In this document: positions 1 to 59,670 of the stretch, piece after piece | How positions within the stretch are numbered: position 1 is the first letter of the stretch | How the letters are laid out: every line of letters begins with the position of its first letter | From: Escherichia phage CAjan | Length of the DNA: 59,670 nt | Direction: 5' to 3' (one strand) | Sequence record: KP064094 | Translations under genes and position numbers: made by a program | Notes under the pieces: generated by a model | The model's database searches: none | What the model was told of the DNA's origin: nothing | What the model saw: only the letters and a program-made list of their open reading frames with translations

Positions 1-558
1 ATGAACGGGGCAAGTCAAGAGCAATATGATCGTGACTGGACGAATTACATCCAGTATGCAAATAGCTTGTCCGCTGAAGAGATGGCAATACGTGACAAAG
101 TTGTTGCTGAGTACATGTTCGACTACAATTGGACTAACGCTTGCATGAGATGCGGGTTCAATGCTATGTTTGCACAGGAGCTTGGCCAACGCTTTGCCAC
201 GGACTGTTATGTTCGATGGAAGCTCAAGGAGATTGAAAGATCCCGTGTTCAACGTACTTCTGAGCAAGCTAACATTGAAGCAGACCTTGAGCGTCAGCAT
301 ATCATTGAAGCATTAAAACGTGAAGCTCATTATACAGGACCGGGATCTTCTCAAGCTGCTAGAGTCGCCGCATTGGGCAAGCTTGCACAAATTTATGATT
401 TGGATGCTCCCAAGAAGGCTAAGATTGATGTTACTAACAGAGGCGGCGTAATGATAGTCCCTGCTGTAGCAAATATTGACGAATGGGAAAAAACTGCATC
501 CGAGTCTCAACAACGACTAGTTAAAGAGACTGAAGATGGAGCTAAACCGACAACCTGA
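1..558 (+). CDS. putative terminase small subunit
   Basis: 185-aa ORF beginning with ATG at window position 1, immediately upstream of and overlapping the large terminase gene; assigned by synteny only. Confidence 0.45.
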   Translation: MNGASQEQYDRDWTNYIQYANSLSAEEMAIRDKVVAEYMFDYNWTNACMRCGFNAMFAQELGQRFATDCYVRWKLKEIERSRVQRTSEQANIEADLERQHIIEALKREAHYTGPGSSQAARVAALGKLAQIYDLDAPKKAKIDVTNRGGVMIVPAVANIDEWEKTASESQQRLVKETEDGAKPTT

Positions 559-2095
559 TAACATGCCGCGAGTAGTCTGGAAACCACATCCAGGTTCACA
601 GACACTCGCTCTATCCTGCCCCGCTGATATTATCCTATACCACGGAACTCGCGGTCCTGGAAAAACGGACTGCCAGCTTATGCGTTTCCGTAAGAACGTT
701 GGCGTAGGGTACGGTAAATTTTGGAAGGGTATTATATTCGACCGTGAATATAAAAACCTTGATGACCTTGTAACTAAATCCCAGCGTTGGTTTCCTGAAT
801 TTAAAGACGGGGCTAAATTCCTTAGCTCTAAGTCTGATTATAAATGGGTTTGGCCTACAGGTGAAGAGCTACTGTTCCGCGTTGCTTGTAAAGAAAAGGA
901 TTACTGGTCTTATCACGGTCACGAATACCCATTTATCGGATGGAACGAATTAACAAAATATCCGGACGGGCGTTTGTTTGAAGCTATGATGTCCTGTAAC
1001 CGTTCATCTTTCTTACCAGAAGATAACCCAATTATTAATCCAGATGGTACGGTCACATATTTACCGGATATCCCTCTTGAAGTGTTTGCTACCAGTAACC
1101 CGTTTGGTGCGGGGCATAACTGGGTTAAGAAACGCTTCATTGACGCTGCACCGATGGGTAAAATACTCAGGAAGACTACGAGAGTGTTTAACCCGAGGAC
1201 GCAGAAAGACGAAGATGTGGTTACGACGCAATGCCATATCTTTGGTTCGTACCGTGAAAACAAAAACCTAAGTCCAAAATATATTGCAGAACTTATGTCT
1301 ATCACAGACCCGAACAAGCGTGCTGCATGGTTGGGCGGGAGCTGGGATATTACATCCGGTGGTATGTTCGATGACCTGTGGCGTAGCACTGTTCACAAAG
1401 TACGACCATTCCCGATTCCAGCGAGTTGGAAGATTACACGTTCTTTCGACTGGGGTTCTTCAAAACCGTTTTCTATCGGTTGGTGGGCTATTAGTGATGG
1501 TTCGGATGTTGTGCGTGAAGATGGCACTACATTCTCCACGGTCCGCGGTGACCTGTTTAGGATTAACGAATGGTATGGGACCAACGGTAAAACAAACGAA
1601 GGTCTACATTTGCTGGACTCAGAAATTGCAAGCGGTATACTGGAGCGGGAATTGGCCTGGGGTATACACGATCGTGTAGTTCCTGGTCCTGCGGATAACT
1701 CCATTTGGGATCTGGAGAACAATAACTCCACCGCTGCAACAATGGCGAAGAAAATTCGTCTTAACGGGAAGTTATACAACGGTATACATTGGAAGCGCAG
1801 TGATAAGTCTGCTGGGTCACGTAAACGAGGCTGGCAGAAAATGCGTGAGTTCCTTAAAGCTGCACTGCGGGAAGATGCGAACGGTAAACCTTTGCCCGGT
1901 CCGCGCGAGAATCCGGCAATGTACATTTTTGATAACTGCAACTATTTCTTTGAGCTGGTTCCAAGTCTACCTCGCGATGAAGTGGACCAGGACGACGTTG
2001 ATACGGAATGTGAAGACCATATGGGTGATGAAGTTCGTTATATGGTTCTGGATCAAGCTGTTTATACAGGTGTTGGCAAAACTATCGGTATTTAA
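536..2095 (+). CDS. terL: terminase large subunit
   Basis: 519 aa; N-terminal P-loop-like segment GTRGPGKTD and acidic C-terminal nuclease-like region; sits before the portal gene. Alternative ATG at 563. Confidence 0.8.
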   Translation: MELNRQPDNMPRVVWKPHPGSQTLALSCPADIILYHGTRGPGKTDCQLMRFRKNVGVGYGKFWKGIIFDREYKNLDDLVTKSQRWFPEFKDGAKFLSSKSDYKWVWPTGEELLFRVACKEKDYWSYHGHEYPFIGWNELTKYPDGRLFEAMMSCNRSSFLPEDNPIINPDGTVTYLPDIPLEVFATSNPFGAGHNWVKKRFIDAAPMGKILRKTTRVFNPRTQKDEDVVTTQCHIFGSYRENKNLSPKYIAELMSITDPNKRAAWLGGSWDITSGGMFDDLWRSTVHKVRPFPIPASWKITRSFDWGSSKPFSIGWWAISDGSDVVREDGTTFSTVRGDLFRINEWYGTNGKTNEGLHLLDSEIASGILERELAWGIHDRVVPGPADNSIWDLENNNSTAATMAKKIRLNGKLYNGIHWKRSDKSAGSRKRGWQKMREFLKAALREDANGKPLPGPRENPAMYIFDNCNYFFELVPSLPRDEVDQDDVDTECEDHMGDEVRYMVLDQAVYTGVGKTIGI

Positions 2096-2106
2096 CTGGA
2101 GGGTAT

Positions 2107-3603
2107 ATGGGTATTGATGCAACTCACCCGCTATATGATAAGTGGAAGGATGCATGGGTCAAGTGCAACGACTGCTATGAGGGTGAAGATAAAATTAAGG
2201 AAGAAGGTGTTAAATATCTACCGCCTTTAGCTTCCATGATTATTGATGGGATGAATAATCCTAATGATTTGGGCTTTCAACGTTGGCTCGCTTATCGTCT
2301 GCGTGCTAACTTCCCTGACGATTATTCAAGTGCGGTTACAAACAATTTAGGTCTGCTACACCAGAAGCCTCCTACAATTCAGCTTCCCCCTGAAATGGAA
2401 TACATGCGGGAGCTGTGTACTGCGGACGGTGAAGATATTATTGCTCTGCTACGTCGCATCAACGAAATGCAGTTAAAAAATGGACGTTTGGGGCTGCTGC
2501 TGGACTTGCCGAAAGGTGAGGATGTAAATAACAGACCTTATATTAGCGTTTATGATGCTTTATCCATTATCAACTGGGATGATGGTAAAGATGAATTGGG
2601 TAATATCAACTTGAACATGGTTGTTCTGGATGAAAGCGGCCCTGTACGTGTCAATCAGTTTGACTGGAAAGAAGAGAAGCGTTATCGCGTTCTACAATTA
2701 GGTCCAATGGACACAGATGAAGTTGCAGGTGGGGCGGTCTACTCCCAACATCTGTTTATTAACAATACCAATTATGATGAAGGGCAAATGATTGCTCCTT
2801 ATTATAAAGGTAATACGCTGGATGAAATACCTTTCCAGTTTGTCAATACAACAGATATTACCCCAGCACCGGAAGCGCCTCCATTGTTGGGTCTTGCTAA
2901 CATTTGTCTAAGCATGTACCGAAGTGACGCGGATTACCGCCAATGCTTGCATATGCAGGGTCAGGATACTTTAGTTGTTGTTGGTGGTTCCATGGAAAAT
3001 GGAGATAAATCCCCTCAACGCATCGGACCTGGCGCTGTCATTAACGTTGCTATTGGTGGTGACGCTAAATATGTAGGTCTTAGCGGTGACGGTTTGTCCG
3101 AGCAACGTCTCGCACTGGCAGCGGATAAGCAAGAAGCCCAAATTAAAGCCGGGCAAATGGTAAACAACACCAAGAGCACGCAGGAATCAGGCGAAGCTAT
3201 GAAAACGCGTATTGCTGCGCGTACAGCTAGTTTGATTCGAATTGCGTATACTGGTGCGGCTGGTTTGGAGAACTTGCTGAAGGTTTGCGCTAAGTGGATG
3301 GGTGCGGATCCCGAGAAGGTTGTGGTTAAGCCTAATCTTGAATTTACCAAGAGCATGTTTAACGGTCAGGACTTTGTTCAAATTATTACTGCACGCAACC
3401 TTAAGGCTCCGATTAGCTTGCAGTCTATTCATGGCTGGCTTGTTGATCAGGGCTTAACCACACTAAGCTTTGAAGAAGAAATGGCAATTCTTGAAGAAGA
3501 GCTTAAGAAGTGGCCACTGCCAGATGATGCTAAAGCTGATTTAAACGCAGAGCAGCAAGTAAGCAAAGATCCTAAGGAAGACAACGCTTCCGATAAAGAA
3601 TAG
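2107..3603 (+). CDS. portal protein
   Basis: 498 aa, strong SD (GGAGGG), directly downstream of terminase; size, acidic C-terminus and position typical of portal. Confidence 0.7.
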   Translation: MGIDATHPLYDKWKDAWVKCNDCYEGEDKIKEEGVKYLPPLASMIIDGMNNPNDLGFQRWLAYRLRANFPDDYSSAVTNNLGLLHQKPPTIQLPPEMEYMRELCTADGEDIIALLRRINEMQLKNGRLGLLLDLPKGEDVNNRPYISVYDALSIINWDDGKDELGNINLNMVVLDESGPVRVNQFDWKEEKRYRVLQLGPMDTDEVAGGAVYSQHLFINNTNYDEGQMIAPYYKGNTLDEIPFQFVNTTDITPAPEAPPLLGLANICLSMYRSDADYRQCLHMQGQDTLVVVGGSMENGDKSPQRIGPGAVINVAIGGDAKYVGLSGDGLSEQRLALAADKQEAQIKAGQMVNNTKSTQESGEAMKTRIAARTASLIRIAYTGAAGLENLLKVCAKWMGADPEKVVVKPNLEFTKSMFNGQDFVQIITARNLKAPISLQSIHGWLVDQGLTTLSFEEEMAILEEELKKWPLPDDAKADLNAEQQVSKDPKEDNASDKE

Positions 3604-3698
3604 TTGCAACTTCCAAGTTGATCGGTTTATATTAACGAACACGGGGCTGGGACGGCTCAGCTCCAAAAACGTCACACGGGTGACAACGGAGATAAGAA

Positions 3699-4571
3699 AT
3701 GAAAAAGAGTTCTGTAGCTATTAGTGTTGGTATGGCTTTAATTAATCCACGCGCTCGCGGTGAAGGTGATGTGGAACTGGAATACGAATATGCATCTGCG
3801 GAAGAGATCCCGGCAGAGTTTGCAACTCTTTACGCAGAGCAGGGCGGTAAATACGTTCTTGCAAAAGTTAAAGGTGTAGCCCCTGCTGATAGCGTTCGTC
3901 GTCTGGAAAGTGCGTTAGCTAAAGAACGTAACGACCATCGTCAGGTGAAGCAACAGATTAGCGCACTTGGGCGTCCGGTTGAAGAAGTCCTTGCGGACCT
4001 TGATCGTATCCCTCAACTGGAAGCTGCCGCTAACGGTAAAGGTACTCCGGAAGACATCGAAAAGATGGTTAAAGCCCGTCTTGCTCCGCTTGAGCGTCAA
4101 TTGCAAACTGTAGCAGCTGAACGCGATTCCGTTAAGCAGGAAATTGAAGGCTACCGCACTCGCGAAACTAAAGCGAAGATTAAAGACGCAGTTATTGCTG
4201 CTGCATCCGGTGCTAAGCTGCGTCCGTCTGCTATCGAAGATGCGGTGACTTATGCACAGTTGCAAATGACAGTCGACGAGAACGGCAATGTGGTTACGAA
4301 AGATGGGGCTGGTGTAACTCCATACCTAACCCCGGCGGATTGGCTTAACGAGATCCTCCCGAAACGTCCTCACTGGGTTGAAGGTTCTGCTGGTGGCGGT
4401 GCATCTGGTCCGGGTGCTGGCGGCCATCACGGTGAAGACCCATACAGTCACGACGGTTGGAACATCTCTAAGCAGATGAATCTCTGGAAAACTAATCAAT
4501 CTTTAGCTAAACGCTTAGCTGAAAAGAATGGCGTAGATCCGCTGAAGCCTGTACGTCCTGCTAAGAAATAA
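3699..4571 (+). CDS. putative scaffolding protein
   Basis: 290 aa, charged and coiled-coil-like (many E/K/R/A/Q) with Gly-rich segment; lies between portal and major capsid genes. Confidence 0.5.
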   Translation: MKKSSVAISVGMALINPRARGEGDVELEYEYASAEEIPAEFATLYAEQGGKYVLAKVKGVAPADSVRRLESALAKERNDHRQVKQQISALGRPVEEVLADLDRIPQLEAAANGKGTPEDIEKMVKARLAPLERQLQTVAAERDSVKQEIEGYRTRETKAKIKDAVIAAASGAKLRPSAIEDAVTYAQLQMTVDENGNVVTKDGAGVTPYLTPADWLNEILPKRPHWVEGSAGGGASGPGAGGHHGEDPYSHDGWNISKQMNLWKTNQSLAKRLAEKNGVDPLKPVRPAKK

Positions 4572-4572
4572 G

Positions 4573-4618
4573 TTGACATCCCGACGTCCCTGATGTTAAG
4601 TTTCAACACATCAGGGAC
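4573..4618 (+). promoter_or_regulatory. consensus -35 box plus perfect 11-bp inverted repeat upstream of major capsid gene
   Basis: TTGACA at 4573-4578; GTCCCTGATGT (4586-4596) and ACATCAGGGAC (4608-4618) form a perfect inverted repeat. Confidence 0.3.
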
Positions 4619-4693
4619 ACGGGTTCCTAAACAGCCTTCCACGGGGAAAGGCTACCAACAGTAAACAAATCAATCCTTTTCCTGGAGACAAGT

Positions 4694-5755
4694 ATGTCTA
4701 AATCTAAAATTATTCTACCATTTGGTCGTGGTGAAACTGACCTGACTCGTTTGAAGGATGTCATTGTCCCTGAGATCTTCACTGGTTATGTGCAGACGCA
4801 GACCGCTGAACTTTCTGCTCTGATTCAATCCGGTGCGGTTGTAATGGACGAGCGTTTATCTGCTAACCTTGCTGGTGCAGGTCTGACTTTTAACGAGCCG
4901 TTCTATAACGACCTGAAAGATGAAGACGAAGATATCGCTGTTGATAAAGGCGATCCGTCCAAACCGTCTAACATCACTACCGGATCTGAAGTTCAGGTTC
5001 GTATGAGTCGTTCAAAATCCTGGGGTTCTGCGGATCTGGTATCAGCTTTGATTGGTAACGACCCAATGACCGCTATCGGTAACCGCGTGTCTGCGTGGTG
5101 GGTCCGCCGTCTGCAAGCTGCATACATCGCAACCTGGAAAGGTGTATTTGCTAATGCGAAGAAATCTCATAACGACGATTTGACTTTCGACATCTCTGGT
5201 TCTTCTTTTGTAAATAACCAGACCAACTTTACCGCGTCTAACTTCATCAACGCAACTGCAACGATGGGTGATGCTGCCCGCGGTCTGACTATGATTATGG
5301 TACACTCTACCGTTCGTAACCGTATGCGTCAGTTGAACCTGATCGACTTCATTCCAGATGCTCGCGGTGAAACTCAGTTTGAGTATTATCAGGGTCTGCG
5401 TATTATTGAAGACGACTCCATGCCACACGATCCGTCTACTGGTGTGTTTGAAAGCTGGCTGTTCGGCCCGGGCGCAACTGCAATGGGTGCTGGATCACCG
5501 AAAGTTCCGACCGCTGTGGTGCGTGACGAAGCCGCTAACCAAGGCGCTGGTGAAGAAGTTCTTCACAACCGTGTTGAATGGATTCTGCATCCGGTTGGCC
5601 ATGCTTGGGCTGCTGCTCAAACTGCTAAAGGTGGTCCGTCTAACGCTGCTACCACTAACAACCTGGCCCATGAAGATTCCTGGCGTCGTGCGTTCCCTGA
5701 GCGCAAGCAGCTTAAAGTTGCACGCCTGATCACTCGTGAGTATCAGGGTTCCTAA
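4694..5755 (+). CDS. major capsid protein
   Basis: 353 aa, strong SD, preceded by promoter-like element and followed by an intrinsic terminator; canonical position after scaffold. Confidence 0.75.
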   Translation: MSKSKIILPFGRGETDLTRLKDVIVPEIFTGYVQTQTAELSALIQSGAVVMDERLSANLAGAGLTFNEPFYNDLKDEDEDIAVDKGDPSKPSNITTGSEVQVRMSRSKSWGSADLVSALIGNDPMTAIGNRVSAWWVRRLQAAYIATWKGVFANAKKSHNDDLTFDISGSSFVNNQTNFTASNFINATATMGDAARGLTMIMVHSTVRNRMRQLNLIDFIPDARGETQFEYYQGLRIIEDDSMPHDPSTGVFESWLFGPGATAMGAGSPKVPTAVVRDEAANQGAGEEVLHNRVEWILHPVGHAWAAAQTAKGGPSNAATTNNLAHEDSWRRAFPERKQLKVARLITREYQGS

Positions 5756-5786
5756 GGCTTCACTCAACGCCGCGCTGTAGTATTTT

Positions 5787-5813
5787 GGGGACATCTTATG
5801 TCCCCTCTTTTTT
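5787..5813 (+). terminator. intrinsic terminator after major capsid gene
   Basis: GGGGACA-TCTTA-TGTCCCC hairpin followed by TCTTTTTT. Confidence 0.6.
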
Positions 5814-5825
5814 AGGAGAACAACC

Positions 5826-6149
5826 ATGCGTTATCAACGTTATGAGCGACATGACTTGATGGAAAAATCGTTGCAGGTGGAGCCAATTTCGATTACTCTC
5901 GATCCTGCTAAGATTGACACCACAACTTCAGAAGTAAAAACGGTTACTGTTAAAATAAACTTTGTCCCAGGCGGAACTACAAACAAAGCGTATAGCGCGT
6001 CAGTTGACGGTTCCTCTGCTACAATTAAAGACAACGGGGACGGTACAATTACCGTGACCACAACCGCAAGCAGTGGTACTTCAAACTTGACAGTAACGTC
6101 CAAGGCAAAGGATAGTGTTACTGGTACATGTGTTATTAATGTGACCTAA
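5826..6149 (+). CDS. Ig-like (Big_2-type) domain protein, probable head decoration
   Basis: 107 aa rich in T/S/V/G beta-strand pattern (TVTVKINF...TITVTTTASSGTSNLTVTSKAKDSVTGTCVINVT) typical of bacterial Ig-like domains; directly after capsid gene. Confidence 0.5.
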   Translation: MRYQRYERHDLMEKSLQVEPISITLDPAKIDTTTSEVKTVTVKINFVPGGTTNKAYSASVDGSSATIKDNGDGTITVTTTASSGTSNLTVTSKAKDSVTGTCVINVT

Positions 6150-6165
6150 AAATAAGGATTAAACA

Positions 6166-6819
6166 ATGAAGACATTAATTGAAGCATTGTTAGAACTTGA
6201 TCCGGATAACCCGAATCATTGGACTAGCGACGGTCTACCTAAAGTGGATGCTTTGCGTTTCGCTACCGCTAACCCGTCTTTAACCCGCGACGATATTACA
6301 ACTGCTGCCCCTCTATTCACCCGCGACAACCGCGTGCTGGAAGAGCCTGAGCCTGTGGAACCCGTTAAATCTGCTGATCCAGTTTTACATGAAGCAGTTA
6401 AACAGGAGAAAGCTCATGAAGAACAAAAGAAAGTCGCGGTTGCAACGATGCAAATCGAAGTTAAGATTAGCGAAGCACTGCGTGCTATTCTGGAGCCGGA
6501 AAAAATCGGTGACGCTTCCAGCTTAACCGATGAAGAACTGAAAGCGAAGCGCGAAAAGCTTAGCAATGTGGTTAAAGAGATTGCCCACACTAAGCACGCG
6601 TTGGAGCTCGCTATCGCAGACGTTCAAGCGGATCTGGATAAGATTATCGTTGAGCAGGAGCGTCGTCGTCCTAAGTCCGGTCTTACTGCAACTCAGATGT
6701 ACCTTGAAGCGCAGAAAAAACGTAAACCTGAAGACATGCTTTCTGACCATCGCTTCCAGAACCCTATTGACGATCCGGTCGCCCGTATGGTTGCACGTAA
6801 TATGATGCGTCGAGGTTAA
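6166..6819 (+). CDS. hypothetical head-associated protein
   Basis: 217 aa acidic, helical protein in head module; no recognised motif. Confidence 0.4.
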   Translation: MKTLIEALLELDPDNPNHWTSDGLPKVDALRFATANPSLTRDDITTAAPLFTRDNRVLEEPEPVEPVKSADPVLHEAVKQEKAHEEQKKVAVATMQIEVKISEALRAILEPEKIGDASSLTDEELKAKREKLSNVVKEIAHTKHALELAIADVQADLDKIIVEQERRRPKSGLTATQMYLEAQKKRKPEDMLSDHRFQNPIDDPVARMVARNMMRRG

Positions 6820-6873
6820 CCATGGAAATGAGCCATAGACAATATGTGTTGTGGCTCCTCCGACGTAATAGAA

Positions 6874-6903
6874 AACGGCGTCAAGAAGACGCCGTTTCTG
6901 TTC
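6874..6903 (+). terminator. intrinsic terminator-like hairpin
   Basis: AACGGCGTC-AAGAA-GACGCCGTT perfect 9-bp stem followed by T-rich TCTGTTCC. Confidence 0.45.
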
Positions 6904-6957
6904 CTGAAGAAGAGCTCCCACCGCTTATCCCTACAACCATCGCAATGAGGAAGAAAG

Positions 6958-7464
6958 ATGGAGATTCCACTGATAGTTGAAGATGGTACTGGTGTACCGG
7001 ACGCCAACAGTTATGTCACCATTGAACAAGTCCGCATGTATGCAGCAATGCGAGGTATTGTACTTCCAAGTGAAGACGAAGATCTAAAGACAAAGATCTT
7101 TGACGCTATGGATTTTGTGGAAGGGTACAGCCAACGCTTTAAAGGTTATAAAATTAACCCACAGCAACCGCTAAATTGGCCACGCTACGGGGTGTTTGTG
7201 GACGGGTTCGAGCTACCCCAAAGCCCCTTACCAAAGGCGCTTATAAACGCTGTTTGCCAGCTTACAGCGGACTCAGCTACTGGCGGTCCTCTTAATGGGA
7301 AAACTACTGCATATGCAGTCAAAAGAACTAAAGTAGAAGGTCTTGAGATTGAATATGCAACTGGTAGCACAGCACAGTCAGGTCCAGCAAAAACATATGA
7401 TAAAGCTATGACGTTTTTATCACCTTTGCTGGGTTATCAAATGGGTAATAGATTGATACGGTGA
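6958..7464 (+). CDS. putative head-tail connector/adaptor
   Basis: 168 aa; position after head genes and N-terminal segment resembling gp6-like connector proteins. Confidence 0.45.
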   Translation: MEIPLIVEDGTGVPDANSYVTIEQVRMYAAMRGIVLPSEDEDLKTKIFDAMDFVEGYSQRFKGYKINPQQPLNWPRYGVFVDGFELPQSPLPKALINAVCQLTADSATGGPLNGKTTAYAVKRTKVEGLEIEYATGSTAQSGPAKTYDKAMTFLSPLLGYQMGNRLIR

Positions 7465-7467
7465 TTT

Positions 7468-7848
7468 ATGAGCTTTCCTTACGAGCAGCTAGTTGAAGCT
7501 GCAAAGCAAATGATCAACGATGCTGGTGTTAACTGTACCCTTGTTGTTATGGAGCAAGGGGAAGGTCAAGATGAATGGGACGATCCGAGCGTTGAAAAAC
7601 GATACCCATTCATTGGAGCTTTCCTTTCACCGAAGGAAAAGATGATTGGCGGCAGTCTTGTTTCTGCTGGTGAACTGAAAGTGTTGACTTACCCAATGAC
7701 ACCTCCATTGACTCGCGATAAAGCAATGACTGCACGCATTGAGCGTGTGTCACCGGATGGGGAACTGGAAGTGTGGACAATAAATGAGTTTGTTGATACA
7801 CGACCAGCTAACGTTTCTGTTCTTTACACTTTTAAGGTGACGCGATAA
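7468..7848 (+). CDS. hypothetical head-tail joining protein
   Basis: 126 aa, ends in a TAATG stop/start overlap with the next gene within the late operon. Confidence 0.4.
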   Translation: MSFPYEQLVEAAKQMINDAGVNCTLVVMEQGEGQDEWDDPSVEKRYPFIGAFLSPKEKMIGGSLVSAGELKVLTYPMTPPLTRDKAMTARIERVSPDGELEVWTINEFVDTRPANVSVLYTFKVTR

Positions 7849-8255
7849 TGGGATTCGGGGCGGATATTCGACGTGCAAGTCAGAAGGTACTTGTTCAGAC
7901 AAGCGAACAGGCCAAAAAAGTCGTTGTCAAGTTCACAGAGAACGTGATACAGGATACTCCTGTTAAGACCGGACGCACAAAAGGTGGCTGGCGGTCATCC
8001 ATTGGTGCGCCGTATGCAACGGAAACTATCCGCCTCGATCCTACTGGAGAGATGGCTAAAGCTGAAGCCCGAGTTGTTGCACGCCAACTACCTAATGATA
8101 AAGACTGGACTTTCTATTTTAGCAACCTGACACCATATGCTGGCAAACTGGAGTTCTTAGGTTGGTCACAGCAAGCCCCGAACGGTATGGTTCGTATTAA
8201 CGTAGCGAAGCTTCCAATGTTGATACGTCAAGCTATAGCAGAAGGAAAACTATAA
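7848..8255 (+). CDS. HK97 gp10-like neck/tail component
   Basis: 135 aa containing DTPVKTGRTKGGW, resembling the DTPxDTG signature of the HK97 gp10 family. Confidence 0.5.
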   Translation: MGFGADIRRASQKVLVQTSEQAKKVVVKFTENVIQDTPVKTGRTKGGWRSSIGAPYATETIRLDPTGEMAKAEARVVARQLPNDKDWTFYFSNLTPYAGKLEFLGWSQQAPNGMVRINVAKLPMLIRQAIAEGKL

Positions 8256-8704
8256 TGCTTGGATACGATTTCATTAATGATGCATTTAATAAGATGCTAC
8301 GCGAAGCAGTTGGACCGGATATTGGTATAGCGTGGAAGAATAAGAAGTTCACACCTAAAGCCAACCAGATGTGGTTAAAGGCAATCAATGCTCCCGCTTC
8401 CACTTACGCTGCAACGCTAGGTGATAACGGTCTGAATGAAATTCCAGGCTTCTACCAAATCACAGTATATAGCCCTTTAAACACTGGAACGTCTAAGCAG
8501 AATCAAATCTTGGATTCTATTCGGAAAAAGTTTAAACTGGGCTTGCGTATCCCGTGCCCGGATGACCACACGTTACGGATTGTCAGTTTAGACTTTTCGC
8601 AAGGTGGACAAACTTCGCTGAACGATTTTACCAAAGGCGGGGTTGAAGATAACTGGGACGTTAACTTTATCACAATCTATTGGTCGGCTCGTGAGCCGAG
8701 GTAA
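8255..8704 (+). CDS. putative tail terminator/completion protein
   Basis: 149 aa, immediately upstream of the major tail protein gene; synteny only. Confidence 0.4.
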   Translation: MLGYDFINDAFNKMLREAVGPDIGIAWKNKKFTPKANQMWLKAINAPASTYAATLGDNGLNEIPGFYQITVYSPLNTGTSKQNQILDSIRKKFKLGLRIPCPDDHTLRIVSLDFSQGGQTSLNDFTKGGVEDNWDVNFITIYWSAREPR

Positions 8705-8718
8705 GAGAGGATCTAAAT

Positions 8719-9642
8719 ATGGCTACAGGTTCACGTTATTCGTGTTACTACGTCAAAGAAGATGTAAGCAACACTACGCCAGCGAGTGCGAAGTTTACTC
8801 CGTTCCGTGTGACCAGCTCCGGTCTGGACATTAATATTGCAACGCTGGAATCTGAAGAACTGCGCGATGACGCTGAAACTGCGGACTTCCGCCTCGGTGC
8901 TCGCAGTGTTGAAGGTACAGTAACGGGCGAAATGTCCTTCGGCACCTTCGATGATCTTATTGCTGCTGCACTTCGTGGGGAGTGGCAAGACAACGTCCTT
9001 AAAGGCGGTATTATCCGTCAGTCATTTACTTTCGTAGACTATAACGCAGATCTACCGTCAGGTAAATATACAATTTATCGCGGTTGCGAAGTTAATAGCA
9101 TGACTTTCTCATTGTCTGCGGAAAACATGACCACAGTGGAATTCGGTATTGTTGGTCGCTCAATGGAAATTGCGGAATCGCTCCCATCTGGTGCAACTAT
9201 CAAAGAGCGTACGACTACTTCACCGATGGATGGTTTCTCCGGTCGCTTGCTGGAAAACGACGAAGAAATCAGCGTTATTACTGAAATCGGTCTTACCGTT
9301 GAAAACGATATTGCACCGCGCTTTGTTGTTGGTTCTAAGTTCTCCATTGAACCGTCCGCTGGTCGTCGTGCGGTAACTGGTACAGCTAACGTGTACTTCC
9401 TGGATAACAAGCTGCGTATGAAGTATCTGGATGAAGTGGAAACTTCAATCAAGTTTGATCTGATTGACCCAAGCAATCCGGAACAAAAATACACTGTGGA
9501 AATTCCTCGCGTGAAATTCACTGAAGCTCCACGTCCTATTGACGGCGAAGGGGATATCATGCTTAATATGGGCTACCGCGGATTGCTGGACCCAACAACC
9601 GCAAGTTCCATCAAAATTACCCGCGTTCTAGCGGCAGCCTAA
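8719..9642 (+). CDS. major tail (tube) protein
   Basis: 307 aa, strong SD (AGAGAGGA), position before chaperone and tape measure genes. Confidence 0.6.
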   Translation: MATGSRYSCYYVKEDVSNTTPASAKFTPFRVTSSGLDINIATLESEELRDDAETADFRLGARSVEGTVTGEMSFGTFDDLIAAALRGEWQDNVLKGGIIRQSFTFVDYNADLPSGKYTIYRGCEVNSMTFSLSAENMTTVEFGIVGRSMEIAESLPSGATIKERTTTSPMDGFSGRLLENDEEISVITEIGLTVENDIAPRFVVGSKFSIEPSAGRRAVTGTANVYFLDNKLRMKYLDEVETSIKFDLIDPSNPEQKYTVEIPRVKFTEAPRPIDGEGDIMLNMGYRGLLDPTTASSIKITRVLAAA

Positions 9643-9651
9643 GGATAAGAA

Positions 9652-10059
9652 ATGACCGACACCAAAAAAGCCAAAGTTGCAGTAGCTAAAAGCTTCCGTG
9701 ATTTTAAAACTGTGAGCCGGGCCAACGACCCGGCAAACACTAAGCCTATGAATGTGGTTATTCCTGGTGTAGGCGACACTGGCGAAAAACTCTACATTCG
9801 TAGCCGCTACTGCACAGAGTACCGTGATGCTGAACTGAAAGCACAGCGTCAACTGTTGGCGCTTATGCAGGGTAAAGACGGTGAAGTAACGGATGCTATG
9901 AAGGAAGATATCCTTACCCGTTCACTGTGTAACCTTGTAGCAGGTTGGACTTTTGACGAGCCACCGACTGTTGACAACGTGTTTGAGTTCTTAACGGAGA
10001 ACCCAACTGTCCGAGAAGATCTTAACGTATTTGCCGCTAAAGATAGTAATTTTTTCTAA
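9652..10059 (+). CDS. tail assembly chaperone (G-like)
   Basis: 135 aa acidic protein directly upstream of tape measure; ends at a T_TTT_TTC slippery heptamer. Confidence 0.55.
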   Translation: MTDTKKAKVAVAKSFRDFKTVSRANDPANTKPMNVVIPGVGDTGEKLYIRSRYCTEYRDAELKAQRQLLALMQGKDGEVTDAMKEDILTRSLCNLVAGWTFDEPPTVDNVFEFLTENPTVREDLNVFAAKDSNFF

Positions 10060-10456
10060 AAGCGCGCAGACAGTTAATTGATAAGAAGATCCTCCAATGG
10101 GAACTAAATAGCAAAGTCCCCGGCGGGGGATCTTCTTTATTATCGCAACTGCAAAAGGTTGAGGAACAGTCTGGTAAGACGCCACCTAAGCTTAAAGAAT
10201 ATCGGGAAAAGGAAATACCGGTTTGCTTTGAATACCTGTCTACTTTATTTGATGACATTTACACTGGAGGGGATTTTAGTTATACAGAATTGCACAGCTA
10301 TCAGGTAACAATGGGCTTACATCTTCAACCGTACGAATGCGAAATACTGCGACAGCTATGGCTTGAAAAGCGCGTGTCTGAAGCTGAACAAAATGCTAAA
10401 CTCATGGAAAGTCAAATGCAAAATCAAAATAAAGGTAGAAGAAAAAGGAGAAGATA
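9652..10456 (+). CDS. tail assembly chaperone frameshift fusion (GT-like), predicted -1 frameshift
   Basis: The -1 frame is open from the slippery heptamer T_TTT_TTC (10050-10056) to TAA at 10455-10457, which overlaps the tape-measure ATG; matches the conserved G/GT arrangement. Confidence 0.45.
10050..10056 (+). other. candidate -1 ribosomal slippery heptamer TTTTTTC
   Basis: X_XXY_YYZ heptamer in the zero frame (aaT TTT TTC TAA) at the end of the chaperone ORF. Confidence 0.45.
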
Positions 10457-13400
10457 ATGGCCGAAACCGCTTCGCTAGTAATCAGAGTTGACGCGAGAGG
10501 GATTAGTACCGCGGACTCTATGTTGCGGAACTTAGCGCGTACAGGTGACACAGCGGAGCGGTCTGCTCAACGTGTCACATCCAGCTATAAAACATTGTCT
10601 AACACATCTAACGAACTTGCAACTGTCACAAGTCGTTTAGATGCTGCAATTGTAGGAATGATCAGCGTTGACACCATTAACCGTGTTATTTCGCTATCGG
10701 ACTCCTGGACTATCCTCACCAACAAACTTGAACTGGCTCGTACGGGTAATGAAACCGTTGCGGATGCACAGCAACGCGTGTTTGATATTGCCCAGCGGTC
10801 ACGTACAAGCTTGGAAGCAACTGCAACTCTATATTCCCGTCTCCAGCGTGCAATGAAGAATACTGGTATGACGGGTATGGAGCTTGGACGTATCACTGAA
10901 ACAATTAACAAAGCGATGATTGTTTCCGGTGCAACGTCACATGAAGCAAGCGCTGCTCTTATTCAGTTTTCGCAAGCAATGGCATCCGGTGTTTTGCGCG
11001 GGGATGAATTCCGTTCTGTTGCAGAACAAGCCCCGCGCTTAACTCAAATCATGTCCGATGCGTTAGGTGTTACCATTGGACAATTGCGTGAAATGGCTTA
11101 CAGCGGCAAGTTGAGCGCCGATGTGGTTATCAAATCGTTGTCTGGTGCTGCGGATACAATTGATAAAGAATTTAGCCGCACTATGCCAACGTTTAACCAG
11201 CAATGGACGGTTGCAACAAACAACTTGACTAAGTTCATGGGCGAATCCCAAAAGACTCAAGGTGCGGTTGCTGCATTGGGACAGACGTTTGTTGCGTTAT
11301 CCGAAAACTTAGGAACGGTTGTAACAGTTGGTTCAGCTTTAGCCACAGTAATTACCGCCCGTATCATTACGGCAATGCTTGCTAAGACTAAAGCGTCTAT
11401 AGCTGCTGCAAAAGCATCGCAGATGGAAGCTGCACAAACGGCGGCAACTACTGCGGTGATGCAAAGCTCTATTGGCGTTACCGCGCAGAAAGCGGCTGCG
11501 GATCGTGCTGCTTCTCTTGCAGCGTTACAGGTTGCTCGCGGGTCATTAGCGGTTGCTAAAGGTACGGCAGCGGAAGCAGGCGCACGTCTTGCGCTTATTA
11601 ACGCTACCCGTGCGCATTCTGCGGCAATTATGGCGGACGTACAAGCGCGGCAAGCGCTCAATGCTGCACTTAATGCAACTGTACCAGCCGCAAGCCGGGC
11701 AGCTACAGCAATGAGCGTGCTGCGCGGTGCTATGGGGTTAATTGGCGGTCCTGTTGGTGTAGCAATGCTGGCAGCGGGTGCAATTTACTCTTATAAAGCA
11801 TCGCTGGAAGCTGGTCGTGCGGAAAACAATCAGTTTGCGGATAGTGTTGATTCTGTACGCGAGAAACTGATGCAGATGACAGAAGCTCAGTTGGCAGCTA
11901 ACGCAGTTAAAGCTCGCGCAATCCTCCCTGAACTTGAAGAGCAAATGAAGCGGGAGCAAACTGCTCTTAAATCTGCAACGGAAACGCAGAAGTTCTATGA
12001 AGCACAATTAAAACGTCGTGCTGCGTCCGGTCGTGATACGGCCAGTGCTGAAAAGAATTTACAAATTGCAACGGATAACGTCAAGCTTGCTGCGGAACGT
12101 GCTGAAGAAGCTCAACGTCGTTACAACAATGTGCTTGAAATGACAAGTCCCGCTATAGAGAAAATAATCCCTCTAGCGCGTCAGCTTGCTGCGGATATGA
12201 AGGCTGTCCTTAACATTAAATCCGGTCCGTTGATTGACGAAAAAGTATTGGACCGCTTTAAAGGTCAACTAGGGGACGTTAACCGTGAGATTGATGTTAA
12301 CACGGTTAAGGGTGCTGGCAATGCTCGCCAAGCTGCAATCCTTAGTGGACTGTATCAGACGCTGGGCAAGGATGCTGATACATACGGAAGTCTTATTCGC
12401 AAAGTAGCTATGGGTCAGGACGTTAGCTCAGAGGCAACAAGCGAGTCCGCTAAAGAGCTTGTTAAATATGCTCAAGATTTAGCCCAAGCTCTTGGCAAAA
12501 ACTACGATCTTGAAGAAGCAGAGAGAAACCGGACTAAAGCTACAAAAGACGCTATTAAGGCGGATCAACAAAACGCTAAGGTTATTGACGATCTACGAAA
12601 CAAGCTTAACGAAGTAACCACAGGGGTTAAGGAAAACGCCAAAGCGAAAGCTCAAGCTGTGGCTTTAAACAAGCTCAATACGTCTGCAACTGCCGCGGAA
12701 AAAGCAGAAGTTGTTAGTCTTGCTGCTGCAATTTACGATGCAGAAGAAGCTCAAAAGAAACTGGACGAGCGTAAGAAGAATCGTAAGTTTGCTCAGGGTC
12801 TGTTAGATGAAGGTATGACAGACTATGAAAAAATCGCGTACGAGCAAAATACAAAGATTGCAGAGCTTAATGCAAAACAGCGAGCCGATGATTTAGCTTA
12901 CTATCAGCTTTACGAAGATGCTAAAACCCAAGTGCTGAAAAAAGCAAGCATGGAAAGGGAAAACCTGGATAAAGTTCTTATGAACCGAATGATATCCTTT
13001 TCTCAGGAATCCTTAGGCATTATAATGGATGGGCTGTCACAGGCTGTAAGCCAGCAGAACTTCTTTTATAAAGCTATGTTTGCAGCACAGAAAGCAATGC
13101 AAATCCCATCAATCCTTGCCAACACGGAAACGGCAGCATCTGCGGCGCTTGCATGGGGTACACAGCAAGGCGGTGCCACGATGGGTGCAACAATGGCGGC
13201 TATAGTGAAAACTATGGGTTACGCCTCGGCTGCTACTGTGGGTGGCTTAGCGATTGCTGGTATGGCTCACGACGGTATTGATAACGTTCCGCGTGAAGGT
13301 ACATGGTTGCTGGATAAGGGTGAACGTGTACTTAATGCTCCGTCTAATGACAAGTTAAATCGCTTCCTGGATAGCCAAGCTTCACAACAAGGTGGCGTGA

Positions 13401-13573
13401 ATATGTCCGGTGGTGTTAGCATTGTTCAGTATATCACGGTGCAAGGAAATGGCGATGCAGCACTCACACAAGCCATGCAAAAAGCGGCCCGTGATGGCGC
13501 TGAGCAGGGATATAATAAAGTTCTTAATGACTTTGCATCCCGAGGAACAATTCGTAGAACTGCAATGGGGTAA
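10457..13573 (+). CDS. tail tape measure protein
   Basis: 1038 aa, Ala/Gln-rich helical protein with hydrophobic Gly/Ala stretch near C-terminus; canonical position. Confidence 0.8.
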   Translation: MAETASLVIRVDARGISTADSMLRNLARTGDTAERSAQRVTSSYKTLSNTSNELATVTSRLDAAIVGMISVDTINRVISLSDSWTILTNKLELARTGNETVADAQQRVFDIAQRSRTSLEATATLYSRLQRAMKNTGMTGMELGRITETINKAMIVSGATSHEASAALIQFSQAMASGVLRGDEFRSVAEQAPRLTQIMSDALGVTIGQLREMAYSGKLSADVVIKSLSGAADTIDKEFSRTMPTFNQQWTVATNNLTKFMGESQKTQGAVAALGQTFVALSENLGTVVTVGSALATVITARIITAMLAKTKASIAAAKASQMEAAQTAATTAVMQSSIGVTAQKAAADRAASLAALQVARGSLAVAKGTAAEAGARLALINATRAHSAAIMADVQARQALNAALNATVPAASRAATAMSVLRGAMGLIGGPVGVAMLAAGAIYSYKASLEAGRAENNQFADSVDSVREKLMQMTEAQLAANAVKARAILPELEEQMKREQTALKSATETQKFYEAQLKRRAASGRDTASAEKNLQIATDNVKLAAERAEEAQRRYNNVLEMTSPAIEKIIPLARQLAADMKAVLNIKSGPLIDEKVLDRFKGQLGDVNREIDVNTVKGAGNARQAAILSGLYQTLGKDADTYGSLIRKVAMGQDVSSEATSESAKELVKYAQDLAQALGKNYDLEEAERNRTKATKDAIKADQQNAKVIDDLRNKLNEVTTGVKENAKAKAQAVALNKLNTSATAAEKAEVVSLAAAIYDAEEAQKKLDERKKNRKFAQGLLDEGMTDYEKIAYEQNTKIAELNAKQRADDLAYYQLYEDAKTQVLKKASMERENLDKVLMNRMISFSQESLGIIMDGLSQAVSQQNFFYKAMFAAQKAMQIPSILANTETAASAALAWGTQQGGATMGATMAAIVKTMGYASAATVGGLAIAGMAHDGIDNVPREGTWLLDKGERVLNAPSNDKLNRFLDSQASQQGGVNMSGGVSIVQYITVQGNGDAALTQAMQKAARDGAEQGYNKVLNDFASRGTIRRTAMG

Positions 13574-13576
13574 TAT

Positions 13577-14161
13577 ATGCTCACTTGGCCCGAAGAAATT
13601 AGACCGTCTGAGATGGAATGGTATCTAGTTTCAAACTCTGTAGAATTTACAAGCCCCTTCAATGGGGCTTCCCAAACTGTGTCCTATCCTGGATCACGAT
13701 GGGAAGCAACGTTGACATTTAGTAATTTAAATGACTGGAAATCCAGAAAGCTCGAATCAACATTAGCTAAGCTTGATGGTAAAGCTGGTCGAATTATGCT
13801 TCAAGATTTTGGTCGTTGGGGACGCGCACCGATTGGATCACCTGTGGTTAACGGTGCAAACAATACAGGGACAACTTTATCAACTAAAGGTTGGACACCT
13901 AATAGAAAAGTTTTATGGGAAGGGGATTACATCGCAGTAAACAATGAATTAAAATTAATAACCGAGGATGCTTGGAGTGATTCTTCTGGCAACGTGATAT
14001 TAAATATCGCCCCGATGCTAAGGACTATTCCACCGAATGGGGCTAAAATCGAAACTCAAAAGCCACAAGGGGCTTTCCGGTTAGCGGAAAATACTAACGG
14101 GGTTAAGCGTCAGCCAGCTTTTAATAATTCATTCACTCTAAAATTCTCGGAGGCGTTCTAA
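13577..14161 (+). CDS. minor tail protein
   Basis: 194 aa, directly after tape measure; synteny with lambda M/L region. Confidence 0.5.
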   Translation: MLTWPEEIRPSEMEWYLVSNSVEFTSPFNGASQTVSYPGSRWEATLTFSNLNDWKSRKLESTLAKLDGKAGRIMLQDFGRWGRAPIGSPVVNGANNTGTTLSTKGWTPNRKVLWEGDYIAVNNELKLITEDAWSDSSGNVILNIAPMLRTIPPNGAKIETQKPQGAFRLAENTNGVKRQPAFNNSFTLKFSEAF

Positions 14162-14745
14162 TGCTATTCAGTCCTTTCAGCGATACGCTTCTCAACGCAA
14201 TGGAGCAGCCGAACGTTAGTCTAGTGCTTGCTGCGGAGATTGACTTTCCTTCTGGTGTAACGCGTGTGCATACTGGGACAGGGGTTGTTGTTATTAATGG
14301 TCAGACTTTCCTGGGTGTTGGTACTCTTGGGGACGTTGGGTCCGTGACTGAGGAAAACAGCACTAGCTCCAGCACAATGTCCATGGCGCTTAGCGGTCTG
14401 GACATGAGTCTTGTTGGGGAGACATTAAACGAAGAAGTTATCGGACGTAATGTTGTTTGCTATATTGCAGTAATGAACGAGCAAGGAAATGTCATTGCTG
14501 CTAATATTTTATTTGAAGGTTTTATTACAGACACCGCATTACAAGCAGGTCAACAGAATGCCTTGAGTTATGTTATTTCCAACGTGTTTGAGCGTTGGTC
14601 ACAAGGTTTACCGGATCGCTATACAGATGAAAGTCAACAGCGTTTATATCCGGGCGACCGTTTCTTTAGATACATTGCACAAATGGCTGAACGTTCAATC
14701 TTTTGGGGGAGTAAGAAAGATGCGCCAGGGTTCTCCTATGAGTAA
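14161..14745 (+). CDS. minor tail protein (lambda gpL-like position)
   Basis: 194 aa; TAATG-coupled start; N-terminal pattern VSLVLAAEIDFPSG resembles lambda L-type proteins. Confidence 0.5.
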   Translation: MLFSPFSDTLLNAMEQPNVSLVLAAEIDFPSGVTRVHTGTGVVVINGQTFLGVGTLGDVGSVTEENSTSSSTMSMALSGLDMSLVGETLNEEVIGRNVVCYIAVMNEQGNVIAANILFEGFITDTALQAGQQNALSYVISNVFERWSQGLPDRYTDESQQRLYPGDRFFRYIAQMAERSIFWGSKKDAPGFSYE

Positions 14746-15154
14746 GTTACCGGGCTGGCAGACACGTTTATTAACCACAGTAAAGGAGTTGTCATCGACT
14801 CCTTTTTCTTGGGGTGAAAATGATTGCTGCACCTTCGCGGCTAAATGTGTTGATGCGCAATACGGCACAAATATCTACGAACAAGTTGCTGGAAAATATA
14901 GTACCGAGCTTGGAAGTAAAAAGTTCACTATTGAAAGAGTTGGAACCGCTTACCTTCCATTGTTATTGGATACTTACCTCAGCGAACGAGTTGACAAGAA
15001 CTATGCGCAAAGAGGCGATGTGGTTACATTTGAGGGAGCATTGGGCTTAACTGCTGGCATATTATGGACTGGATATGTATGGGCTATGGGTCCGAACGGT
15101 GTGGAAACATTCCCGCTTAATAAGATCAAAATTACGGATATTTGGAGGGTCTAA
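14720..15154 (+). CDS. tail tip assembly protein (hypothetical)
   Basis: about 144 aa from ATG 14720 (track ORF begins earlier); contains DCCTFAAKC Cys pair; lies in the lambda K/I position. Confidence 0.4.
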   Translation: MRQGSPMSKLPGWQTRLLTTVKELSSTPFSWGENDCCTFAAKCVDAQYGTNIYEQVAGKYSTELGSKKFTIERVGTAYLPLLLDTYLSERVDKNYAQRGDVVTFEGALGLTAGILWTGYVWAMGPNGVETFPLNKIKITDIWRV

Positions 15155-18100
15155 TGCCACCAGCAATAATTGGAGCAGCGATAGCTTTAGGTGCGTCGGC
15201 TGCTGCTGCGGCTAGTATTATTTCGGCTACTACCGCTCTCGTTATCGGTATTGCTGCAACCGCGGCAGGTGCTCTTTTGACTAAGACACCAAATATGAAC
15301 TTTGATGCTTACAAGGGGCAGCAAGAGCGTAAACAGGTTCTGCGTGCAGCTACAGCGTCACGTTCTGTTGTATATGGCACGACTGTAGCGTCCGGACTAT
15401 TAGCATTTGCGGAGGAAGAAGCTGGAGATCAAGATGAAGGTGAATGGATGCATCTTGTTGTCGTTCTTGCTAGTCATAAATTGGAAGGTATTGAAACGAT
15501 TTGGTTGGGTGATGACGGAATTGATTGGTTTGGTGAAAACGCTACTTGGGAGTTTCATAACGACCGTCAGACTGTTGACCCATTCATGTTAAAACATTGT
15601 CCTTCCTGGAAGGAGGATATGATTGGTAAGGGTATTGCGTGGCTACGTTTAAGCTTAAAGTTTGATGCTGAAAAATTCCCATCCGGTTTGCCAAACGTCA
15701 AGGTGTTGAAAAAGGGACGTAGAGTTTATGACCCACGTTCCGGTCAAACTGTCTTTAGCGATAACGCTGCTCTTGTTATTCTTGATTATTTCCGCACGTA
15801 TTTAAAGCGCAAGGACGAGAATATTAACTGGGACCAATTCAAGGAAGCTGCTAACATCTGCGACGAGTTTGTAACTAATGCGGATAACACTACGGAAAGA
15901 CGCTACCGCATTAACGGTGAGTTTGAAGTGGACGAAGCACCTGCTAAGATCCTTGATGCTATGCTTGAAGCTTGCGGCGGGGAACTAACCTATATTGGCG
16001 GTAAGCATGGTCTGTTAGTTGGTGCGTATTACGGTCCAGCCACCATGACTTTGGATGAAAGCTGCATTGCTGGGGATATCAAAATAATCCCTGAGACGTC
16101 TTATAAAGAGCGTACCAATACCATTACAGGTACATTCGTCGACCCGAAGCAAACATACGCTGAAGCAGATTTCCCTCCAGTTGTGGTTAAGGAATGGGTG
16201 GAAAAAGATGGCGGTGAAATAACGCAAGACATGGATTTCCGCTTTGTTACAAGTGAATATCAAGCTCAACGTCTTGCTAATATTATTTTACGTCGTAAGC
16301 GTGTTGGTCGAACAATTGAAGTGCCGTGTAACATGAAGGGGTATAAATTCCGCCCCGGCATGTATGTCAACGTAACCATTACAAATATCGGAATGAAAAA
16401 CGTTGAGATGCGCGTTACTAAATGGTCATTCGATCCTAAAGGTGGGATTAATCTTGTTCTTCGTCAAGACTTCCTGGAAATGTGGGACGACGCTATTGGT
16501 AAACCAATGGAGCGCCCGGATCTGGTAGACCTTCCGTCTGGTGCTATTGCTCAACCGCAAAACCTTCAGTATCAGGTATTGCAGATTAGCGATGTTGTGC
16601 AGGGTGTTTTAACGTGGAGCAATATTGGACAGGTGGCATATAACCGCGTAGCCGTGCGACAGGGAGGTACAACGGTTTGGACCGCACAAGTCCCTGGCCA
16701 AAACGTTCGCGTTACTGGGCTGCTGCGTGGCGCGTATACAGCGCATGTTCAAGCGGTAGCTTATAGCGGGGCAATATCGCCGGAAGCATATCTTCAATTT
16801 AATATTCAGGCTCCGCCACCACCAACATCTGTTGAAGTGCAACAGGGTTACTTTGCTATAAGTTTGATCCCAAAATCTGCGGATATTGCGAACGTTAGCA
16901 CACAATATGATTTCTGGACGTCCGGTGAAACAAGGTTGTCTTCCGTGTCTACAGACGTTGTTGAGCGTGAAGCAACTCGTAAAGGTATGGGCACAACCTG
17001 GACTTCGGAAGGTTTGAAGAATGACCACACTTATTACTGGTATGTGCGCACTATTAACGCTTTCGGATCTTCCGCATTTGTAGAAGTAGCTGCATTGTGC
17101 TTTACGACAGCTACAGATTTGATGCCACAAATTGATTCTGAGTTTAAGAAGACGGAGACTTACAAAGAGCTTACTACTGAAATCACAGGCGTTAAAGATG
17201 GAGTTACTCAGCTTAGCCAAACTGTGGTAGAAACTGAACAGCGTTTAAGTCAAAGCGTTAGCAATGTTCAACAAAGCGTTATCACTTTGGATGGTGTTGT
17301 TCAGGATCAGGGCGTTACCATTAACGAACAAGGACAGCTCATTGATGCACAGGGTAAGTTGATTGACACTCAAGGTAAGACTATTGAAACGGTTAGCGCG
17401 ACCGTGCAGGAGACAAGTAAAGCAGTTGTAGATCTGGAAGGTAATGTTAACGCTCAATGGGGTGCTAAAGTACAGGTAGATAGTAAAGGGCAAAAATACG
17501 TTGCTGGTATGCAGTTAGGTATGGAAGGGTCCGGTGGAGCTGTTCAGTCTTACTTCATGGTAAGCGCTAACAACTTTGCTATCTATAACCCGACAAATAG
17601 CGTAGCAGAACTAGCATTTGCTGTTAAGAACGGTCAAGTGTTCATGAAGGCTGCGTTTATTGAAAATGGTACTATTGACAGCGCTAAAATTTCAAATCAA
17701 ATTCAGTCAACAAACTACGCAAGCAATAGCGCGGGTTGGATGATTAACAAGAATGGTAGCGCTCAGTTTAACAACGTAACGATAAGAGGTACTGTATACG
17801 CTAGCAACGGATCTTTCACAGGCACAGTGAACGCAACAAGCGGTAAATTCAAGGGTACTGTGGAAGCCACCAGTTTTGTGGGTGATGTTGCGAATATGTG
17901 TGTCATTGCTGAGTCTGCAATACCAAACACACAAACTACAAGTTCAAGAACCTGGACAAAAACTTTCAAAGACTCATCTGGTTCAACATTATCTAAAGAC
18001 TTTGTGTTGCTATTAAGTTATAGTTTAACCGCATATACATCAAATCAGGCGAGTCGTATAATTGTGACTGCTAACATAGGGGGGACATCAATTACAAGGA

Positions 18101-18276
18101 GGATTGAGCGAGCTGCCAATGGACCTGCGATGGATGTAACCATACCTTTAGCAGTGAAAGGAAAGACAGCGTCGAGCGTAACAATAAGCGTTAAGGAGGA
18201 GTATACGAACGTCTATGGGAGCTACTTGCGCCCGTCTGTAATATTAATGACTCGCGGAACTGGTAGTTGGTCGTAA
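15154..18276 (+). CDS. host specificity protein, lambda J-like central tail fiber
   Basis: about 1040 aa from ATG 15154 (track start 15142 is TTG); central region resembles the lambda J fibronectin-like segment (YYWYVRTINAFGSSAFVEV, KYVAGMQLGMEGSGG...FMVSANNFAIYNP). Confidence 0.75.
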   Translation: MPPAIIGAAIALGASAAAAASIISATTALVIGIAATAAGALLTKTPNMNFDAYKGQQERKQVLRAATASRSVVYGTTVASGLLAFAEEEAGDQDEGEWMHLVVVLASHKLEGIETIWLGDDGIDWFGENATWEFHNDRQTVDPFMLKHCPSWKEDMIGKGIAWLRLSLKFDAEKFPSGLPNVKVLKKGRRVYDPRSGQTVFSDNAALVILDYFRTYLKRKDENINWDQFKEAANICDEFVTNADNTTERRYRINGEFEVDEAPAKILDAMLEACGGELTYIGGKHGLLVGAYYGPATMTLDESCIAGDIKIIPETSYKERTNTITGTFVDPKQTYAEADFPPVVVKEWVEKDGGEITQDMDFRFVTSEYQAQRLANIILRRKRVGRTIEVPCNMKGYKFRPGMYVNVTITNIGMKNVEMRVTKWSFDPKGGINLVLRQDFLEMWDDAIGKPMERPDLVDLPSGAIAQPQNLQYQVLQISDVVQGVLTWSNIGQVAYNRVAVRQGGTTVWTAQVPGQNVRVTGLLRGAYTAHVQAVAYSGAISPEAYLQFNIQAPPPPTSVEVQQGYFAISLIPKSADIANVSTQYDFWTSGETRLSSVSTDVVEREATRKGMGTTWTSEGLKNDHTYYWYVRTINAFGSSAFVEVAALCFTTATDLMPQIDSEFKKTETYKELTTEITGVKDGVTQLSQTVVETEQRLSQSVSNVQQSVITLDGVVQDQGVTINEQGQLIDAQGKLIDTQGKTIETVSATVQETSKAVVDLEGNVNAQWGAKVQVDSKGQKYVAGMQLGMEGSGGAVQSYFMVSANNFAIYNPTNSVAELAFAVKNGQVFMKAAFIENGTIDSAKISNQIQSTNYASNSAGWMINKNGSAQFNNVTIRGTVYASNGSFTGTVNATSGKFKGTVEATSFVGDVANMCVIAESAIPNTQTTSSRTWTKTFKDSSGSTLSKDFVLLLSYSLTAYTSNQASRIIVTANIGGTSITRRIERAANGPAMDVTIPLAVKGKTASSVTISVKEEYTNVYGSYLRPSVILMTRGTGSWS

Positions 18277-18283
18277 TAAATAA

Positions 18284-18311
18284 TTAACCCCTCGTTTGAG
18301 GGGTTAATTTT
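18284..18311. terminator. bidirectional intrinsic terminator between J-like gene and lipoprotein gene
   Basis: TTAACCCCTC-GTTT-GAGGGGTTAA perfect 10-bp stem, T-run downstream and A-run upstream. Confidence 0.65.
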
Positions 18312-18544
18312 CAATAATCAATCACACAGTTTGAAGGTGAGCCAATTCGTCGGTATTCGTGATCAATTTCATGGCACCATTGCCCAGTCATTGGAAGCTT
18401 TTCGGTATCATAAATTAAAGAACCGTTACCATCGCGATCCAAAGGTTTTGGAATGACGCCGGAATTAGGTTTACCAGTATTTAAACCATTACCACATGCA
18501 GTAAGGGATAAACATAATGCCAGCATAATTAGAGCGTATTTCAT
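18311..18544 (-). CDS. small lipoprotein, candidate superinfection-exclusion (receptor-blocking) protein
   Basis: 77 aa with signal peptide and lipobox (LSLTACGNG); opposite strand to flanking tail genes, with own SD (AAGGAG), promoter-like element and terminator. Confidence 0.55.
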   Translation of the reverse strand: MKYALIMLALCLSLTACGNGLNTGKPNSGVIPKPLDRDGNGSLIYDTEKLPMTGQWCHEIDHEYRRIGSPSNCVIDY

Positions 18545-18580
18545 CGGGACTCCTTTGTGTTGTTGTCAAGGTTCAATTTT

Positions 18581-18608
18581 AATATACTTGTTGTGTTGAG
18601 TAAGTCAA
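18581..18608 (-). promoter_or_regulatory. promoter candidate for lipoprotein gene
   Basis: On the minus strand TTGACT - 16 bp - TATATT, about 30 bp upstream of the lipoprotein start. Confidence 0.35.
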
Positions 18609-18626
18609 ATAAATGTGGGAGATATT

Positions 18627-21600
18627 ATGGCAACTCGTTTATATGGTACTTTGCGTGATGGACTGGGCAAACCAATTATCAACGCTACAGTCGCTCTTTT
18701 GGCAAAAGGGAATACCATTACCGTATTGACAGGCAGTGAAGCTATCTTTAAAACAGATTCGCAAGGTGCTTATAACATTACTGTTCAAACAGGCTATTAT
18801 AAGGTTATCATAGGTCCACAAGGCATTGAACCTTATAAAGCTGGGGAGATTGCTATTTATGCGGACAGTAAGGAAGGATCGCTTAATTCTTATCTAACTA
18901 GCTGGGCTCCGGAAGAATTAACTCCAGAAGTTATTGCACAAGTCAAAGAGCTTGTTGCTAACTCTGAGCAGTTTGCGCTTCAAGCAGGTAGAGCTGCGGC
19001 GGCTGCTCAATCTGATGCTACAGATGCTCGCAATAGCAAAGCTTCCGCTGCTCAATCTGCTTCGGAAGCCCTTGTGTATAAGAATGATTCTAAAACCAAT
19101 GCTGACGCTGCTAAACAAGCGCAAGCCGGGGCTTCAGGGTCTGCTAACACTGCCAGTGCAGCTTTAACCACAATTCAAGGCATTCAAAAGGATGTTACTT
19201 CATCCAAGGACCGCGCTGTAACGGCAGAAACCAATGCTAAGTCCAGCGAGACTGTGGCTACGCAAGCTAAAACCGATGCTGTTACCGCTAAAGAGCAAGC
19301 TGTAGCTGCTAAGGATAAAGCTCAACAGATTGCAGATTCTATAGACCCACAATCAATTAAAAACTCTATAGGTCTTGGTGTTGAAAGACGTTACCTTTCG
19401 GATCTAACAAAGCCTTTCTCAGATGTTGGTTTTTTCATGATCAACTCTAGTACGATTGGGTATCCTTCCGTAGCTGACCAATCCGCTATGTCCGGTTATG
19501 TAGCAAGACAGGATGGTTCACCTTCCTATACGGGTTTGTTTGTAGATCCCGGTCATGGGCACGCTTACACCATGACGCAATTCAATAATGTTGCAACATT
19601 CCGCCAATTAACGTTCTCAGCAGATGTTGATAGGATTAAACAACTATCATCAGGTACTCGCGTTTACGGTGGCCCTCAAGATGAACGTTATTTTGAAGTT
19701 CATACTGGTGCATGGGGTGTTTATAACGTAACAGAAAAGAAATGGTTGCCATTAGCTATTCAACAAGGTGGAACCGGAGCCGTTACTGCTGACGATGCAT
19801 TGAAGAACATTGGCGGGTTCAAAATGCAGAGGAGCACGATAGGTACAGCTAATCTTAATGACTTTACCGGATCCAAATGCGGTGTCTATTTTCAAAACAG
19901 TATTGCTAACGCAACAAAAGATAGGAATTATCCTATCAACTCCGCTGGTGTGTTGCTTGTTTATATGACCTTTGCCAACGGGGTGGAAAGTTGTGTACAA
20001 GAATATATCGAGTACCGATATGGGACAAAATTCATACGAACTTATGATGTTGGTAACAATACTTGGACTGAATGGAAACAGTTTGTAGTAGCTGGTCAAA
20101 ATATAACATTTGCAGGAGTAACCACACGTGGTCAGGATACCACATCCAGTTCATTTGTAAGCCAGGTTACAAATTCTTCCGGAGCTACTATCGGACAGTT
20201 TGAAGCAAGAGCCGACACGACTGGAAACGCTTCTCTTATAGTTCGGGATCTTAGCGGTTCCAACTCTAGATTTTACACATTAAATCTAAACGGGAGTTTT
20301 GACGCGCCTGAAGGTTATGCGCTAAAAACAACCTCTGACTGGAATGCATTATTGAATGTGAACGCAGCATCCTTCAAAATGGTTTCCGGTCCAACAAACT
20401 CACCAGTGGAAACCGTCAACTATGGTGGGTTCCACCTAAGCTTTAGCGGTAATTACGGCGTCCAGTTTGCTGGCAGAAATAATGATTATATGCTTCGTGG
20501 TATTGAAGCTGGTGAGTATTCCGACTGGAACAGAATTATAGTTGGCACTAAAGCAAAATATATACCTCTTGATTCCCGAGATGGTTTTATTAGCGACAAT
20601 GACGGTAACACCACATGGGCTCCTAGCAATGGTGGCGGTTTCCAAGCCAGTTATGCGGAAAACCGCATTATGCAAGGATGGGTTGATGGAGCGGGTCGTC
20701 TTTATGGCCGCTTCTTAACGTCAGATCAGGCAACAACTCCAAAAACCGATGTAGCTTGGAAGAGTTCCGCAATGTTGGAGATGGATAACAGATTCACAGG
20801 AACCAATACATTTATCGGGGATGTTGTGTGTAGTGCAGCTAACCCGTTACGATTAAGATCGGGGAACCCGACAATATCATTTGTTGAGTCCGACACAAGT
20901 GAATCTACTTATTTATTTGTGGCAGATGGCGGGAACTTTAGACTTAACAGAGATACTACTGCTGGAGCAGAATTGTTCAGCTATAGCCGCTCCCAAAACA
21001 ATTTAAAGCTGGGAGTTAGTTCATATTTCACGTTAAACACAAGATTTGATCAAGGTTGGACGTCTAAAGGTGCCGTGGATGTAACTACTACAGGTTATAG
21101 CACAGTGTCGGTTATTACGACAACTTCCACAGATGCTGTTGGTGCACGAAACCAATTTGAAGTTAACCCAAGTACCAATGAGTTTTATTTAGCTCGACGC
21201 AATAGAAGTAACCTTACTGGTCAATGGCTTATAAAATTCCCTTCCGCTGGAGGCACATTAGCCTTAAGTGGAACATCGGATATTAATTACAAAACTAACA
21301 TAGAGGATTATGATGGTCTTCACTCTGTGGAAAATATTAAAGCTATGGAGCTTGTCACTTTTGTATTCAAGGATGATGAAAAGAAACGTGTTCGTAGGGG
21401 TGTTATTGCACAGCAAATAGAGCAAATAGACCCAACTTATGTTAAGAGAACTTATGAACCTTGTGGTGAAGCAATCGTTGACGAGGATGGAGTTGTCCAA
21501 GGATATTCAGAGGAAAAAGAAAGAGTTGTATTGGACAACAATGTAATATTGTTGGATTGTTTATGTGCTATCCAAGTTTTAATAAAACAGGATGAGGAAA

Positions 21601-21710
21601 AAACACAGGAATTAGATAAACTCAAACAAGAAGTGTTAGAATTAAAAAACACTGTTAAGGAGCTTGTCAATACTATTAATAAAACAACAGACCCTTCCCA
21701 ATTACCTTAA
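18627..21710 (+). CDS. tail fiber protein with C-terminal intramolecular chaperone (S74-like) domain
   Basis: about 1027 aa from ATG 18627; Ala-rich coiled region; C-terminus has SDINYKTNIED...ELVTFVFKDDEKKRVRRGVIAQQIEQ and a terminal coiled coil, as in autoproteolytic tail-fiber chaperone domains. Confidence 0.7.
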   Translation: MATRLYGTLRDGLGKPIINATVALLAKGNTITVLTGSEAIFKTDSQGAYNITVQTGYYKVIIGPQGIEPYKAGEIAIYADSKEGSLNSYLTSWAPEELTPEVIAQVKELVANSEQFALQAGRAAAAAQSDATDARNSKASAAQSASEALVYKNDSKTNADAAKQAQAGASGSANTASAALTTIQGIQKDVTSSKDRAVTAETNAKSSETVATQAKTDAVTAKEQAVAAKDKAQQIADSIDPQSIKNSIGLGVERRYLSDLTKPFSDVGFFMINSSTIGYPSVADQSAMSGYVARQDGSPSYTGLFVDPGHGHAYTMTQFNNVATFRQLTFSADVDRIKQLSSGTRVYGGPQDERYFEVHTGAWGVYNVTEKKWLPLAIQQGGTGAVTADDALKNIGGFKMQRSTIGTANLNDFTGSKCGVYFQNSIANATKDRNYPINSAGVLLVYMTFANGVESCVQEYIEYRYGTKFIRTYDVGNNTWTEWKQFVVAGQNITFAGVTTRGQDTTSSSFVSQVTNSSGATIGQFEARADTTGNASLIVRDLSGSNSRFYTLNLNGSFDAPEGYALKTTSDWNALLNVNAASFKMVSGPTNSPVETVNYGGFHLSFSGNYGVQFAGRNNDYMLRGIEAGEYSDWNRIIVGTKAKYIPLDSRDGFISDNDGNTTWAPSNGGGFQASYAENRIMQGWVDGAGRLYGRFLTSDQATTPKTDVAWKSSAMLEMDNRFTGTNTFIGDVVCSAANPLRLRSGNPTISFVESDTSESTYLFVADGGNFRLNRDTTAGAELFSYSRSQNNLKLGVSSYFTLNTRFDQGWTSKGAVDVTTTGYSTVSVITTTSTDAVGARNQFEVNPSTNEFYLARRNRSNLTGQWLIKFPSAGGTLALSGTSDINYKTNIEDYDGLHSVENIKAMELVTFVFKDDEKKRVRRGVIAQQIEQIDPTYVKRTYEPCGEAIVDEDGVVQGYSEEKERVVLDNNVILLDCLCAIQVLIKQDEEKTQELDKLKQEVLELKNTVKELVNTINKTTDPSQLP

Positions 21711-21726
21711 CCACATCTAACTTCCA

Positions 21727-21753
21727 CAGCGCGTCTTCGGGCGCGCTTTTTAT
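21727..21753 (+). terminator. intrinsic terminator after tail fiber gene
   Basis: GCGCGTC-TTCG-GGCGCGC hairpin followed by TTTTTATT. Confidence 0.55.
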
Positions 21754-21881
21754 TGACTGTCAATCCTAATTTACAAAATCTTTACATTTGGATCATTGTA
21801 AAAAGCATGTTAAGGGGTATGCTTTACTTCGTAACCAGTTGGTTACATCCGCTTAACAAATCCATATATGGAGATTTTCCT

Positions 21882-22589
21882 ATGTCTGACATGACTCTTT
21901 TACCTACTAATCTCGGTGGCGACGGTTTCGGTGGTGAAGCTGGTGCGGCTGGTATCGGTGGCGCGATCGGTGGCTTAATTGGTTCCTGGATCGGTAATGG
22001 TTGGGGCGGCAATGGTGGTTGGGGTGGTCGCGGTAACTTCGCTGGCCCGGTGGAAGTGCAAGCTTCTGTTGACACCAACGCAATTCTGCAAGCTATCAAC
22101 AACGGTACTCTTCAGACCATTCAGGGGCAGAACGGTACTAACCTGACTGTTGAGCGCTCCGCTGCTTCTACCTATAACGGTATTACTCAGCAGAACACTC
22201 AGAACCTACTGGCTTCCGTTCAGGGCTTTGCTGGTCTGAACACGCAAATCCAGGGCGGCACCAGCCAAGTGCTCGCGGCTCTGTGTAACAACGAAGCAGC
22301 TAACATTACCCGCTCCTTCCAGGCTCAGTTAGAAGCTCAGAAGTGTTGCTGCGAAACCAACCTGAACATCGAGCGTCAAGCAGAAGCTACTCGTGCTCTC
22401 CTGCGCGATCAGCACGCACAGGCGCAAGCAGTTCTGATCTGTGACCTGAAATCTCAGTTGCAGGAAGCTCGCTTTGCAAACTCTCAGTTGGCACAAACGG
22501 CTGGTCTTACTTGTAAGATCAATCAGGTTGAGCAGTTAGTTAACTTTAAACTGCCAACTCCTCCGACTCCTCCGACTGGCTGCTGCTAA
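21882..22589 (+). CDS. Gly-rich / Gln-Asn-rich cysteine-containing protein of unknown function
   Basis: 235 aa from ATG 21882 with SD GGAG; N-terminal glycine-zipper-like stretch (GGDGFGGEAGAAGIGGAIGGLIGSWIGNGWGGNGGWGG), CCC and C-terminal PTPPTPPTGCC. Confidence 0.45.
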   Translation: MSDMTLLPTNLGGDGFGGEAGAAGIGGAIGGLIGSWIGNGWGGNGGWGGRGNFAGPVEVQASVDTNAILQAINNGTLQTIQGQNGTNLTVERSAASTYNGITQQNTQNLLASVQGFAGLNTQIQGGTSQVLAALCNNEAANITRSFQAQLEAQKCCCETNLNIERQAEATRALLRDQHAQAQAVLICDLKSQLQEARFANSQLAQTAGLTCKINQVEQLVNFKLPTPPTPPTGCC

Positions 22590-22660
22590 TCGTTGTAGTG
22601 TGGTTAAACTAAAGCGCCTTTCGCTCCTCCGCTTGGGGCGCTTTTAACAGAGGTAATATC

Positions 22661-23029
22661 ATGAGCCACATTAAAATTGCAACGATGGGAATGCCACGGG
22701 TCAAATTGCCTAAGGTTGCTTTACCTCGCATTAGCGTAGGCGAGCACCACCATGAACATGAGAAAGAGGAATATAAACATGCTCACTCTTATGCTCGAGA
22801 TCATGAACATATGGCAGCTATGTCAAATGTTCTTGACCGGATGGAAGAACCTCCGCATACGTGGGCGGCGTACCACGACAAGCCCGGCGGTATGATGTCC
22901 ATTGTTGAAATGGAATACCGCGAATTAATGGAGTGTAAGAAAGAAGGCGACCGCGCAGGGATCATGAAAGAGTTGACTGATCTTGCCGCAGCTTGTACTT
23001 GTGCTCTTCAAAAAATGAAAGATATGTAA
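22661..23029 (+). CDS. His-rich protein with MazG-like segment
   Basis: 122 aa; His-rich N-terminal half (EHHHEHEKEEYKHAHSYARDHEH); C-terminal EMEYRELMECKK...KELTDL resembles the ExxE...ExxD pattern of MazG-type NTP pyrophosphohydrolases. Confidence 0.35.
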   Translation: MSHIKIATMGMPRVKLPKVALPRISVGEHHHEHEKEEYKHAHSYARDHEHMAAMSNVLDRMEEPPHTWAAYHDKPGGMMSIVEMEYRELMECKKEGDRAGIMKELTDLAAACTCALQKMKDM

Positions 23030-23044
23030 GAATAGGAAGCCGAC

Positions 23045-23575
23045 ATGCAAAACGTAAACGCAGGAATGGGCGTAACCCAGTTCAACGGGATGAAACCGAA
23101 AAACTCCATCAACATGGGCGGTGTTGATTGGACGTTACGTCGGGACGCTACCGATTCAACTACCATGTTCCCACACCAGAAGGTGAGCTGGCTTAATGCA
23201 GGCTGTGAACCTATGGGTGATGGAAGGGTTCATTACTGTTGGATTATGGGAGTGATACCGCCTACGCCGGGCACTATCGAACGACCCGTGAATGTGATGT
23301 ATGTCGGCTTCCACCAGTTCAAGATTACAATTGCTCCAAACTCCATTAGTCAATCAGATCTTGATCGTATGCATGTTTACGTCAGCGATGGTACAGACTT
23401 CGCAGGGGATTTTATTAGTAAGTTTCTTGGTATGCAACCGGAGCAGCCTGTAGAAGCACGCGAGCATATTAGCCCGTGGCCACCCATGATTGATCAGGAA
23501 GTGCTGCAACCAAAGACCGCTCAAACGGTCCCTCAGAAACCGGAGCAGAAGGTGAAACCAAATGACGAAGAATGA
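23045..23575 (+). CDS. hypothetical protein
   Basis: 176-aa ORF with SD, coding-like composition. Confidence 0.45.
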   Translation: MQNVNAGMGVTQFNGMKPKNSINMGGVDWTLRRDATDSTTMFPHQKVSWLNAGCEPMGDGRVHYCWIMGVIPPTPGTIERPVNVMYVGFHQFKITIAPNSISQSDLDRMHVYVSDGTDFAGDFISKFLGMQPEQPVEAREHISPWPPMIDQEVLQPKTAQTVPQKPEQKVKPNDEE

Positions 23576-23846
23576 AGGTATTGATAAAGTCGTTGAAGGA
23601 CTTTCTATTCGTGCTCATGTTATAGCAGACGAAGGTCATGATCAACTTACAATTATGAAATCTGCATTCAGCGATTTTAAGTCTCTTGGAAACTTAAGCG
23701 GGTTAATGACTGTGGTTTCGACCGGAAAATTAACCCAGCAGCAAATCAGTCTAGCTCAGCGTATTGCTGTTAAAGTTATTGCGGTACTTGGGATGATTGA
23801 AGCTGAAAAACCCAGTTCCAAGCAGGATAACGAAAGCGACCTTTAA
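23562..23846 (+). CDS. hypothetical protein
   Basis: 94-aa ORF with good SD (GAAGGTGA). Confidence 0.4.
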   Translation: MTKNEGIDKVVEGLSIRAHVIADEGHDQLTIMKSAFSDFKSLGNLSGLMTVVSTGKLTQQQISLAQRIAVKVIAVLGMIEAEKPSSKQDNESDL

Positions 23847-23857
23847 GGAGGTCTACT

Positions 23858-24061
23858 ATGTGTGGTAATACTAACCGTTGCTGTCTAGGCAGTCCTGCAA
23901 CACAAGCAGGTATACTTCAGGGGCAATTGGCTCAAGCAGCGTGTAATTGCAAAACTTTTCAACCAGTAGCTCCAACTCCTGTGTTTGTGAATGCTTTTGC
24001 ACCGCCTGTTTTCAATACTTTTGGCGTATACCCATACGGTGCTTTCTTTCGTATATTCTAA
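23858..24061 (+). CDS. small Cys-rich protein
   Basis: 67 aa with strong SD (AAGGAGG), 5 Cys; followed by a bidirectional terminator. Confidence 0.35.
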   Translation: MCGNTNRCCLGSPATQAGILQGQLAQAACNCKTFQPVAPTPVFVNAFAPPVFNTFGVYPYGAFFRIF

Positions 24062-24067
24062 GAAGAG

Positions 24068-24094
24068 AAAAGGGGCAAACGCCCCTTTCTTTAA
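24068..24094. terminator. bidirectional terminator between convergent gene blocks
   Basis: AAAGGGGC-AAAC-GCCCCTTTCTTT at the junction of plus-strand late genes and minus-strand genes. Confidence 0.6.
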
Positions 24095-24372
24095 CGCTTA
24101 TGAAAAGCTGACAGGATTGCAAGTGTTACAGCACCCAATCCGACGACGGTAGCATAAGTGAGTTGGTGTTGAACTTTAACAAAGCCATAATAGGTGCTAG
24201 GGGTGTCTACAATCCCAAACGCCATAGCAAAGCTGGTCCCAAGCAGTGCTACAGCAAGGGCGCGTAATAACGCCCTGCTCATTGCTGTAAAGCCCTTCTC
24301 ATTACTATCTCCGGTCATTATAACAACAATGATTAGAAATAGCGAAACGACAACTAATAGATATTCCATCAT
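24091..24372 (-). CDS. small membrane protein
   Basis: 93 aa with about three hydrophobic helices. Confidence 0.45.
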   Translation of the reverse strand: MMEYLLVVVSLFLIIVVIMTGDSNEKGFTAMSRALLRALAVALLGTSFAMAFGIVDTPSTYYGFVKVQHQLTYATVVGLGAVTLAILSAFHKR

Positions 24373-24575
24373 TTGCGTCTCCTGTACATGTATTGATCAT
24401 ACGCAGTCGCAATAATAGTGACTGGCCAGCAAGCGAGTATACATAGAAGACTTACAATCTTCTCCCAACGTTTCTTATGGGCTAGCGCATAATCATAGTT
24501 ATTCCAACAAAAGAAATAAGTCATTGCTGCAATGATTGCGCCAATTACAAAATACATAACCACATACTCACTCAT
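24369..24575 (-). CDS. small membrane protein
   Basis: 68 aa from ATG 24575 (track start is TTG), SD GGGAG; two hydrophobic segments. Confidence 0.4.
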   Translation of the reverse strand: MSEYVVMYFVIGAIIAAMTYFFCWNNYDYALAHKKRWEKIVSLLCILACWPVTIIATAYDQYMYRRRK

Positions 24576-24759
24576 TAACAAACTCCCATGTTAAATGATT
24601 ACGATATACACCATTGTCTACATACCGTCCGGGACGTGGATCAAAGCTAGGTACAGTAAATGCTAACGTTCCCGCAGTGTAAAGTTGCACCTTTTGTCCG
24701 TCCCACGGTCCGCCTATCAATTTAAAAGTCTGCCGATAACCTTTTGCAGCTTTAGCCAT
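24568..24759 (-). CDS. hypothetical protein
   Basis: 63 aa from ATG 24759 with SD AAGGAG. Confidence 0.4.
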   Translation of the reverse strand: MAKAAKGYRQTFKLIGGPWDGQKVQLYTAGTLAFTVPSFDPRPGRYVDNGVYRNHLTWEFVNE

Positions 24760-24801
24760 GCTCACTCCTTAAATACCCGCGCGAACGCGGGTATTATTTT
24801 A

Positions 24802-25008
24802 TTACGCTTCCGGTGTTTCCGGTGATGGTTCATCAGGAACAACAATAACGTCAGTTAAAACTTTTAACGCTTCTTGTTGCTCCGCGGTCATATTATTCCA
24901 GTAATAGACGTGAATGTAAACTACTGGTTTGTCACCATGTTGCCACGGTTCGCGACTTGCTACATCCACACCTAAATCGCTTGCTACGCTCTTTTCTTTA
25001 CCAGCCAT
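24802..25008 (-). CDS. hypothetical protein
   Basis: 68-aa acidic ORF. Confidence 0.4.
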   Translation of the reverse strand: MAGKEKSVASDLGVDVASREPWQHGDKPVVYIHVYYWNNMTAEQQEALKVLTDVIVVPDEPSPETPEA

Positions 25009-25040
25009 GCTAATGTACCCCTTTAAGGTTTTACACGCGG

Positions 25041-25334
25041 CTAGCCCCCAAAAGTACCCCTATGATCAAGGGTTCTAATGCGCTGCTCCAGCCAACGTGC
25101 GTTCTTTTCAAAATGTTTATTGGTACGCGCTGCTTTGCACGCATCAATAATACCTAACTCACATCCAAGCTGCGTTTGGCCCATCACGTAAGAATGGGTT
25201 AACATGCTGGATACAAGCTCTTCACATTGTAACTTAATAGGATGGTCTTGGCATAGTTTCTTTGCTGCGTCTTTCAAATCCACAGCTTGGACACCATGCG
25301 CTATCAGCAAAGTTACGAGTAATAAACGTTTCAT
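25041..25334 (-). CDS. secreted/periplasmic protein (signal peptide)
   Basis: 97 aa; N-terminal MKRLLLVTLLIAHGVQA signal-peptide-like segment, several Cys. Confidence 0.45.
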   Translation of the reverse strand: MKRLLLVTLLIAHGVQAVDLKDAAKKLCQDHPIKLQCEELVSSMLTHSYVMGQTQLGCELGIIDACKAARTNKHFEKNARWLEQRIRTLDHRGTFGG

Positions 25335-25618
25335 TATGCTTTCCCTTTACGACATAAGGCTTGAAGTTCCAGAAGCGCATCAATGTCTTCCTGTGGAGTT
25401 ACACCAACGTGAATTGGATATTTAGCGCGACATTTGTCGCCGACTTCAACAGTGTGGTTAATGTAGCCGTAAACACATCCACCAATAAGAGTGAAGATAA
25501 GCGCAACAATCATTGTAAGGTACTTACCTTGTTTGCGTTCTTCATTTTGTTTATTAAGCTGACGGTTAAGTTCCACAGCGTCAATTTTACCTTTATTGTA
25601 ATCGTCTACTAAGCTCAT
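25334..25618 (-). CDS. membrane-anchored hypothetical protein
   Basis: 94 aa from ATG 25618 with SD GAGGAG; one hydrophobic helix. Confidence 0.4.
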   Translation of the reverse strand: MSLVDDYNKGKIDAVELNRQLNKQNEERKQGKYLTMIVALIFTLIGGCVYGYINHTVEVGDKCRAKYPIHVGVTPQEDIDALLELQALCRKGKA

Positions 25619-25682
25619 TTTGTATCTCCTCTTGTTGTATGCATATATTAAAACAGACCCGCGAAGGGTCTGCAAGTAGAAT

Positions 25683-27668
25683 TTAGGCGTATCCCATGTC
25701 TTCGAGATACTTCTCTGCTTTAGCTATATAAGCATCATAATCTATGTCGTCCGGTATTTTATCCGGTAGCGTCATGATCGGGACACCTCCCGCACTACCA
25801 GCTACACGGTTGCCCGAGTTGGCATAGATTATTTCAGGTGTTTCTTCATTAGTGCTTAAGTACCAGCGTACAACCTTACCCAAAAATTCGCCATTCCATA
25901 CCGCGCCACCTTTTACCGCACGTAGGATAATGAATTTTCTAATATCGTTGCAATTGCGTATAGTACGAGAAACAGGCGTACCGTGGGCCAAACATTCACA
26001 TACAGCTTCCATAATAATTTCACCAGTACAGTTCTTTTGAAGACCTGTCTTTGCGAACCAGCCTTTACGCTTGATTTCAACATTTCCTTCCTCGTCAGGT
26101 TCTTTTACTGCAACATAGTTATTGACGTTAGCACTGTACAGCTTGTCATAGTAGTTGGATTCCATTTCAAAACCTGTTACGGATTCCCACCACTTGATCA
26201 TATTATCAACGAAGTCCTGCATGTGGTCTGGATACTTAACCACAATGCCGTCCGTGTTAGCCGAAATTACTTTAACACCATTCAACTCAAATGCTTCAAT
26301 AAGCATCAACAGTGATAGCTGCCCTGTTAATGTAACTTGTATCAATAATTGCGGCGCGTAAAGGACAGACCACATAGACCCCAGCTTACCAAACGATCCG
26401 TTAATAACGATCTTCAGCGTGTTGGCTGTGTTCTTGTCTCCGCTGTGCTTAGCTGCAATACGGCGGTCTACAATACTTTTATAAACACGAAGGAACGCTG
26501 GTCCCAACTGTTCTGGATATAAGCCCTGATTAAGAATGATTGAAGGATAATAAGACGTTACGTCAATGTCCCGCTTTTTGATACCAGGCTCTTTACCGTG
26601 GCCAGCACACTCTTCGGAGCTATGTAAACCACCAATACCCATACGGTAGACACCGTCTGCAATCTTGATCTCAAGACCTGTTAATGCTGGAGGTAAGCTG
26701 ACACCACCGTTATCGCTAACAATAAAGCGACAGTCCCGAACAATATCCAGAACACTATTCATCAAAGGTGTTTGAAAACGAATAAAGTCCGGTATGTTGT
26801 ATGCATACTTTGTTCCAGGATAAACTTGCGGACGCTGTGGGCGCACGCCCGTTAACGCTTGGATTTCGTGCTTAATTACGTCTTCTGCAATCTGTGCATC
26901 GGAGCGTGAACGTAGATCCACACCGTATTCTTGCGACATAATTTCACGCAAGTGAATAGGCTCTTGCAATGCAATAAAACATTCTTCTGTTTGTACAAGG
27001 TCGTTAATACAGTACCAGCGTACAATTAACATCTGGTCCTGCGTTAACATGGTATTGGGTTTGAACGGTAAATCCTGCATACGTCGAGTATGTACACGTC
27101 CGCCGTATTGTTTCAAACCGCCGGACCCAGGCAGCACTTCCATGATATCAATGTGGTTAACGTTCTGCATACGCTTGAGACGGTAACTTTTCAATACATC
27201 CGAAGGACGCCAGTCTTCAACGATTATCTTATCGGTCGCGTCTTTAAGCTGCGCATTAGAACAGCCGTTAAGCGCAAGCGTAGCAATGGGCATATCGTAC
27301 CCGTTACCGTTAAAGCTCACGATAAGGAAGTTTGTCATCACCCAGTTAAGTAATAAGCAATTCAAACTACAACCGTGATACATCTCGAAGTAGACAACTT
27401 TCTTAGTCCTTACTCCGCGGAATGCAATCAAGAAGTAGTTTGGATAACATTCAATATCATATACAAGCGGTTCGCGGTTAATCCATGCTTGAATAAGTTC
27501 GTCCTGTGTGTACAGGTTGTATTGGAAGTTCCGCGCTTCCTCAAGATTAGGCAAATAATCCGGGCGCTCCCAAGTGCGCTCAGGCGGTAAACGTTTAACC
27601 TTTTCTTTCTTTGCTTTTGGCTCAGGCGGTAAGTCCTGCCAAAAGAAACCAATAGCATCTGTCCGCAT
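25683..27668 (-). CDS. DNA polymerase, family B
   Basis: about 662 aa from ATG 27668; family B motifs DVTSYYPSII (motif A), KIVINGSFGKLG (motif B), ANTDGIVV (motif C) and N-terminal YDIE exonuclease-like motif. Confidence 0.8.
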   Translation of the reverse strand: MRTDAIGFFWQDLPPEPKAKKEKVKRLPPERTWERPDYLPNLEEARNFQYNLYTQDELIQAWINREPLVYDIECYPNYFLIAFRGVRTKKVVYFEMYHGCSLNCLLLNWVMTNFLIVSFNGNGYDMPIATLALNGCSNAQLKDATDKIIVEDWRPSDVLKSYRLKRMQNVNHIDIMEVLPGSGGLKQYGGRVHTRRMQDLPFKPNTMLTQDQMLIVRWYCINDLVQTEECFIALQEPIHLREIMSQEYGVDLRSRSDAQIAEDVIKHEIQALTGVRPQRPQVYPGTKYAYNIPDFIRFQTPLMNSVLDIVRDCRFIVSDNGGVSLPPALTGLEIKIADGVYRMGIGGLHSSEECAGHGKEPGIKKRDIDVTSYYPSIILNQGLYPEQLGPAFLRVYKSIVDRRIAAKHSGDKNTANTLKIVINGSFGKLGSMWSVLYAPQLLIQVTLTGQLSLLMLIEAFELNGVKVISANTDGIVVKYPDHMQDFVDNMIKWWESVTGFEMESNYYDKLYSANVNNYVAVKEPDEEGNVEIKRKGWFAKTGLQKNCTGEIIMEAVCECLAHGTPVSRTIRNCNDIRKFIILRAVKGGAVWNGEFLGKVVRWYLSTNEETPEIIYANSGNRVAGSAGGVPIMTLPDKIPDDIDYDAYIAKAEKYLEDMGYA

Positions 27669-28621
27669 TAGACACGTTCTCCAATTAACACACCGCGAAG
27701 ATTTTCCCCAAAGAATGCGCAAGGTTGCGGATATAAACTAAAGTCCGCAGTCTTAACCACATTTTCGAGTAATAACAGGATGTCGATATTGTAAACTCCC
27801 GTTATTGATCTGTCCTGCAATACGAAGCTTGCACCTTCTGCATCATCGTAATGAGTACGCGCTAGACCGTTTTCAATATATACGCGAGGACGATCTTCCG
27901 CAAAAGGTTTAATTTTATGCAAGCCCTCAAAAAGACCTGGATCAACAGGATGTGCATTGCATTGAACATTTAAAATACGACGAATATCGGGCCACTCCGC
28001 ATCAATAAGCTGTGTTCGCAACCAGCGACCTTCCGGATAATGAAACGTCACATTGTTCTTGCTAACCTGAATATGTGTCGGGTTAGCTTTAATGCGCAGT
28101 ATTTCTTTAATAGCAACAGACGGTATTATGCAGTCAATAGGGAATTGATTACCAAACCAATATTCCGCAATGGTGACGTTATTTGTAGCAAACAGGCTAC
28201 CGTTATTAATTAGAATACCGCAAGCCCACGGGCGGGATGCATCTGAGCCTACAAACGGAGCAACGGACTTCACACCATGAACGAAGCGAGCCCCATCTAT
28301 TTCGTATAAATCACCTTCAGGGAATACGTGAGGTGTTTCCTTGTCAATGCAGCGTATAGCAACACGAAACGGTCCGGACTTGATATTAAGTTTACCGTTA
28401 GCCATCATTGTTAACTGTACGGTTTCGTCACAGTTTGAAATAGCTTTAATCATAGGTCCAGCTTCGGGCTTGCAATCAATATCCAGCTCAATAGGACTAC
28501 CCAGTGCAATAACACCGTTGAAGCCCTGTACCTGTCCATCACGGATAAGAAAGCTGGTAAGCCCTTCTACCAGTTCCTTCTTCGCTACGGAGCCTTGAAC
28601 AAATTTAAGAGCGTCTAACAT
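27668..28621 (-). CDS. DNA polymerase sliding clamp (beta-clamp/DnaN-like)
   Basis: 317 aa; resemblance to bacterial DnaN segments (IKSGPFRVAIRCIDKETPHVFP and QLIDAEWPDIRRIL, cf. DnaN LVDGRFPDYRRVL); immediately upstream of the polymerase. Confidence 0.6.
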   Translation of the reverse strand: MLDALKFVQGSVAKKELVEGLTSFLIRDGQVQGFNGVIALGSPIELDIDCKPEAGPMIKAISNCDETVQLTMMANGKLNIKSGPFRVAIRCIDKETPHVFPEGDLYEIDGARFVHGVKSVAPFVGSDASRPWACGILINNGSLFATNNVTIAEYWFGNQFPIDCIIPSVAIKEILRIKANPTHIQVSKNNVTFHYPEGRWLRTQLIDAEWPDIRRILNVQCNAHPVDPGLFEGLHKIKPFAEDRPRVYIENGLARTHYDDAEGASFVLQDRSITGVYNIDILLLLENVVKTADFSLYPQPCAFFGENLRGVLIGERV

Positions 28622-28848
28622 TAGCGATCCTCGATTGCTCTAATTGTGGTTAAATCTAATTCACAGGTTGGAGGGTATCCATAAAGTCCCATTTGTTTTC
28701 CTTGTGCATTAAACCATGTACCTGACGGATCCTGCCACTGCTTAGGTGTCTTGTGGAGAAATACTACTCTGTTTTCACCGTAATAATTAATTCTTACGCC
28801 TGTGTGAGTATATTTACGTTTACCTTTTGGTCTTCTTAAGTTAGCCAT
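28621..28848 (-). CDS. hypothetical protein
   Basis: 75-aa basic ORF, translationally coupled (TAATG). Confidence 0.4.
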   Translation of the reverse strand: MANLRRPKGKRKYTHTGVRINYYGENRVVFLHKTPKQWQDPSGTWFNAQGKQMGLYGYPPTCELDLTTIRAIEDR

Positions 28849-29768
28849 CAGAACAACTCCATTACACGATCACGGAATGTGCCGTCATGGGTAGCGTTAA
28901 TGTTTGCAGCAATTACACCATAAGCCCATAAATTGAAGGCAGCACGTGATTCATAGATTGTTGATAAACGTTCGTAAGTGAAACCGTTTTGCTCAAGGTA
29001 TTTAAGGACAGCGTCTTGTTCAATTTCAGTTAATGTTGAAACATGCTTACCAAAATGATGGCGGTCCGGTGACTTATCTGATACGCGCATTGGTCCCCAC
29101 GGAGGGGTAACCACACTTCCAAACGCTGCTGCTTGAATCCAGGAGGATGAGTCGCAGCTATACCACGGATAACGTTCCATGATGGTTGTTGACGTAATAC
29201 CAAACGCATGAAGTTTAATCTTAGCACGTCCGCTACCGTCGCAAATATATTTGTCCCACATGCGGTCAAGCCAAGTCTTAAGCGTGTCCGTGGAACGTCC
29301 TACCATACCCCCGATAGTGATATATTCGTAGTTCTTCATGTAGTATTCAAGATAGCGGAAGTCCTCCCCAAAGTGAAAGCAAGGTAACGGTTTAGCACCG
29401 CGTGCTTCCATTTCAAGTTGGTTACGGTAGGTTTGCAACGGATCACCGATACCATCGAGCACCGACGCCATTACTGCGCCATCTTCTACGCGAAGGATGT
29501 CTTTGTTGCGCTTGATGTATTCGCAGTATTCAACAATATCAATGTGAGCACCTAACGAGTGCGCGGAGAATGCACCGGAGTCGAGAAACACTTTAGCTCC
29601 ATCCGCACGCATCTGATCAACATACTTTTGACGTCCAACGTAGTGGTATGATTCCAAAATATGGGGCAGATTGCGCGTGATATTTTTCTCATGCTCAGAC
29701 AGCTTTTCATAACGCTGCTGTCCAGGCATATATCCGTTCGTGTAAACTGCTGCCATAAAAACGTTCAT
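28848..29768 (-). CDS. dpdA: DpdA-like DNA 7-deazaguanine transglycosylase (TGT superfamily)
   Basis: 306 aa with FLDSGAFS, analogous to the DSGGFQ motif of tRNA-guanine transglycosylases; adjacent to FolE/QueD/QueC/QueE genes. Confidence 0.65.
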   Translation of the reverse strand: MNVFMAAVYTNGYMPGQQRYEKLSEHEKNITRNLPHILESYHYVGRQKYVDQMRADGAKVFLDSGAFSAHSLGAHIDIVEYCEYIKRNKDILRVEDGAVMASVLDGIGDPLQTYRNQLEMEARGAKPLPCFHFGEDFRYLEYYMKNYEYITIGGMVGRSTDTLKTWLDRMWDKYICDGSGRAKIKLHAFGITSTTIMERYPWYSCDSSSWIQAAAFGSVVTPPWGPMRVSDKSPDRHHFGKHVSTLTEIEQDAVLKYLEQNGFTYERLSTIYESRAAFNLWAYGVIAANINATHDGTFRDRVMELF

Positions 29769-29971
29769 TTTTGGAACGGTCCTCCAAACTGATCAATTAG
29801 TTCTAAAGTACGCCACACTTCATTAAATGCTTCGTCCGCTTGATGTTTAGCGTCAATAAGCTGCTGCTTTAAGACATTTGTAGGAGCATCATTCTGTATC
29901 GCAGAGCAAGCATCCGCAGTACCTGCTTTAAGCTTGTAGAATGCAGCTTCTAAAATTAATTGTCTTGACAT
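29765..29971 (-). CDS. hypothetical protein
   Basis: 68 aa from ATG 29971; start uncertain (track gives 29998). Confidence 0.35.
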   Translation of the reverse strand: MSRQLILEAAFYKLKAGTADACSAIQNDAPTNVLKQQLIDAKHQADEAFNEVWRTLELIDQFGGPFQK

Positions 29972-30042
29972 ATTTCCCCCAATGACTAAAAAGCCCATAC
30001 CAGTATTATGACCGATATGGGCTTGATCTGTAAAGCTATCTA

Positions 30043-30633
30043 TTATTTACAAGCTTCAAGGAACTCCCGGCGCCATTCTTTACCAATATCGCTACCATGC
30101 TCCAGTTCTGTAGCGCCCCGGAACGCTTTGGTAATAGTAGAGCTTCCGCATACCTGCTTGACGCCACGACTTTCCATGCACATATGCTTGGCGTCAATAT
30201 AAACACATACAGCTTTCGGGTTTAAATGCTCCTGAATAGCGTCTGCAATCTGGTTAGTAAGACGTTCCTGAACTTGCAGTCGACGACTAAAAGCATCCAC
30301 AACGCGAGACAGCTTACTAAGCCCAACGATCTTCCCATTGGGGACATAACCCACAACAGCACGCCCGATAATAGGAGCCATGTGATGCTCACAATGACTG
30401 TATACAGGAATATCACGGACAATGACCATTTCATCCGCACCTTCCGCACCATCTTCAAAGGTTTTAAACAATCCAGCGATATCTACATCGTAACCGCTGA
30501 ACCACGTTGCATAAGCTTTCGCTACACGCTCCGGAGTTTCCATCAACCCATCACGCAGACCTTCTTCTGCTTTTACGCCTTCAATCTGACGCAGGATAGA
30601 AATAATATTCGCTTCGAGTATTGTTTTATTCAT
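30043..30633 (-). CDS. folE: GTP cyclohydrolase I
   Basis: 196 aa with HCEHHMAPI zinc-binding active-site motif of GTP cyclohydrolase I. Confidence 0.85.
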   Translation of the reverse strand: MNKTILEANIISILRQIEGVKAEEGLRDGLMETPERVAKAYATWFSGYDVDIAGLFKTFEDGAEGADEMVIVRDIPVYSHCEHHMAPIIGRAVVGYVPNGKIVGLSKLSRVVDAFSRRLQVQERLTNQIADAIQEHLNPKAVCVYIDAKHMCMESRGVKQVCGSSTITKAFRGATELEHGSDIGKEWRREFLEACK

Positions 30634-30669
30634 GGTTTGCAGTTTCCTTGTTTGTTAATGTGGTCATAC

Positions 30670-31191
30670 TTACAGGCTATAATTTACGTGACATTTCAAA
30701 GTTTCTTCGATGGTGCATTCTACAAGTTGAACACCATGCTCGTCAAGCAGTTGCGGCCCAATTACTTCAACCATGTATGCAGCTAAGTTTTCCGCAGTTG
30801 GGTTGAACGGTAGAGCTACCAGTGAATCAACGAAATGTGAGTGCTCTTCTTCTGTAATATAACCTTCACTTTCATCCGCTAAAACATCACGAAGACCGAT
30901 AAGTAAGTGATCTTTTTCCCAATGCAGGAACTTATGATCCCAGTTATCTTCCAGCCACTGGCAAAGCGTAGTTTTAACCACACTGAAGTCGATAACACGA
31001 CCAACACTGTCCAGGCCTCCTTCTAGCGTCAGTTTACCGCACGTAATCTTTTTAACATCCGTGCGACCTTTCGGGGCAACCTTAAAGTGAAACTTATAGT
31101 TATGTCCGTGAAGATGTCGACATTTGCTTTCATGTCCTACAACACGGTGCCCAGCGCAAATTTCATGTGAACGGATCACTGTATAGCTCAT
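30670..31191 (-). CDS. queD: 6-carboxy-5,6,7,8-tetrahydropterin synthase
   Basis: 173 aa with CxxHGH-type motif (CRHLHGHNY) and second His/Glu region typical of QueD/PTPS family. Confidence 0.85.
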   Translation of the reverse strand: MSYTVIRSHEICAGHRVVGHESKCRHLHGHNYKFHFKVAPKGRTDVKKITCGKLTLEGGLDSVGRVIDFSVVKTTLCQWLEDNWDHKFLHWEKDHLLIGLRDVLADESEGYITEEEHSHFVDSLVALPFNPTAENLAAYMVEVIGPQLLDEHGVQLVECTIEETLKCHVNYSL

Positions 31192-31192
31192 T

Positions 31193-31516
31193 TTATTCTC
31201 CTAACTCTGCTTTAACCGCTGCTTCGATATCTTCAAGGGCTTTAAGTTCATGAGTATAGTAACTCATATCATCTGGTTCAGTCGACTCTTCGTGCATGGT
31301 TTCTAATGCTTGACGCCATATAGCTATGTGACCTTTAATCATACATGCAAGCGAACTATGACCTTTGTAAACTGCTTTGTCCACTTGCATCTGTGGGTTG
31401 AATTGCACAATAGCATCTTCAACAAGATCAATCAGATCATATGCTTGTTGAGGGACTGGGTTTCCAAATGCTTTATGAGCTATACCCATTCTTGCTAAAT
31501 TACTTATCCTATTCAT
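31193..31516 (-). CDS. hypothetical protein embedded in the deazaguanine cluster
   Basis: 107 aa, SD AAGGAG; no recognised motif. Confidence 0.45.
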   Translation of the reverse strand: MNRISNLARMGIAHKAFGNPVPQQAYDLIDLVEDAIVQFNPQMQVDKAVYKGHSSLACMIKGHIAIWRQALETMHEESTEPDDMSYYTHELKALEDIEAAVKAELGE

Positions 31517-32082
31517 TTCGATACTCCTTTCGATTGTTCAATTTCTAACGCACGCTGTGCGGACGCAATAATGTCTTTTAAGTCTTCTACCAGACTTTTA
31601 TGCCCGCGCTCACCGGGTTGCAATGCTTTTTTGATAAGGTGTTGCAGAGCTGGGTTCGTTGTTTCCCAGGCGGTAAGAACATCATACACATCTACAACAA
31701 TTGAAGCAACATGCCCGTCAATATCTTTACCGCGGATAAGGCGCTGGTATTTGGTCAGACGGTTATCTTCAGGATAGCTCTGGTAACGCGCTTCTGGAAC
31801 CGTCATTGCAATTTCCATCACTTCTTTAAACTTGTGCTCGGTTATTGGGTCTTTGCTGGTCATTTGTTGATTAATTGGCTCTTCAATGATGTAACGCCAA
31901 GCAGTCACATCAAATTGTGTGGTCATTGGGATTGGCGAATATGACCATATCCAACCAGCTCCGCGATGGTTTCTTAAAACGTTACCATTTCTTAGTTTCA
32001 CTTCAAAATGGTCATTCTGAAGATAGACGGGCATCCCTTTGCCGTCGTGTTTGTGCCAAATTTTATCCAGATTATCTTTCAT
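31513..32082 (-). CDS. hypothetical protein embedded in the deazaguanine cluster
   Basis: about 189 aa from ATG 32082 (track start 32121 is TTG); no recognised motif. Confidence 0.45.
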   Translation of the reverse strand: MKDNLDKIWHKHDGKGMPVYLQNDHFEVKLRNGNVLRNHRGAGWIWSYSPIPMTTQFDVTAWRYIIEEPINQQMTSKDPITEHKFKEVMEIAMTVPEARYQSYPEDNRLTKYQRLIRGKDIDGHVASIVVDVYDVLTAWETTNPALQHLIKKALQPGERGHKSLVEDLKDIIASAQRALEIEQSKGVSK

Positions 32083-32083
32083 T

Positions 32084-32563
32084 TTATGCTCTCGCTGTAC
32101 GTGAATGAACTTCGTAAACAACCCAAAGGATAGCTGATGCTGTGAACTTACTTAAGCTCATTGCTACCATCGATCCCGGATTTACAATACCAATAATACT
32201 TAAGAATACAATGGAGTCAATTGGTACTGCGACCAAAGAGCTGATAAATACTCGTTGATGGAAAGGCTTCTTGGTGACCGTGTATACCACATAGTCAGCA
32301 AACTCGCTAAGTGCAAATGACGCAACGGATGCAACTACAACCGCAGGATCCCCGAACACCCAGCTAAGAATGCAACCGACAATCATTGCAGGGATAACGC
32401 CTTTGCCAGCGTTACGCTGTGCGTAGTCACGCAGGACGAAGATAATACCTACGAAGAAAGCCATCATGGGTACTACGCCAAGCGGCGTGTTAAGCATTGG
32501 AAGGTAGGAAAAGCCCAGGTTTACGAACGTAATTGCAGCCAGGTAAGCAACGATAAATTTCAT
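32084..32563 (-). CDS. integral membrane protein, possible 7-deazaguanine precursor transporter
   Basis: 159 aa, 4-5 hydrophobic helices, SD GGAGA; location inside a queuosine-precursor cluster suggests a YhhQ/QueT-like role (inference). Confidence 0.4.
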   Translation of the reverse strand: MKFIVAYLAAITFVNLGFSYLPMLNTPLGVVPMMAFFVGIIFVLRDYAQRNAGKGVIPAMIVGCILSWVFGDPAVVVASVASFALSEFADYVVYTVTKKPFHQRVFISSLVAVPIDSIVFLSIIGIVNPGSMVAMSLSKFTASAILWVVYEVHSRTARA

Positions 32564-32683
32564 ACTTTTGTTCTCCAGTTTTAACAGCGTTATTCGCTGG
32601 TTGTTGGGTTTAAAAGCTTTAGTAGTATAGTTGGGTTACCGCACCCTAAACAATGCGCTAGCGGTGCGGTTTTCGCGGTAAGA

Positions 32684-33406
32684 TCAAACGTGTTTGCTGT
32701 AAGCGTTATCCATAAATTCAGTGTAACCCTTAGCACGGAGTTTACACGCTGGGCATTCCCCGCAACCGTATCCCCAGTCATGCAAAGTTCGACGAATGCC
32801 GTTATAGCAGGTGTGCGACTGTTCAATAACTGTGGTTAAGAAACCAACCTTGTCCGCCAGCTCAAACGTTTCAGCTTTGTTTAAACGCATAAGTGGGGTA
32901 ACAAAATGAATATCTGTTTCATATCCAACGTTTAAGGTAGCTTCAAGCAAATCAACAAACTGCTGACGGCAATCCGGATAACCGCTATAGTCCGTTTCAC
33001 ATACGCCTGTAACCACATATCGGGCTCCGACCTTCTGCGCGTAAGCGTGCGCGGTTGTCAGAAAAAGCGCATTACGATTTGGCACAAAACTTGCCGGAAG
33101 GTTATTGTGCTGTTCGTGATGCTCGTTGACATCACCTTCGTTCCCGATCAAAGCGCTATTACCAATCTGTTTCAAAGCTGGTAATTCGAAGACAACAAAC
33201 GGGACATTGTGCTCTTTACAAATTTGATTAGCACAAGCCAGCTCAATGTTATGACGTTGACCGTATGCAAAACCAATAGCGTAAACTTTATCATAGTTAT
33301 TAAGCGCAAGACCTAGACAAGTCACGCTGTCCTGACCGCCAGACAGGACCACAACGGCGGAGTTATGATTTTTTACAGGGAACACCAGTTTATCTAATTT
33401 ATTCAT
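32684..33406 (-). CDS. queC: 7-cyano-7-deazaguanine (preQ0) synthase
   Basis: 240 aa with PP-loop SGGQDS and C-terminal zinc-binding cysteines (CYNG...CGECPACKLR); no fused amidotransferase domain. Confidence 0.85.
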   Translation of the reverse strand: MNKLDKLVFPVKNHNSAVVVLSGGQDSVTCLGLALNNYDKVYAIGFAYGQRHNIELACANQICKEHNVPFVVFELPALKQIGNSALIGNEGDVNEHHEQHNNLPASFVPNRNALFLTTAHAYAQKVGARYVVTGVCETDYSGYPDCRQQFVDLLEATLNVGYETDIHFVTPLMRLNKAETFELADKVGFLTTVIEQSHTCYNGIRRTLHDWGYGCGECPACKLRAKGYTEFMDNAYSKHV

Positions 33407-33407
33407 T

Positions 33408-33596
33408 TTAGAAACCTTTAAGGCTAATATTAAGGTTAACGACTACTTGTTCAACTACATCTTCACAGGTCACCTGACGCTTGTGAATTTCAAGTTCCGA
33501 ATATATTTTCTTTGAAGCTGCGCGACATAGGGCGTCATTCAATTCGTCTTGTAGACGTTGAATCTTGTGCATAAGCACTACAGTTTCTTCATTCAT
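33408..33596 (-). CDS. hypothetical small protein
   Basis: 62 aa from ATG 33596 with SD AAGGTG. Confidence 0.35.
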   Translation of the reverse strand: MNEETVVLMHKIQRLQDELNDALCRAASKKIYSELEIHKRQVTCEDVVEQVVVNLNISLKGF

Positions 33597-33801
33597 TTTC
33601 CACACCTTTAATATAACAAGGGTTGATTGTTACATTTGACATTACAATTGGATGATTACGTGCTCCAATTGTACTAACGTGATTAATATCTAATTCTACA
33701 TGCACACCCTGCATAGTAGCATGGGCAATTGCAGAATTAAGTTTTTCTACCAGCTCAGTAATCATTTCCTGATGCTGTTTTGCTTCTTCTAAAGTGATCA
33801 T
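33589..33801 (-). CDS. hypothetical small protein
   Basis: 70 aa; TAATG-coupled to queE. Confidence 0.4.
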   Translation of the reverse strand: MITLEEAKQHQEMITELVEKLNSAIAHATMQGVHVELDINHVSTIGARNHPIVMSNVTINPCYIKGVENE

Positions 33802-34508
33802 TATTCTACCCCAATATATTTGTGAACCTGAAGCTGCAACGTGTAACCGTGTTTCATACAGCTTTGGACAACGGCTTGGATGTTACTGTGGTTAAGATCT
33901 TCATCCTGCTCGTCCATTGGCTGTAAATATATCTTACCCTTGAAACCCTTCGGAGGTCTAGCGATAAATGGCGTAGCTTGATGATCTAATGCCTGAAGCG
34001 GCAAACCATCTTCCACGTTTACACAGCACGCTTTAAGTACATATTTAAATGCATTAGCGCGGCGCAGCACAGAAGGATGAATCTTTGAGGTCTTGGGACT
34101 ACATACAATTACAGGTAACTGGGAAAAGTTCTTAGGTAAAGGCATAGACCCATTAGTTTCAATTTGCACCAAATACCCGCGCGATAACAGTTGTTCAATA
34201 AACGGGTTAATTTGCTGACGGAACGGTTCGCCCCCAGTGATAACCACAAGTGAGGTGCTATTGCCGGATTCCAGCTTACGGCTTTCGATTAAACGCATAA
34301 TATCGACAATGTGATAAAGACTACGACCAACAGTATAATCTGTATCACAGCCAGGGCATTGCAGATTACACCCAGCAAGACGCACAAATACAGCAGGTTG
34401 GCCGCAGAATGGACCTTCACCCTGAATGGTAGAGAATACCGAATGCACGTCTAAATACATATCGTTTTCTTTAGAACGGGACTCGGGAGCTTGTTGATTA
34501 ATATTCAT
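33801..34508 (-). CDS. queE: 7-carboxy-7-deazaguanine synthase (radical SAM)
   Basis: 235 aa with CNLQCPGC (CxxxCxxC radical SAM cluster motif) and QueE-like length; SD AGAGGA. Confidence 0.85.
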   Translation of the reverse strand: MNINQQAPESRSKENDMYLDVHSVFSTIQGEGPFCGQPAVFVRLAGCNLQCPGCDTDYTVGRSLYHIVDIMRLIESRKLESGNSTSLVVITGGEPFRQQINPFIEQLLSRGYLVQIETNGSMPLPKNFSQLPVIVCSPKTSKIHPSVLRRANAFKYVLKACCVNVEDGLPLQALDHQATPFIARPPKGFKGKIYLQPMDEQDEDLNHSNIQAVVQSCMKHGYTLQLQVHKYIGVE

Positions 34509-34521
34509 CTTAAATCCTCTA

Positions 34522-34553
34522 GTGAAAAAGAAAGCGCCTCATTGGGCGCTTTC
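34522..34553 (-). terminator. intrinsic terminator-like hairpin upstream of queE
   Basis: GAAAGCGCC-TCATTG-GGCGCTTTC with a T-run on the minus strand. Confidence 0.45.
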
Positions 34554-34577
34554 ATTATAACGTGATATGTTTTGATA

Positions 34578-35381
34578 TTACAAGCCGTTCAGGGCTTCCG
34601 GTACTGGCATAGGTACGCGACCAGTCACACCATTAAACTTCTTCCAACGCGCATACTGAGTTTTAACGGTATCTTCGTTCAGACCGTGGCGACCAGCCAG
34701 ATTCAGAACATAAGAGATTGGAGCAGGCTGACCCAGCGTAGCGCTAATCTGATCCATCAGAGCCCAGGCACGACCGCAGGAAGTTTCCGGTTGCGGACGA
34801 CGAACACCATTCTGTTCAGGCATACGGTTCGCTTCTTTCGCTTTTTCACGTTCAGCTTTTTCGCGGGCTTTTTCAGCAGCCTTTTCAGCCTGTTTAGCAG
34901 CGCGGATCTTGTCTTTGAAGCCTTTGATAGACGAATCCAGTTCGTCGACCATGCTCTGAGCAGCAGTTACTGCACCGGACAGATCTTCACCTTTGGATTT
35001 TTTAACAACTGCTTTCAGATCTTTCAGAGCATTCTTTAAATGCTTCAGCTGTTCGGAACCCTTAGATTCTGCTTCCGTAATCTGTTCAACAGTGCTTTCA
35101 TCGGTAATACCGGATAAAGCAAACTTCACGGTTTCAACTGCCTGGGAAAGAGCGGTAAATTTATTTTCAGCTTCAGTACGAATTTCAGCTTGTTTCTTTT
35201 CAGCGGCAGCTTTTTTCTCTGCTTCTTTTTTCTCTTTTGCTACGCGTGCAGCTTCAGCGGCAGCGGCTTTTTTAGCTTCTGCGTCGTTAGCAGTAGCTTC
35301 TTTCTTTGCAGGCTTAGCAGATTTTGCAGCGGCAGCAGCGGCTGCGGCAGCAGCGGCTTTCTTATCTTCAATATTACTCAT
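34578..35381 (-). CDS. Ala/Lys-rich histone H1-like protein with C-terminal HTH-like domain
   Basis: about 267 aa from ATG 35381; AKKA/KAAAE-type low-complexity repeats over about 200 aa, then a globular C-terminal segment (GRAWALMDQISATLGQPAPISYVLNLAGRHGLNEDTVKTQYARW). Confidence 0.5.
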   Translation of the reverse strand: MSNIEDKKAAAAAAAAAAAKSAKPAKKEATANDAEAKKAAAAEAARVAKEKKEAEKKAAAEKKQAEIRTEAENKFTALSQAVETVKFALSGITDESTVEQITEAESKGSEQLKHLKNALKDLKAVVKKSKGEDLSGAVTAAQSMVDELDSSIKGFKDKIRAAKQAEKAAEKAREKAEREKAKEANRMPEQNGVRRPQPETSCGRAWALMDQISATLGQPAPISYVLNLAGRHGLNEDTVKTQYARWKKFNGVTGRVPMPVPEALNGL

Positions 35382-35508
35382 TTTCTTCACTCCGAATTAT
35401 TATGGGTTCGTTTGTTACCAACGGGGTTAAATGTACCAAAGGATTTTGTGACACGCAACCCCTTACATAAACATTTTTAAAAATATTTTTGATCAGGGTT
35501 AGAACTTA

Positions 35509-36003
35509 TTAGCTCTTCGCACCTCTGCCCGGTGTCCATGCTGCTTGCAATGCGGGTTGCTCACAAATGACCCTGGCACCGGAAATAATACCACCCTCCC
35601 GTTCAGCATCGTATTTGACACGGGCAGGTTTCCAAAGTCCTTCATCCATTGACGGTACATATTGCCCAAGTTGAGGCGAGCAAAAGCCCTGGATATCATA
35701 TTCCACACAGAATTCGGCTTGTGCGCTAATTTGGGCGTGATCCAGGAGTGTTTCTGGAAGTTGCGTAAAGTAATCAGACAAAATGCGCTCAACGATTTCC
35801 CGTTCATAAGGTGCAGCTCCTAAATTTTCTGTCAAGTTAATATAAAGCATTTGTAGATCAACATCTTCAAGATCGTGTAAATCGTCTACTGGTGTTACCA
35901 GTGTTGACTCCGGACAACAAATAATTCCAAGTTGGTGTAGTGTCAGCCAATTGGGATGCTTTGCCAAGAGTTCAAATTTATCTGTATCAATTAGGACGTA
36001 CAT
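35509..36003 (-). CDS. hypothetical protein
   Basis: 164-aa acidic ORF with SD AGGGGA. Confidence 0.45.
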   Translation of the reverse strand: MYVLIDTDKFELLAKHPNWLTLHQLGIICCPESTLVTPVDDLHDLEDVDLQMLYINLTENLGAAPYEREIVERILSDYFTQLPETLLDHAQISAQAEFCVEYDIQGFCSPQLGQYVPSMDEGLWKPARVKYDAEREGGIISGARVICEQPALQAAWTPGRGAKS

Positions 36004-36013
36004 TGCAATCCCC

Positions 36014-36046
36014 TATAAATAAGTAATGCCCCAATAGTAGGGGCAT
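36014..36046 (-). terminator. intrinsic terminator after helicase gene
   Basis: AATGCCCC-loop-GGGGCATT perfect 8-bp stem with T-rich tail on the minus strand. Confidence 0.5.
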
Positions 36047-36062
36047 TAGATGTCGAAGTCAA

Positions 36063-38039
36063 TTAGAACGGAACGTAATCCGGATCTTCTACTTGTACAG
36101 GGTTAACCACATTGTTTACCGTTATACCTTGCGTATTCTGCGAAACAATATCGTCCCAGCTTACATCATCGTTATAGCTCGGACCTTCTGTTGTTCCATC
36201 CTGCCCGTATACTTTAACCTGAATAGCTTCGTCGTCCTGTGGAGCTTCAAACTTACCGAAACAAGTACCATCATAATCATAGTTCAATATCTCAGGCCAT
36301 TTCTTATTGGTATGAACTTTGATGTATTTTGGTGTTTTAAGCATTGCAGCAACATCAAGGGCTTCTTCAATAGTTTGTGGTAAAGGTAAATGTGTCCTTT
36401 TCTTCCACCATGCCACCGCTTTACGACCCGCCCAGTCCCCATGAAGCAGAGCTACCCATTCACTGAATATTTTACTACCGCAATAATAAGTCACCTTCAT
36501 TGTTGGAGGTTTAGAGCTGTCATTGCGTTTAGTGTGCTTCGCATAAGTAACATGCGTAACTTTAAAGTCTTCAACTACTGGAATATCCTGCTTGATCAGG
36601 GCTTCCGTACTTGCAGCTTTCTTGAGTTTGGTCTGGAACTTAAACTCATGGCCGCAAAAGCCTTCTTTAACGTAATCCGTCCCGCGTAGCCTAAAACCTT
36701 TCAGATATAATTGTTGAACTTGTTCCTGTGTGACGCTGTCCATTGGGATTGGTGCGAAGCCACCGCAATAGCGAGCGGATGCATGATTATACGACCCACA
36801 TACATCGCATTCTTTAACCGGAGCAGTGCCAGCACCTTTTTCGCCCGGGCGCTTGGGTTTAACAGGGTCGTTAATAGGGCCCAAACGGCGCGTATTACCG
36901 CTGAAATCCAGTACAAGGCAGTTCTGCTTGGGGCTTGCCGCAATAGCTTGTAAGCGTCCCTCCTGCGTGGAAAGATCAAAGCCCTCCGCGTACACCGGAC
37001 GCGTACCGCGACCCAGCATCTGAACCCATAGCACCGCCGACGCAGTGGGACGGAGCATGATAATTAAGTCCAGCATTGGATGATCAAAACCTGTGGTTAA
37101 GACGTTGTTGTTCGTTAATGCTCGAAATTCACCGCGCTTGAATTTTTCAATAATCTCGTCACGTTCTTTTGCATCAAGCTTAGAGTGAATACATCCACAG
37201 CTAATACCCATATCGTTCAGCATATCACACGCGTCTTTAGCGTGTTCAATGCCAGAACAAAATATAAGCCAGCTTTGACGGTCTTCACCACATTCAATCG
37301 CTTCCTCAAGTGCGCGGAGTGTTGCGTCATCGCGGTTTACCGCACTTTGCAGCTCACTCTGGATAAACTCACCGCCGCGTTTACCTACCCCGTTGAGGTC
37401 CAGCTCCATCTTAGTACGCTTTGGCACAACCGGAAGAAGATAACCTTGTTCCAGAAACCAGTTGAAGGCTTCCGGAGTAGTTGCATCAAACGTTACCTTA
37501 TCAAATAACGCATCATCGTCTTCGTTTTCCTTAACAATTGAACCATACCCCAGTCGATAAGGTGTAGCAGTAAGACCGATGATTTTTAAGTAAGGGTTAA
37601 CTTCACGCAACGCTGCAAAGAACTTCTTATACATTGTTGCATCACGCGGACTAATAAGATGCGCTTCGTCCACAAAAATAAGATCAACTTTGCCGAACTT
37701 TTTCGGATGCTTAGCAACGGACGCAATCCCTGCAAAGGTAATAAGATTGTAGACTTCTTTACGCTTCAAACCCGCGCTGTAAATACCTGCTGGCGCTTCG
37801 GGCCAGACTTTCATTAATTTATCATAGTTTTGTGCAATTAACTCTTTGACGTGAGTTAACATCATTACGCGCTGGTTTGGATACCATTTGTAAAGCAGAT
37901 CGAGGAACCCCGCGATAACGAGCGATTTTCCTGTCCCTGTTGGTAACAGGATCAAAGGGTTCCCCGCGTTACCCTTTTCAGCATCAAAATAGCGGAATAC
38001 GCTATAAACTGCTTCCTGTTGATAATCGCGGAGTTGCAT
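36063..38039 (-). CDS. superfamily II DNA helicase (DEAH-box)
   Basis: 658 aa; Walker A LLPTGTGKS, Walker B VDEAH, motif III TATP, motif VI QMLGRGTR; C-terminal extension with Cys cluster. Confidence 0.8.
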   Translation of the reverse strand: MQLRDYQQEAVYSVFRYFDAEKGNAGNPLILLPTGTGKSLVIAGFLDLLYKWYPNQRVMMLTHVKELIAQNYDKLMKVWPEAPAGIYSAGLKRKEVYNLITFAGIASVAKHPKKFGKVDLIFVDEAHLISPRDATMYKKFFAALREVNPYLKIIGLTATPYRLGYGSIVKENEDDDALFDKVTFDATTPEAFNWFLEQGYLLPVVPKRTKMELDLNGVGKRGGEFIQSELQSAVNRDDATLRALEEAIECGEDRQSWLIFCSGIEHAKDACDMLNDMGISCGCIHSKLDAKERDEIIEKFKRGEFRALTNNNVLTTGFDHPMLDLIIMLRPTASAVLWVQMLGRGTRPVYAEGFDLSTQEGRLQAIAASPKQNCLVLDFSGNTRRLGPINDPVKPKRPGEKGAGTAPVKECDVCGSYNHASARYCGGFAPIPMDSVTQEQVQQLYLKGFRLRGTDYVKEGFCGHEFKFQTKLKKAASTEALIKQDIPVVEDFKVTHVTYAKHTKRNDSSKPPTMKVTYYCGSKIFSEWVALLHGDWAGRKAVAWWKKRTHLPLPQTIEEALDVAAMLKTPKYIKVHTNKKWPEILNYDYDGTCFGKFEAPQDDEAIQVKVYGQDGTTEGPSYNDDVSWDDIVSQNTQGITVNNVVNPVQVEDPDYVPF

Positions 38040-38040
38040 A

Positions 38041-38949
38041 TCAATCTTTCCCGTAATAATTAGCTACTTGATAGTTTTGACAACCAACTTTCTGCCCTTG
38101 CGTATCCACTGCGGCGGAATGGAAATTGCAATACCATGTTCCATCTTCTTTTGGTTCAAGGAATTGGCATGTGCGGCAGTTTACTTCCGGCATAGTTTTA
38201 CGCCAGCATAGTGAGGAGTGATCGCACCATTTACATTCGAAGAAAGTGGAATCTTTAAATGCGCGGTCCGGAATATCTGTAGCAATAGCAATCTGCACAC
38301 CACGATCAATATACATGTCCGCGGTAACAGGATCAAACGGAATAATTTCTGCGTAAACTTCATCGTCATTCTTGTTTACTGCAAGATATAACGCTGCGCC
38401 AAGACCTAGTTTTCGCATATACACGTTCATCTGTACATAGTGCTCAGGTTTAGCTTCTTTGACACCTTTAGCTTTCAGCTTTTTAAAAGACTTATCGTTA
38501 TGCGTCTTCATTTCGGTGAGCACGGGCATCCCAGGCTGCACGTCCGGACAACCTATAACCACACCATCACAGGAACCGCCAAAGTGTCCGCCAGCTTCGC
38601 TGATACGGAACTGGTGTCCATTTTCGTCCTGCTGATAGACCTGCATACCTGCCGCAAGAAGCATAGCAATGAAACGCGCTTCTTCCAGATGTCCGCGGTT
38701 AAACAGTCGAAGCTGGCGTCCGTCAAACTCTTTGCGTGTAGCCCAGCGATATCCATAGAAAAGCTTGCGTGCGCATTGCTGCCCAATAAGGGAAGCGCCT
38801 AAGTGACTGCGGTTACCGCTTTCAGGGCGATAAGCGTCTTCAATTGTGGGAATGACTACGCCAAGATACTTACGGTAAGTCCCACCCTGATCTTTTTGCA
38901 CACCGTCATTGATCGCTTGAAGTGTTTTTTCTGCAATATAAATAGCCAT
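38041..38949 (-). CDS. PD-(D/E)xK family exonuclease (RecB/Cas4-like with C-terminal Cys cluster)
   Basis: 302 aa; D...EMK core (CDGVVIG...LTEMKTH), YVQMNVY segment and four C-terminal cysteines (CKWCDHSSLC...CRTC). Confidence 0.55.
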   Translation of the reverse strand: MAIYIAEKTLQAINDGVQKDQGGTYRKYLGVVIPTIEDAYRPESGNRSHLGASLIGQQCARKLFYGYRWATRKEFDGRQLRLFNRGHLEEARFIAMLLAAGMQVYQQDENGHQFRISEAGGHFGGSCDGVVIGCPDVQPGMPVLTEMKTHNDKSFKKLKAKGVKEAKPEHYVQMNVYMRKLGLGAALYLAVNKNDDEVYAEIIPFDPVTADMYIDRGVQIAIATDIPDRAFKDSTFFECKWCDHSSLCWRKTMPEVNCRTCQFLEPKEDGTWYCNFHSAAVDTQGQKVGCQNYQVANYYGKD

Positions 38950-38961
38950 TGGAATACCTTA

Positions 38962-38988
38962 GAAAAATAAGCCGTCTTTCGACGGCTT
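38962..38988 (-). terminator. intrinsic terminator downstream of ssDNA-binding gene
   Basis: AAGCCGTC-GAAA-GACGGCTT followed by ATTTTTCT on the minus strand. Confidence 0.6.
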
Positions 38989-39014
38989 ATGGACACTACA
39001 GAGGGAGGGTTATC

Positions 39015-39902
39015 TTACTGCTGCCACGGCGGGACTGCTGCTTGTGCCGGATGCGGTTCAGCTTGCTGCTGGGGCTGAGCTTGCTGCTGAGGTGCTGCTG
39101 CCTGGCCCGGCTGTGCTACCTGCTGCGCCCACGGCTGCTGAGCTGCTTCCTGTGCTACTGGCTGTTGTACCGGAGCTTGCTGCACTGGCTGCTGTGGTGC
39201 TGCGTTTTGAGCAGGATTATCCCACGGCTGCGGTGCGGCATTCTGCCACGGTTGTGCTGCTGCGCCCTGCTGTGGTGCTGGTTGCTGCTGCACAGGCTGC
39301 TGAACTGGCTGCTGTTGCTGCACCGGAGCTTGCTGCTGTACAGGCGCTTGCTGTTGCTGTGCAAACGGGTTAGCTGCTGGTTGCTGAGGTGCTGCGCCCG
39401 GGAAAGCTGGCTGCTGTGCTGGCGCACCTGCACCGAACGGGTTAGCTACTGCCGCTTGAGCACCCATTGCTGGAGCACCTGCTTCTTTTTCTGCATACTT
39501 AACCGGATCGTTGATGTTAGCATAACCGTTAGGCTCGTTGCTGTCTTCATAACCTTCCTGAGAACGAACTTTCAGACGCAGGTTCAGCGGAATGTTATGC
39601 AGTTGAGCAGGAGTATCCCAGCGAATTACGCCAACCGCATGGGAAAGCGCGCCCAGTTGTTCGTATGCAATACGCACAGTATCTTCGTTGTCGTTGATAA
39701 CGTTGTAACGAGCAAAGATTTTACGACCTTTAGCAAAACCATCAATGATGCTAAACGTTACCTGGATCGCCATACCGCCATTTTTGGTCGGTTTAAATTC
39801 AGATGCTTCAATTACTGCTTTATACCAACCTTTCGGCAATGCGCCGTAAGAAGGTGCTTGATAGCTGCTCGCGTCAAAGTGGAAATTAGTTGGCATAGTC
39901 AT
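39015..39902 (-). CDS. putative ssDNA-binding protein (DUF669-like) with Q/A/P-rich low-complexity tail
   Basis: 295 aa; globular N-terminal about 110 aa, then a long Gln/Ala/Pro-rich tail encoded by CTG/CAG-rich DNA; next to AAA ATPase as in Sak4-type recombination modules. Confidence 0.45.
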   Translation of the reverse strand: MTMPTNFHFDASSYQAPSYGALPKGWYKAVIEASEFKPTKNGGMAIQVTFSIIDGFAKGRKIFARYNVINDNEDTVRIAYEQLGALSHAVGVIRWDTPAQLHNIPLNLRLKVRSQEGYEDSNEPNGYANINDPVKYAEKEAGAPAMGAQAAVANPFGAGAPAQQPAFPGAAPQQPAANPFAQQQQAPVQQQAPVQQQQPVQQPVQQQPAPQQGAAAQPWQNAAPQPWDNPAQNAAPQQPVQQAPVQQPVAQEAAQQPWAQQVAQPGQAAAPQQQAQPQQQAEPHPAQAAVPPWQQ

Positions 39903-40630
39903 TAGTTAATACCTTTCATTTTGTTGATAACAGAACCTAAGTGTGGGACTTCAACCGCATCTAAACGTCCCGAACGATCCTTAGCGATTGTATTAAAGTC
40001 CGGTTGAGTTTGCAAGTAACGATACGAGTTACCTTGCTGATCCTTATTTACATTCAGACGAAATACTTCGTCGAAGAAGTAAGGGAGCATTTGCCCCAAT
40101 TTGGACCCAGGCATAGATGGAGCATACGCGGTAACACCGGAGACTTCATCTTTGTCTTTGCCCATTTTAGCAGACATATAAACATGTTTGCCAGGAATAT
40201 CGCGAAACTTACGGATCAGATCTTGCATCTTTTCAAGCAAAGTACCATAAGCTTGACGAGGATCTTTCGTTCCCTTTTTCGCGTTGTTTAAACATTGTTC
40301 AGCAATTTCGCTCAAGCTGTCAAGTGCAATAGAATCGAAATACTGCTGGTTAGCTGGAGTTACACACCACTGATAAGCCGCTTCAACGTCTTCCAGACAT
40401 TTCACTTCAATTACCGGAATATCGTAGACGATGGGCAAACCCATGTTACCATAAACACGGTTAAGGTTTTCCGCTGCAATAGACAACAGACCGGATTCTG
40501 CGCTGATTAAAATTGGTTTAGGTAGTGTGGCTACAAGGCTGGTTTTACCCATACCTGCTTCACCGTAAACCAGAATTTTAACACCTGTGTCCTGCACAAC
40601 TTGTGAAGACATTTTAATTTCAATGGCCAT
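39902..40630 (-). CDS. AAA ATPase (Sak4/RecA-like recombination ATPase)
   Basis: 242 aa; Walker A GEAGMGKTS near N-terminus and Walker B-like hydrophobic-D segment. Confidence 0.6.
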   Translation of the reverse strand: MAIEIKMSSQVVQDTGVKILVYGEAGMGKTSLVATLPKPILISAESGLLSIAAENLNRVYGNMGLPIVYDIPVIEVKCLEDVEAAYQWCVTPANQQYFDSIALDSLSEIAEQCLNNAKKGTKDPRQAYGTLLEKMQDLIRKFRDIPGKHVYMSAKMGKDKDEVSGVTAYAPSMPGSKLGQMLPYFFDEVFRLNVNKDQQGNSYRYLQTQPDFNTIAKDRSGRLDAVEVPHLGSVINKMKGIN

Positions 40631-40695
40631 TTAACGCCTCTCTTTTAAGTTCGCGCTCATTGTAACGTAATATACTTTGAACCCTCAATTACTTT

Positions 40696-41622
40696 TTAAT
40701 CTAAAGCCTGATCACTTTCATCGCGGAAATGCATAAAGTTTGCAAAACGCGGTTTATCTTTCACGCCATGAGGGAAGTGTTTATATGAAATAGTCCGACC
40801 TTTAATTTTGTCAGGGTTATTCCAATAATAAATCTTATCCTCTTGCGTTAGTTTACCAGGACTAACGTTGATTGTATTGCCCGTCTTAACGTCTTTACAA
40901 ACCAACGTCCCGATCATACCGTTAGGAACTTTATTTTCCTGATGCGAAGATCGTGTAGTCCTGCCCAGCTCGTTAACAGTAGCTTCATTAAGGTTAGTTT
41001 CACCCTCAATAATATCAAGGACAATAGCATCTTCCTGAATAAAGCGTTTAATACGAAGATATCCACCTTCACGAACTGTGCCGCGCCCATGTTTATAAGG
41101 CTTGTCAGGATCACGGATAATAATACCTTCATAACCCATATCAAGCCAGATGTTTTCCCAGTAGAGCAACTCTTCTAAAGACTTAACCACATACATTGGC
41201 ACAACTTGCAGGTCGAGCAATTCACCTTTCGCGTGCTGTGTGGTTATAAAATCTTTCATCATGTTGTAGCGGGCTTCATAGCCCAGCTCTGCAACACTCT
41301 CAGCGCACAGATCAAAGATGTGCCATTTCAGGAACGGTTCACCTTCAATTGTGTTTACCGCACTGGTTGTTTTACGACACAGGTCTGGATCTGTTTCCAC
41401 CCCTGCCGCAAGCTCACCGTCATAGCCCATGTATTGAGAACCGCTGAAAATTGCGCTGGTATGGCGGTTTTTAAACAGCTTTAAGCTTCGCCCTACTATC
41501 TGCCCGTCCGGATTTAAACCGCGTACACCGTCGATTTTAGGCAGTATACAGCACGGAAACTTAATCTTTTCTTCAACCGCGTCAGTCGCTAAATGTGGTT
41601 TAAATGCCATTGTTAACCTCAT
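40696..41622 (-). CDS. ATP-dependent DNA ligase
   Basis: 308 aa with KIDGVRG adenylation motif (KxDG) and downstream ligase-like motifs; alternative ATG at 41610. Confidence 0.8.
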   Translation of the reverse strand: MRLTMAFKPHLATDAVEEKIKFPCCILPKIDGVRGLNPDGQIVGRSLKLFKNRHTSAIFSGSQYMGYDGELAAGVETDPDLCRKTTSAVNTIEGEPFLKWHIFDLCAESVAELGYEARYNMMKDFITTQHAKGELLDLQVVPMYVVKSLEELLYWENIWLDMGYEGIIIRDPDKPYKHGRGTVREGGYLRIKRFIQEDAIVLDIIEGETNLNEATVNELGRTTRSSHQENKVPNGMIGTLVCKDVKTGNTINVSPGKLTQEDKIYYWNNPDKIKGRTISYKHFPHGVKDKPRFANFMHFRDESDQALD

Positions 41623-42242
41623 TCATAATAATCATGTTGATGAGAACTGCCACGTATACCGCAACGTTCTAAAAGTATTGCAGCTTTTTGAGCTTTCTCT
41701 TTCATACGGGTATTACGGCGTAAATGTCCGCTACCCTTTTTAGGTCTATTTTCCTTTTTCTTTGCTTCGGAAATAAGCTCTTTGCATTCCTGCAAACGGA
41801 TCTTGCTTCTTTCCAATCGCATAGCAGAACGCGCACGTTCATCGCAAAATCTTTGGGCTTTACTACGCTGGTCCTGATTAGCTGTATGACCTTTAACGTG
41901 GCGGAACTCAATAGTTAGATTATATTTACGCAATTGATCGTTCAACCATTTGAAAGCTACACCTTCCTGTTCACTTTTCCAGCTTGCTTCTTTATACACT
42001 TTAATAGCTGTTGAACAATCTGTTTGCACAATTAAATGATCGCCTGGATGGATTAATTTAGCCTTCATCCCCTCCCAAATAACATTACAGATTGCCATTG
42101 TTTCAGCTGCATTATTATCAGGAGCTCCACGTAACGGCCCACCGTTAGCGTTATTTCCACGGTTGCACACTACCCAGCCACCGTATCCCGCGGCTTTTGT
42201 ATTTGGACAAAAACTTGCATCAGATATAATTGTTACTCTCAT
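41619..42242 (-). CDS. ribonuclease H
   Basis: 207 aa; RNase H-like catalytic pattern (ISDASF, AAETMA, QTDCS, KGH) with basic C-terminal tail. Confidence 0.75.
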   Translation of the reverse strand: MRVTIISDASFCPNTKAAGYGGWVVCNRGNNANGGPLRGAPDNNAAETMAICNVIWEGMKAKLIHPGDHLIVQTDCSTAIKVYKEASWKSEQEGVAFKWLNDQLRKYNLTIEFRHVKGHTANQDQRSKAQRFCDERARSAMRLERSKIRLQECKELISEAKKKENRPKKGSGHLRRNTRMKEKAQKAAILLERCGIRGSSHQHDYYE

Positions 42243-42255
42243 TATTTATCCTTAA

Positions 42256-42280
42256 TAAAAAGGGGTCTGTTGACCCCTTA
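42256..42280 (-). terminator. intrinsic terminator
   Basis: AGGGGTC-AACA-GACCCCT followed by TTTTTATT on the minus strand. Confidence 0.6.
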
Positions 42281-42283
42281 TAG

Positions 42284-42514
42284 TTATGCAGGAATGGATT
42301 CTTCCGGTGCTTCCGGAATAACAATCTCAATTTCTTCCTCATTCTGGAAGGTTAGTCGAAACCCGTCTCCTGGACGCCCGAAAGCAAAGGTAAGGGCTAT
42401 CGTATTATCCTGCTCGTAATGACAGATGCTTTCTACTTTCATTTCGTTACCGTAAAAGTCACGGTAAATCATTCCAGGAAGTGCATCGGTCGCTTTGATC
42501 TTTCTTACAGCCAT
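42284..42514 (-). CDS. hypothetical protein
   Basis: 76-aa ORF with SD GGGGGA. Confidence 0.4.
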   Translation of the reverse strand: MAVRKIKATDALPGMIYRDFYGNEMKVESICHYEQDNTIALTFAFGRPGDGFRLTFQNEEEIEIVIPEAPEESIPA

Positions 42515-42525
42515 TATTCCCCCGT

Positions 42526-43317
42526 TTACAGTTTGTCTTTGAACTCTTCGATATATTGCTCGATCGGATACTGCTTACGCTTGAAACGATCAAACAAGAT
42601 TTTAGCAGATTCTACGTCTTCGTCGCTCTCTTTACTTGCGCCCGGTGCCATAAAATCACGCCATGTAAAACCGTTCAGATTATGCATCTTAGCGATGTGC
42701 TTGTTGTAACGGCTTTCCCAGTCCACACGCGGATCTTCCATCTTGCGTAAACCGCGCCCAAGCACCTGTACATATAGATCTTTCTGACGTTGTACAGCTT
42801 CGCCATTATAAGGTCCGGTTTTAAACTCAACAACACTACCGTTAAGATCTACACCATCTGCAAAGTTGTGTAGCATAGTTTCAATGACGTCATTCAATGT
42901 TGGAACCGTCACTTTACCCTGAGCAATACCTGCTAAATAACCGACGTTTTCTTCACCGTACAACTCGATCAGTTCTTTCTTGGTTGCTTCTGCTTCTTTG
43001 TTTGCGGACAAAGCCAACATCTGTTGTTCGAACATGTGTTCCTGTTCCAGGAAGTGAGCATAGCGCTCTTCGTCTACTTTGCACACAATCCATTTATATT
43101 CAACATCCTTGCTGAAGTCCGGATACTGATCTACTTCTACTACTTCCGTAGTAAAGAACTTGCCGTTATATTGAATAACAACTGTATCGCCCGGCTGCAA
43201 TTCGTCACTTTCCAGAGCACGGTAGGTATAAAGGCGACCACCTGCTTCAAACTTAACTTTGACAGTCACAACGCCTTTTAACAGAGCATGATAAGCTTTC
43301 TGAAATTCTTTACGCAT
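42526..43317 (-). CDS. hypothetical protein
   Basis: 263-aa ORF with SD GAGGA. Confidence 0.45.
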   Translation of the reverse strand: MRKEFQKAYHALLKGVVTVKVKFEAGGRLYTYRALESDELQPGDTVVIQYNGKFFTTEVVEVDQYPDFSKDVEYKWIVCKVDEERYAHFLEQEHMFEQQMLALSANKEAEATKKELIELYGEENVGYLAGIAQGKVTVPTLNDVIETMLHNFADGVDLNGSVVEFKTGPYNGEAVQRQKDLYVQVLGRGLRKMEDPRVDWESRYNKHIAKMHNLNGFTWRDFMAPGASKESDEDVESAKILFDRFKRKQYPIEQYIEEFKDKL

Positions 43318-43358
43318 TTTAGTTTCCTCTTGGGCGGATTGACCGCCCGTTAATGTGG

Positions 43359-43769
43359 TTAGGCTTTATTCGGCACAATTTCCAGAGACGCGGAACCAAC
43401 TTTCGATTCAACGCACTGGTTAAAGACTGCGGCTTGCTCCGCTGTAAGTTTACGCCAAGCCGCAACTTTCAACACAGGTTTATTTTCCACAAGCTGATCA
43501 ACGTTAACACCAACTTTAATCAGATCGCCCAGGATTCCGTTAAGGCTTGGAAGATCAATCTTGCGATCAATCTTGTGTGTCATTTTCATAACCCCGCCAG
43601 TAATTTCAACTTTATTAGTCCCTTCTGATGGAGCAGGGAAATAGGACTTAATAATCTTTTCGCGTAGTGCTCGCTCGCGAGCTTGAAGCTTTTGTAATTC
43701 TGCTTTGGTTTTATACCACTCAATAACATCTGCTTCGGTTGCTTGTACTGCTTTATCTGCGTCGAACAT
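43359..43769 (-). CDS. hypothetical protein
   Basis: about 136 aa from ATG 43769 with SD AGAGGA (track start 43829 is TTG). Confidence 0.4.
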   Translation of the reverse strand: MFDADKAVQATEADVIEWYKTKAELQKLQARERALREKIIKSYFPAPSEGTNKVEITGGVMKMTHKIDRKIDLPSLNGILGDLIKVGVNVDQLVENKPVLKVAAWRKLTAEQAAVFNQCVESKVGSASLEIVPNKA

Positions 43770-44010
43770 TTTTCTATCCTCTGTTGTGTTTCGATGTATG
43801 TATAATAGCACATCCATGTGACAGGGCAAGACTCAATTCGTATCAATTAATCTTTTTAAACGGATTAGTAATCTAGCAACCTTCCTCCATTCAGCATCCT
43901 CCATTAATGGTGAAGGCTTATACGCTTCAGGTATCGGACAAGGTATATAGGGTTCCATGTCAGATATTACTTGCTTTGATAACTTTTTCTTCCGTTTACC
44001 CATAAATAGC

Positions 44011-44667
44011 CTATTTCAAATAGCGGGAAGTCATAATTGGATGCAGAGACACTTCTTCCTCAGATGTAACCACATTGGTAGCAGGTACAAAGTTGTTTGA
44101 CTGCTCGTCTCCAAGTTTCCACCCTTTGCCGTTACCCTTTTTAAGTTCGCCCGTACCAGTGGACCCAAAGCCATTAACACCGCGCTCAGTGGTCTTAAGC
44201 TCGTCCACTTCTACCAGTTGCACGCTGGGCAGCTTAATAAGCATAGCTTGCGCAATGCGATCACCATGATTGACAGTAAAACTACCATCGTTATCAATAG
44301 TAATCTTAACCTTAAGTTCCCCAGTGTAGTCGCTATCAATGACGCCCACGCAGTTTGCCAGACGCACGTCGTTTTTGAATCCGTGTCCGCTACGGGAATA
44401 CACCATAAGCGCGTGACCTTCAGGAATATCAAACGCCAATCCTGTGCGGAATATGTGCTCGTAAGAGAAAATAATTTGCTCACATCCATCTTCACTCTTA
44501 AGATCCGCGTGCAGGTCAAAGCAAGCTGCCCCCGCACTGGCAAACGATGGAAGAATTGCGCTGTCTGTTAAGCGTTTCACCCCGAGAAGAGTTGGCGCAA
44601 AGGATGCAGCAGTTACGCTAGAATTAGTTATAGAAATAGTGTGCATATTATTTAATACGTCCGTCAT
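44011..44667 (-). CDS. dut: dUTP diphosphatase
   Basis: 218 aa with the five dUTPase motifs (AGAACFDL, RSGHGF, GVIDSDYTGE, GDRIAQ, RGVNGFGSTG). Confidence 0.85.
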   Translation of the reverse strand: MTDVLNNMHTISITNSSVTAASFAPTLLGVKRLTDSAILPSFASAGAACFDLHADLKSEDGCEQIIFSYEHIFRTGLAFDIPEGHALMVYSRSGHGFKNDVRLANCVGVIDSDYTGELKVKITIDNDGSFTVNHGDRIAQAMLIKLPSVQLVEVDELKTTERGVNGFGSTGTGELKKGNGKGWKLGDEQSNNFVPATNVVTSEEEVSLHPIMTSRYLK

Positions 44668-44676
44668 AATTTCACC

Positions 44677-45144
44677 TTATTGGATTGAACCGCGATCAAT
44701 TAACCATTGTTTCGCGTGCGCTTTAAAGATAATGCGGTAGTCATCGAGACTAATTTCCGCGCGGATGGAATCTTTAACTTCATACCACTGCCATTCACCA
44801 TTACTGAAGACAACCGGATTAAGCGGTAGAACGACCTTCCATCCTTTACGTTCTATTTTATACATCAGAACTGGATATCTGCCAAGCTCTTTAGCAGATT
44901 GGACAGTCTGCTTCCACCATGTGTTTACTTGTGGCGTAGCATGGTTTTTTACTTCAACCGCATGGTGGCATGTATTGCTGATATCACAACCACCGACAGC
45001 ACTTTGATTCTGGTTTCGCTGAGCAATAGGTTTTTCCGGTAACTGCATCCCCAGCTCTGCGTAGATTTCGGCATAAATTGCATTAAAGAAATCACATACT
45101 TCCCGCTCACCGCGTTGACCTTTAGCGCGAATATTTACTGCCAT
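44677..45144 (-). CDS. putative Holliday-junction resolvase-like PD-(D/E)xK nuclease
   Basis: about 155 aa from ATG 45144 (SD GGAGA); RGEREV...GGCDIS...AVEVKN pattern resembles Hjc/VRR-NUC type nucleases. Confidence 0.45.
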   Translation of the reverse strand: MAVNIRAKGQRGEREVCDFFNAIYAEIYAELGMQLPEKPIAQRNQNQSAVGGCDISNTCHHAVEVKNHATPQVNTWWKQTVQSAKELGRYPVLMYKIERKGWKVVLPLNPVVFSNGEWQWYEVKDSIRAEISLDDYRIIFKAHAKQWLIDRGSIQ

Positions 45145-45215
45145 GTTTGTCTCCATAACTTTAATGTAAAACACTTCATAAAGAATTTTATATTGAAGTT
45201 ATGTTGATCGCAAGG

Positions 45216-45249
45216 AACAAAAAAGCCCAGGCATAAGGATTCCTGGGCT
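45216..45249 (-). terminator. intrinsic terminator
   Basis: GCCCAGG / CCTGGGC stem followed by TTTTTTGT on the minus strand. Confidence 0.5.
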
Positions 45250-45561
45250 CTCTTGATTGTCGGATAGCTTACTTTGACTGCCGTCTTCGTCTATCCTGGC
45301 CTACTTGTACAGCCTCGCCAAAGGCTGGTGACGGTTTGGTACATCTGGCGCCGTCTCGTTAAACATCGTTTACATCGTTCAGTAAGTTGCGGGTTTATCC
45401 TGTCCGCTCCAGGAAGCCCAGCGAAAGTAGTTGCTGTAAGGAGGTACAGCTACCGCTTTCAAGGGCTTGAGTTAAGCATCGTTCACTAAGTTAATGTTGT
45501 TAAATTGTTAAACCTCGTTAACTGTGGTTATCTTAAAGGATGCAGTCTTGAATGGCAAGCT

Positions 45562-45879
45562 TCAATTTTGCGCGGTTCCCTTTGCCGCTTTTGGTGCTAA
45601 AGTACCGTCGTCTAACATCAACTCAAAACCTGTTACTTGATCGGTTGGAACAATAGGGTAATTCATAATAGCCATGTGGATACGATTCCCTCCGTCACAT
45701 TCATCGATGTATTCATTACCCCAATAGTATAAATGACCATCTCTTCGAATATCCATTGCTGTTGGGAAATCTACAAGAATTCTTTTGATTTCTTTTCGTC
45801 CTTCTTTATGTAGATTAGTTTCAATACGGATAAGCTCCGCATAAATTGCTTCACAGATAGTGTTTACAATACTCATCAT
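45562..45879 (-). CDS. hypothetical protein
   Basis: 105-aa ORF with SD AAGGGG. Confidence 0.4.
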   Translation of the reverse strand: MMSIVNTICEAIYAELIRIETNLHKEGRKEIKRILVDFPTAMDIRRDGHLYYWGNEYIDECDGGNRIHMAIMNYPIVPTDQVTGFELMLDDGTLAPKAAKGTAQN

Positions 45880-46073
45880 TTACCCCTTAAGTTTTGAATC
45901 ATTCTATCACAGGCAGCTTTTACAGAAGAGTTTTGCCAGTCTTCCTCAATTTGTGAAGGTTCTTCAGGTGAATAAGCAGCACTAATCAAGCACTGATTAT
46001 AACCTTCAATATAAGCCTGTTTTGCGGTATCTACTATTGATTGTAAAGCGATATTGAATAATTGTTCAGACAT
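45876..46073 (-). CDS. hypothetical small protein
   Basis: 65 aa from ATG 46073 with SD GAGGTG; track ORF extends further upstream. Confidence 0.35.
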   Translation of the reverse strand: MSEQLFNIALQSIVDTAKQAYIEGYNQCLISAAYSPEEPSQIEEDWQNSSVKAACDRMIQNLRGK

Positions 46074-46314
46074 TTTACACCTCACAAAATATACATAAAC
46101 CAGAAATAACCAGCTACGAAAATAGCACCCGCAAATAATTTTAAAATCTCGAACATTGTTCCCTCCGTTAACTTTATGCTGTAAGTATAGCAGGACTTGC
46201 GATGTATGCAACAACTTTAGACTTGAAATACATCTATGAAATAGCACGATTTGCCTTTACCTCTGATCCGTCTAGCTGTACTATTAACCCATAAACAGAG
46301 CGGAGGATTACAAA

Positions 46315-46539
46315 ATGGTCATGCTGAATAAAGTATATAGCACAATGGGCGCGGATTATAAAGTTGTACGTCACCCGCGTACTGGTAAATTTGAAGCATA
46401 TATCCGTCCGATGGGTGAAGGTTGGATGTATTACGGTACTTATGACGACGCTGAGCAAGCTTATAAAGAAGCGGAAAGTGCCGCGGAAGCATCCGAAATT
46501 ATGGCAAGGTACGACGTTGATGATTACTACCTTAACTAA
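46315..46539 (+). CDS. hypothetical protein (isolated plus-strand gene)
   Basis: 74 aa, SD GGAGGA, own promoter-like element and bidirectional terminator; opposite orientation to all neighbours. Confidence 0.5.
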   Translation: MVMLNKVYSTMGADYKVVRHPRTGKFEAYIRPMGEGWMYYGTYDDAEQAYKEAESAAEASEIMARYDVDDYYLN

Positions 46540-46543
46540 CAAT

Positions 46544-46567
46544 AAAGGGCCAAATGGCCCTTTATTT
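46544..46567. terminator. bidirectional terminator
   Basis: AAAGGGCC-AAAT-GGCCCTTTATTT between convergent genes 46315-46539 (+) and 46566-48908 (-). Confidence 0.6.
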
Positions 46568-48908
46568 ATTCCTCTTCTCCTAAGTTTGCCATAATACCTT
46601 CAACATCTTGCGTAATGCGCCAAGCCGCGCCAGTGAATCCCAGTTTGATAGTCTCCTCCCGTGTTACCGGAACAAGGGCACCCATAGCAACCATCTCTTT
46701 GATTGTAGACTCAATTGCTGCGGACAATCCGTGGTGATAGTTTTTAAACGCGGACTTACTTGCAAGACGAGTAGTAATATCACCCCGCGTGATAATACCT
46801 TCTTTACGCAGATCTACACGTTTAACTTTCACCCAATCTTTAGTTAGATAATTCACACAAACCTGGCACATAGTACGGATACGAGCTTCGTCATTAGTAC
46901 CGATACCCCCACTATGCCATTCCTTCATAATGATATCCTGTCCATGACGCACAAAGTCCAAGGCCCATTGAACATGATAGGTCTGCACAACCGGATTGAT
47001 CCAGTTTTCTCCCACAGCTAACAGGGCGGATAGACGTAACACCTTCAGGTGCGCACGGTTCCACGGCTGGCGGATTGCTTCGTCTTTGGTTGCGTTAATA
47101 TTACGGTCGCATTCGTCGTTAAACTGATCACATAATGCTTCCGCATCCGGGCTAAACTGCACTTCAATACTTTGATGCTTTGCCATTGCGACTAAGGTGT
47201 GGTTAACAAGATGACACACCATATCCCGCAAATGCTGATCCATTGTAGTCTGCTGGTTCTTGTTTAAAGGTGGTCGATCCCCTTCATAGCGGACAACATG
47301 GAAACGGGATAAGAAACCATCCTCCATCATTTCACGCGTCAACGCTTCAAAAAACGTGTCCGGTGTCGTTTCGCCCATGATGCTATAGGCCACACCTTGT
47401 TGAGCTTCCGTATTATTAGCCTTATCAGAATAAGACATACCACCAACAATAGACATCTGACCGGACTTTTGATAAATATCGGTAAGGTCATTCTTGAAGC
47501 TTTGCATTGGTGAACCTGCTGGCGCCGTTGCCATTGCTTTAATAATCTTACCAAACTCACCGTTCAAGTTGATAAAAGATTGTTTGTCCGCAAAAGATTT
47601 ACGCAGTGCGGAGCCGGAAGCGCATCGGTCAAAGGATACAAAGCTATGAATCTGCGGAAACGGTTCCTGAAGCTGGCTAACTATATTAGATAGCCCACTG
47701 TTCAACGTTTCTTTACCAACACCAGAACGAGCAATAAGGACGAAATATCCATTAAGACCCGATTGCGGAATCTGCCAGACCTTCCCGCATACCCCAGCCA
47801 TAAAGCCTAGCGCTGTCACAATAGAAATTTCTTTCACTGGTCGGACGGAGGCTTTATAGATGTATTTCGCAAGCTCCCCAGCAAGCCCCGGCGGCCAGTC
47901 AATAGCGGTTGCATCAATAGATGTACTTTCTGCAACTACTGTCTGCCCCTGTGTTGTTTCAACAGTTACGGGCATTTCCGCTACCTGCTGCATTGCACTG
48001 TGTGCCGCTTGCATACGGGCAGCATAATCCCGCGCCAGCGCCGCTACGTTTTCCTGGGCAATGCGCTCACGCTCCATGCGACCGCGACACATACGCAAGC
48101 AACGGTCAATATGAACATTGTTCTTATTAGCCTTCTCACGTTTGCCCAGCGCACTATAACGGAACAGACGGCGACATTGCTCATTACTTTCCGTGTAGAA
48201 TGCATACATAGAGATAAGGGCAAGGTCTGCTTCAGACTGGGAAGGGAATCCCATTTCAACCCATTCACCGTTAAATAACCGTGCATACTTATCGCCGTTA
48301 TCCGCTTCAAGTGCACGCTGATGAATAGTTGCATCATCTTCTACCGGATCTTTTTCTACCAGTTCAATTTCATATGTCTTGCGCTGAAGATCAATTTCAT
48401 TCACAAGCATAGTAAGGTAATGATCACGTTCTGCAACTGGTTTGTTGTAGACGGGATTGCCCGTGCAGATAATAAAACGCTCCTGACTATAAACCTCGAC
48501 ACCATCACGTCGACGACCTTTACCGATGTTACCTCTTAACCACAGGTGGACACCCAGGCCTGAGCGACTTACTTCGGTGTAAGTATCGAACGCAGTCATG
48601 ATCTGTTCGAAGCGGCGCAACTGCTCTGGCGTCGTGTGCTTCTTGGGATCAGGTTCATTGGTTGCGTTCTTCACATCCAGGTCGATGCAGGTGAACGGGT
48701 CTTGTGCAGTAAGCACGAATCCAATATAAGGTTTATTAAAATGAGCGGCGCAACCTTTGGCAGCTTCAAACGTCATAAGCATATCCGGATCGGTAACGTC
48801 CGCCGCCATCAAACGTCCAATATCGCTATCCCATACCAACGGCTTTTTATCCGCATCGGCCACCGCCCATTGTGGGAAAGCTTTAATTTCAGCGGGAAAC
48901 AGTTCCAT
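46566..48908 (-). CDS. primase-helicase (archaeo-eukaryotic primase-type domain fused to P-loop NTPase-like domain)
   Basis: 780 aa; N-terminal AEP-like motifs (CIDLDV, SGLGVHLW) and central P-loop-like SGVGKETLNSG. Confidence 0.6.
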   Translation of the reverse strand: MELFPAEIKAFPQWAVADADKKPLVWDSDIGRLMAADVTDPDMLMTFEAAKGCAAHFNKPYIGFVLTAQDPFTCIDLDVKNATNEPDPKKHTTPEQLRRFEQIMTAFDTYTEVSRSGLGVHLWLRGNIGKGRRRDGVEVYSQERFIICTGNPVYNKPVAERDHYLTMLVNEIDLQRKTYEIELVEKDPVEDDATIHQRALEADNGDKYARLFNGEWVEMGFPSQSEADLALISMYAFYTESNEQCRRLFRYSALGKREKANKNNVHIDRCLRMCRGRMERERIAQENVAALARDYAARMQAAHSAMQQVAEMPVTVETTQGQTVVAESTSIDATAIDWPPGLAGELAKYIYKASVRPVKEISIVTALGFMAGVCGKVWQIPQSGLNGYFVLIARSGVGKETLNSGLSNIVSQLQEPFPQIHSFVSFDRCASGSALRKSFADKQSFINLNGEFGKIIKAMATAPAGSPMQSFKNDLTDIYQKSGQMSIVGGMSYSDKANNTEAQQGVAYSIMGETTPDTFFEALTREMMEDGFLSRFHVVRYEGDRPPLNKNQQTTMDQHLRDMVCHLVNHTLVAMAKHQSIEVQFSPDAEALCDQFNDECDRNINATKDEAIRQPWNRAHLKVLRLSALLAVGENWINPVVQTYHVQWALDFVRHGQDIIMKEWHSGGIGTNDEARIRTMCQVCVNYLTKDWVKVKRVDLRKEGIITRGDITTRLASKSAFKNYHHGLSAAIESTIKEMVAMGALVPVTREETIKLGFTGAAWRITQDVEGIMANLGEEE

Positions 48909-48914
48909 ATTAAA

Positions 48915-49118
48915 TTAAGACCTCCGACGCTTATCGCCTTGCATTGCTATAAGTGCTGGCTCAGCAATTTCACGCACGTATACAAATACGTTAGCGATAC
49001 GAACAGCTCCAGGAAGTATATCTCGATTGCGGCACAACTTATAACGACTAACCCCGAAACGGGCTTCAATCTCTGATGTGGTTATATACTTAGCATCAAA
49101 CTCGTCTTGTGCAGTCAT
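48915..49118 (-). CDS. helix-turn-helix DNA-binding protein
   Basis: 67 aa, HTH-like ITTSEIEARFGVSRYKLCRNRD; strong SD AGGAGG. Confidence 0.5.
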   Translation of the reverse strand: MTAQDEFDAKYITTSEIEARFGVSRYKLCRNRDILPGAVRIANVFVYVREIAEPALIAMQGDKRRRS

Positions 49119-49179
49119 AGCTCCTCCTTTGTCCGCACACTATACACAGATAAGAGGAGCCATTGCAACCAAATTTGCA

Positions 49180-49962
49180 TTATTGCGCAGCAAAGTTCGC
49201 ATATCCCATAACGCATTCATATACCTCTTCAGGAGTGCGACCTTCCCGTAGATTTATCATCCATTCGTCCAATTGTCCAAGGCGTTGCTGAGCCTTCGCA
49301 ATGTCATGAAATGCTTGCCATGGAAAAAAGTTTCCCCCAGCTAGTGCAACCTCTATGCCCGTAGCGGCGTTGCCATATGCCTTGAGCTTGCAAACAGGCC
49401 AACGTCCACGATTATCCCAAATTGCTGGTTCCACATTTTTATCCGGTCGCGAATACCATCTATTTTTAAGCGATGTGATTTCTTTTTCCGTTAACTGCTC
49501 ACCCTTCGCACGCTCATTCTTGGCAAGCCAAACTTTAAACGCGGACTCATTATTTTTATCCTTTGTTTGGCAAACCTTAAAAGCATTCTCATATGGTGCC
49601 TGCGGTCCAAACCGTTTGTAGTAGTCAAACTTGCCGCGGAACTTTGCAACTTCTTTAGTTGTAAGTTCACGGTTTTCTTTTTCCTTTATTTGTTCGCGCA
49701 CCCATGTCATAAACTTATCACGCTCAGGGTTTTCTTTTTTTGCAGCAGCTTTTCCGTGTTTAACTTTAGACTTCACATCTTGTGCGCTATCAAAATAATC
49801 CTCAACCATCTTAAGAGCCTGCTCTTTAGTTACCTTTCCGCGAATACGGGAACACGCTTGCACGACCCAAGCAGCGAAGCACAAATCCTTAACCACATTT
49901 GGGTGAGTGCTGGTCGGCTGTTCCTCCGCCACCGCGTTATTGTTAGTCAGCTCTGTATTCAT
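49180..49962 (-). CDS. hypothetical protein
   Basis: about 261 aa from ATG 49962 with SD GGAGG; Lys-rich; first gene downstream of the CCCTAT repeat region. Confidence 0.45.
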   Translation of the reverse strand: MNTELTNNNAVAEEQPTSTHPNVVKDLCFAAWVVQACSRIRGKVTKEQALKMVEDYFDSAQDVKSKVKHGKAAAKKENPERDKFMTWVREQIKEKENRELTTKEVAKFRGKFDYYKRFGPQAPYENAFKVCQTKDKNNESAFKVWLAKNERAKGEQLTEKEITSLKNRWYSRPDKNVEPAIWDNRGRWPVCKLKAYGNAATGIEVALAGGNFFPWQAFHDIAKAQQRLGQLDEWMINLREGRTPEEVYECVMGYANFAAQ

Positions 49963-49967
49963 ATAGC

Positions 49968-50260
49968 CTCCGATAGGGTATTGCCTTAACCCTATGGTAA
50001 GACCCTCCCTATTAAATTGCAAGAGTTATTGTAAAACAATAGGTATAGGGTGCAATACAGGGTTCATATAGGGTAACCCTATAAACACCCTATAAAATAC
50101 CCTCCCTATGCAGCTTTCTAAATTTATAGTTTTAGTTTACCCCTTGCGCCCCCGCAGAAAAACTAAAGATAGGGGTACTAGGGTAAACATTGGCAAATAC
50201 CCTATACCCTACTCCCTATACTATGATTCTAAAAAATTTGGTGTATACCCCTATAAACTT
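49968..50260. repeat. array of CCCTAT/ATAGGG repeats (iteron-like) followed by AT-rich tract to about 50420
   Basis: At least 12 copies of the CCCTAT(A) core in both orientations within about 300 bp, including palindrome ATAGGGTAACCCTAT and runs such as ACCCTATACCCTACTCCCTATAC. Confidence 0.6.
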
Positions 50261-50592
50261 ATAAACTTTCAGTCAACTAACTAAAATAAAACTAATTAAA
50301 CTAATATTAATAATAACTATAAATATATATAAAATAAGGATTTATTATTATTGTATATAGTACCTATTGGTATTATGTGATGAGTTTATAGTCACTAAAT
50401 AAACTCTATAAATTTTAATAAACCTGAACGGATGCAGATCAAAAATGAGAAGTCAAGTGCTTTTGAGGGAAATTTATTGAACTATTGTGATCGGAAGGTA
50501 TATCAAGCTATAATGCGCTTAATCGCGGGATATTGGAGGAGGACTTTATTGCGCGGTTAACCGGACCAGTAGGAGGGCTGGCCCGGAGTAGT

Positions 50593-50919
50593 TTAGAGCT
50601 GTACAGGTATAAAGTGGGCTAATGTGTCGTCGGACATAATACCCGACAATTTTTCGCTTACCCATTCGGACCAAATGCTATCCGGTTCCTGGCGATGCAC
50701 AAACCAGATTTCGGAAGTGCCTTCTTTGCGCATTGGTTGCACTTCTACGAGGAACTTGTCCTGCATAAGGCGGGTGAAGCAGACGCTGGTCATTGGAACC
50801 GGCTTTTCGTGTTTATTGTAATAAGGAGTCAGTAATTTATTTCCGAAGTTAGCAACTTCATAAACTGTTCCTTTGCGAAGACCTCTGATGTCTGTGTAAG
50901 AGCGGATAAATGTTTTCAT
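50593..50919 (-). CDS. hypothetical protein
   Basis: about 108 aa from ATG 50919 with SD AGGAG. Confidence 0.4.
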   Translation of the reverse strand: MKTFIRSYTDIRGLRKGTVYEVANFGNKLLTPYYNKHEKPVPMTSVCFTRLMQDKFLVEVQPMRKEGTSEIWFVHRQEPDSIWSEWVSEKLSGIMSDDTLAHFIPVQL

Positions 50920-50969
50920 GCTCACTCCTAGGGCTCCCGCAGAAGCCCGTTGGTTGATGTGGTTATAGA

Positions 50970-51452
50970 TTATGCGTCCAGACCGTGGTTGGCGTGAAAT
51001 TTGTAATGCTCTTCCGCTTGTTTACGGGCCTGTTTTGCGTCCTCTATAGTATCATATAAACCTAGATACTTTTTCAATCCGTTTATTTGAATGTAAGCCT
51101 GAAATTTACATGCCTTTTTATTAAAGTAAACTCCTGTTACTCCGGTAGAGTTATTTATTGCCCTGCTAAGATTTTTACTATTATCGCTTGGCAACACTAA
51201 GCGCAAATTCTCTATGCGGTCGTCCCATGTACAATGGTTAATATGGTCTATTTGATGTCCTTCCGGTATCGGGCCTTTATGCAACTCCCATACTAACCTT
51301 GAACGACGATATAGTTTTCCCTTGTATCCTATCAGGATGTATCCGCGCTTATTTGGTACACCAGCTTTACTACCGATAGAAATCTGTTTAGCTGGTTTTA
51401 TTTTCCAAAATAATTCTCCGTTTTGATAGCTGAAGATATTATTTAAGTCCAT
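50970..51452 (-). CDS. HNH homing endonuclease with AP2 DNA-binding domain
   Basis: 160 aa; HNH motif (HQIDHINHCTWDDRIENLRLV) and AP2-like segment (TGVTGVYFNKKACKFQAYIQINGLKKYLGLYDTIEDAKQARKQAEEHY). Confidence 0.7.
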   Translation of the reverse strand: MDLNNIFSYQNGELFWKIKPAKQISIGSKAGVPNKRGYILIGYKGKLYRRSRLVWELHKGPIPEGHQIDHINHCTWDDRIENLRLVLPSDNSKNLSRAINNSTGVTGVYFNKKACKFQAYIQINGLKKYLGLYDTIEDAKQARKQAEEHYKFHANHGLDA

Positions 51453-52050
51453 GATAAGTTCTCCAAGCGTAGAACTGAATGGCGACCGTTGTCCCGTTGT
51501 AAGAAGGCATTGCAGCTTTCATTTCTTTCAGCTCCGGCGTGCGGCCCAGTTCGGCTAAAAGTTTGTCGCCCATTGCCCACACTTCGGCGGTTTTTCCTTT
51601 CAGCGGCTTGCGAGCACCATTTTTGAAATCACAGCGAGCAGCTTTTGCATCCTGTTTTGGCGCGGCAGCTTTTGGCTCTTCAATTTTGATTTCAGAAACC
51701 TGCGTGGCAGCTTTTGCATGTTTCATATCTTTCTCTTCCTCCTGCTCCAGAGCTTCGAGGCAGCTTTTGACGATTTCCGGATTTACCATCGGGCGCAGTA
51801 CCGAGACGCTGGCAGCTGGCGCGGCGGTCGGTGCCGGTACTTTCTGCTCCGGCTGTTGCGCTTTTTTATGGTCGCGCAGTACCTGAAGCACTTCCTTCTC
51901 CACGATGTAAAAACCAATCTCATCCTGATGGATTAACTGCTCGTGTGCATCGCGTGCAACCTGGCCCCAACGGGTCTTCAGGGCGCGGCGTGCATTCGTT
52001 TTCATGGTGTAACGCATTTTGTCCTGTTCGCGGTGAGTTACTTTAGACAT
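51439..52050 (-). CDS. hypothetical protein
   Basis: about 203 aa from ATG 52050 with SD AAGGAG (track start 52095 is GTG). Confidence 0.4.
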   Translation of the reverse strand: MSKVTHREQDKMRYTMKTNARRALKTRWGQVARDAHEQLIHQDEIGFYIVEKEVLQVLRDHKKAQQPEQKVPAPTAAPAASVSVLRPMVNPEIVKSCLEALEQEEEKDMKHAKAATQVSEIKIEEPKAAAPKQDAKAARCDFKNGARKPLKGKTAEVWAMGDKLLAELGRTPELKEMKAAMPSYNGTTVAIQFYAWRTYHGLK

Positions 52051-52123
52051 GGTATAGCTCCTTTCGTTAATATTAGTTTGCTTATTACTGCCCACCGTAA
52101 TGATGAGCAGTGTATAAGAAAAC

Positions 52124-52372
52124 TTATTGCACGATTGCTACGAAATCGGCGGTTGCGATATCCATGCTTGCGAAAGCAACGATGCTATAGTCGGTGTCGT
52201 TCTCGGCGTTAAACGCTTTGAGGAACTGTTGCACCGCTGCTTTATGGTTAAGCGTTACGTCGATAGCATAGTCCCAGCTATAGACTTTGCGCTTGCCAAA
52301 ACCTTTAACTGCAATGCGTGAGCCTTTAGTGTTGGTTGGTGCCAAAAATTTGGTGACGATAGAAGTAGCCAT
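52124..52372 (-). CDS. hypothetical protein
   Basis: 82-aa ORF with SD GAGGA. Confidence 0.4.
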   Translation of the reverse strand: MATSIVTKFLAPTNTKGSRIAVKGFGKRKVYSWDYAIDVTLNHKAAVQQFLKAFNAENDTDYSIVAFASMDIATADFVAIVQ

Positions 52373-52440
52373 GATGTAATCCTCGTTTTGTTTAAGTTGA
52401 CTTATTATTGCCCGGTCCGATCAACTGGGCAAGATATAAA

Positions 52441-52653
52441 TCACTTAATTTGGACTAAATCGTATTCCTTGTAAATGTCGCTAATGTACATATCGAACTG
52501 ACCCATTAAGAAGATTTCGGCCTCCTCCCAACTTGGAGCAGATACATAACCAGCTATTTTACCGGACGCGAGTTCCACTAATTTGAATTCCATGATGCAA
52601 CCCTTAATGTGGTTAAGCAGTATTGCTTTGTTGAAGTAATAATAGCCTTGCAT
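52441..52653 (-). CDS. hypothetical protein
   Basis: 70-aa ORF, first minus-strand gene next to the divergent promoter region; weak SD. Confidence 0.3.
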   Translation of the reverse strand: MQGYYYFNKAILLNHIKGCIMEFKLVELASGKIAGYVSAPSWEEAEIFLMGQFDMYISDIYKEYDLVQIK

Positions 52654-52798
52654 CGTGATATTGAATAGGCCAAAAGTGCTATTTTAGAATTGTTTTGCAT
52701 CTAGTGAAAATTATGCTTGCCTTGCACGTTTAGCACTAATGGCCTAACTAACATCACATTATCTGGAGTATTCGCGCGGGCGCACACATACATATAAG

Positions 52799-52925
52799 GT
52801 GTGCCGGATCGACCAGGTGGGAGCGATGCGCCGAATTGACCAGGGGCACCGGATGCCCCTGCGTGTGCGGAGCCTACCAGGTGGGAGCAGCTCCCGCGTG
52901 TGCCGGAAATACCAGGGGCGCGCGA
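52799..52925. repeat. GC-rich degenerate direct repeats in divergent intergenic region
   Basis: Units GTGTGCCGGATCGACCAGGTGGGAGC, GTGTGCGGAGCCTACCAGGTGGGAGC, GTGTGCCGGAAATACCAGGGGCGC plus palindromes GGGGCACCGGATGCCCC and GGGAGCAGCTCCC. Confidence 0.55.
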
Positions 52926-52960
52926 GCCCATGCACTTTACAAAATATTTTTATAAAAAGT

Positions 52961-52989
52961 GCAAAAAGGTGTAGACACATGATCGGTCT
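52961..52989 (+). promoter_or_regulatory. sigma70-like promoter candidate for rightward small-gene block
   Basis: TAGACA - 17 bp - TACTAT about 60 bp upstream of the ATG at 53052; next to a TTTTTATAAAAA palindrome. Confidence 0.3.
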
Positions 52990-53051
52990 AGCACTACTAT
53001 ATACACATACCGCAAGGGTACTACAAATCAACTAATTTACGGGGGTACAAA

Positions 53052-53315
53052 ATGGTCCGCATCCTGGAACGTTATAAAAACGAAGCTACTGGCGCTATTG
53101 CATTCAAACGTATGTTAGTAAAACAAATCGACGGTTTATTCCGTGTTGTTAAAGAAGTCGATTACGGCAACGGCGCAGGAGTAACTACAACTATTGTCCC
53201 GGGCATTAAAGCGTATAAAACTTTAAAAGGTGCCGAGAAGGCCCTGGCAGCCTGGAAACCTGAACGCTATCAAATGACCCGTGTTGAATGGCTCATGCAG
53301 GAAGGTAAGATCTAA
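53052..53315 (+). CDS. hypothetical protein
   Basis: 87-aa ORF with SD GGGGG; first plus-strand gene after the divergent region. Confidence 0.45.
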   Translation: MVRILERYKNEATGAIAFKRMLVKQIDGLFRVVKEVDYGNGAGVTTTIVPGIKAYKTLKGAEKALAAWKPERYQMTRVEWLMQEGKI

Positions 53316-53383
53316 GTTTGTTTATACAATGGGCATTAATACAGTGCCCATTAATAAGCTAACTAATCATATCGAGGTATATT

Positions 53384-53668
53384 ATGTCCATCGTTACTAT
53401 GTCGTTCTTCGACCATTGCAATAACGAAAAACAAATTATCGTTAACCTGCAAAAAGGGTCTGTTGTTGCACGCAATGCTAAACGCCAATGCATCGCGCTA
53501 ACCGATTTTGCTTTCCGCCTTAACGTGGACAATACCACCGCCAAAAATATCGTTCACGATACAGCGTTGGAAGCTGCTCACGCAGCGAAGGATGAAGGTA
53601 TTCGCGCCGCACGTAAAATCATGCACAAAGCGCTCGGCATCACGTTCTTCGTTGGGATTAAGGGGTAA
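53384..53668 (+). CDS. hypothetical protein
   Basis: 94-aa ORF with SD GAGGT. Confidence 0.45.
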   Translation: MSIVTMSFFDHCNNEKQIIVNLQKGSVVARNAKRQCIALTDFAFRLNVDNTTAKNIVHDTALEAAHAAKDEGIRAARKIMHKALGITFFVGIKG

Positions 53669-53825
53669 CTACTATGTCACGCAAATACACGCTTACACGC
53701 GCACAGCACGCGTTATTAATTGCAGCAATGCGCGCAGAATATGCAGTTCATGGCTGGCATAGTGCTATGATGCGCGGTAAAAGCATATATGCGGACATGC
53801 GCTCGCAAGGATAACGCACACAGCG

Positions 53826-53920
53826 CCACTCTAGCGAGCTAATGTACATAGGTAATGGTAATGCATTAGCTCGGGCGAAACAGGCGCACAGCGTCGCGCA
53901 CAGCTCGCACAGCGCACACA
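53826..53920. repeat. inverted repeat and CGCACAG direct repeats in non-coding region
   Basis: GAGCTAATG...CATTAGCTC 9-bp inverted repeat flanking GGTAATG x2, followed by CGCACAG x4 and GACCC repeats. Confidence 0.5.
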
Positions 53921-54242
53921 GACCCACGCAGACCCAGCCGCGCGACCCGACCCATCCTTTTCCAGGTACTTGGATCGCTGGGGCGTGCCCTGTCCATCCT
54001 GATAGTAAGTCCTTGTCTAAATCTCACCTGTCACATTCCTATCCACCTACATCCATGACCACACCTACCTTCTTTTTGAATATATTGCGCTCATCCTTTC
54101 TAAATATATGGATTTGGTAGTAAATTCTGAGTCGTCAACGTATAATTCGTCTTGTAGCTGCTCCATAGCTACCATCTTTAAGCGGATGCAACCAATTTCT
54201 ATCAATTCACACCTGTTTTAGAGCATCAAGGAGGAGGTATTT

Positions 54243-54494
54243 ATGTGCGACATCAGTGCAAGCGCTGCACCCAGCACCTCCAGCAATGTGGTTACAGAGG
54301 TAAATGCAATGCGATTAGGCCCATATCGCGGGTATTATGGTCGGGCAGCATGGAATGACGCTACTCAACGTTTTGAAGGCTGGATTATCTGTCCGGAACG
54401 TGTTAAATTTCATTCCGTAAAAGAGAAAAATATCGTTCTTAATTTTCAAAAATGTGTCACTAAATATGTAGAGGAGCAAGAAGAATGCGTGTAG
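54243..54494 (+). CDS. hypothetical protein
   Basis: 83 aa, very strong SD AAGGAGGAGG. Confidence 0.45.
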   Translation: MCDISASAAPSTSSNVVTEVNAMRLGPYRGYYGRAAWNDATQRFEGWIICPERVKFHSVKEKNIVLNFQKCVTKYVEEQEECV

Positions 54495-54763
54495 AAGAGA
54501 TTGTTGAAGGTAAAGAGTATCGTTTACTGACCGATATTGGTGGTGTCGGATATACTCCGGGCGATGGTGTTGAGTTCCGGGAACTGAAAGCTGGTTCTAT
54601 TGTTACTGTTAATAAGGTGGTGTTTGATCTGCATAGCCTTTTCGGACAGTGGAACCATACTGTAATTGTTAGCCAGGGTGGCGATGAATACGATGAAGAA
54701 GAGGATGCTTACGAAATCAGTTATACTGGTCTTGTAGGCGCCAATTTCCTGGAGAAAGTATAA
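54485..54763 (+). CDS. hypothetical protein
   Basis: 92-aa ORF with SD GAGGAG, overlaps preceding gene. Confidence 0.45.
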   Translation: MRVEEIVEGKEYRLLTDIGGVGYTPGDGVEFRELKAGSIVTVNKVVFDLHSLFGQWNHTVIVSQGGDEYDEEEDAYEISYTGLVGANFLEKV

Positions 54764-54814
54764 TTATCAATCTATAATGGGCTCTAAGGAGCCCTTAATT
54801 ATCTGGAGGTTGTT

Positions 54815-55117
54815 ATGCTGTATTTAGGAATGGACGAAACTGGTCACGAAATTCCTTCTGTTAACAAAGAAACGCAAGTATTTACAGACTATTACGGGTC
54901 TGCTGTCCCTGTTGAGCCCTGGGCAAACTTTATCGCTGTAGACGAAGACGGTAAAGTTCATTGTTATGACGCCAAACCTTCTTGGTATGAATCTGGTAAG
55001 CAATGGATGATTGGCGTATACGGATTACATGTGCGCTACTGCGGTGAAGTTGACCTTGAAGGCGCGGACTGGCGCGATACGCTAAGGGAAATTAAAGAAT
55101 ATCGGCTTAACCCATGA
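54815..55117 (+). CDS. hypothetical protein
   Basis: 100-aa ORF with SD GGAGG. Confidence 0.45.
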   Translation: MLYLGMDETGHEIPSVNKETQVFTDYYGSAVPVEPWANFIAVDEDGKVHCYDAKPSWYESGKQWMIGVYGLHVRYCGEVDLEGADWRDTLREIKEYRLNP

Positions 55118-55338
55118 AAATATTCATGATATTAGGTGCTATAATTGCCGCTTTTGTTGTATTTGCAATTGCAGACTCCAAAGAAATGGAGCGGCAAAAC
55201 TGCCAACGTACTGGTAACAGCCGGGATGATATCATTTGGCAATATATCTACGATGCAAAAGGTAATGTTATGTCAATGTATCCTCAGGTTATTACTGAGT
55301 ATGAATATAAATGCAATGACCGTAACAGGTGGAGATAA
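55114..55338 (+). CDS. small membrane protein
   Basis: 74 aa with N-terminal hydrophobic helix; ATGA overlap with upstream gene. Confidence 0.4.
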   Translation: MKIFMILGAIIAAFVVFAIADSKEMERQNCQRTGNSRDDIIWQYIYDAKGNVMSMYPQVITEYEYKCNDRNRWR

Positions 55339-55340
55339 TA

Positions 55341-55532
55341 ATGCATCGACTGACAGATGAGCGTGTTGCTAAGCTTGCGGAATATGACTGTGCAAGCAAT
55401 GACGAAGTTATGTCGTTGGCACAAGAAGTAAAGGAACTTCGTGCTGTAGCAAAGGACTTCCTGCGTCGTAATAAATATGGTCCTTTGTTCTATCGTGATT
55501 TGTATAACCGTTTTAAGGAGATTGTGGAATGA
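55341..55532 (+). CDS. hypothetical protein
   Basis: 63 aa from ATG 55341 (track start 55329 is GTG), SD GGAG. Confidence 0.4.
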   Translation: MHRLTDERVAKLAEYDCASNDEVMSLAQEVKELRAVAKDFLRRNKYGPLFYRDLYNRFKEIVE

Positions 55533-55798
55533 TTACTGCTCAAGAAGCTCGTGAATTAAGCGATAAGCTGGATATTAGCGAAGATATTGAATTTATCAGT
55601 GACAGCATTCGCGTAGCTGCTACAAAGGGATACAATAAAGTATCACTGGTAACCAAATACGGAGCTGTTGGCAATCCTGACACTCAAGACCCGACCACTA
55701 TGAAGATTGCTAAATGGTTATCCGATTCTGGTTTTACGGTGCTATATTATCCTTCCATGGACCAACGTGATAACGAGCGTACTGAGGTAGCATGGTGA
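55529..55798 (+). CDS. hypothetical protein
   Basis: 89-aa ORF with SD AAGGAG. Confidence 0.45.
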   Translation: MITAQEARELSDKLDISEDIEFISDSIRVAATKGYNKVSLVTKYGAVGNPDTQDPTTMKIAKWLSDSGFTVLYYPSMDQRDNERTEVAW

Positions 55799-55865
55799 TT
55801 GAAGAAAATATCAAATATTGGAAAGGCTTTATTGACGAAATGTTGAAACCATTGGAGAAGAAATA

Positions 55866-56258
55866 ATGCTATTAGTCGTCACCGGAGGTCGAGATTTTAA
55901 GCATGTGGAGTATATTTATGCTCAATTGGATAAGCTGCATATGCAAAGAAGGATAACCACACTTCGCCACGGTGACGCTGACGGTGTTGACCGCATTTGC
56001 GCACAGTGGGCAGAGCGCAACGGTATTAAGACAGAAGCGTTCCCTGCCCCGTGGGACAATCTTTCCTTACCAAATACCAAGATACGGTATAACGCCAAGG
56101 GTGCTTATAATGCACAAGCTGGCGCTTACCGCAATCAATTAATGCTGGATACTGATCCTAAACCAGATCACGCTATTGTGTTTCCTGGCGGAGCTGGTAC
56201 TATGGATATGTACAGACGGATTAAAGCATCCGGTATCCCTTACACATTAGCGGAGTAA
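55866..56258 (+). CDS. SLOG/DUF2493-like Rossmann-fold protein (predicted nucleotide-binding)
   Basis: 130 aa with LLVVTGGRDF, GDADGVD and VFPGGAGTMD, resembling LOG/SLOG-family PGGxGTxxE signatures. Confidence 0.45.
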   Translation: MLLVVTGGRDFKHVEYIYAQLDKLHMQRRITTLRHGDADGVDRICAQWAERNGIKTEAFPAPWDNLSLPNTKIRYNAKGAYNAQAGAYRNQLMLDTDPKPDHAIVFPGGAGTMDMYRRIKASGIPYTLAE

Positions 56259-56261
56259 ATA

Positions 56262-56732
56262 ATGGCTGACGTTAAAACTATTGTTGATGCAATGGACGAA
56301 TCCAAAGACTGTCAACTGAAGAAGTCGTTTGAAGTAAAACAGGTTACAGAGACTCAGTTGGTCTGTAATTTTGCGCGTTATTGTGGACTGGGGCGCGGGA
56401 AAGACTGGAACGGGCTTATTGTTATGCCCACATCACAAATCCTCGTTTACGTCCGCAACGTTGTAGAAGATGTTCTGCGTCTTCAGGTTGAAATCGGTGA
56501 CGTAGAAATTAACATGACCGCGAGCTCTACCATTGTGGTTAAATGGCAGTCGGGCGAGACACTGCGTTTGGAAGCGTGCCATTGTGCTAAGAGCCTACAC
56601 CACCTGCGCGGTTGTCATTACCAGTTCGTTGGGTTTGTACATCCGCAAGGGTTAAGCGAGCGTACGGCGCTGGTAGCGCGTTTGCTGCTGCGTCCTTATA
56701 ATAACGAGCCGGAAGTTATATACGAGGCATAA
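56262..56732 (+). CDS. hypothetical protein with Cys/His cluster
   Basis: 156 aa with EACHCAKSLHHLRGCHY, a possible metal-binding site. Confidence 0.45.
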   Translation: MADVKTIVDAMDESKDCQLKKSFEVKQVTETQLVCNFARYCGLGRGKDWNGLIVMPTSQILVYVRNVVEDVLRLQVEIGDVEINMTASSTIVVKWQSGETLRLEACHCAKSLHHLRGCHYQFVGFVHPQGLSERTALVARLLLRPYNNEPEVIYEA

Positions 56733-56733
56733 A

Positions 56734-57159
56734 ATGTCAGTAAATTTTGTCAAACAGCCAACTTTAAATACATGCGTTTCTGCGTGTTTGGCAATGATCC
56801 TTAATAAACCTGTTGAGAAGGTTATTGAGGAATTTCATAGTCGTTATTATAACAACTGGGAAATCACTATCAGCGAATATTTGACTAAAAACGGCGTCCA
56901 GCATCATTGTTCAGAAGGTGGTGGGCGTGAAACTTTGCATATGGGAGGTTTGTTCCTGTGCACGGTGCCAAGTCTTAATATTCCTGGCGCATTGCACCAG
57001 ATTGTGATTGATATGACGGATCACAAGTTTATTGTGCATGATCCAATTAAAGGATGGGAAGGTAAAAAGTTCTATGTTGGTCCGGATCAAGATCCTGAAG
57101 AGCCTGGAGCTTTTATCATTCATACTTGGGTCAAAGACGTTGAAATCCTGCCTTATTAA
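56734..57159 (+). CDS. papain-like cysteine peptidase domain protein (C39-like)
   Basis: 141 aa; N-terminal QPTLNTCVSACLAMIL matches the Q...C...ACLxMI pattern of C39-type peptidases, with downstream His (HQIVIDMTDHKFIVHD). Confidence 0.4.
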   Translation: MSVNFVKQPTLNTCVSACLAMILNKPVEKVIEEFHSRYYNNWEITISEYLTKNGVQHHCSEGGGRETLHMGGLFLCTVPSLNIPGALHQIVIDMTDHKFIVHDPIKGWEGKKFYVGPDQDPEEPGAFIIHTWVKDVEILPY

Positions 57160-57221
57160 TTTTCTTGCTATCACATAACCCTTCATTGTATTGTGTACCC
57201 ATCGAATAAGAGGGGTACACA

Positions 57222-57407
57222 ATGACCAAACTATACGCCGGATTGTTTTTATTTGCGACGTTGATGTTCGCTGGGCTTTATACCTATACAGTAGTCGAAC
57301 AACCTTCCACGGTTATCCGAATCTTTGCAAGTACAGGGCTTTGCATCTGTCTTATTCTATTTGTTTTATGCATTGTTATTATCCAAGACCAAAGGAAAGT
57401 TAAATGA
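57222..57407 (+). CDS. small membrane protein
   Basis: 61 aa with two hydrophobic helices; SD AGAGGGG lies within an inverted repeat. Confidence 0.4.
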   Translation: MTKLYAGLFLFATLMFAGLYTYTVVEQPSTVIRIFASTGLCICLILFVLCIVIIQDQRKVK

Positions 57408-57868
57408 CCACAATTGCGTTTGATGGAAAAGTATTAGCTGCGGACCGTGGAGTTATGCGCGGGGAAGCTGTGACTGCTTATAAGAAAGTTCATAGCGTGA
57501 ATGGACATCGTGGACGGTTTTTACTGGGCTTGTGCGGCCTTACAGCATTTACCGATCAGGTGTTGCGTTATTTTAATAGCGCGGAACCTGTTAAGTTCCC
57601 TGATATTAAACTTTACAGCAAAGATGATGATTACGGGCAAACTTGCGGTCTTGCTGTCACTCCGGAAGGTACTTGCCATTTTATTTATAATGATGGTACT
57701 TTGAGCGAGCCCATGCTGGATGGATGGGGATCTGAGGGTAGCGGTTGTGTGTTTGCTGCTGGGGCGTTAGCTGCTGGTGCAAGTGCGAGCGAAGCTATTG
57801 AGTTGGCAATTAAACACACCACATGCGCATTCCTGGGAGTTGATACAATATCATTTGAGGGTTTTTAA
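57404..57868 (+). CDS. HslV/proteasome beta-subunit-like Ntn hydrolase
   Basis: 154 aa starting MTTIAFDGK (Thr directly after Met, as in HslV MTTIVSV); GSEGSGCVFAAGALAAGASASEAIELA parallels HslV GSGGPYAQAAARALLEN. Confidence 0.5.
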   Translation: MTTIAFDGKVLAADRGVMRGEAVTAYKKVHSVNGHRGRFLLGLCGLTAFTDQVLRYFNSAEPVKFPDIKLYSKDDDYGQTCGLAVTPEGTCHFIYNDGTLSEPMLDGWGSEGSGCVFAAGALAAGASASEAIELAIKHTTCAFLGVDTISFEGF

Positions 57869-58129
57869 ATGACTACATTCAGTCACCTGATCCCACCTGC
57901 TTATCATAGTAAGGTAGTTGACCACGGGACGCATGTTGTAATTGGTGGCGAAATCTTTATCACAGATAACGAGGAAATCGCCATTGCAATTATTGACAGC
58001 ACTCAGCATGACTTTATGGTTATCCTGCAACACGAACCAGATAACTTCACTTTTTACTCCAGCTACGGGGTCGATAAAGGTGGAAAAAGTCTTGTTGCTT
58101 TCTACATTAACGACTGGTTTGACGGGTAA
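57869..58129 (+). CDS. hypothetical protein
   Basis: 86-aa ORF with SD GAGGG. Confidence 0.4.
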   Translation: MTTFSHLIPPAYHSKVVDHGTHVVIGGEIFITDNEEIAIAIIDSTQHDFMVILQHEPDNFTFYSSYGVDKGGKSLVAFYINDWFDG

Positions 58130-58211
58130 TCTCCTTAGATCAATTCTCCTTGCGCCGTATCAAGTTTCTCTGTTACCCTTGAGTGGTTCATGTCAAGCGG
58201 AGGAACTCGAT

Positions 58212-58649
58212 ATGGCACTTCAACCTCGTGGTATTCGTAATAACAATCCAGGCAATATTCGCTGGGGTGATAATTGGCAGGGCTTAGTTCCTGTTGATAA
58301 GCGAACCGATAAATCTTTTGCGCAATTCACGCAACCGATTTACGGCATTCGTGCACTAGCGAAAATCCTGACAAACTACACCAAACGTGAAGGCTTACCC
58401 AATGTGGGTAAGAAAAACATCGACACTGTACGTGAAATCATCGCTCGCTGGGCACCGCCTAACGAAAACGATACGGAAGCGTATATTCGCTCTGTTGCCA
58501 AAGCAATTGGTGTTCAACCTAACGATCCGATTAATGTCTTCGACAAGGCAATTATGTCAGGATTGGTGAAAGCAATCATTCGTCATGAAAATGGCATGAT
58601 GCCCTATACCGATGACGTAATTAACCGCGCTATTGCAATGGTACTTTAA
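58212..58649 (+). CDS. hypothetical protein, candidate endolysin by position
   Basis: 146 aa from ATG 58212 (SD GGAGGA); immediately upstream of holin and spanin genes; no catalytic motif recognised, function inferred from synteny only. Confidence 0.35.
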   Translation: MALQPRGIRNNNPGNIRWGDNWQGLVPVDKRTDKSFAQFTQPIYGIRALAKILTNYTKREGLPNVGKKNIDTVREIIARWAPPNENDTEAYIRSVAKAIGVQPNDPINVFDKAIMSGLVKAIIRHENGMMPYTDDVINRAIAMVL

Positions 58650-58654
58650 CTGAC

Positions 58655-58676
58655 GGGGCGTTAGCCCCTTTTATTT
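58655..58676 (+). terminator. intrinsic terminator-like hairpin between endolysin candidate and holin
   Basis: GGGGC-GTTA-GCCCC followed by TTTTATTT. Confidence 0.45.
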
Positions 58677-58685
58677 GGAGGGAAC

Positions 58686-59030
58686 ATGTTCAATTCACCC
58701 AACGAACATTGGGCAGTTCTAGCGGGGTTTGCGTTTATTTCCCTCATTGGGGGAGCTCTCGGTTATGTCATGCGTACAATAGACGCTGGTAAGAAAGTAC
58801 GGGCAAGCATTGCATTTCTTGAAGGCTTATCCGCCGCTTTCTTTGGCGTTATAATGTATGCGATCTACAGGGAGTTTAACATCAGCCTTTGGTTCGCTTT
58901 TGGCCTTGCTGGCCTATTTGCTTGGGCAGGTTCACGTGCTACGCTAAAAGCCCTAACGACGCTTATAGCTTCACGGACAGGGATCAAACTCGATTCAGGG
59001 GACTGCAAACATGAAAACGATTCTAAATAA
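58686..59030 (+). CDS. holin (class I-like, three transmembrane segments)
   Basis: 114 aa with three hydrophobic helices and charged C-terminus; directly upstream of spanin genes. Confidence 0.55.
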   Translation: MFNSPNEHWAVLAGFAFISLIGGALGYVMRTIDAGKKVRASIAFLEGLSAAFFGVIMYAIYREFNISLWFAFGLAGLFAWAGSRATLKALTTLIASRTGIKLDSGDCKHENDSK

Positions 59031-59487
59031 CTTCTTCGGTTTTATAAAAACTAAACCGCGTCTGTTTATCGAGTATTTGATGATCGGCGCGGTTGTGTTT
59101 TTATGCGGGGTGGCTGCATACTTGTGGTCACAGAACGAGCTCAGCAAAACTAATTTAAATCATGCTGAGCAAAGACTAACCGTTGTAGAACGGGACAATG
59201 CAAAGCTGGGCGAAGCTGTTGTATTTCTTGCATCCCAACGGGAGAAGGATACTGAATCCTATCGAAAATTGGCTTCAGCGATTGAAAGTGAGCAACATAA
59301 CCACAGGTTGCTTCAGGACAAATTAAAAGCACTGGAGAAAAGCAATGCCGACGTCAAAGCTTATCTTAATGAGCGTGTTCCTGATGATTTGCGCAGGCTG
59401 CTCGACGGAGATACAACCTCCACCACAGCCACAGATAGTCAAGATAAAACTTCCGGCTCATCTGTTGGTAGAATGTCGGGAAGTTGA
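59011..59487 (+). CDS. i-spanin (Rz-like)
   Basis: 158 aa; N-terminal transmembrane helix then charged coiled-coil periplasmic domain; contains an embedded out-of-frame lipoprotein gene. Confidence 0.55.
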   Translation: MKTILNNFFGFIKTKPRLFIEYLMIGAVVFLCGVAAYLWSQNELSKTNLNHAEQRLTVVERDNAKLGEAVVFLASQREKDTESYRKLASAIESEQHNHRLLQDKLKALEKSNADVKAYLNERVPDDLRRLLDGDTTSTTATDSQDKTSGSSVGRMSGS

Positions 59488-59650
59488 TAAATATCCTTTG
59501 GTTTATACAAGGGACATTATCCAACGTTTGCAGGATACAGAAACAGCTCTGACTGAATGTAAACTGAGGGTTAAGGAAATCATACGCTATGAAGCTGAAA
59601 ATGTTTCGCTTGATTTTGTAGGATCAAGCAATTATATTCAGCCTAAATAG
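59345..59650 (+). CDS. o-spanin (Rz1-like outer-membrane lipoprotein)
   Basis: 101 aa; signal peptide with lipobox-like ICAGC and Pro-rich segment (QPPPQPQ); starts inside the i-spanin gene in another frame. Confidence 0.55.
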   Translation: MPTSKLILMSVFLMICAGCSTEIQPPPQPQIVKIKLPAHLLVECREVDKYPLVYTRDIIQRLQDTETALTECKLRVKEIIRYEAENVSLDFVGSSNYIQPK

Positions 59651-59670
59651 CAATAAGAAAGGGGGCTTCC

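Follow-up and report, generated by a model that had tools for sequence, protein, structure and literature searches.

A candidate replication origin and replication-operon control region with two short-repeat families in a Seurat-like Escherichia coli phage

Introduction

In phage P4, the alpha protein combines a primase, a helicase and a C-terminal DNA-binding domain and recognises octamer repeats at the origin; besides ori, P4 requires crr, another cluster of repeats several kb distant. The core origins of SV40/polyomavirus and papillomavirus consist of inverted pentamer or hexamer arrays by an AT tract, are read by the helicase-initiator and are flanked by auxiliary transcription-factor sites and promoters. 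The origins of the SaPI elements, which are Staphylococcus satellites, have 6-12 short iterons about an AT-rich centre, at least two per side in opposite directions, and are located directly downstream of rep (PMC9371898). C-terminal residues 676-790 of PriRep5 carry a winged helix that recognises the penta- or hexanucleotide iterons flanking the AT-rich region, and deletion of these residues abolishes origin binding (PMC9371898). In iteron plasmids (pPS10, R6K, RK2, P1), 17-22 bp direct repeats in helical phase are found together with a winged-helix Rep protein and, usually, DnaA boxes (PMC4980987).

The window, i.e., the whole stretch of DNA that was analysed, comprises 59,670 nucleotides of Escherichia phage CAjan (sequence record KP064094), a Seuratvirus of E. 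coli that shows 97-99% identity to Seurat and slur01. E. coli phages of the Seuratvirus/Queuovirinae group are common; phage collections and therapy research make use of them. A literature search returned no described replication origin for Seuratvirus or its subfamily Queuovirinae. Here a 630-bp intergenic gap of the window is compared with the sequences of about 40 relatives, which are related and non-independent. Two short-repeat families of the gap co-vary across relatives with two different phage proteins, and on this comparison the gap most likely serves the phage as replication origin and as control region of the replication operon.

Results

The intergenic region and its setting

The intergenic control region occupies positions 49963..50592, between the start of gp62 (49962, minus strand) and the stop of gp63 (50593, minus strand). 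The original prediction placed the repeats and an AT-rich tract in a non-coding gap, and this is confirmed; the neighbours are a gp62-like gene and a gp63-like gene (50593-50925), both on the minus strand. A gap of 630-830 bp is present at the same place in every Seuratvirus relative examined. In the Salmonella phage STP-SP5 and in yong3 it is truly divergent, with a rightward gene adjoining.

There is no conserved open reading frame in the gap; a 42-aa ORF at 50432-50560 is counted as non-conserved because repeats overwrite it in some relatives. An Rfam search with 49963-50592 gave no match, and the DnaA box TTATCCACA, with one mismatch or none, is absent from the same interval. The cumulative GC skew has its minimum at about 50-54 kb, but this is uninformative because the minimum coincides with a switch in gene strand. 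The region is a hotspot of mosaicism, with cassette swaps and HNH endonuclease genes nearby, and its flanks are 91-99% identical between phages with primase allele A and those with allele B. The more distant relatives NP1, Vid5 and PSTCR7 have the HTH and primase gene pair, with no comparable repeat cluster in their 6-kb loci.

The AT-rich tract and the inner heptamers

The AT-rich tract (50272..50421) is a candidate DNA-unwinding element. It is the least stable duplex in the 59.7-kb window, with a nearest-neighbour free energy z of 5.5 vs 3.0 for the runner-up. The tract had been described as about 150 bp of nearly pure A+T; its extreme composition is real, but at 16% GC "nearly pure" is slightly overstated. 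Within it lies an invariant centre (50319..50375), which reads ATAAATATATATAAAATAAGGATTTATTA..TA.TGTATATAGTACCTATTGGTATTA in the alignment; phages with primase alleles A and B retain it, as do all three array groups, and those with allele C retain most of it. When IMG/VR was scanned with the invariant 18-mer, most matches were unrelated AT-rich sequence, and 3 of 33 were useful.

Six copies of a heptamer family bracket this centre. On the left are two direct copies of TATAAAC, arranged as CCCCTATAAAC-T-TATAAAC (50247..50266, plus strand). On the right (50384..50423) are one inverted copy, GTTTATA (50384-50390), and three direct ones, ATAAAC (50399-50404), TATAAAT (50407-50413) and ATAAAC (50418-50423). 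The word ATAAAC occurs five times in 50240-50430 vs 0.39 expected. At the position of the right iterons, one related locus (L063) displays three perfect TATAAAC copies 10-11 bp apart. Between the core formed by tract and heptamers and the primase start codon, about 1.3 kb downstream of it, are gp61 and gp62.

Co-variation of the heptamers with the primase-helicase

The primase-helicase (780 aa; 46566..48908, minus strand) has Pfam and PHROG matches and consists of a prim-pol domain, an NrS-1-type helix-bundle domain, a helicase and a C-terminal domain (aa 666-780, 46569-46913). The best match in a phmmer search of the PDB is 7OLA, PriRep5 of SaPI5 (E = 7.6e-11), over the primase domain only, and the NrS-1 primases are matched at E about 1e-7. 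The helix-bundle domain is identified in Pfam as that of NrS-1, and alleles B and C also match DUF3987 in their helicase part. Among alleles, the C-terminal domain is the most divergent (36-44% identity).

The inner heptamers vary at fixed positions among TATAAAC, C(C/T)AAAAC (e.g., CCAAAAC) and ATAAAAT. The left iterons read CCAAAAAC-CTAAAAC with primase allele B and CTACAAA../TAAAAAA with allele C. Heptamer type (a, b or c) matches the C-terminal allele (A, B or C) in each of 31 GenBank records, in 9 loci from metagenomes or IMG/VR and in 4 loci found via gp62 relatives. The 12 allele-A GenBank records are exactly the 12 with a core that aligns at 90% or more to that of the window. All 19 allele-B GenBank records are without an a-type core, those read directly being b-type, and the two allele-C loci have the third variant. 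Identity between alleles B and C is 80% in the ATPase domain but falls to 36% in the C-terminal one, and the two have different iterons; SA126VB and STP-SP5 are 87% identical in the C-terminal domain, and their iterons are the same. The cassette lying between the core and the primase-helicase assorts independently. By these comparisons, the co-variation with the heptamers maps to the C-terminal domain, and the primase-helicase is the putative recogniser of the origin. However, a cassette swap by double crossover by default keeps both flanks together, and therefore the case for selection rests on the lack of single-crossover recombinants among the roughly 40 related, non-independent sequences.

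The original prediction set the CCCTAT repeats just upstream of the operon with the primase-helicase. The repeats that follow this protein are the TATAAAC heptamers around the AT-rich centre and not CCCTAT. The primase-helicase is ruled out as a CCCTAT partner, since allele A occurs with CACTA in KurtStettler and allele B with GGAAT in Skure.

A genome-wide 8-mer

A separate observation concerns the 8-mer TGTGGTTA, which occurs 47 times, where 2.2 would be expected, and is similar to the sites that NrS-1 primase recognises on its template. The two copies nearest to the candidate origin face it from fixed positions. On the left, 5'-TGTGGTTA-3' is on the minus strand at 49890..49897, about 440 bp from the AT-rich centre; its partner on the right side is at 50958-50965 on the plus strand. 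The left copy keeps a distance of -423 to -481 bp in 16 loci, irrespective of whether its position falls inside the gp62 reading frame or in non-coding sequence. Over the whole genome, the 8-mer shows a weak, non-significant orientation bias, and a literature search on it found nothing relevant.

The outer CCCTAT array

At least 12 copies of CCCTAT in both orientations had been reported for the gap, and a motif count bears this out. There are 12 exact copies at 49973-50254 (8 on the plus strand, 4 on the minus strand) and 22 in the whole window, a local enrichment of about 90-fold. Composition-matched shuffles of 49963-50260 give an expectation of 0.13 copies, and none of 5000 shuffles reaches 12. 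The shorter core CCCTA has 14 copies. The palindrome ATAGGGTAACCCTAT (50068-50082), the tandem copies (50199-50221) and the direct repeat of two TATAAACT units (50252-50268) that had been pointed out were all found. Neither CCCTAT nor the heptamer family forms a second cluster elsewhere in the window.

The array is divided into two clusters, with repeat spacings of 7 to 66 bp. Cluster I (49973..50109) has eight exact CCCTAT copies, at 49973 (minus), 49990 and 50007 (plus), 50045 and 50068 (minus), and 50077, 50088 and 50104 (plus), and is roughly dyad-symmetric about the palindrome. A spacer (50110..50168) follows, which is semi-conserved in the alignment of groups 1 and 2 (...TTTATAGTTTTAGTTTACCCCTT...CCCCG...). 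Cluster II (50169..50219) has ATAGGG at 50169 and TAGGG at 50179 on its left side and CCCTAT, CCCTAC and CCCTAT at 50200, 50207 and 50214 on its right side, the latter with a period of 7; this inverted arrangement adjoins the origin core. The CCCTAT copy at 50249 is assigned to the boundary of the inner family because it is retained in relatives with CACTAT arrays.

The word of the array changes among relatives and its positions do not. In group 2 phages, CACTAT stands at each CCCTAT position of cluster I in the alignment. Cluster II has the same layout in group 2, where the words are TAGTG/CACTA, and in group 3, where the word is GGAAT and arrays of it flank the core on both sides. The array word travels with the neighbouring gene cassette. 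Absence of the repeats from related phages had been named as grounds for rejecting a function. The word CCCTAT is indeed missing in many relatives, but CACTAT or GGAATA holds the same positions, and a different word at the same positions argues for array function, not against it. Concerted replacement of the word is how co-evolution of a binding protein and its sites would be expected to look.

Promoter-like sequences, conserved segments and gp61

For the gp62-gp61-primase operon, a position-weight scan predicts a tandem pair of leftward promoters that are sigma-70-like (49994..50055, minus strand): TTGCAC-16-TACAAT (50055 to 50028) and TTGCAA-17-TACCAT (50022 to 49994). Array copies overlap both. 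The group 2 equivalents overlap CACTA copies, and the annotated SA126VB promoter, TTGCCA-17-TATAAT, has two copies in its spacer. Thus, as in an autoregulated operator, repeat copies overlap promoter-like sequences of the adjoining gene, here at the level of sequence. The CCCTAT hexamers lie in a swappable cassette and over the leftward promoter-like sites, so that they look more like operator or auxiliary sites.

Right of the core, a segment at 50431..50475 is 96-100% conserved in array groups 1 and 2, and group 3 phages have their second GGAAT array in its place. A predicted sigma-70-like rightward promoter, TTGTGA-18-TATAAT (50485..50514, plus strand; 10 of 12 matches), is conserved as a promoter-like site in all groups and faces the rightward gene in STP-SP5. 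Next to it are two hairpins (50519..50586), at 50519-50560 and 50561-50586, in a block that is 98-99% identical across groups. The second is just past the gp63 stop codon and is a terminator by the SA126VB annotation; a standard terminator scan detected none.

The HTH protein gp61 (67 aa; 48915..49118, minus strand) is modelled as a MerR/Xis/BldC-like winged helix (pLDDT 84). Its fold matches are BldC, Tn916 Xis and MerR proteins, with probabilities up to 0.95 but E-values above 0.1. In every relative examined, other genera among them, the gene lies upstream of that for the primase, and in some cases a small gene or an HNH gene separates the two. The recognition helix of gp61 differs between groups, and only 6 scattered columns of the protein segregate by array class. 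The proposal that this HTH protein (48915-49118) is the specificity partner of CCCTAT is refuted by the recombinant locus L026, which combines a recognition helix of the CACTAT group (group 2) with CCCTAT arrays.

The features of this section could also be explained by transcription control only. The gap would then hold divergent early/middle promoters, the arrays would be operators of cassette regulators, the AT-rich tract would be an UP-element, curved DNA or an H-NS-type site, and the origin would be elsewhere. Promoter-like sites on both sides, the leftward ones overlapped by array copies, fit this explanation, as does the divergent gap of STP-SP5 and yong3 with its adjacent rightward gene. 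The fold of gp61 is of a type whose members bind short-repeat arrays, and the motif is clustered nowhere else in the genome, which is consistent with autoregulation. However, transcription control leaves unexplained why heptamers 200 bp or more upstream of the leftward promoters co-vary with the C-terminal domain of the primase-helicase, why the invariant centre is the least stable duplex of the genome, and why short repeats are on both sides of it, as in SaPI origins. In addition, 12-15 sites are many for an operator. Transcription control as the sole role of the gap is therefore considered unlikely.

gp62 as candidate binder of the array

The protein gp62 (260 aa; 49180..49962, minus strand) belongs to a family confined to the Seurat-like phage group and is the best candidate binder of the CCCTAT array. 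In its alignment, 58 columns segregate the CCCTA class from the CACTA class, clustered at about aa 60-125. The co-varying part of gp62 physically adjoins the array, and therefore plain linkage may explain the co-variation. In group 3 phages, STP-SP5 and yong3, the core and the primase are retained and gp62 is missing. The phage yong3 was considered as a counterexample, having CCCTATA-like repeats without gp62, and was rejected because its unit, CCCCTATAAAC, is of the inner iteron type.

Sequence searches with gp62 found nothing in Pfam, NCBIfam or the PDB, and the sole PHROG match is a family of unknown function. Beyond its own family, an exhaustive HMMER search of 1.84 billion representative proteins yielded a single hit, a spurious one to a eukaryotic repeat protein, and a fold search from a weak AlphaFold model gave no match. 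There is no similarity between gp62 and the group 3 cassette proteins, and an apparent internal repeat of gp62 is not significant.

If gp62 binds the array, it could be an initiator, as in an iteron plasmid or a lambda-like origin. The CCCTAT copies would be true iterons, gp62 would melt the AT-rich DNA and recruit the primase-helicase, the inverted copies over its own promoter would autoregulate, and TATAAAC would be incidental. The order of AT-rich tract, repeats, promoter and gene is that of iteron plasmids, with the array directly against the AT-rich tract; gp62 follows the class of the array, and its N-terminal helix pair, conserved across classes, could contact a conserved partner. However, 6-bp units with irregular spacing and in both orientations are unlike 17-22 bp direct repeats in helical phase. 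Moreover, gp62 displays no initiator-like fold or family, core and primase are the same in the phages that are without gp62 (group 3, STP-SP5 and yong3), and this reading takes no account of the perfect association between C-terminal domain and heptamers. An initiator role of gp62 on CCCTAT iterons is thus rather improbable.

Some packaging (pac) sites, such as that of phage P1, are clustered hexamers. A pac, partition or recombination site, or a mosaic junction with non-functional leftover repeats, would suit this resemblance and the mosaicism hotspot with its cassette swaps and nearby HNH endonuclease genes, but it is very hard to reconcile with terminase genes 9.4 kb off (at 1-2095), with a linked protein that is a replication protein and not a terminase, and with two separate repeat families, whose positions are kept while the word changes in concert, as decay would not yield.

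Discussion

The gap is probably a PriRep-type origin core combined with a cassette-specific operator or auxiliary array. From the observed anatomy, motif statistics and co-variation we infer the binding, unwinding, priming and promoter activities of the following scheme. In the origin core (about 50247-50423), the extremely AT-rich invariant centre would be the unwinding element, bracketed by the heptamers. The C-terminal domain of the primase-helicase would read the TATAAAC heptamers, and the protein would load itself at the core, open the AT-rich DNA and prime synthesis, like SaPI Rep/PriRep. The specificity array (49973-50219), whose 11-13 CCCTAT-type hexamers form two inverted clusters in the interval from the core to the gp62 start codon, would be bound by a protein of the adjacent swappable cassette, with gp62 as the best candidate. 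Through this binding the gp62-gp61-primase operon would be autoregulated, and the firing of the origin may be helped or licensed as well. The general reading of the original prediction, an origin and/or autoregulated region upstream of an operon with HTH protein and primase, fits the comparative evidence, but three of its details change: the heptamers track the primase, the hexamers are operator-like, and the HTH protein is not the partner.

The likeness to the SaPI/PICI system, with its self-loading Rep or PriRep helicases, extends to several features. Both have an initiator of about 780-790 aa in which primase and helicase are fused, with homology here over the primase domain, and in both, an AT-rich centre is flanked left and right by short repeats, with copies in opposite orientations. 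Specificity probably resides in a C-terminal domain that is highly variable, the repeat word differs among related elements, and initiator and origin specificity are matched between related elements, here by co-variation only. The six heptamers of 7 bp, with one right-hand copy inverted, follow the SaPI description less closely than the GGAAT pentamers of group 3 phages do. The core differs from SaPI origins, which are directly downstream of rep, in its location about 1.3 kb upstream of the primase gene and ahead of the operon. It differs also in having a second, independent hexamer array attached with a cassette of its own, and in being carried by a lytic 60-kb E. coli siphophage and not by a satellite.

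Other origins resemble the region in part. The single primase-helicase with a C-terminal domain and short origin repeats recalls P4, although the window has no second cluster of either repeat family. The order of AT-rich unwinding element, repeats, promoter with inverted copies, and gene is shared with iteron plasmids, and the array specificity groups resemble plasmid incompatibility groups. However, repeats of 6-7 bp in both orientations, a gap without a DnaA box and a gp62 without a recognisable Rep fold set the region apart. In lambda-type origins the iterons are inside the initiator gene and an AT-rich region comes after them, whereas both repeat families here are intergenic. With SV40/polyomavirus and papillomavirus the likeness is architectural only, the proteins and hosts being unrelated. 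The MerR/Xis-type fold of the gp61 model and the short-repeat arrays of the region recall BldC, lambda Xis and P2 Cox, but the recognition helix of gp61 does not follow the array word, as locus L026 shows.

A more elaborate scheme joins two required proteins, specificity groups and priming at the 8-mer; taken together, it is a speculative combination and unlikely to hold in full. Firing would need two keys, the C-terminal domain of the primase-helicase on the heptamers and gp62, or its group 3 counterpart, on the hexamers. The swappable keys would define replication-specificity groups among co-infecting Seuratviruses, like plasmid incompatibility, and these groups would drive the observed shuffling of cassettes. 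The genome-wide 8-mer 5'-TGTGGTTA-3' would be the site at which the prim-pol domain begins DNA chains.

The analysis resolves a candidate origin to the base for a phage group without a described origin in the searched literature. The relatives form a natural specificity-swap series, with three or four pairs of iteron and C-terminal domain and three array types, which could supply orthogonal origin-initiator pairs for phage engineering. If it is true that the 8-mer marks the primase start, a rare long primase recognition word would be shaping the whole genome. If the proposed origin mechanism is true, the self-loading helicase origin of Staphylococcus satellites would also be at work in lytic enterobacterial phages.

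Genomic setting of the non-coding gap

The window belongs to an E. coli siphophage of the genus Seuratvirus (Queuovirinae), and its 59,670-bp genome is complete or nearly so, with the terminase genes at the start. The non-coding gap at 49963-50592 is bordered on the left by a gp62-like gene (49180-49962, minus strand), beyond which are gp61, encoding a 67-aa HTH protein (48915-49118), and the gene for a 780-aa primase-helicase (46566-48908). On the right is a gp63-like gene (50593-50925, minus strand). Every close relative keeps a non-coding gap of 630-830 bp at the same location, and Seurat and slur01 are 97-99% identical to the window in its surroundings. At several sites nearby (window 50970-51452; also L012, L014, L020 and L025 among the compared loci), some relatives have HNH endonuclease genes and others do not, which is consistent with strong mosaicism around the gap. 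Small ORFs are annotated in the gap of some relatives, one of 135 nt within the repeat arrays and one of 129 nt across the right part, corresponding to window 50432-50560 (L004 2316-2450, L005 2815-2943, and similar). Their translated proteins are not conserved between groups of relatives, and they are probably not genes. An Rfam search of the gap gave no match.

The repeats and AT-rich tract of the original prediction are all present. The window has 22 copies of CCCTAT, 12 of them within 49973-50254, where shuffles of matched composition give 0.13. The palindrome is at 50068-50082, the tandem repeat, of period 7, at 50199-50221, and the two copies of the direct repeat TATAAACT at 50252-50268. 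The duplex of lowest stability anywhere in the window, by far, is the AT-rich tract (50272-50421, 16% GC; z = 5.5 vs 3.0 for the runner-up). Only one other local 6-mer cluster is found in the window, a coding GCA-type repeat near 39.05 kb. This dense GCAGCA-type trinucleotide repeat (about 39050-39350; 13 copies in 300 bp, local GC 53%) lies within a DUF669-family protein (ORF 39015-39902, minus strand), in its C-terminal half.

The outer hexamer array

Relatives display a repeat array in the same location, but with a different word. In group 1 (the window, Seurat, slur01 and SLUR76) the word is CCCTAT, with 11-12 copies. In group 2 (SA126VB, KurtStettler, KS_A3, KS_A8, SeppeHuegi, WildeMaa, CSP1 and Dru_SM1) it is CACTAT, with 7-10 ATAGTG hexamers and 13-15 CACTA cores, and in group 3 (GottfriedDienst, Skure, VogelGryff and Salmonella phage STP-SP5) it is GGAATA, with 8-13 copies. 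When groups 1 and 2 are aligned, the copies fall at homologous positions, each with an identical single-base change. Both groups have two clusters, each running from minus-orientation to plus-orientation copies; group 3 arrays flank the AT-rich core on both sides. The outer hexamer array appears to be an exchangeable specificity element. Between the two CCCTAT clusters, the spacer (50110-50168) has a core, with GTTTACCCCTT and CCCCG, that is kept in groups 1 and 2 despite the change of word around it.

As partner of the array word, the primase-helicase was rejected because its alleles show no correspondence to the word. Homologues of gp61, modeled as a winged helix of the MerR/Xis/BldC type, are found in all groups, with a recognition helix that varies between groups; however, the metagenomic recombinant L026 carries a group 2 helix together with CCCTAT arrays, and gp61 was also rejected. 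In gp62, 58 alignment columns distinguish CCCTA-class from CACTA-class phages, with clustering at aa 60-125. Thus gp62 tracks the array word in the aligned sequences, with the qualification that its class-separating part adjoins the array, so that plain linkage is possible. The gene is missing from group 3 phages and yong3. Relatives of gp62 were detected only within this phage group, and no fold could be assigned to it; when 1.84 billion representative proteins were searched exhaustively with a profile, the only matches were its own two clusters and one spurious eukaryotic repeat protein.

Inner heptamers and primase-helicase alleles

In the AT-rich core, aligned between phages, the center (50319-50375) is invariant and is flanked by short repeats at fixed positions, whose word changes in concert. 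The a-type core has TATAAAC (in the window at 50252, 50260, inverted at 50384, then at 50399, 50407 and 50418), the b-type C(C/T)AAAAC and the c-type ATAAAAT. ATAAAC is locally enriched, with 5 copies vs 0.39 expected.

The C-terminal half of the primase-helicase is found as sharply distinct alleles, A, B and C, between which the prim-pol domain is 79-99% identical (A vs B 99%). The gene itself is sharply mosaic: alleles A and B share 99% identity over aa 1-265 and about 42% in the C-terminal domain, with a breakpoint near aa 320. Allele and core type correspond with zero exceptions in the sequences compared, which are not independent of one another. Allele A is carried by 12 GenBank records, the very same 12 in which the core aligns to that of the window at ≥90%. 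All 19 records with allele B are without an a-type core, and those directly read have the b-type; allele C accompanies the c-type core in two loci. Nine more loci, from metagenomes or IMG/VR, conform to the rule. The intervening cassette, between primase gene and core, sorts independently, group 2 being found with A/a, B/b and C/c. In A and B phages the flanks have 91-99% identity and no clade signal. It should be noted that double-crossover cassette swaps hold the flanks together by default; thus an argument for selection hinges on the lack of single-crossover recombinants, specifically those inside the highly similar prim-pol region.

The most divergent domain is the C-terminal one (aa 666-780), with 36-44% identity between alleles. 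B and C, which have different iterons, are 80% identical in the ATPase domain and 36% in the C-terminal domain; in SA126VB and STP-SP5, with identical iterons, the C-terminal domains are 87% identical. The co-variation of allele and iteron thus maps to aa 666-780.

Comparison with known origins

Among solved structures, the closest in sequence to the primase-helicase is PriRep5 of SaPI5 (7OLA; E = 7.6e-11 over the primase domain), with NrS-1 primases next. SaPI Rep/PriRep proteins are self-loading helicases whose iterons flank an AT-rich region on both sides, with copies in opposite directions; their C-terminal winged helix (residues 676-790 in PriRep5) reads 6-12 penta- or hexanucleotide iterons, and deletion of the C-terminal domain abolishes origin binding (PMC9371898). 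The Seuratvirus core follows the same logic. However, the candidate origin is upstream of the operon, whereas that of SaPIs is just downstream of rep; the repeat unit is 7 bp, and the outer array is additional. Iteron-plasmid and lambda origins fit less well, because the Seuratvirus repeats are short and irregular and are outside genes, a search for DnaA boxes at the gap found none, and no Rep-like fold was recognized in gp62.

A genome-wide 8-mer

The most over-represented 8-mer in the window, by a wide margin, is TAACCACA (complement TGTGGTTA), with 47 copies (1216, 3321, 3455 and on to 59298) vs 2.2 expected. The flanks are random and the mean spacing is 1.26 kb; copies in the primase gene are not confined to one strand or one reading frame. 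Relatives, including Pantoea phage Vid5, have similar densities of 0.5-1.3 per kb, and PSTCR7 is dense too; Pseudomonas phage NP1 has fewer copies (0.16-0.32 per kb). For unrelated control loci, taken together, the value is 0.09 per kb. Reported template recognition sequences of the NrS-1 prim-pol are 5'-TTTGGTTA-3' and 5'-GTG(G/A)-3' (PMC8718748). The 8-mer resembles both, and so may be a priming signal; the NrS-1 helix-bundle domain is present in the window primase. No mention of TAACCACA was found in the phage literature searched. In group 3, a TAACCACA copy upstream of the HTH gene adjoins TGTGAGCGGAT, a sequence identical to the left half of lac operator O1 (L010, about 2360-2400; L011 and L019), a match that may be coincidence.

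The copies nearest the gap are at 49890-49897 and 50958-50965. In 16 loci, among L001-L028, L064 and L067, one copy is always 423-481 bp left of the core center with TGTGGTTA on the bottom strand (window 49890-49897), and it is kept whether the site encodes the gp62 N-V-V-K-D motif or is non-coding (group 3, STP-SP5, yong3). To the right of the core, the first two copies always have TGTGGTTA on the top strand in the 16 loci. The orientations being opposite, the nearest 8-mers face the core. Such convergence is what would be needed if DNA chains were to start at these sites and run through an origin; it counts as a lead and not yet as a finding.

Promoters and functional considerations

Two sigma-70-like leftward promoters are predicted (50055-50028 and 50022-49994), both overlapped by CCCTA copies. 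Equivalent group 2 promoters overlap CACTA copies, and one of these, the annotated near-consensus promoter of SA126VB, has two CACTA copies in its spacer. At the right end, 50476-50592 is 98-99% identical across groups in otherwise mosaic relatives. A rightward promoter-like site, TTGTGA-18-TATAAT, starts at 50485, and two hairpins are downstream of it (RNA fold z = -2.5); the block 50485-50586 could encode a short RNA antisense to the 3' end of gp63 or act as a terminator in both directions. The STP-SP5 copy of this promoter faces a rightward gene.

A region for transcriptional control only is the main alternative, and it is considered unlikely. The gap is probably a replication origin with a division of labor, the primase-helicase acting on the heptamers and a cassette protein on the arrays. 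In such an origin the C-terminal domain of the primase-helicase would bind the TATAAAC heptamers, and the protein would assemble on both sides of the invariant AT-rich center, melting it and priming DNA synthesis. The cassette protein, probably gp62, would repress or tune the promoters of the gp62-gp61-primase operon from the CCCTAT arrays, and may also aid origin opening. The divergent promoters (leftward 49994-50055, rightward 50485-50514) would direct negative supercoiling into the AT-rich tract.

Thus the original reading as an origin or auto-regulated control region holds in part, refined to an iteron core linked to the primase-helicase plus a cassette-specific array. On the comparative data, the gap is best described as a putative new member of the family of iteron-flanked, AT-centered origins that are recognized by the C-terminal domain of a primase-helicase; attached to its core is an operator or auxiliary array specific to the cassette. 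The overall layout is classical, and the natural series of specificity swaps, together with a possible priming word, makes it unusually easy to test.

Follow-up and report, generated by a model that had tools for sequence, protein, structure and literature searches.

Introduction

Iteron arrays, as in lambda ori and the origins of P1, F, pSC101 and RK2, are built from repeats of ~17-22 bp with a spacing of ~22-24 bp, which is roughly two helical turns in the classical case. The Cox boxes of phage P2 are 9 bp long and follow a phasing of ~10.5 bp, and the lambda CII sites (TTGC-N6-TTGC) straddle the -35 element. PeSL cassettes of T4-type phages occur in many dispersed copies per genome, with a promoter contained within the cassette. 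Untranslated repeat regions 1-3 and an 'injection stop signal' have been described in the left terminal repeat of T5 (Davison, bioRxiv 10.1101/866236). Terminal repeats were also reported for the Queuovirinae phage iggy, with 1,091 bp (PMC10484667), and for Wifcevirus phages, with ~3.7 kb (PMC6563267).

Queuovirinae are common restriction-resistant coliphages that feature in the BASEL collection and are considered for therapy. Their early regulation is uncharted. The window, which is the whole 59,670-nt stretch of DNA analysed here, was affiliated with the Seuratvirus coliphages (Queuovirinae) by BLAST of a 398-bp intergenic interval. Its Seuratvirus relatives are E. coli siphophages of ~59-60 kb with 7-deazaguanine DNA. 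The interval holds a GC-rich cassette with direct copies of one motif, which was also detected in the genus Nonagvirus and may be an array of protein-binding sites in the early control region. A literature search found no description of terminal repeats of Seuratvirus or Nonagvirus or of the motif. The features of the locus are collected in Table 1.

Table 1. Features of the intergenic locus, its motif units and the terminal repeats. Positions refer to the window unless another phage is named.
Feature	Position	Strand or orientation	Remarks
Non-coding spacer, 398 bp	52654-53051		Between leftward ORF 52441-52653 and rightward ORF 53052-53315
27-nt inverted repeat flanking P_L	52655-52757		Inverted-repeat search
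16-bp box AGGCCAAAAGTGCTAT	52667-52682	inverted	Contained in the inverted repeat around P_L
Candidate leftward early promoter P_L	52681-52710	-	-35 TTTTCA or TTCACT; -10 TAAAAT at 52686-52681; consensus scan
16-bp box TAGCACTAATGGCCTA	52731-52746		Contained in the inverted repeat around P_L
Alternating purine/pyrimidine tract, 17 bp, GCGCACACATACATATA	52780-52796		Left edge of the cassette; read from the sequence
GC-rich accessory cassette, 139 bp, four motif units	52797-52935	+	Composition; presence/absence/length polymorphism in relatives
Unit A GTGTGCCGGATCGACCAGG	52799-52817	+	Motif search, repeat families
Unit B ATGCGCCGAATTGACCAGG, 5' part degenerate	52826-52844	+	Motif search, repeat families
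Hairpin CAGGGGCA-CCGGA-TGCCCCTG	52841-52861		Just after unit B
GC palindrome GGGGCA-CCGGA-TGCCCC	52843-52859		
Unit C GTGTGCGGAGCCTACCAGG	52863-52881	+	Followed by inverted-repeat arms 52878-52888 and 52890-52900
GC palindrome GGGAGC-A-GCTCCC	52883-52895		
Unit D GTGTGCCGGAAATACCAGG	52898-52916	+	Followed by GGGC-GCGCGA-GCCC
CGCGCG/GCGCGC run	52918-52924		
AT-rich tract, UP-element position for P_R	52936-52966		Contains TTTTTATAAAAA
AT palindrome TTTTTATAAAAA	52947-52958		Within the AT-rich tract
Candidate rightward early promoter P_R	52972-53000	+	TAGACA-17-TACTAT; consensus scan; conserved in relatives
TAGCAC box	52989-52994		In the P_R spacer
Nonagvirus units GTGCCGGAAATACCAGGTA, GTGYYGAAMATACCAGGTA, GCMGRAMATACCAGGTA			Spacing 27 and 26 bp
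Putative direct terminal repeat (DTR) of the window	~50,200-53,990		Boundaries approximate, mapped from relatives
Perfect direct terminal repeat of ECP2304, 3,695 bp	1-3695 = 59896-63590 (ECP2304)		100% identity
Perfect direct terminal repeat of HdK1 (Nonagvirus), 3,367 bp			
Perfect direct terminal repeat of yong3, 3,424 bp			

Results and Discussion

Genomic setting and terminal repeats

The spacer separates the leftward from the rightward early genes, and the divergent intergenic placement given in a preliminary description was borne out. The leftward block runs from small genes to replication and modification genes, and the rightward block leads from small genes to lysis genes and on to structural genes. 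tRNA and tmRNA genes were not found in the window with ARAGORN. Ten neighbouring early proteins and eight proteins of the replication region gave nothing relevant in Pfam and PHROGs, with an HNH endonuclease as the sole assignable neighbour. The neighbouring early proteins showed no match in Pfam, to a PHROG function or in the PDB, where sequence searches were run on four candidates.

The first rightward gene (53,052-53,315) codes for 87 aa and belongs to phrog_27467. It showed ~82-83% nucleotide identity to a gene of the Wifcevirus myophages ECML-117 and FEC19, so that Wifcevirus phages share this gene with the window. The early gene looks like a recent exchange between unrelated phages.

Four related records hold the locus twice, and both ends were aligned for three of them (L141/L142, L143/L144 and L271/L272), all Queuovirinae with terminal repeats. 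The ends of the ECP2304 repeat map to window positions ~50,202 and ~53,991, and yong3 has the same right-hand point. Because three related records have the locus within terminal repeats, the spacer of the window probably sits in the middle of a DTR as well, as part of an early control region. A nearby packaging end had been hinted at before. The region would indeed lie inside a ~3.7-kb DTR, but with the left edge ~2.6 kb and the right edge 1.05-1.2 kb away.

In Nonagvirus, only ~225 bp separate the motif units from the repeat end to their right, which falls within an 85-bp block. This block (L005 1,400-1,530) is 100% identical in nine genomes, JenP2 and eight relatives, spans the right end of the HdK1 repeat, includes the hairpin GCCGCGGGGCGGC and is probably an end-forming or packaging signal. 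In the window, seven of the ten ACCCTAT copies of the genome are clustered at 49,973-50,205 in both orientations, followed by a 150-bp AT-rich block with short tandem repeats (49,973-50,420 overall). The left boundary of the putative DTR at ~50,200 falls inside this cluster, which is a candidate terminase or end-recognition site, or a candidate origin. The second GC-rich non-coding block of the genome, 53,851-54,013, contains four to five GCGCACAG-like units at 53,884-53,936 and ends at the right boundary of the putative DTR at ~53,990.

Composition and motif units of the cassette

The cassette is sharply delimited and had a GC content of 0.691 compared with 0.447 for the genome, which was the maximum among stretches of 139 bp (0.003% of them reach the value). 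The whole 398-bp interval showed a GC content of 0.48, and the AT-rich flanks of the cassette had values of 0.39 and 0.34. The preliminary description had placed the GC content of the region well above the average, which holds for the 139-bp core but not for the whole interval. It had also named three degenerate repeats of roughly 26 bp. The repeats are real, but there are four, and their start-to-start spacings of 27, 37 and 35 bp are not uniform. The two GC palindromes and the AT palindrome that it listed were all recovered. Promoter-like hexamers were present as well, but their number was not significantly above that in shuffled sequences (5 versus 2.8 +/- 1.8).

The four direct copies in the core share an asymmetric motif of ~20 bp with the consensus GTG-YCGRA-NNT-ACCAGG-K. 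A motif search of the whole genome with GTGCCGGANNNACCAGG, allowing up to three mismatches, matched 52801-52817, 52828-52844, 52865-52881 and 52900-52916. The remaining 59.5 kb yielded only two chance matches, each with three mismatches. The units were mutually ~60-76% identical over 21-34 nt with unequal periods, and Tandem Repeats Finder reported the first unit pair only, with a period of 27. The tract GCGCACACATACATATA at the left edge alternates perfectly and lies between the divergent promoters. It was kept in Seuratviruses with and without the cassette and would in principle be prone to form Z-DNA.

Variation among Seuratviruses

The insertion point of the cassette lies exactly between ...ACATATAAGG and AAAATATTTTTATAAAAAG. 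Four units were present in the window, CSP1, KS_A8, Dru_SM1 and a Logan contig, and three in Greed, whose cassette is 29 bp shorter. A diverged version with three units, ending in ...CCTGTAAGCTGGTCC, was found in SLUR25, and GottfriedDienst carried the SLUR25-type version with four. KS_W4, SeppeHuegi and ECP2304 held one unit each, giving a range of 1-4 copies where the cassette was present. At least 12 records and contigs had no unit, among them Skure, slur01, KS_S4 and yong3. Their empty sites read ...ATATAAAGCTGCCAAAATA, which looks like a clean deletion between TAAG... and ...TAAGCTGGTCC. In WildeMaa and L282, the cassette was replaced by an unrelated non-coding segment of ~650 bp. The WildeMaa segment (L138 1,190-1,775) showed a purine-rich leader, ~270 nt long, downstream of a TAGACA/TACTAT promoter. 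The WildeMaa-type leader had no Rfam match and no significant fold (z -0.9). The earlier suggestion of a recombination site holds only in a loose sense: indels and module replacements are concentrated at the locus, but nothing indicated site-specific recombination.

In the genome, and across all phage records, the cassette was confined to this locus. BLAST searches with the window-type and SLUR25-type cassettes gave no match in 5,426 E. coli genomes, and the window-type cassette gave only two chance matches in plasmids, both in coding genes. A host-derived element was rejected on these results. A dispersed mobile element of the MITE, REP or ERIC-like kind was rejected given the single locus and the lack of a target duplication at the empty site. 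The motif was not found in phages outside Queuovirinae. Pattern scans of IMG/VR with one unit or with two gapped units returned nearly exclusively chance matches and one real Nonagvirus contig, and an IMG/VR scan with the flanking 82-aa protein recovered two loci only.

The motif in Nonagvirus

The corresponding divergent intergenic region of Nonagvirus 9g, JenP2, HdK1 and relatives holds three direct units, oriented as in the window relative to the rightward genes. The spacers are unrelated and the intergenic DNA around the motif can no longer be aligned between the two genera. Unit D of the window is a near-exact match to the first Nonagvirus unit. Substitutions among eight aligned Nonagvirus genomes were located in the spacers and at degenerate motif positions, and the core ATACCAGGT was never changed. 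The repeated motif was thus conserved more than the intervening DNA across related genomes. An AT-rich block follows ~50-130 bp downstream of the Nonagvirus units. In JenP1, the whole left module was replaced and the units were missing.

In 32 distinct units from both genera, ACCAGG and G(+2) were invariant and A(+4) and the upstream GTG nearly so; the invariance of ACCAGG is partly built into the collection of units, for which two mismatches were allowed, none of which fell there. Unit spacings in both genera were 26-27 or 35-37 bp, and once 32 bp. About one turn of B-DNA separates the two classes, so that neighbouring sites keep their angular relation.

Promoters and operator-like boxes

P_L is a candidate leftward early promoter. 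Its -10 hexamer TAAAAT is conserved across the two genera, and its TATTTTAGAA segment was kept in Nonagvirus. On the rightward side, the AT-rich tract was conserved in every Seuratvirus that shares P_R, with or without the cassette. The corresponding Nonagvirus promoter-like site, TAGACA-18-GATAGT, begins 12 bp past the last unit. Between the last unit and the -35 hexamer of P_R lie ~56 bp in cassettes of the window type and ~76 bp in those of the SLUR25 type.

The 16-bp boxes are quasi-palindromic, TAGCAC-N4-GGCCTA, and flank or overlap P_L in the window. In the metagenomic relatives L283, L285 and L289, the TAGCAC-N4-GGCCTA box overlaps both divergent promoters. Where the window has the box upstream of the cassette, the minimal metagenomic relatives have it across the rightward promoter itself. 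This box was more universal than the GC-rich cassette. The boxes AGGCCAAAAGTGCTAT and TAGCACTAATGGCCTA are probably the operator pair of some early regulator. Promoter-like sites upstream of the array were detected in both genera. Nonagvirus has in addition a strong leftward promoter-like site, ATGACT-16-TATAAT, which would read the array antisense. Altogether, the regulatory hub proposed in the preliminary description is supported by the candidate divergent promoters, by the TAGCAC-N4-GGCCTA boxes, which resemble operators, and by a repeated motif that both genera retain.

The array as a putative set of protein-binding sites

The best, though tentative, explanation of the cassette, at somewhat less than even confidence, is a dispensable array of DNA-binding sites that would tune the rightward early promoter. 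The array would act as double-stranded DNA in a barely transcribed or untranscribed spacer. Each motif copy would be recognised by the same sequence-specific protein, which could be an early protein of the phage or a factor of the host, and the bound protein would tune the TAGACA-type P_R just downstream and possibly the whole divergent promoter pair. We infer protein binding, and an effect on transcription rather than on replication, from the following observations. Primary sequence and not structure was common to both genera, which argues for an array of protein sites. Spacing classes one helical turn apart are expected for DNA-bound proteins and have no obvious meaning for an RNA. Loss or replacement of the array in many relatives fits a set of modulatory sites. 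Furthermore, all units are direct, face the same way relative to the rightward genes and are located upstream of a TAGACA -35 site in both genera. Where the cassette was lost, the rightward promoter looked self-sufficient in sequence: Seuratvirus has an UP-like tract, and the promoter of JenP1 has an improved -10 hexamer (TATAGT). Further points in favour are the restriction of the motif to this locus and the lack of a significant fold in the Nonagvirus arrays.

Several results speak against binding sites. Searches of the candidates in Pfam, PHROGs and the PDB found no binding partner, and the distance between the last unit and P_R is not fixed (12, ~56 or ~76 bp). The plus strand folds better than shuffled sequences, and changes compatible with G-U pairing hint at a role as RNA or single strand. 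The promoter-like sites upstream indicate that the array may be transcribed. The only DNA-binding-like candidate noticed was a 67-aa Cox/AlpA-like ORF. It was 100% identical in a cassette-less relative, and nothing therefore co-varied with the cassette.

The 67-aa ORF (48,915-49,118, minus strand) is located immediately upstream of a 780-aa PrimPol-helicase (46,566-48,908, minus strand) with an NrS-1-type helix-bundle domain, and was annotated as a Cox-like regulatory protein in yong3. A small winged-helix-like protein paired with a primase-helicase recalls the replication modules of P4 and PICI.

A possible structured RNA

Possible but doubtful is a structured RNA, for which the cassette would be transcribed rightward from the operator-associated promoter as a multi-hairpin leader or small RNA. 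It could be an element that governs processing or stability, a sponge for a protein or a decoy against defence, with the motif as a single-stranded or apical recognition element. The plus strand of the cassette folded with a minimum free energy of -67.5 kcal/mol and z -2.3 (3 of 200 shuffles were as good), versus z +0.3 for the minus strand. Ten cassette variants ranged from z -0.7 to -2.5 on the plus strand and averaged ~-0.5 on the minus strand, and the plus strand was favoured in nine of the ten. These z-scores are modest for a sequence of 69% GC. Each long spacer has the potential for a hairpin whose first bases are the CAGG of the motif; the stem sequences differ. Transcription could start from promoter-like sites 25-100 nt upstream in both genera, and in the minimal relatives the O_M-associated site serves as the rightward promoter; however, the upstream plus-strand promoter at 52661-52690 loses the -10 T in Nonagvirus (TAGAAC).

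In four short cassettes, 2 of 27 predicted pairs were compensatory and several one-sided changes were compatible with G-U pairing, whereas none of 43 pairs was compensatory in the window-type alignment of five sequences, and a change in CSP1 breaks a pair in hairpin C. In Nonagvirus, the arrays lacked hairpins, and neither strand folded significantly (z -1.4 and -0.8). No Rfam match overlapping the cassette was obtained for the window at E<=10, nor for six relatives at E<=1, an intrinsic terminator was not found after the cassette, and the difference of ~10 bp between the spacing classes has no RNA rationale. Of the structured RNA in the preliminary description, there remains a plus strand that folds ~2 sd better than shuffles in some variants, without an Rfam family, with almost no covariation and with a counterpart in Nonagvirus that has no hairpins.

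A possible replication origin

An iteron-type origin is unlikely. A phage initiator, for instance the PrimPol-helicase or a small partner, would assemble on the direct repeats and the AT-rich tract would unwind, with activation helped by divergent transcription. Three to four direct asymmetric sites of ~20 bp are indeed located next to an AT-rich tract in both genera, and the phage encodes its own replisome including the 780-aa PrimPol-helicase. Every unit starts with GTG, the template motif recognised by the NrS-1 PrimPol (PMC8718748), although GTG is too short to be diagnostic. Against an origin, the array is entirely missing from JenP1 and from at least 12 Seuratviruses, which nevertheless keep the replication genes. 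The protein next to the PrimPol is identical in a cassette-less phage, and a Rep-like protein was not found. The units are 2.5 or 3.5 helical turns apart, unlike classical iterons, and the ACCCTAT cluster, with seven copies and its 150-bp AT-rich block, looks better as an origin-like or end-associated cluster.

Possible sequence junction or host decoy

It is rather improbable that the cassette has no present function. It would then be a fast-evolving junction, a remnant of recombination or slippage where modules are often exchanged, with copies homogenised by gene conversion. Cassette length and copy number were extremely polymorphic, clean deletions between short repeats were detected (Skure type: TAAG...TAAGCTG), unit A resembles a duplicated left half of unit C, and the whole module was replaced in WildeMaa, L282 and JenP1. 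However, a 15-20-bp motif in three to four copies survives in two genera whose surroundings cannot be aligned, and the motif cores do not vary although the spacers drift. Gene conversion leaves this conservation between genera unexplained.

An accessory counter-defence or entry-control element in the terminal repeat is highly improbable. The motif, as first-entering DNA or as early RNA, would titrate a host factor, such as a defence sensor or a nuclease, or act as a decoy for it. Such a decoy would explain the optional presence, the fast evolution of copy number and the location among the first-acting DNA and genes.

A small protein encoded in the interval is effectively refuted by the comparative data: ORFs of 30-57 aa were called in the KS_A8 and Dru_SM1 annotations as Pharokka-type hypothetical proteins and both strands allow ORFs of 76-90 aa, but the products are Arg/Gly/Pro-rich and of low complexity, ribosome-binding sites are missing, and the 29-bp deletion in Greed, the 1-bp indels in the CSP1 group, the absence in the Skure group and the replacement elsewhere conserve no frame, in support of the earlier statement that a credible ORF is lacking.

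Known binding sites and repeat types

Several known elements were compared with the units and rejected. A ToxI-like or CRISPR-repeat mimic did not fit the identities and unequal periods of the units or the absence of matches in the E. coli genomes, and the units did not resemble the I-E, I-F and ToxI repeats. In sigma-54 promoters, the GG and GC elements are exactly 10 bp apart (TGGCAC-N5-TTGC). The similar minus-strand pattern CTGG-N-..-GGCA was two bases short of this distance in every unit. Sites for sigma-28, CRP, LexA and NtrC, compared by eye with consensus sequences, failed in spacing or in the most conserved bases. For a CsrA sponge, also judged by eye, the GGA count was near the expectation from composition, and GGA was not conserved in Nonagvirus. 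A G-quadruplex was rejected as the G-tracts are missing in Nonagvirus. DnaA boxes were absent from 50,200-53,990, and the eight matches in the genome equal the eight expected by chance. An injection-stop region of the T5 type was rejected, as the terminal repeat has no DnaA box and the element is optional among relatives. Two-step DNA transfer is not known to occur in Queuovirinae.

Significance and comparison with known systems

The analysis sets the early control region of Queuovirinae inside a terminal repeat of 3.4-3.7 kb. Within it, a promoter pair, a probable operator box and a lineage-variable motif array common to two genera were defined. Should the array prove to bind a regulator or an initiator, it would offer a handle on the timing of early transcription or on the start of replication, and natural variants with and without the cassette make the comparison easy. 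If the cassette does nothing measurable, it would be an example of the rapid turnover of non-coding DNA at module junctions.

The cassette resembles iteron arrays in its direct asymmetric repeats (three to five of ~17-22 bp in iterons) beside an AT-rich tract, in a copy number that varies between relatives and in the expected binding of a sequence-specific protein. It differs in its spacing of 26-27 or 35-37 bp versus ~22-24 bp, in its position between divergent early promoters and not in or beside an initiator gene, and in being dispensable in many close relatives. The T5 regions are likewise non-coding direct and inverted repeats with palindromes in a long terminal repeat that holds the first-expressed genes, and were proposed to be protein-binding DNA, as is the cassette here. 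They comprise 0.2-1.2 kb, are highly conserved in all T5-like phages and are based on DnaA boxes, whereas the cassette has 139 bp and is optional.

The P2 Cox boxes and lambda CII sites share with the cassette the arrangement of several head-to-tail modulator sites between divergent or facing early promoters. The sites of the cassette are longer, at ~20 bp, neighbours are separated by 2.5-3.5 helical turns, and the P_R start follows 70-210 bp downstream. Like PeSL cassettes, the element is a short non-coding stem-loop cassette at an early-gene boundary and a point of modular shuffling, but it is present at a single locus and upstream of its promoter. Altogether, the cassette is a real, previously undescribed but conventional cis-element of a phage early control region.

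Follow-up and report, generated by a model that had tools for sequence, protein, structure and literature searches.

The window analysed here is the whole 59,670-nucleotide stretch of Escherichia phage CAjan (KP064094), a Seuratvirus (Queuovirinae) genome, and the locus of interest is an island at 53811–54242 with + strand genes on either side, 53674–53814 to the left and 54243–54494, which matches phrog_24875, to the right. From the stop codon TAA of the upstream gene (53812–53814) to the ATG at 54243 the gap measures about 428 nt. The flanking genes are small early genes, and the island most likely separates one transcription unit of the rightward (+ strand) early block from the next. The sequence features pointed out here by an earlier note were found to be real and in excess of chance, and the majority of them are retained in relatives (Table 1). 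GGTAATG occurs twice (53851 and 53857), GACCC four times within 53919–53950 and the TATAAT hexamer at 54141–54146; the G-poor, C-rich stretch holds 25 C against 4 G in 54031–54108, and the long ORF encodes a His/Ser/Pro/Thr-rich product with no Shine-Dalgarno sequence upstream. Two descriptions were amended, the inverted repeat being present with arms of 10 bp rather than 9, and the four CGCACAG copies comprising three exact ones (53885, 53897 and 53906) and a "fourth" at 53913 that is a variant.

Table 1 Features of the island and its borders in the window (all on the + strand).
Feature	Position	Strand	Description
Conserved junction block	53811–53826	+	ATAACGCACACAGCGC; spans the upstream gene's stop codon; left recombination breakpoint
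Hairpin H1	53835–53873	+	10-bp stem, 19-nt loop with GGTAATG twice, no U tract
ORF 53842–54120	53842–54120	+	92 aa; not a gene
GC-rich repeat block	53884–53950	+	GCGCACAGC twice, TCGCACAGC, CGCACACAG, then (A/C)GACCC four times
Conserved block	53944–53972	+	GACCCGACCCATCCTTTTCCAGGTACTT; almost identical in STP-SP5 and yong3
G-depleted, C/U-rich stretch	53988–54108	+	Unstructured, untranslated; putative Rho-loading (rut-like) site
Conserved blocks within the G-depleted stretch	53991–54007; 54058–54070	+	TGTCCATCCTGATAGTA; ACCACACCTACCT
Conserved block	54110–54137	+	GGATTTGGTAGTAAATTCTGAGTCGTCA; conserved in STP-SP5 and yong3
Sigma-70-like promoter candidate	54118–54146	+	TAGTAA-17-TATAAT; predicted start near 54153
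Two small 5' UTR hairpins	54155–54188	+	GTAGCT-7 nt-AGCTAC (54155–54173); CATC-TTTAAGCG-GATG (54173–54188)
Shine-Dalgarno and ATG of gene 54243–54494	54226–54245	+	AAGGAGGAGG; right end of the island

The view that the island is probably non-coding is strongly supported, and the coding question is settled by indels that break the reading frame. Among 12 close relatives six of the eight indels are not multiples of three and all ORFs are altered in frame or length; indels of 1 nt and of 31 nt fall within the island, and STP-SP5 and yong3 carry 1-nt indels lying between the conserved blocks. The open frame of ORF 53842–54120 (stop to stop) spans 101 codons in the window, 135–143 in most close relatives, 105 in IMGVR18, 80 in OddieOddie and 67 in slur01 and SeppeHuegi. 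Substitutions by codon position are flat over this ORF (21/22/17), a third-position excess being visible in the neighbouring gene 54243–54494 (7/3/14). The search of the island ORFs in Pfam and PHROG gave no family match, and all six flanking genes examined matched a PHROG. Conservation of ORF 53842–54120 as a protein, which the earlier note had named as the sign against its reading, is not seen, the comparative alignment retaining no frame. A small protein, either the 92-aa + strand product or one of the annotated – strand ORFs, would have in its favour the ORFs called at this locus in Seurat (126 aa), KurtStettler (171 aa), KS_A3 (three, on the – strand), Greed, OddieOddie and yong3. These annotations conflict in strand, frame and length, that of yong3 lying in a different frame, and with neither Shine-Dalgarno sequences nor a family match, together with the frame-shifting indels and the flat substitution pattern, we regard this reading as very improbable and close to refuted already.

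The island is conserved as well as its neighbouring genes, its identity to the most distant relatives, STP-SP5 and yong3, being 73–76% as compared to 69–75% for the adjacent genes. At its left end the junction block is nearly invariant in all relatives, STP-SP5 and yong3 included, despite differing upstream genes, and the blastn matches of many relatives start exactly at 53811. Hairpin H1 follows, with the fully complementary (100%) arms CGAGCTAATG (53835–53844) and CATTAGCTCG (53864–53873). On a rough estimate, chance would produce about 0.01 perfect inverted repeats of 10 bp within 30 nt in a sequence of 430 nt. The RNA fold of H1 has an energy of −17.1 kcal/mol (z −2.2), equalled in stability by 4 of 200 shuffles, and a hairpin of −14 to −24 kcal/mol stands at this position in all 15 sequences folded, with the stem rebuilt from a different sequence in STP-SP5 (GAGCTAGCCC/GGGCTAGCTC) and formed by GGTAATG/CATTACC in Skure; SA126VB has the arm sequences of Skure. 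Single changes in the H1 of Seurat, Greed and SA80RD yield G.U pairs, which hold on the + strand only. The record of SA80RD labels H1 a terminator; our scan of the island for intrinsic terminators, on both strands, found none and no T run at H1, and H1, with its 19-nt loop and with GGGCGAAACA after the stem, is unlike an intrinsic terminator, in which a GC-rich hairpin of short loop precedes a U tract. H1 is proposed to be a 3' stem-loop stabilising the upstream mRNA, and it is possibly a protein-binding site. Conserved 3' stem-loops are described in PMC13613805.

To the right of H1 lies the GC-rich repeat block, which is part of a replaceable middle module (53869–53986). Three of the 11 genome copies of CGCACAG fall within 28 bp here, and a second variant copy is found at 53815; Tandem Repeats Finder reported periods of 12, 9 and 7 at the CGCACAG repeats and a period-10 array at GACCC. 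STP-SP5 and yong3 also carry GCACAGC repeats, spaced 10–12 nt. Pairing of CGCACAG with the start region of the next gene (AUGUGCGA) was considered and rejected, since it amounts to only 7 nt and is lost in STP-SP5 and yong3.

The near-identity of block 53944–53972 in those two phages stands against a background of about 73–76%. Block 54110–54137 overlaps the spacer of the + strand promoter candidate and a TTGACG –35-like hexamer of the – strand, and it is in 54111–54200 that close relatives show their lowest density of substitutions. Each of these two blocks is unique in the genome, and no further copies of the conserved blocks were found in it with up to three mismatches; they are therefore not a repeated promoter motif.

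The most distinctive property of the island is the composition of its G-depleted stretch. The C/G ratio of 6.25 over 54031–54108 is the highest sense-strand value among the 78-nt windows of the genome, and the density of YC dinucleotides in the stretch is twice that of the genome. The published criteria for rut sites are a C-rich, G-poor RNA of at least 70–80 nt with C/G above 1 and cytosines every 11–13 nt (PMC6407284). These criteria are unselective in their relaxed form, 6113 + strand windows passing at C/G >1, and at C/G ≥4 the segment 53988–54076 and a single other + strand site in the genome satisfy criteria of the RhoTermPredict type. The + strand RNA of 54001–54120 folds to −8.9 kcal/mol, ranking first of 1986 sense windows as the least structured 120-nt segment (genome mean −27.5 ± 6.1). 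Both properties persist across the mosaic variants, the lack of structure and a C/G of 3.6–16 being retained in all seven Seuratvirus island variants examined, even with differing sequence, whether the variant has an altered module, bears an endonuclease or is divergent. The island thus combines the high C/G with spaced cytosines, the unstructured RNA and the want of a conserved reading frame that are expected of a Rho-dependent terminator, and its RNA would be free of ribosomes after the stop at 53812–53814; Rho dependence itself is not readable from sequence. A Rho-dependent terminator followed by a promoter, which the earlier note had not considered, would fit the strand asymmetry best. Viewed leftward, the same asymmetry would correspond to a G-rich RNA, which counts against this model.

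The promoter candidate at 54118–54146 has a perfect –10 and a –35 that matches at three of six positions, which is why the consensus scan missed it. The same geometry is present in STP-SP5 as TAGAAA-17-TATACT followed by 6 nt and a hairpin, and yong3 has TATACT, 6 nt and a hairpin at this position, so that the arrangement of –10, 6–7 nt and hairpin recurs in three lineages. At the promoter position phiG7 has a strong TTGAAA-16-TGCTAAAAT, and Skure retains only the extended –10 TGCTAAAAT. It is suggested by these sequences that the candidate drives the downstream operon. The two small 5' UTR hairpins have counterparts at the same positions in the fold of STP-SP5 (GTACC-7 nt-GGTAC and ACATC...GATGT), and are weak candidates because the minimum-energy fold of the UTR in the window (z 0.23) leaves them out. 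A polymerase pause element of a Rho-dependent terminator would be a hairpin with a 4–8-nt loop no more than 150 nt downstream; the first of the two lies in this range, with a stem that is not GC-rich, and both could act as pause hairpins downstream of the rut-like stretch.

Comparison of collinear relatives bears out the earlier suggestion of a recombination hotspot as an observation, for they have breakpoints in common (53811, 53868/53987, 54033–54050 and about 54104), swapped modules and an endonuclease that is present in some and absent from others. In SA126VB the middle module is replaced by an unrelated one of 256 bp, a similar swap is seen in Skure, and five more records have a split match of this kind, judged by the match pattern alone. 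For at least five relatives the match covers the left part of the island alone. Three of these, phiG7, Skure and SA80RD, have an annotated HNH homing endonuclease at this locus, with the gene inserted right of 54033–54050. The HNH gene comes with its own promoter and takes the place of the island's right third together with 22 codons at the start of the next gene. In WildeMaa and Dru_SM1 the match is likewise confined to the left part, and the record of WildeMaa lists a putative homing endonuclease; at least three relatives, and probably five, carry an HNH gene inside the island. A scan of 11-mers gave mostly noise, except for a 31-nt match of the island – strand to 21839–21869, which is part of the leader of a mobile tail-fibre cassette.

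Taken together, we propose, with a probability of about 0.5, that this conserved, non-coding island works as a control region in which early transcription is stopped by Rho and then restarted from a promoter; from sequence we infer Rho action, the transcript end sites and the firing of the promoter. Transcripts from an early promoter near 52972–53000 would pass through the small genes of 53052–53814 and enter the island untranslated. They would meet the stem-loop 20 nt past the stop codon, then the GC-rich repeat module, then the unstructured, C/U-rich and G-depleted RNA, some 120 nt long, on which host Rho would load, with termination expected in the next 50–150 nt. Exonucleases would then shorten the RNA from its 3' end as far as the stem-loop, and the stem-loop would shield the upstream message; for RNAs terminated by Rho, such 3' trimming is described in PMC9927376 and PMC12350095. 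The TATAAT promoter would restart transcription with a short 5' UTR carrying the small hairpins, and a strong ribosome-binding site would serve gene 54243–54494, the genes beyond lying on the same restarted transcript.

Such a control region would be of an ordinary type, albeit well defined. In phage lambda, the Rho-dependent terminator tR1 lies in the early operon between cro and cII. The island is alike in its untranslated, C-rich, G-poor and unstructured RNA of more than 78 nt, in its place soon after the first rightward early gene(s), in the genes of the same orientation downstream and in the stem-loop upstream of the C-rich stretch. It differs in that no antitermination site of the boxA/boxB type or N-like protein was identified and that a promoter candidate directly follows the rut-like stretch; with that promoter directly downstream, the downstream genes may therefore not need read-through. 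A terminator-promoter cassette is also annotated in the relative vB_EcoS_SA126VB (OL960573), between the same pair of genes; its middle module is labelled there with a hairpin terminator and a TATAAT promoter, and with no CDS. The middle module of the window is a different one (CGCACAG/GACCC repeats) with no intrinsic terminator, and its hairpin has no U tract.

Other functions had been put forward for the island or may be read into it. A conserved linker or target of a homing endonuclease with no transcriptional role, kept similar by recombination or homing, is unlikely, even with the breakpoints common to many relatives, the HNH insertions in phiG7, Skure and SA80RD and the 31-nt identity to the tail-fibre cassette leader on its side; it leaves unexplained the extreme C/G and unstructured RNA of every variant, replaced sequences included, and a hairpin rebuilt with different stems. 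Blocks of 17–28 nt (TGTCCATCCTGATAGTA, GACCCGACCCATCC..GGTACTT and AAATTCTGAGTCGTCA) are nearly identical in distant relatives, which sets the island apart from usual rut sites. Since a function of composition only leaves such blocks unexplained, something sequence-specific also acts in the island. There is a decidedly small chance that the blocks in the G-depleted leader act as a Seuratvirus regulatory element, RNA or DNA, that is recognised by its sequence. It might be a place where Rho is blocked or licensed by a phage factor, as an antitermination or Rho-antagonising switch timing the early-to-later shift, or the site of a phage transcription factor. A small regulatory RNA, processed out of the early operon's 3' UTR or transcribed leftward as antisense against the early genes, is improbable. 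Conservation of non-coding sequence to the degree of the neighbouring genes, a conserved hairpin and a leftward promoter-like site in most relatives would be in keeping with the sRNA locus once supposed here. No Rfam match was obtained at E up to 10, the island folding z-scores are −0.05 and −0.23, RNAalifold found no covariation for either strand, its terms being positive, an intrinsic terminator is absent from either strand, and the middle and right parts of the island are replaceable in viable relatives. A tRNA scan of the island found none, and except for the H1 hairpin with its stem replacement the island is not a structured RNA.

The suggestion of an origin fared no better. Origins such as oriF and oriG of T4 and that of ColE1 join a promoter to a persistent RNA-DNA hybrid. 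Read leftward, the island is similar to these in having a promoter-like site (54137–54108), an AT-rich segment (54105–54070) and a G-rich RNA on a C-rich template (54060–53880), and as a transcription-primed (R-loop type) secondary origin its stable hybrid would prime DNA synthesis and its GCACAGC repeats would bind an initiator. In accordance with this, the – strand reads TTGACG-16-CAAAAT in relatives with T4 at 54113 and GTGACG-16-TAAAAT in yong3, it is strongly G > C downstream of the leftward promoter site, and short repeats are present. Against the phage and plasmid precedents, the leftward promoter is not conserved. The window has only T3 at 54113–54115, where 11 of 11 relatives have T4, and so misses one T in the –10 region; the –10 of STP-SP5 is poor; and the block is deleted in phiG7 and Skure, which are viable, and lies beyond the match end in SA80RD, WildeMaa and Dru_SM1. 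With these defects in the window and in STP-SP5, and its loss from relatives that bear the endonuclease, it was rejected as a sigma-70 promoter. A DnaA-box-like CTATCCACC at 54040, which varies among close relatives, was rejected too. The repeats are spaced irregularly (12, 9 and 8 nt) in a module swapped out in SA126VB and Skure and, by the split match pattern, in five more records, and the GC content over 54000–54199 is 0.39, an arrangement unlike an origin of iterons and a DNA-unwinding element. The GC-skew analysis recommended by the earlier note gave a cumulative minimum that simply tracks the switch in gene orientation. At 50023–50592, at least seven repeats of the ACCCTATA type lie beside 130 bp of very low GC content, a setting much more typical of an origin. 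With this better candidate elsewhere, an origin at the island is quite improbable.

To our knowledge, nothing is known of the timing of gene expression in Seuratvirus and other Queuovirinae phages. If the proposed Rho-dependent stop and promoter restart hold true, the rightward early operon would be divided by host Rho some 0.8 kb after its beginning, with three immediate-early genes set off from the remainder. Over the non-coding island, "hypothetical protein" calls that conflict with one another stand in at least six published relatives, an annotation to be corrected. In T-even phages, free-standing homing endonucleases are inserted between conserved genes. The island is similar in that at least three relatives carry an HNH endonuclease inside it, and different in that the window itself has no endonuclease gene; the locus could offer a safe, naturally used insertion site for phage engineering.

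G-poor leaders that by eye resemble the island in composition precede the rightward genes in Nonagvirus 9g and Craquatrovirus PSTCR7. An nhmmer search with the island profile against 9g, PSTCR7, PSTCR4 and Vid5 gave E values of about 1 or worse (best 0.98), so this resemblance is one of composition, with homology not established. PDP46 was dropped as a Nonagvirus comparison when its layout proved different. No similarity to the island was found in E. coli genomes and plasmids. The metagenome pattern ACCCGACCCA-N8-12-GGTACTT was too loose, 2 of 120 loci being true and both of them close relatives, and a pattern scan of IMG/VR with TGTCCATYCTGATAGTA returned four chance matches and three true relatives.

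The island at 53811-54242 of Escherichia phage CAjan is a real, conserved, non-coding control region that doubles as a recombination joint, and it is best read, at roughly even odds (about 0.5), as a Rho-dependent terminator with a promoter behind it, which would make it a further instance of a well-known type of control element. It lies inside the last + strand block, between genes 53674-53814 and 54243-54494, and GC skew tracks the coding strand along the genome. All 33-34 phage records matching the window belong to the genus Seuratvirus (Queuovirinae), most of them being 92-97% identical over the island region.

Features of the genome and of the island (coordinates of KP064094 unless a relative is named)
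Feature	Coordinates	Strand	Basis or detail
Terminase to tail genes	1 to ~23.6 kb	+	ORF map
Gene block	~24 to 52.65 kb	-	ORF map
Small genes	53,052 to genome end	+	ORF map
Divergent control region	52654-53051		~0.8 kb upstream of island; sigma-70-like promoters predicted both ways
Inverted-repeat arms	53835-53844 / 53864-53873		10 bp
Near-invariant island blocks			ATAACGCACACAGCGC; GCACAGC repeats; GACCCGACCCATCCTTTTCCAGGTACTT; TGTCCATCCTGATAGTA
Further near-invariant island blocks			CCCACCTACCT; GGATTTTGGTAGTAAATTCTGAGTCGTCA; CATCTTTAAGCGGATG
Breakpoints of relatives in island	53811, 53868/53987, 54033-54050, ~54104
HNH genes of relatives	phiG7 1937-2410; Skure 1679-2152; SA80RD 1330-1812		free-standing; right third of island

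The earlier note held the region to be probably non-coding, which is upheld by frame-breaking indels, flat codon-position substitutions and the lack of a Pfam or PHROG family; judged from its sequence, the island codes for no protein. An alignment of 12 close relatives contains eight indel events over the island, six of them with lengths not divisible by three (1 nt at 53980, 54036, 54112, 54184 and 54215; 31 nt at 54024), and STP-SP5 and yong3, which are more distant, carry extra 1-nt indels between conserved blocks. The long + strand frame has 101 open codons in the window. Most close relatives have 135-143, IMGVR18 has 105, OddieOddie 80, and both slur01 and SeppeHuegi 67; the - strand ORFs vary among close relatives in the same manner. 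Substituted columns are distributed 21/22/17 over codon positions 1/2/3 of the + ORF, with - strand ORFs equally flat; for the neighbouring gene 54243-54494 the figures are 7/3/14. The three island ORFs gave no match in Pfam and PHROGs, each of the six flanking genes has a PHROG match, and the 92-aa ORF indeed has no ribosome-binding site. Published annotations of the island conflict: Seurat has a 126-aa + strand ORF, KurtStettler one of 171 aa, KS_A3 three on the - strand, Greed and OddieOddie a - strand ORF of 42 aa, and yong3 an ORF read in a different frame, and the SA126VB, slur01 and STP-SP5 records have none. At 54113-54115 the window reads TTT versus TTTT in all 11 aligned relatives, which reflects either the true loss of 1 nt or a sequencing error in the homopolymer; the missing T shortens the ORF of the earlier note and spoils a leftward -10-like hexamer. 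The homologues of gene 54243-54494 in two metagenome relatives (L013, L076) each have a 1-nt gap, representing either assembly error or a pseudogene; the gene is otherwise without indels.

The island is 73% and 76% identical to STP-SP5 and yong3, the adjacent coding genes being at 69-75%. Conservation is blocky, near-invariant stretches alternating with variable spacers, and the invariant blocks of 17-28 nt are not accounted for by a purely compositional function. Each of three conserved blocks searched is single-copy in the genome, and nothing similar to the island was found in the E. coli genomes and plasmids searched. Most of the motifs described earlier could be retraced: the inverted repeat is present and encloses both GGTAATG copies, but its arms are longer than the 9 bp claimed; the CGCACAG repeats exist, not as four exact copies but as three with two CGCACACAG variants (three of the genome's 11 CGCACAG copies fall within 28 bp here); GACCC occurs four times, with repeat periods as well; and the G-poor stretch is extreme in composition.

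Read in the direction of the flanking genes, 54031-54108 contains 25 C and 4 G, a higher C/G than in any other 78-nt window of the genome, with YC dinucleotides at twice the genome-average density. Rho utilisation (rut) sites were scanned by published criteria of a 78-nt window, C/G > 1 and cytosines every 11-13 nt (PMC6407284), with the ratio raised to >= 4, and just two + strand sites were returned genome-wide, one being the island. At -8.9 kcal/mol (genome mean -27.5 +/- 6.1), the + strand RNA from 54001 to 54120 has less structure than any other of the 1986 sense-strand windows folded. The conditions given for Rho binding are RNA that is C-rich, G-poor, unstructured and ribosome-free (PMC6407284), and the putative rut-like stretch displays all four properties at the sequence level, at the extreme of the genome, because its RNA is also predicted to be untranslated. 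The maximum C/G over 78 nt is 8.7 in SA126VB, 10.3 in slur01, 6.0 in STP-SP5, 16 in yong3 and 3.6-3.7 in the endonuclease-bearing phiG7, Skure and SA80RD, and the least structured 120-nt island window lies at -3 to -14 kcal/mol in six of seven relatives (SA80RD, -18.4). High C/G and low structure, not sequence, are kept by every island variant examined (n=7). The sole other + strand site with C/G >= 4 in the rut scan, 21661-21738, spans the final codons of a 1031-aa tail-fibre gene and an intrinsic terminator at ~21722-21745.

The right end of the island resembles a promoter with a 5' UTR, and the putative promoter is likely. In the window, TAGTAA is followed by 17 nt, TATAAT (at 54141-54146, confirming the hexamer reported earlier), 7 nt and a GTAGCT...AGCTAC hairpin; STP-SP5 has TAGAAA-17-TATACT, 6 nt and GTACC...GGTAC, and yong3 has TATACT, 6 nt and GAGCTG...CGGCTC. 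At the equivalent position phiG7 carries a strong TTGAAA-16-TGCTAAAAT promoter, and Skure keeps the extended -10 (TGCTAAAAT) with a poor -35. Among close relatives, 54111-54200 has the fewest substitutions within the island. A consensus promoter scan did not call TAGTAA-17-TATAAT, whose -35 has only 3/6 matches.

Two other functions proposed for the island fare poorly. That it encodes an sRNA is improbable, since terminator, structure and RNA family all fail to support it: Rfam gave no match with E as high as 10, the 300-nt core is no more stable than shuffled sequences on either strand (z -0.05 and -0.23), and the covariation terms of RNAalifold are positive (penalising) on both strands. Apart from a local hairpin after the stop codon, the island is not a structured RNA. 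An origin of R-loop type, read leftward, is slightly less credible still; a site resembling a promoter, AT-rich DNA and a G-rich transcript would suit it, but the leftward promoter is damaged in the window (T3 versus T4), weak in STP-SP5 and deleted in the endonuclease-bearing phages, the island repeats are irregular and replaceable, and 50023-50592 is far more conventional as an origin. This 570-bp gap in the - strand gene block holds at least 7 ACCCTATA/CCCTATA repeats (50070-50260), then ~130 bp of very low GC (0.225-0.245 in 200-nt windows over 50200-50499); it looks like iterons with a DNA unwinding element and would be the genome's best origin candidate.

The inverted repeat after the stop codon (53835-53873) folds at -17 kcal/mol (z -2.2), and all 15 sequences folded form a hairpin there, at -14 to -24 kcal/mol, with quite a different stem in STP-SP5 and GGTAATG paired with CATTACC in Skure (same arms in SA126VB). 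Modest evidence that it acts as + strand RNA comes from Seurat, Greed and SA80RD, whose single-base substitutions pair as G.U on the + strand only, giving A.C mismatches on the - strand. Two papers describe 3'-end trimming of Rho-terminated RNAs (PMC9927376, PMC12350095) and a third describes conserved 3' stem-loops marking transcript ends (PMC13613805); such trimming and stem-loops would give the conserved hairpin a natural role. The hairpin lacks a U tract and is no intrinsic terminator, though annotated as one in the SA80RD record.

As a description, "recombination hotspot" proved apt, given the shared breakpoints, swapped modules and HNH insertions. The window's architecture is found in ~20 records. 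SA126VB has an unrelated 256-bp non-coding module in place of 53869-53986, with its own hairpins and TATAAT; five or six further records (SLUR25, SLUR63, GottfriedDienst, SHIN8, ECP2304 and others) are split likewise by match pattern alone, and SD04 carries a 450-bp replacement. The HNH homing endonuclease insertion displaces the downstream gene's first 22 codons; the phiG7 gene has its own putative promoter and a preceding small ORF, that of Skure only an extended -10. WildeMaa and Dru_SM1 match the left part of the island only; the annotation of WildeMaa includes a putative homing endonuclease.

G-poor leaders upstream of rightward genes also occur in Nonagvirus 9g and Craquatrovirus PSTCR7, although a profile search did not establish their homology to the island (E ~1 or worse). 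The Providencia phages PSTCR7 (730-1372) and PSTCR4 (738-1381) have a ~640-bp non-coding G-poor island at the equivalent early position, with an intrinsic terminator at its start and ~20 AATAACA-type repeats, which we take to resemble the (AAN)n Hfq-binding pattern. In the divergent early control region, 52800-52925 holds 3-4 copies of approximately GTGTGCCGGAnnnACCAGG(T/G)GG with a period of ~27, probably an operator for a phage regulator; the motif is repeated in the equivalent region of 9g (27960-28040) as GTGTGCCGGAAATACCAGGTAAC. Between genes 53052-53315 and 53384-53668 lies a perfect 10-bp hairpin, AATGGGCATT-AATAC-AGTGCCCATT (53328-53352); the surrounding 81 nt (53310-53390) fold at -21 kcal/mol (z -4.1) without a U tract, and 53312-53388 is 88-94% identical in relatives with different flanking genes. 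Finally, 31 nt (TTGGTTACATCCGCTTAA then CAAATCCATATAT) at 21839-21869, in the leader of a tail-fibre-associated gene whose start is at 21882, are found again on the - strand of the island (54195-54178 and 54116-54104), split by 61 nt that hold TATAAT and the first UTR hairpin; the intergenic region 21711-21890 is common to Nonagvirus and T5-like phages.

Follow-up and report, generated by a model that had tools for sequence, protein, structure and literature searches.

Proteasome-like, C39-like and SLOG-family proteins and a predicted terminase-segment paralogue encoded 5' of the endolysin gene of Escherichia phage CAjan

The PPH family of phage proteasome homologues was described in 2021, with a feature list that includes an Ntn fold of about 140 residues from which helix H2 is missing (PMC8665760). 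PPH is regarded as the only truly viral protease of the proteasome family. Two other kinds of protein that concern us here also figure in the literature: viral YpsA-like SLOG proteins have been predicted to act on immune signals derived from ADPr (PMC9503650), and KpAvs2 is reported to recognise the large terminase of Seuratvirus phages and to restrict these phages (PMC11564622). A search of the literature for experimental work on phage HslV or PPH proteins, DUF2493 proteins, phage C39 peptidases or Seuratvirus proteases found nothing specific.

The DNA considered here (the window) is a stretch of 59,670 nucleotides that comprises the complete genome of a Seuratvirus (Queuovirinae), with about 98% identity to the E. 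coli phages SLUR25, KS_A8 and Seurat. An earlier note, made from the sequence, had called four adjacent plus-strand genes in this genome, encoding a SLOG-like protein, a Cys/His protein, a C39-like cysteine peptidase and an HslV-like Ntn hydrolase with an N-terminal Thr, and had suggested that they might form a module for host takeover or anti-defence. The ORF list bears out all four genes at the positions given below, together with the other features that the argument requires.

536-2095, plus strand: terminase large subunit (TerL); Pfam Terminase_6N, with the Walker A motif GTRGPGKT at residues 37-44
55866-56258, plus strand: YAcAr-family SLOG protein (DUF2493), 130 aa; PF10686, phrog_289
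56262-56732, plus strand: the "Cys/His protein", homologous to a segment of TerL by BLASTP and hhalign, 156 aa
56734-57159, plus strand: stand-alone C39-like cysteine peptidase of the papain fold, 141 aa; phrog_4049
57222-57407, plus strand: predicted protein with two TM segments, 61 aa; phrog_22841 (E=4.6e-45), to which no function is assigned
57404-57868, plus strand: PPH-type proteasome homologue, an HslV-like Ntn Thr hydrolase, 154 aa; phrog_1040 (E=5.4e-32)
57869-58129, plus strand: 86-aa protein directly 3' of PPH; phrog_23528
58212-58649, plus strand: endolysin; phrog_873 (E=6.3e-63), annotated as endolysin in Seurat
58655-58668, plus strand: hairpin GGGGCGTTAGCCCC resembling an intrinsic terminator, with a T-run after it, just past the endolysin gene; from a consensus scan

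In the reading that we prefer, and to which we assign a probability of roughly 60%, this region carries independently distributed accessory proteins (SLOG, TerL paralogue, C39-like and PPH), each with the role proposed for it below, and is not a dedicated system. It would represent the distal part of a rightward block of small accessory genes, located 5' of the endolysin gene and the predicted terminator at 58655-58668. The SLOG, C39-like and PPH proteins are members of phage families, previously described or catalogued, that travel independently of one another. The main families had been catalogued before, and nothing found at this locus overturns current understanding. The one new item is the TerL-fragment paralogue, which is undescribed as far as our searches show. 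Judged from sequence, the most likely functional reading is that the locus would supply two site-specific cytoplasmic proteases and a nucleotide sensor. What is shown directly comprises the identities of the genes, the folds and conserved catalytic residues of their products, and their distribution and synteny. The signatures of the SLOG, C39-like and HslV-like proteins exceed chance by Pfam score, invariant residues and a PDB profile match, and the three enzyme assignments made earlier are upheld by profiles, catalytic residues and confident structure models. Queries of the PDB with single sequences were uninformative for all four proteins, and searches of NCBIfam gave no meaningful matches, PPH included.

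The parallel with HslV had been drawn from the MTTIAFDGK... start, the N-terminal Thr and a Gly-rich segment, and it holds for the 57404-57868 protein, in which that segment is GSEGSG at residues 109-114. The 22 homologues compared all share M1, T2, D14, G45, G112 and G114, and at least 90% of them keep K28. In a profile alignment D14, K28 and G45 fall opposite D17, K33 and the G-x-x-G segment of HslV, and the Thr directly follows the initiator Met, with no propeptide. A PPH profile matched HslV in the PDB with an E-value of 2.5e-9, and also proteasome beta and BPH. The AF2 model (pLDDT 95.6) adopts the proteasome-beta/HslV Ntn fold without helix H2; its only helices span residues 47-58, 115-123 and 128-138, and residues 59-79 are non-helical. 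Foldseek paired this model with HslV, beta5 and BPH, each at a probability of 1.0, with a TM-score for HslV of about 0.66; HslV is the top PDB match both in the profile search and in fold. The score against Pfam PF00227 (Proteasome) was 15.4 bits, below the cut-off of 22.4.

By the published feature list the protein matches the PPH family (PMC8665760). Common to both are a Met-Thr start with no propeptide, the catalytic Thr, Asp and Lys, the oxyanion Gly, a length of about 140 to 150 residues, the proteasome-beta/HslV sandwich fold without H2, and a source in tailed phages or prophages of Proteobacteria; no difference is established by this comparison, which is one of described features. HslV (ClpQ) itself aligns with the window protein at the MTTI... 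N-terminus, across the GSG segment and at the catalytic residues; the window protein, however, is shorter by about 20 residues and has no H2. As regards activity, substrates, oligomeric state and timing, here and below, we rely on inference: PPH is most likely an N-terminal-nucleophile protease with few substrates that would act late in infection, possibly as a ring oligomer, and its Thr1 would be exposed by the host methionine aminopeptidase, as in HslV. The annotation of KS_A8, a close relative, lists no HslU-like AAA+ partner. PPH occurs in 58 of 50,697 phage records, among them E. coli K-12 phages from the BASEL collection (for example GottfriedDienst, SeppeHuegi and KurtStettler); with its predicted active site intact, PPH is therefore open to direct genetics in these phages.

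The C39-type motif noticed earlier, QPTLNTCVSACLAMIL, is present at residues 8-23 of the 56734-57159 protein. Among 14 members of this family, which are 24-79% identical to the window's, the sole invariant polar residues are Q8, C14, C18, S80, H88 and D103-P104. These include, in the order of a C39-like active site, the oxyanion Gln (Q8), the Cys (C14), the His (H88) and the Asp (D103). Comparison of structure models gives a papain-like fold that is nearest to C39 domains, and the closest matches are cytoplasmic double-glycine peptidases. Against Pfam PF03412 the protein scored 14.3 bits, below the cut-off of 22 and over residues 3-25 only; the lowest E-value among ten members was 0.005. PDB profile searches with two alignments of the family returned no significant match and no C39 chain. 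Unlike the C39 domains of PCAT1, ComA and LahT and the toxin StbD-CT, the phage protein stands alone, with its 141 residues fused neither to an ABC transporter nor to a toxin-delivery domain. Nor is a Gly-Gly leader-peptide substrate or an immunity gene evident, and the genome has no annotated ABC transporter, to judge from the related KS_A8. The interest of this stand-alone phage family (phrog_4049, in 195 of 50,697 phage records) lies in its invariant catalytic site. With the Gln/Cys/His/Asp site intact, the peptidase would most likely make sequence-specific endoproteolytic cuts in cytoplasmic proteins and, by analogy with C39 enzymes, these cuts might be expected at sites of the Gly-Gly type.

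The motif VFPGGAGTMD, on which the SLOG assignment had been based, lies at residues 105-114 of the 55866-56258 protein. This protein matches Pfam YAcAr (PF10686) with E=2.1e-18 and 66.3 bits, well over the cut-off of 28.2, and phrog_289 with E=1.8e-23; the Pfam search returned no match to the LOG family. Among three homologues, at 36% identity to the window protein, V5-x-G7-G8-R9, G36-x-A38-x-G40-x-D42 and F106-P107-G108-G109-x-G111-T112 are invariant, and AG-x2-RN is also conserved. The protein thus has in common with the YAcAr SLOG family, whose relatives are DprA, YpsA and LOG, the Gly-rich loop after strand 1 and the G-x-A-x-G-x-D and PGG-x-GT motifs. Stand-alone YAcAr proteins of about 125 aa, like that of the window, are common among phages. 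It differs in an insertion of 15 residues (about residues 66-80) that the two other aligned homologues lack and, unlike other viral SLOGs, it carries no Macro, NADAR or helicase fusion. The most likely role of such a protein is to bind or process a ligand of the nucleotide type, for which the predictions in the literature would make an ADP-ribose-derived signal or DNA the candidates.

The remaining protein, at 56262-56732, had been described by its Cys and His residues. That description holds within close relatives and fails in the divergent homologue of Hafnia phage yong3, in which only H107-C108 survive, so that a conserved zinc or other metal site is unsupported. BLASTP against the TerL of the window gave instead E=7e-5 and 27% identity over 97 aa. 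Comparison of the family profiles with hhalign gave a probability of 93.4% and E=2.4e-7 over 95 columns; in forty control runs of hhalign every E-value was at least 0.03. When 443 six-frame ORFs were compared, TerL was the top non-self match of the protein (E=0.007), followed by one at 1.1. Residues 29-126 are colinear with TerL residues 44-137, which lie between Walker A and Walker B, and the two proteins share the blocks F-x4-G-x-G-x-GK-x-W-x-G-[LI]-I, W-x-[ST]-GE-x-L and G-x2-Y-x-F-[VI]-G. Compared with TerL, however, the protein has only 156 aa, its alignment begins after the Walker A motif, it lacks the acidic residues of Walker B (FVGFVHP where TerL has FIGWNE) and it has no C-terminal nuclease domain. 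On these alignments it is a putative, catalytically dead paralogue of part of the phage's own TerL, which would most likely work by protein-protein mimicry of TerL. A search of the PDB with the family profile gave no significant match, and the idea of a degenerate papain-like or proteasome-like protein was rejected at an hhalign probability of 0.1%. An exhaustive HMM search of 1.84 billion proteins retrieved only the family's own 2 representative clusters, and the protein is a Seuratvirus-restricted orphan. No TerL-like protein is found 5' of the C39-like gene in Nonagvirus, Klebsiella or Providencia phages.

The alternative to independent accessory genes that survives best is the one proposed in the earlier note, namely a single co-operating module in which the SLOG protein removes nucleotide immune signals, by destruction or sequestration, and host proteins of defence or housekeeping are broken down by the two proteases. 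The four genes are indeed adjacent, tightly spaced and co-oriented, Providencia phage PSTCR7 likewise has SLOG, C39-like and PPH side by side, and one distant PPH lies two genes away from an Acb2/Tad1-hairpin protein. The prediction for viral YpsA-like SLOGs cited above points in the same direction. The distributions of the components, however, differ widely (798 of 50,697 phage records for SLOG homologues, against the 195 and 58 given above for the C39-like family and PPH), the TerL-fragment gene is confined to Seuratvirus and the four-gene arrangement occurs in Seuratvirus only; the idea of one module is therefore not sustained. At the locus examined, Nonagvirus and phage yong3 keep C39-like and PPH without SLOG. 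In 80 diverse PPH loci from IMG/VR a C39-like neighbour was present in two, both from Seuratvirus, and a SLOG gene in one other, which leaves 77 with neither partner nearby. DUF2493 proteins elsewhere are fused to helicases and adjoin DNA-replication genes, which suggests DNA-related roles, and a PADLOC search, whose models describe defence and not anti-defence proteins, gave no match for the locus. We consider this alternative unlikely.

A narrower association, of C39-like with PPH, deserves separate mention. The order C39-like then PPH is preserved at 26-38% protein identity across Seuratvirus, Nonagvirus, Klebsiella phages and the Providencia Craquatrovirus, and the two proteases could therefore work together. 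Alternatively the synteny may simply have been inherited, because the TerL of the Providencia phage is itself 73% identical to that of the window. Conservation of the arrangement is confined to enterobacterial phages that are closely related. That C39-like and PPH form a pair more generally was rejected on the IMG/VR counts just given and on the absence of the pair in Ralstonia phage YL1. A corresponding context survey with a close C39-like alignment covered five IMG/VR loci only.

Outside this group PPH is found in unrelated contexts, mostly just 5' of the gene for TerL or the portal. Of the 56 lineage groups with sufficient flank, 23 have such a gene beginning no more than 2.5 kb 3' of PPH, often only a few bases away, and in the window PPH lies about 1.8 kb 5' of TerS, with just the 86-aa gene and the lysis cassette between them. 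These positions would be consistent with a role for PPH, possibly together with the C39-like protein and the TerL fragment, in packaging or virion morphogenesis, for instance by processing terminase, scaffold or head proteins or by turning them over; the neighbouring TerL paralogue fits this notion, as does the KS_A8 annotation, which has a scaffold and no prohead protease. But the site just 5' of the terminase is a classic spot for insertion of accessory genes in lambdoid phages, and NinB and DUF1064 lie nearby in several PPH loci. PPH is moreover patchy: Pantoea phage Vid5 and Vibrio phage BP15, both of which carry a C39-like gene, gave no PPH match by tblastn at E<=1e-3. The virion proteome of Vid5 names none of the proteins of this locus (PMC6266253). 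A packaging role is, in our estimation, quite unlikely.

The TerL-fragment paralogue would be of interest because bacterial Avs sensors recognise the TerL of Seuratvirus. It might serve as a decoy for, or modulator of, such NLR-like host sensors, or else as a regulator of terminase assembly. The loss of the catalytic motifs from a segment homologous to TerL residues 44-138, the restriction of the gene to Seuratvirus and the reported recognition of the Seuratvirus large terminase by KpAvs2 would all accord with a decoy. Against it, Seuratvirus phages that possess the fragment gene are still restricted by KpAvs2 (PMC11564622), the fragment is not obviously a complete folding unit of the ATPase domain, and the homology involves about 27% identity, so that we regard the proposal as decidedly improbable. 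An extension of it, in which the genes form a terminase-centred unit of counter-immunity or control, with a TerL mimic and two proteases that shield the terminase from Avs, destroy the sensors or regulate late turnover, would give a viral homologue of the proteasome a function for the first time, and is very improbable indeed. Finally, an auxiliary role of the C39-like protein in cell-wall hydrolysis, as an endopeptidase that cuts the stem peptides of peptidoglycan, is highly unlikely, since inspection of its sequence reveals no TM segment, its best matches are cytoplasmic enzymes, its homologues in other phages occupy varied, unrelated contexts among replication or early genes and far from lysis genes, and the endolysin, holin and spanin set (from the ORF list and PHROG matches) already makes up a full canonical lysis cassette without any of the four genes. 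The possibility that it is the endolysin itself fails, as the phrog_873 gene at 58212-58649 fills that place.

The independent accessory genes of the preferred reading are followed by the endolysin gene, the final gene ahead of the predicted terminator. The hairpin at 58655-58668 corresponds to an annotated terminator in phage Seurat (KM236243). A common transcription unit may be inferred solely from promoter and terminator consensus scans, in which the counts of matches were not above those of shuffled controls. The 86-aa protein has homologues 3' of PPH in phage yong3 (1.2e-18) and Klebsiella phage vB_Kpn2-P2 (3.8e-6). Within the span of the four genes there is also a fifth ORF, at 57222-57407, absent from the earlier note; its stop overlaps the start codon of PPH, and yong3 has a gene that matches this two-TM ORF in size and position.

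The window is a whole Seuratvirus (Queuovirinae) genome opened at the small terminase gene, and its region 55500-58700 is 97-98.5% identical to that of the E. coli phages SLUR25, KS_A8, SeppeHuegi and Seurat. Portal and scaffold genes follow TerL, and the related record KS_A8 has the typical Seuratvirus layout, with the 7-deazaguanine genes DpdA/FolE/QueD/QueC/QueE on the minus strand. The ORF list of the window confirms the places of the four adjacent reading frames, and of the peptides quoted from them, that the earlier note had taken for a possible host-takeover or anti-defence module; a 61-residue ORF among them had been missed. These genes sit within a rightward block of small genes beginning near 52.65 kb. 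Holin and spanin genes come after the hairpin at 58655-58668, and the map then wraps to the terminase genes.

1-558, small terminase subunit (TerS), first gene of the window
536-2095, large terminase subunit (TerL)
55866-56258, rightward, SLOG protein (YAcAr family)
56262-56732, rightward, Cys/His protein, a TerL-fragment paralogue
56734-57159, rightward, C39-like peptidase (phrog_4049)
57222-57407, 61-residue protein with two hydrophobic segments, its stop overlapping the ATG of the HslV-like gene
57404-57868, rightward, HslV-like protein, assigned to the phage proteasome homologues (PPH)
57869-58129, 86-residue protein starting MTT..., directly 3' of the HslV-like gene
58212-58649, endolysin (phrog_873)
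58655-58668, hairpin and T-run 3' of the endolysin; a terminator is annotated on the same element in phage Seurat

PHROG families cover all six ORFs of the cluster, and just two are named: phrog_289, 'GTP-binding domain', and phrog_1040, 'peptidase HslV family'. Hafnia phage yong3 has a gene equal in size and position to the 61-residue ORF, with no detectable sequence similarity. The endolysin start varies in annotation among relatives (a CDS of 438 nt in Seurat, 642 nt in KS_A8), and the window offers two starts, the TTG of a long ORF (57942) and the ATG (58212) that is used in Seurat. In Escherichia phage CSP1C (PQ202980.1; locus 3367-6985) the GenBank product names seem displaced by one gene: the Cys/His gene bears 'DprA', the 61-residue gene 'cysteine protease', the 86-residue gene 'HslV', the holin gene 'endolysin' and the spanin gene 'holin'; corrected for this shift, the Cys/His protein becomes the 'T3SS chaperone'.

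The distributions of the four members speak against a module. The SLOG family was found by tblastn in 798 of 50,697 phage records, the C39-like family in 195 and PPH in 58; Seuratvirus alone has the TerL fragment. Such differences lend a four-gene module no support, and we consider a single anti-defence unit unlikely. To the observed identities, folds, catalytic residues and distributions we would attach instead the reading that these are independent accessory enzymes with the activities proposed below (probability roughly 0.6). Their targets could be host proteins, in takeover or counter-defence, or phage late proteins. A smaller association does recur. The C39-like gene closely precedes PPH in Seuratvirus, Hafnia yong3, Nonagvirus (JenK1, JenP1, BRET, HdK1, FritzHoffmann, SE1Kor), Klebsiella phages vB_Kpn2-P2 and K9PH25C2, and Providencia phages PSTCR4 and PSTCR7; in PSTCR7 the SLOG, C39-like and PPH genes are contiguous (HMM-confirmed). 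Phages with this gene order are relatives, the TerL of PSTCR7 being 73% identical to that of the window. This figure refers to the TerL N-terminal region (PSTCR7 locus 6211-7432 against window 536-2095) and indicates that PSTCR7 and Seuratvirus are closely related in at least the packaging module; PSTCR7 is assigned to genus Craquatrovirus in a record without Queuovirinae placement. Ralstonia phage YL1 has PPH and lacks the C39-like peptidase. The IMG/VR set of 80 PPH loci (63 groups at an identity of 80%) contains just two with a C39-like neighbour, both of them Seuratvirus contigs, and one other with a SLOG gene. The C39-like protein and PPH may co-operate in enterobacterial Queuovirinae, and inherited synteny explains the data equally well. 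The 86-residue protein may be a more faithful companion of PPH than the SLOG or Cys/His gene, because in yong3 and vB_Kpn2-P2 its homologues directly follow PPH.

The parallel with HslV that had been drawn for the product of 57404-57868 proved right. In an alignment with the 21 homologues recovered, M1, T2, D14, G45, G112 and G114 show no variation, and K28 is almost invariant. Profile searches of the PDB returned HslV structures first (2.5e-9), with proteasome β subunits and BPH next, and the profile alignment pairs D14, K28 and G-x-x-G45 with D17, K33 and G45-x-x-G48 of HslV. The AlphaFold2 model (pLDDT 95.6, pTM 0.90) has one helix, not two, after the first sheet, and with it Foldseek retrieved HslV, β5 and BPH (probability 1.0, TM about 0.6-0.66). 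HslV proper was nevertheless rejected as the identity of this protein, which falls under the Pfam cut-off, has no NCBIfam match, lacks helix H2 and is not accompanied by an HslU gene. The family had already been described as PPH: proteins of about 140 residues in tailed phages and prophages, with conserved Thr/Asp/Lys/Gly, no propeptide and no helix H2 (PMC8665760). Our literature searches found no later experimental study of PPH, and the practical value of the gene is that it offers an uncharacterised viral proteasome homologue, with its active site intact, in genetically tractable E. coli K-12 phages. E. coli HslV also starts MTTI... and loses Met1 to methionine aminopeptidase. By analogy, the host enzyme would remove Met1 of PPH and expose Thr1 as the nucleophile of an N-terminal-nucleophile protease, probably an oligomer; because H2 is missing, HslU would not necessarily be required to drive it.

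The position of PPH in other phages is a modest new observation, of which the published description makes no mention. Neighbour clustering of the IMG/VR loci showed that the commonest families beside PPH are two kinds of TerL, P22-type and DUF4055 portals, and the small terminase. Among the 56 lineage groups having at least 2.5 kb of sequence downstream of PPH, 23 have a TerL or portal gene starting within 2.5 kb, often a few bases away; by a rough estimate, chance placement of a gene in a phage of 45-60 kb would give this in well under 10% of cases. Look-ups of single comparison loci (including L003, L007, L015 and L019) gave the same position, and in the window only the 86-residue gene and the lysis cassette separate PPH from TerS. 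This arrangement fits late expression and could hint at a packaging-linked role. It could also simply reflect accessory-gene insertion, for which the stretch before the terminase genes is well known in lambdoid phages; NinB and DUF1064 genes lie near PPH in several IMG/VR loci. A morphogenesis or terminase-linked role seems to us distinctly unlikely. One metagenomic phage contig (L017, 2304-3351) encodes a protein with an Acb2/Tad1 hairpin domain, from a family of sponges for immune signals, and, two genes further downstream, a distant PPH.

The SLOG protein matches Pfam YAcAr (PF10686, 'YspA, cpYpsA-related SLOG family') with 66.3 bits against a cut-off of 28.2. The peptide VFPGGAGTMD is a genuine SLOG motif, as first supposed, because the diagnostic motifs (the Gly loop V-x-GGR, G-x-A-x-G-x-D, AG-x2-RN and FPGG-x-GT) are kept in an alignment with two homologues, each 36% identical. 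Carriers include Ackermannviridae, mycobacteriophages, and Klebsiella and Vibrio phages, and homologues are named in records anything from 'DprA-like' to 'GTP-binding'. The protein would bind a nucleotide-type ligand. Phage YAcAr SLOGs are already published, and for viral YpsA-like/YAcAr proteins predicted sensing or cleavage of ADP-ribose-derived immune signals has been favoured (PMC7824862, PMC9503650). Because the family also occurs in helicase fusions (ICP1 HelB) and beside genes such as polymerase or Cas4 exonuclease, its context would equally allow a DNA-linked role.

Close relatives of the Cys/His protein numbered 16 in a k-mer-seeded search, their genomes being about 60 kb long; HMMER, run exhaustively against 1.84 billion representatives, retrieved nothing beyond the protein's own two clusters. 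C41, C106, C108, H114 and H127 are invariant in the close relatives; a conserved metal site is unsupported, because only H107-C108 persist in the divergent yong3 homologue. The second modest new observation is its relationship to TerL. Residues 29-125 match residues 44-136 of the phage's own TerL (BLASTP, 27% identity, E=7e-5), and when the protein is compared with the window's six-frame ORFs, 443 in all, TerL ranks first after the protein itself (E=0.007; next 1.1). The family matched TerL by hhalign with a probability of 81%, and with the yong3 homologue included, against three TerLs, with 93.4% (E=2.4e-7, 95 columns); 40 of 40 control runs with unrelated small phage proteins gave E>=0.03. 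The blocks F-x4-G-x-G-x-GK-x-W-x-G-[LI]-I, W-x-[ST]-GE-x-L and G-x2-Y-x-F-[VI]-G are colinear in the two proteins, and their spacing matches. The alignment runs from directly past Walker A of TerL (residues 37-44, GTRGPGKT) to the Walker B strand, where the acidic residues are substituted. Because Walker A thus lies outside the homologous segment and the Walker B acidic residues are replaced, the protein is best described as a putative, catalytically inactive paralogue of one segment of the TerL ATPase domain (TerL residues 44-138), probably derived by partial duplication within Seuratvirus. It would act through mimicry. A role as TerL mimic or decoy is conceivable because KpAvs2 has been reported to sense Seuratvirus TerL (PMC11564622); that it is specifically a TerL decoy we regard as very doubtful.

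Pfam C39 matches the product of 56734-57159 with 14.3 bits over residues 3-25 only, weak evidence by itself; 8 of 10 relatives likewise gave sub-threshold matches, and profile searches of the PDB gave no significant match. The AlphaFold2 model (pLDDT 90.2) has Cys14 at a helix start. An alignment of 14 members, which are 24-79% identical to the window protein and come from phages of Seuratvirus, Nonagvirus, Providencia, Ackermannviridae, Pseudomonas and Vibrio, has Q8, C14, C18, A20, M21, S80, H88, D103 and P104 as invariant columns, a set that includes the oxyanion Gln, nucleophile Cys, His and Asp-Pro of C39 enzymes. Because the fold model is good and the catalytic set invariant, we regard the protein as a predicted active clan-CA peptidase working like a C39 enzyme. 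The C39-type assignment of the earlier note thus holds through the fold model and Q8/C14/H88/D103-P104; in contrast to C39 proper, the protein is below the curated threshold and has no transporter or leader-peptide context. The endolysin is a different gene, the phrog_873 member of a complete lysis cassette, and a cell-wall role for the C39-like protein is scarcely credible. The enzyme would cut cytoplasmic proteins at specific sites, plausibly following small-residue or Gly-Gly motifs. The family is catalogued, and we found no discussion of it in the literature searched. Away from PPH it occurs between topoisomerase II subunit genes in Ackermannviridae, amid small genes in Pseudomonas Samunavirus, by the helicase region in Vibrio VP2-like phages and adjoining a resolvase in a Queuovirinae phage of Vibrio. 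According to a 2026 preprint, the toxin StbD-CT, of the C39 family, cuts GyrB and ParE at a Gly-Gly motif and so inactivates them; together with the topoisomerase-gene setting this may be a substrate lead, or a coincidence. In Shigella phage Gloob, gp10 (comparison locus L010, 3393-3920) is an Ackermannviridae homologue encoded between the topoisomerase II large and medium subunit genes.
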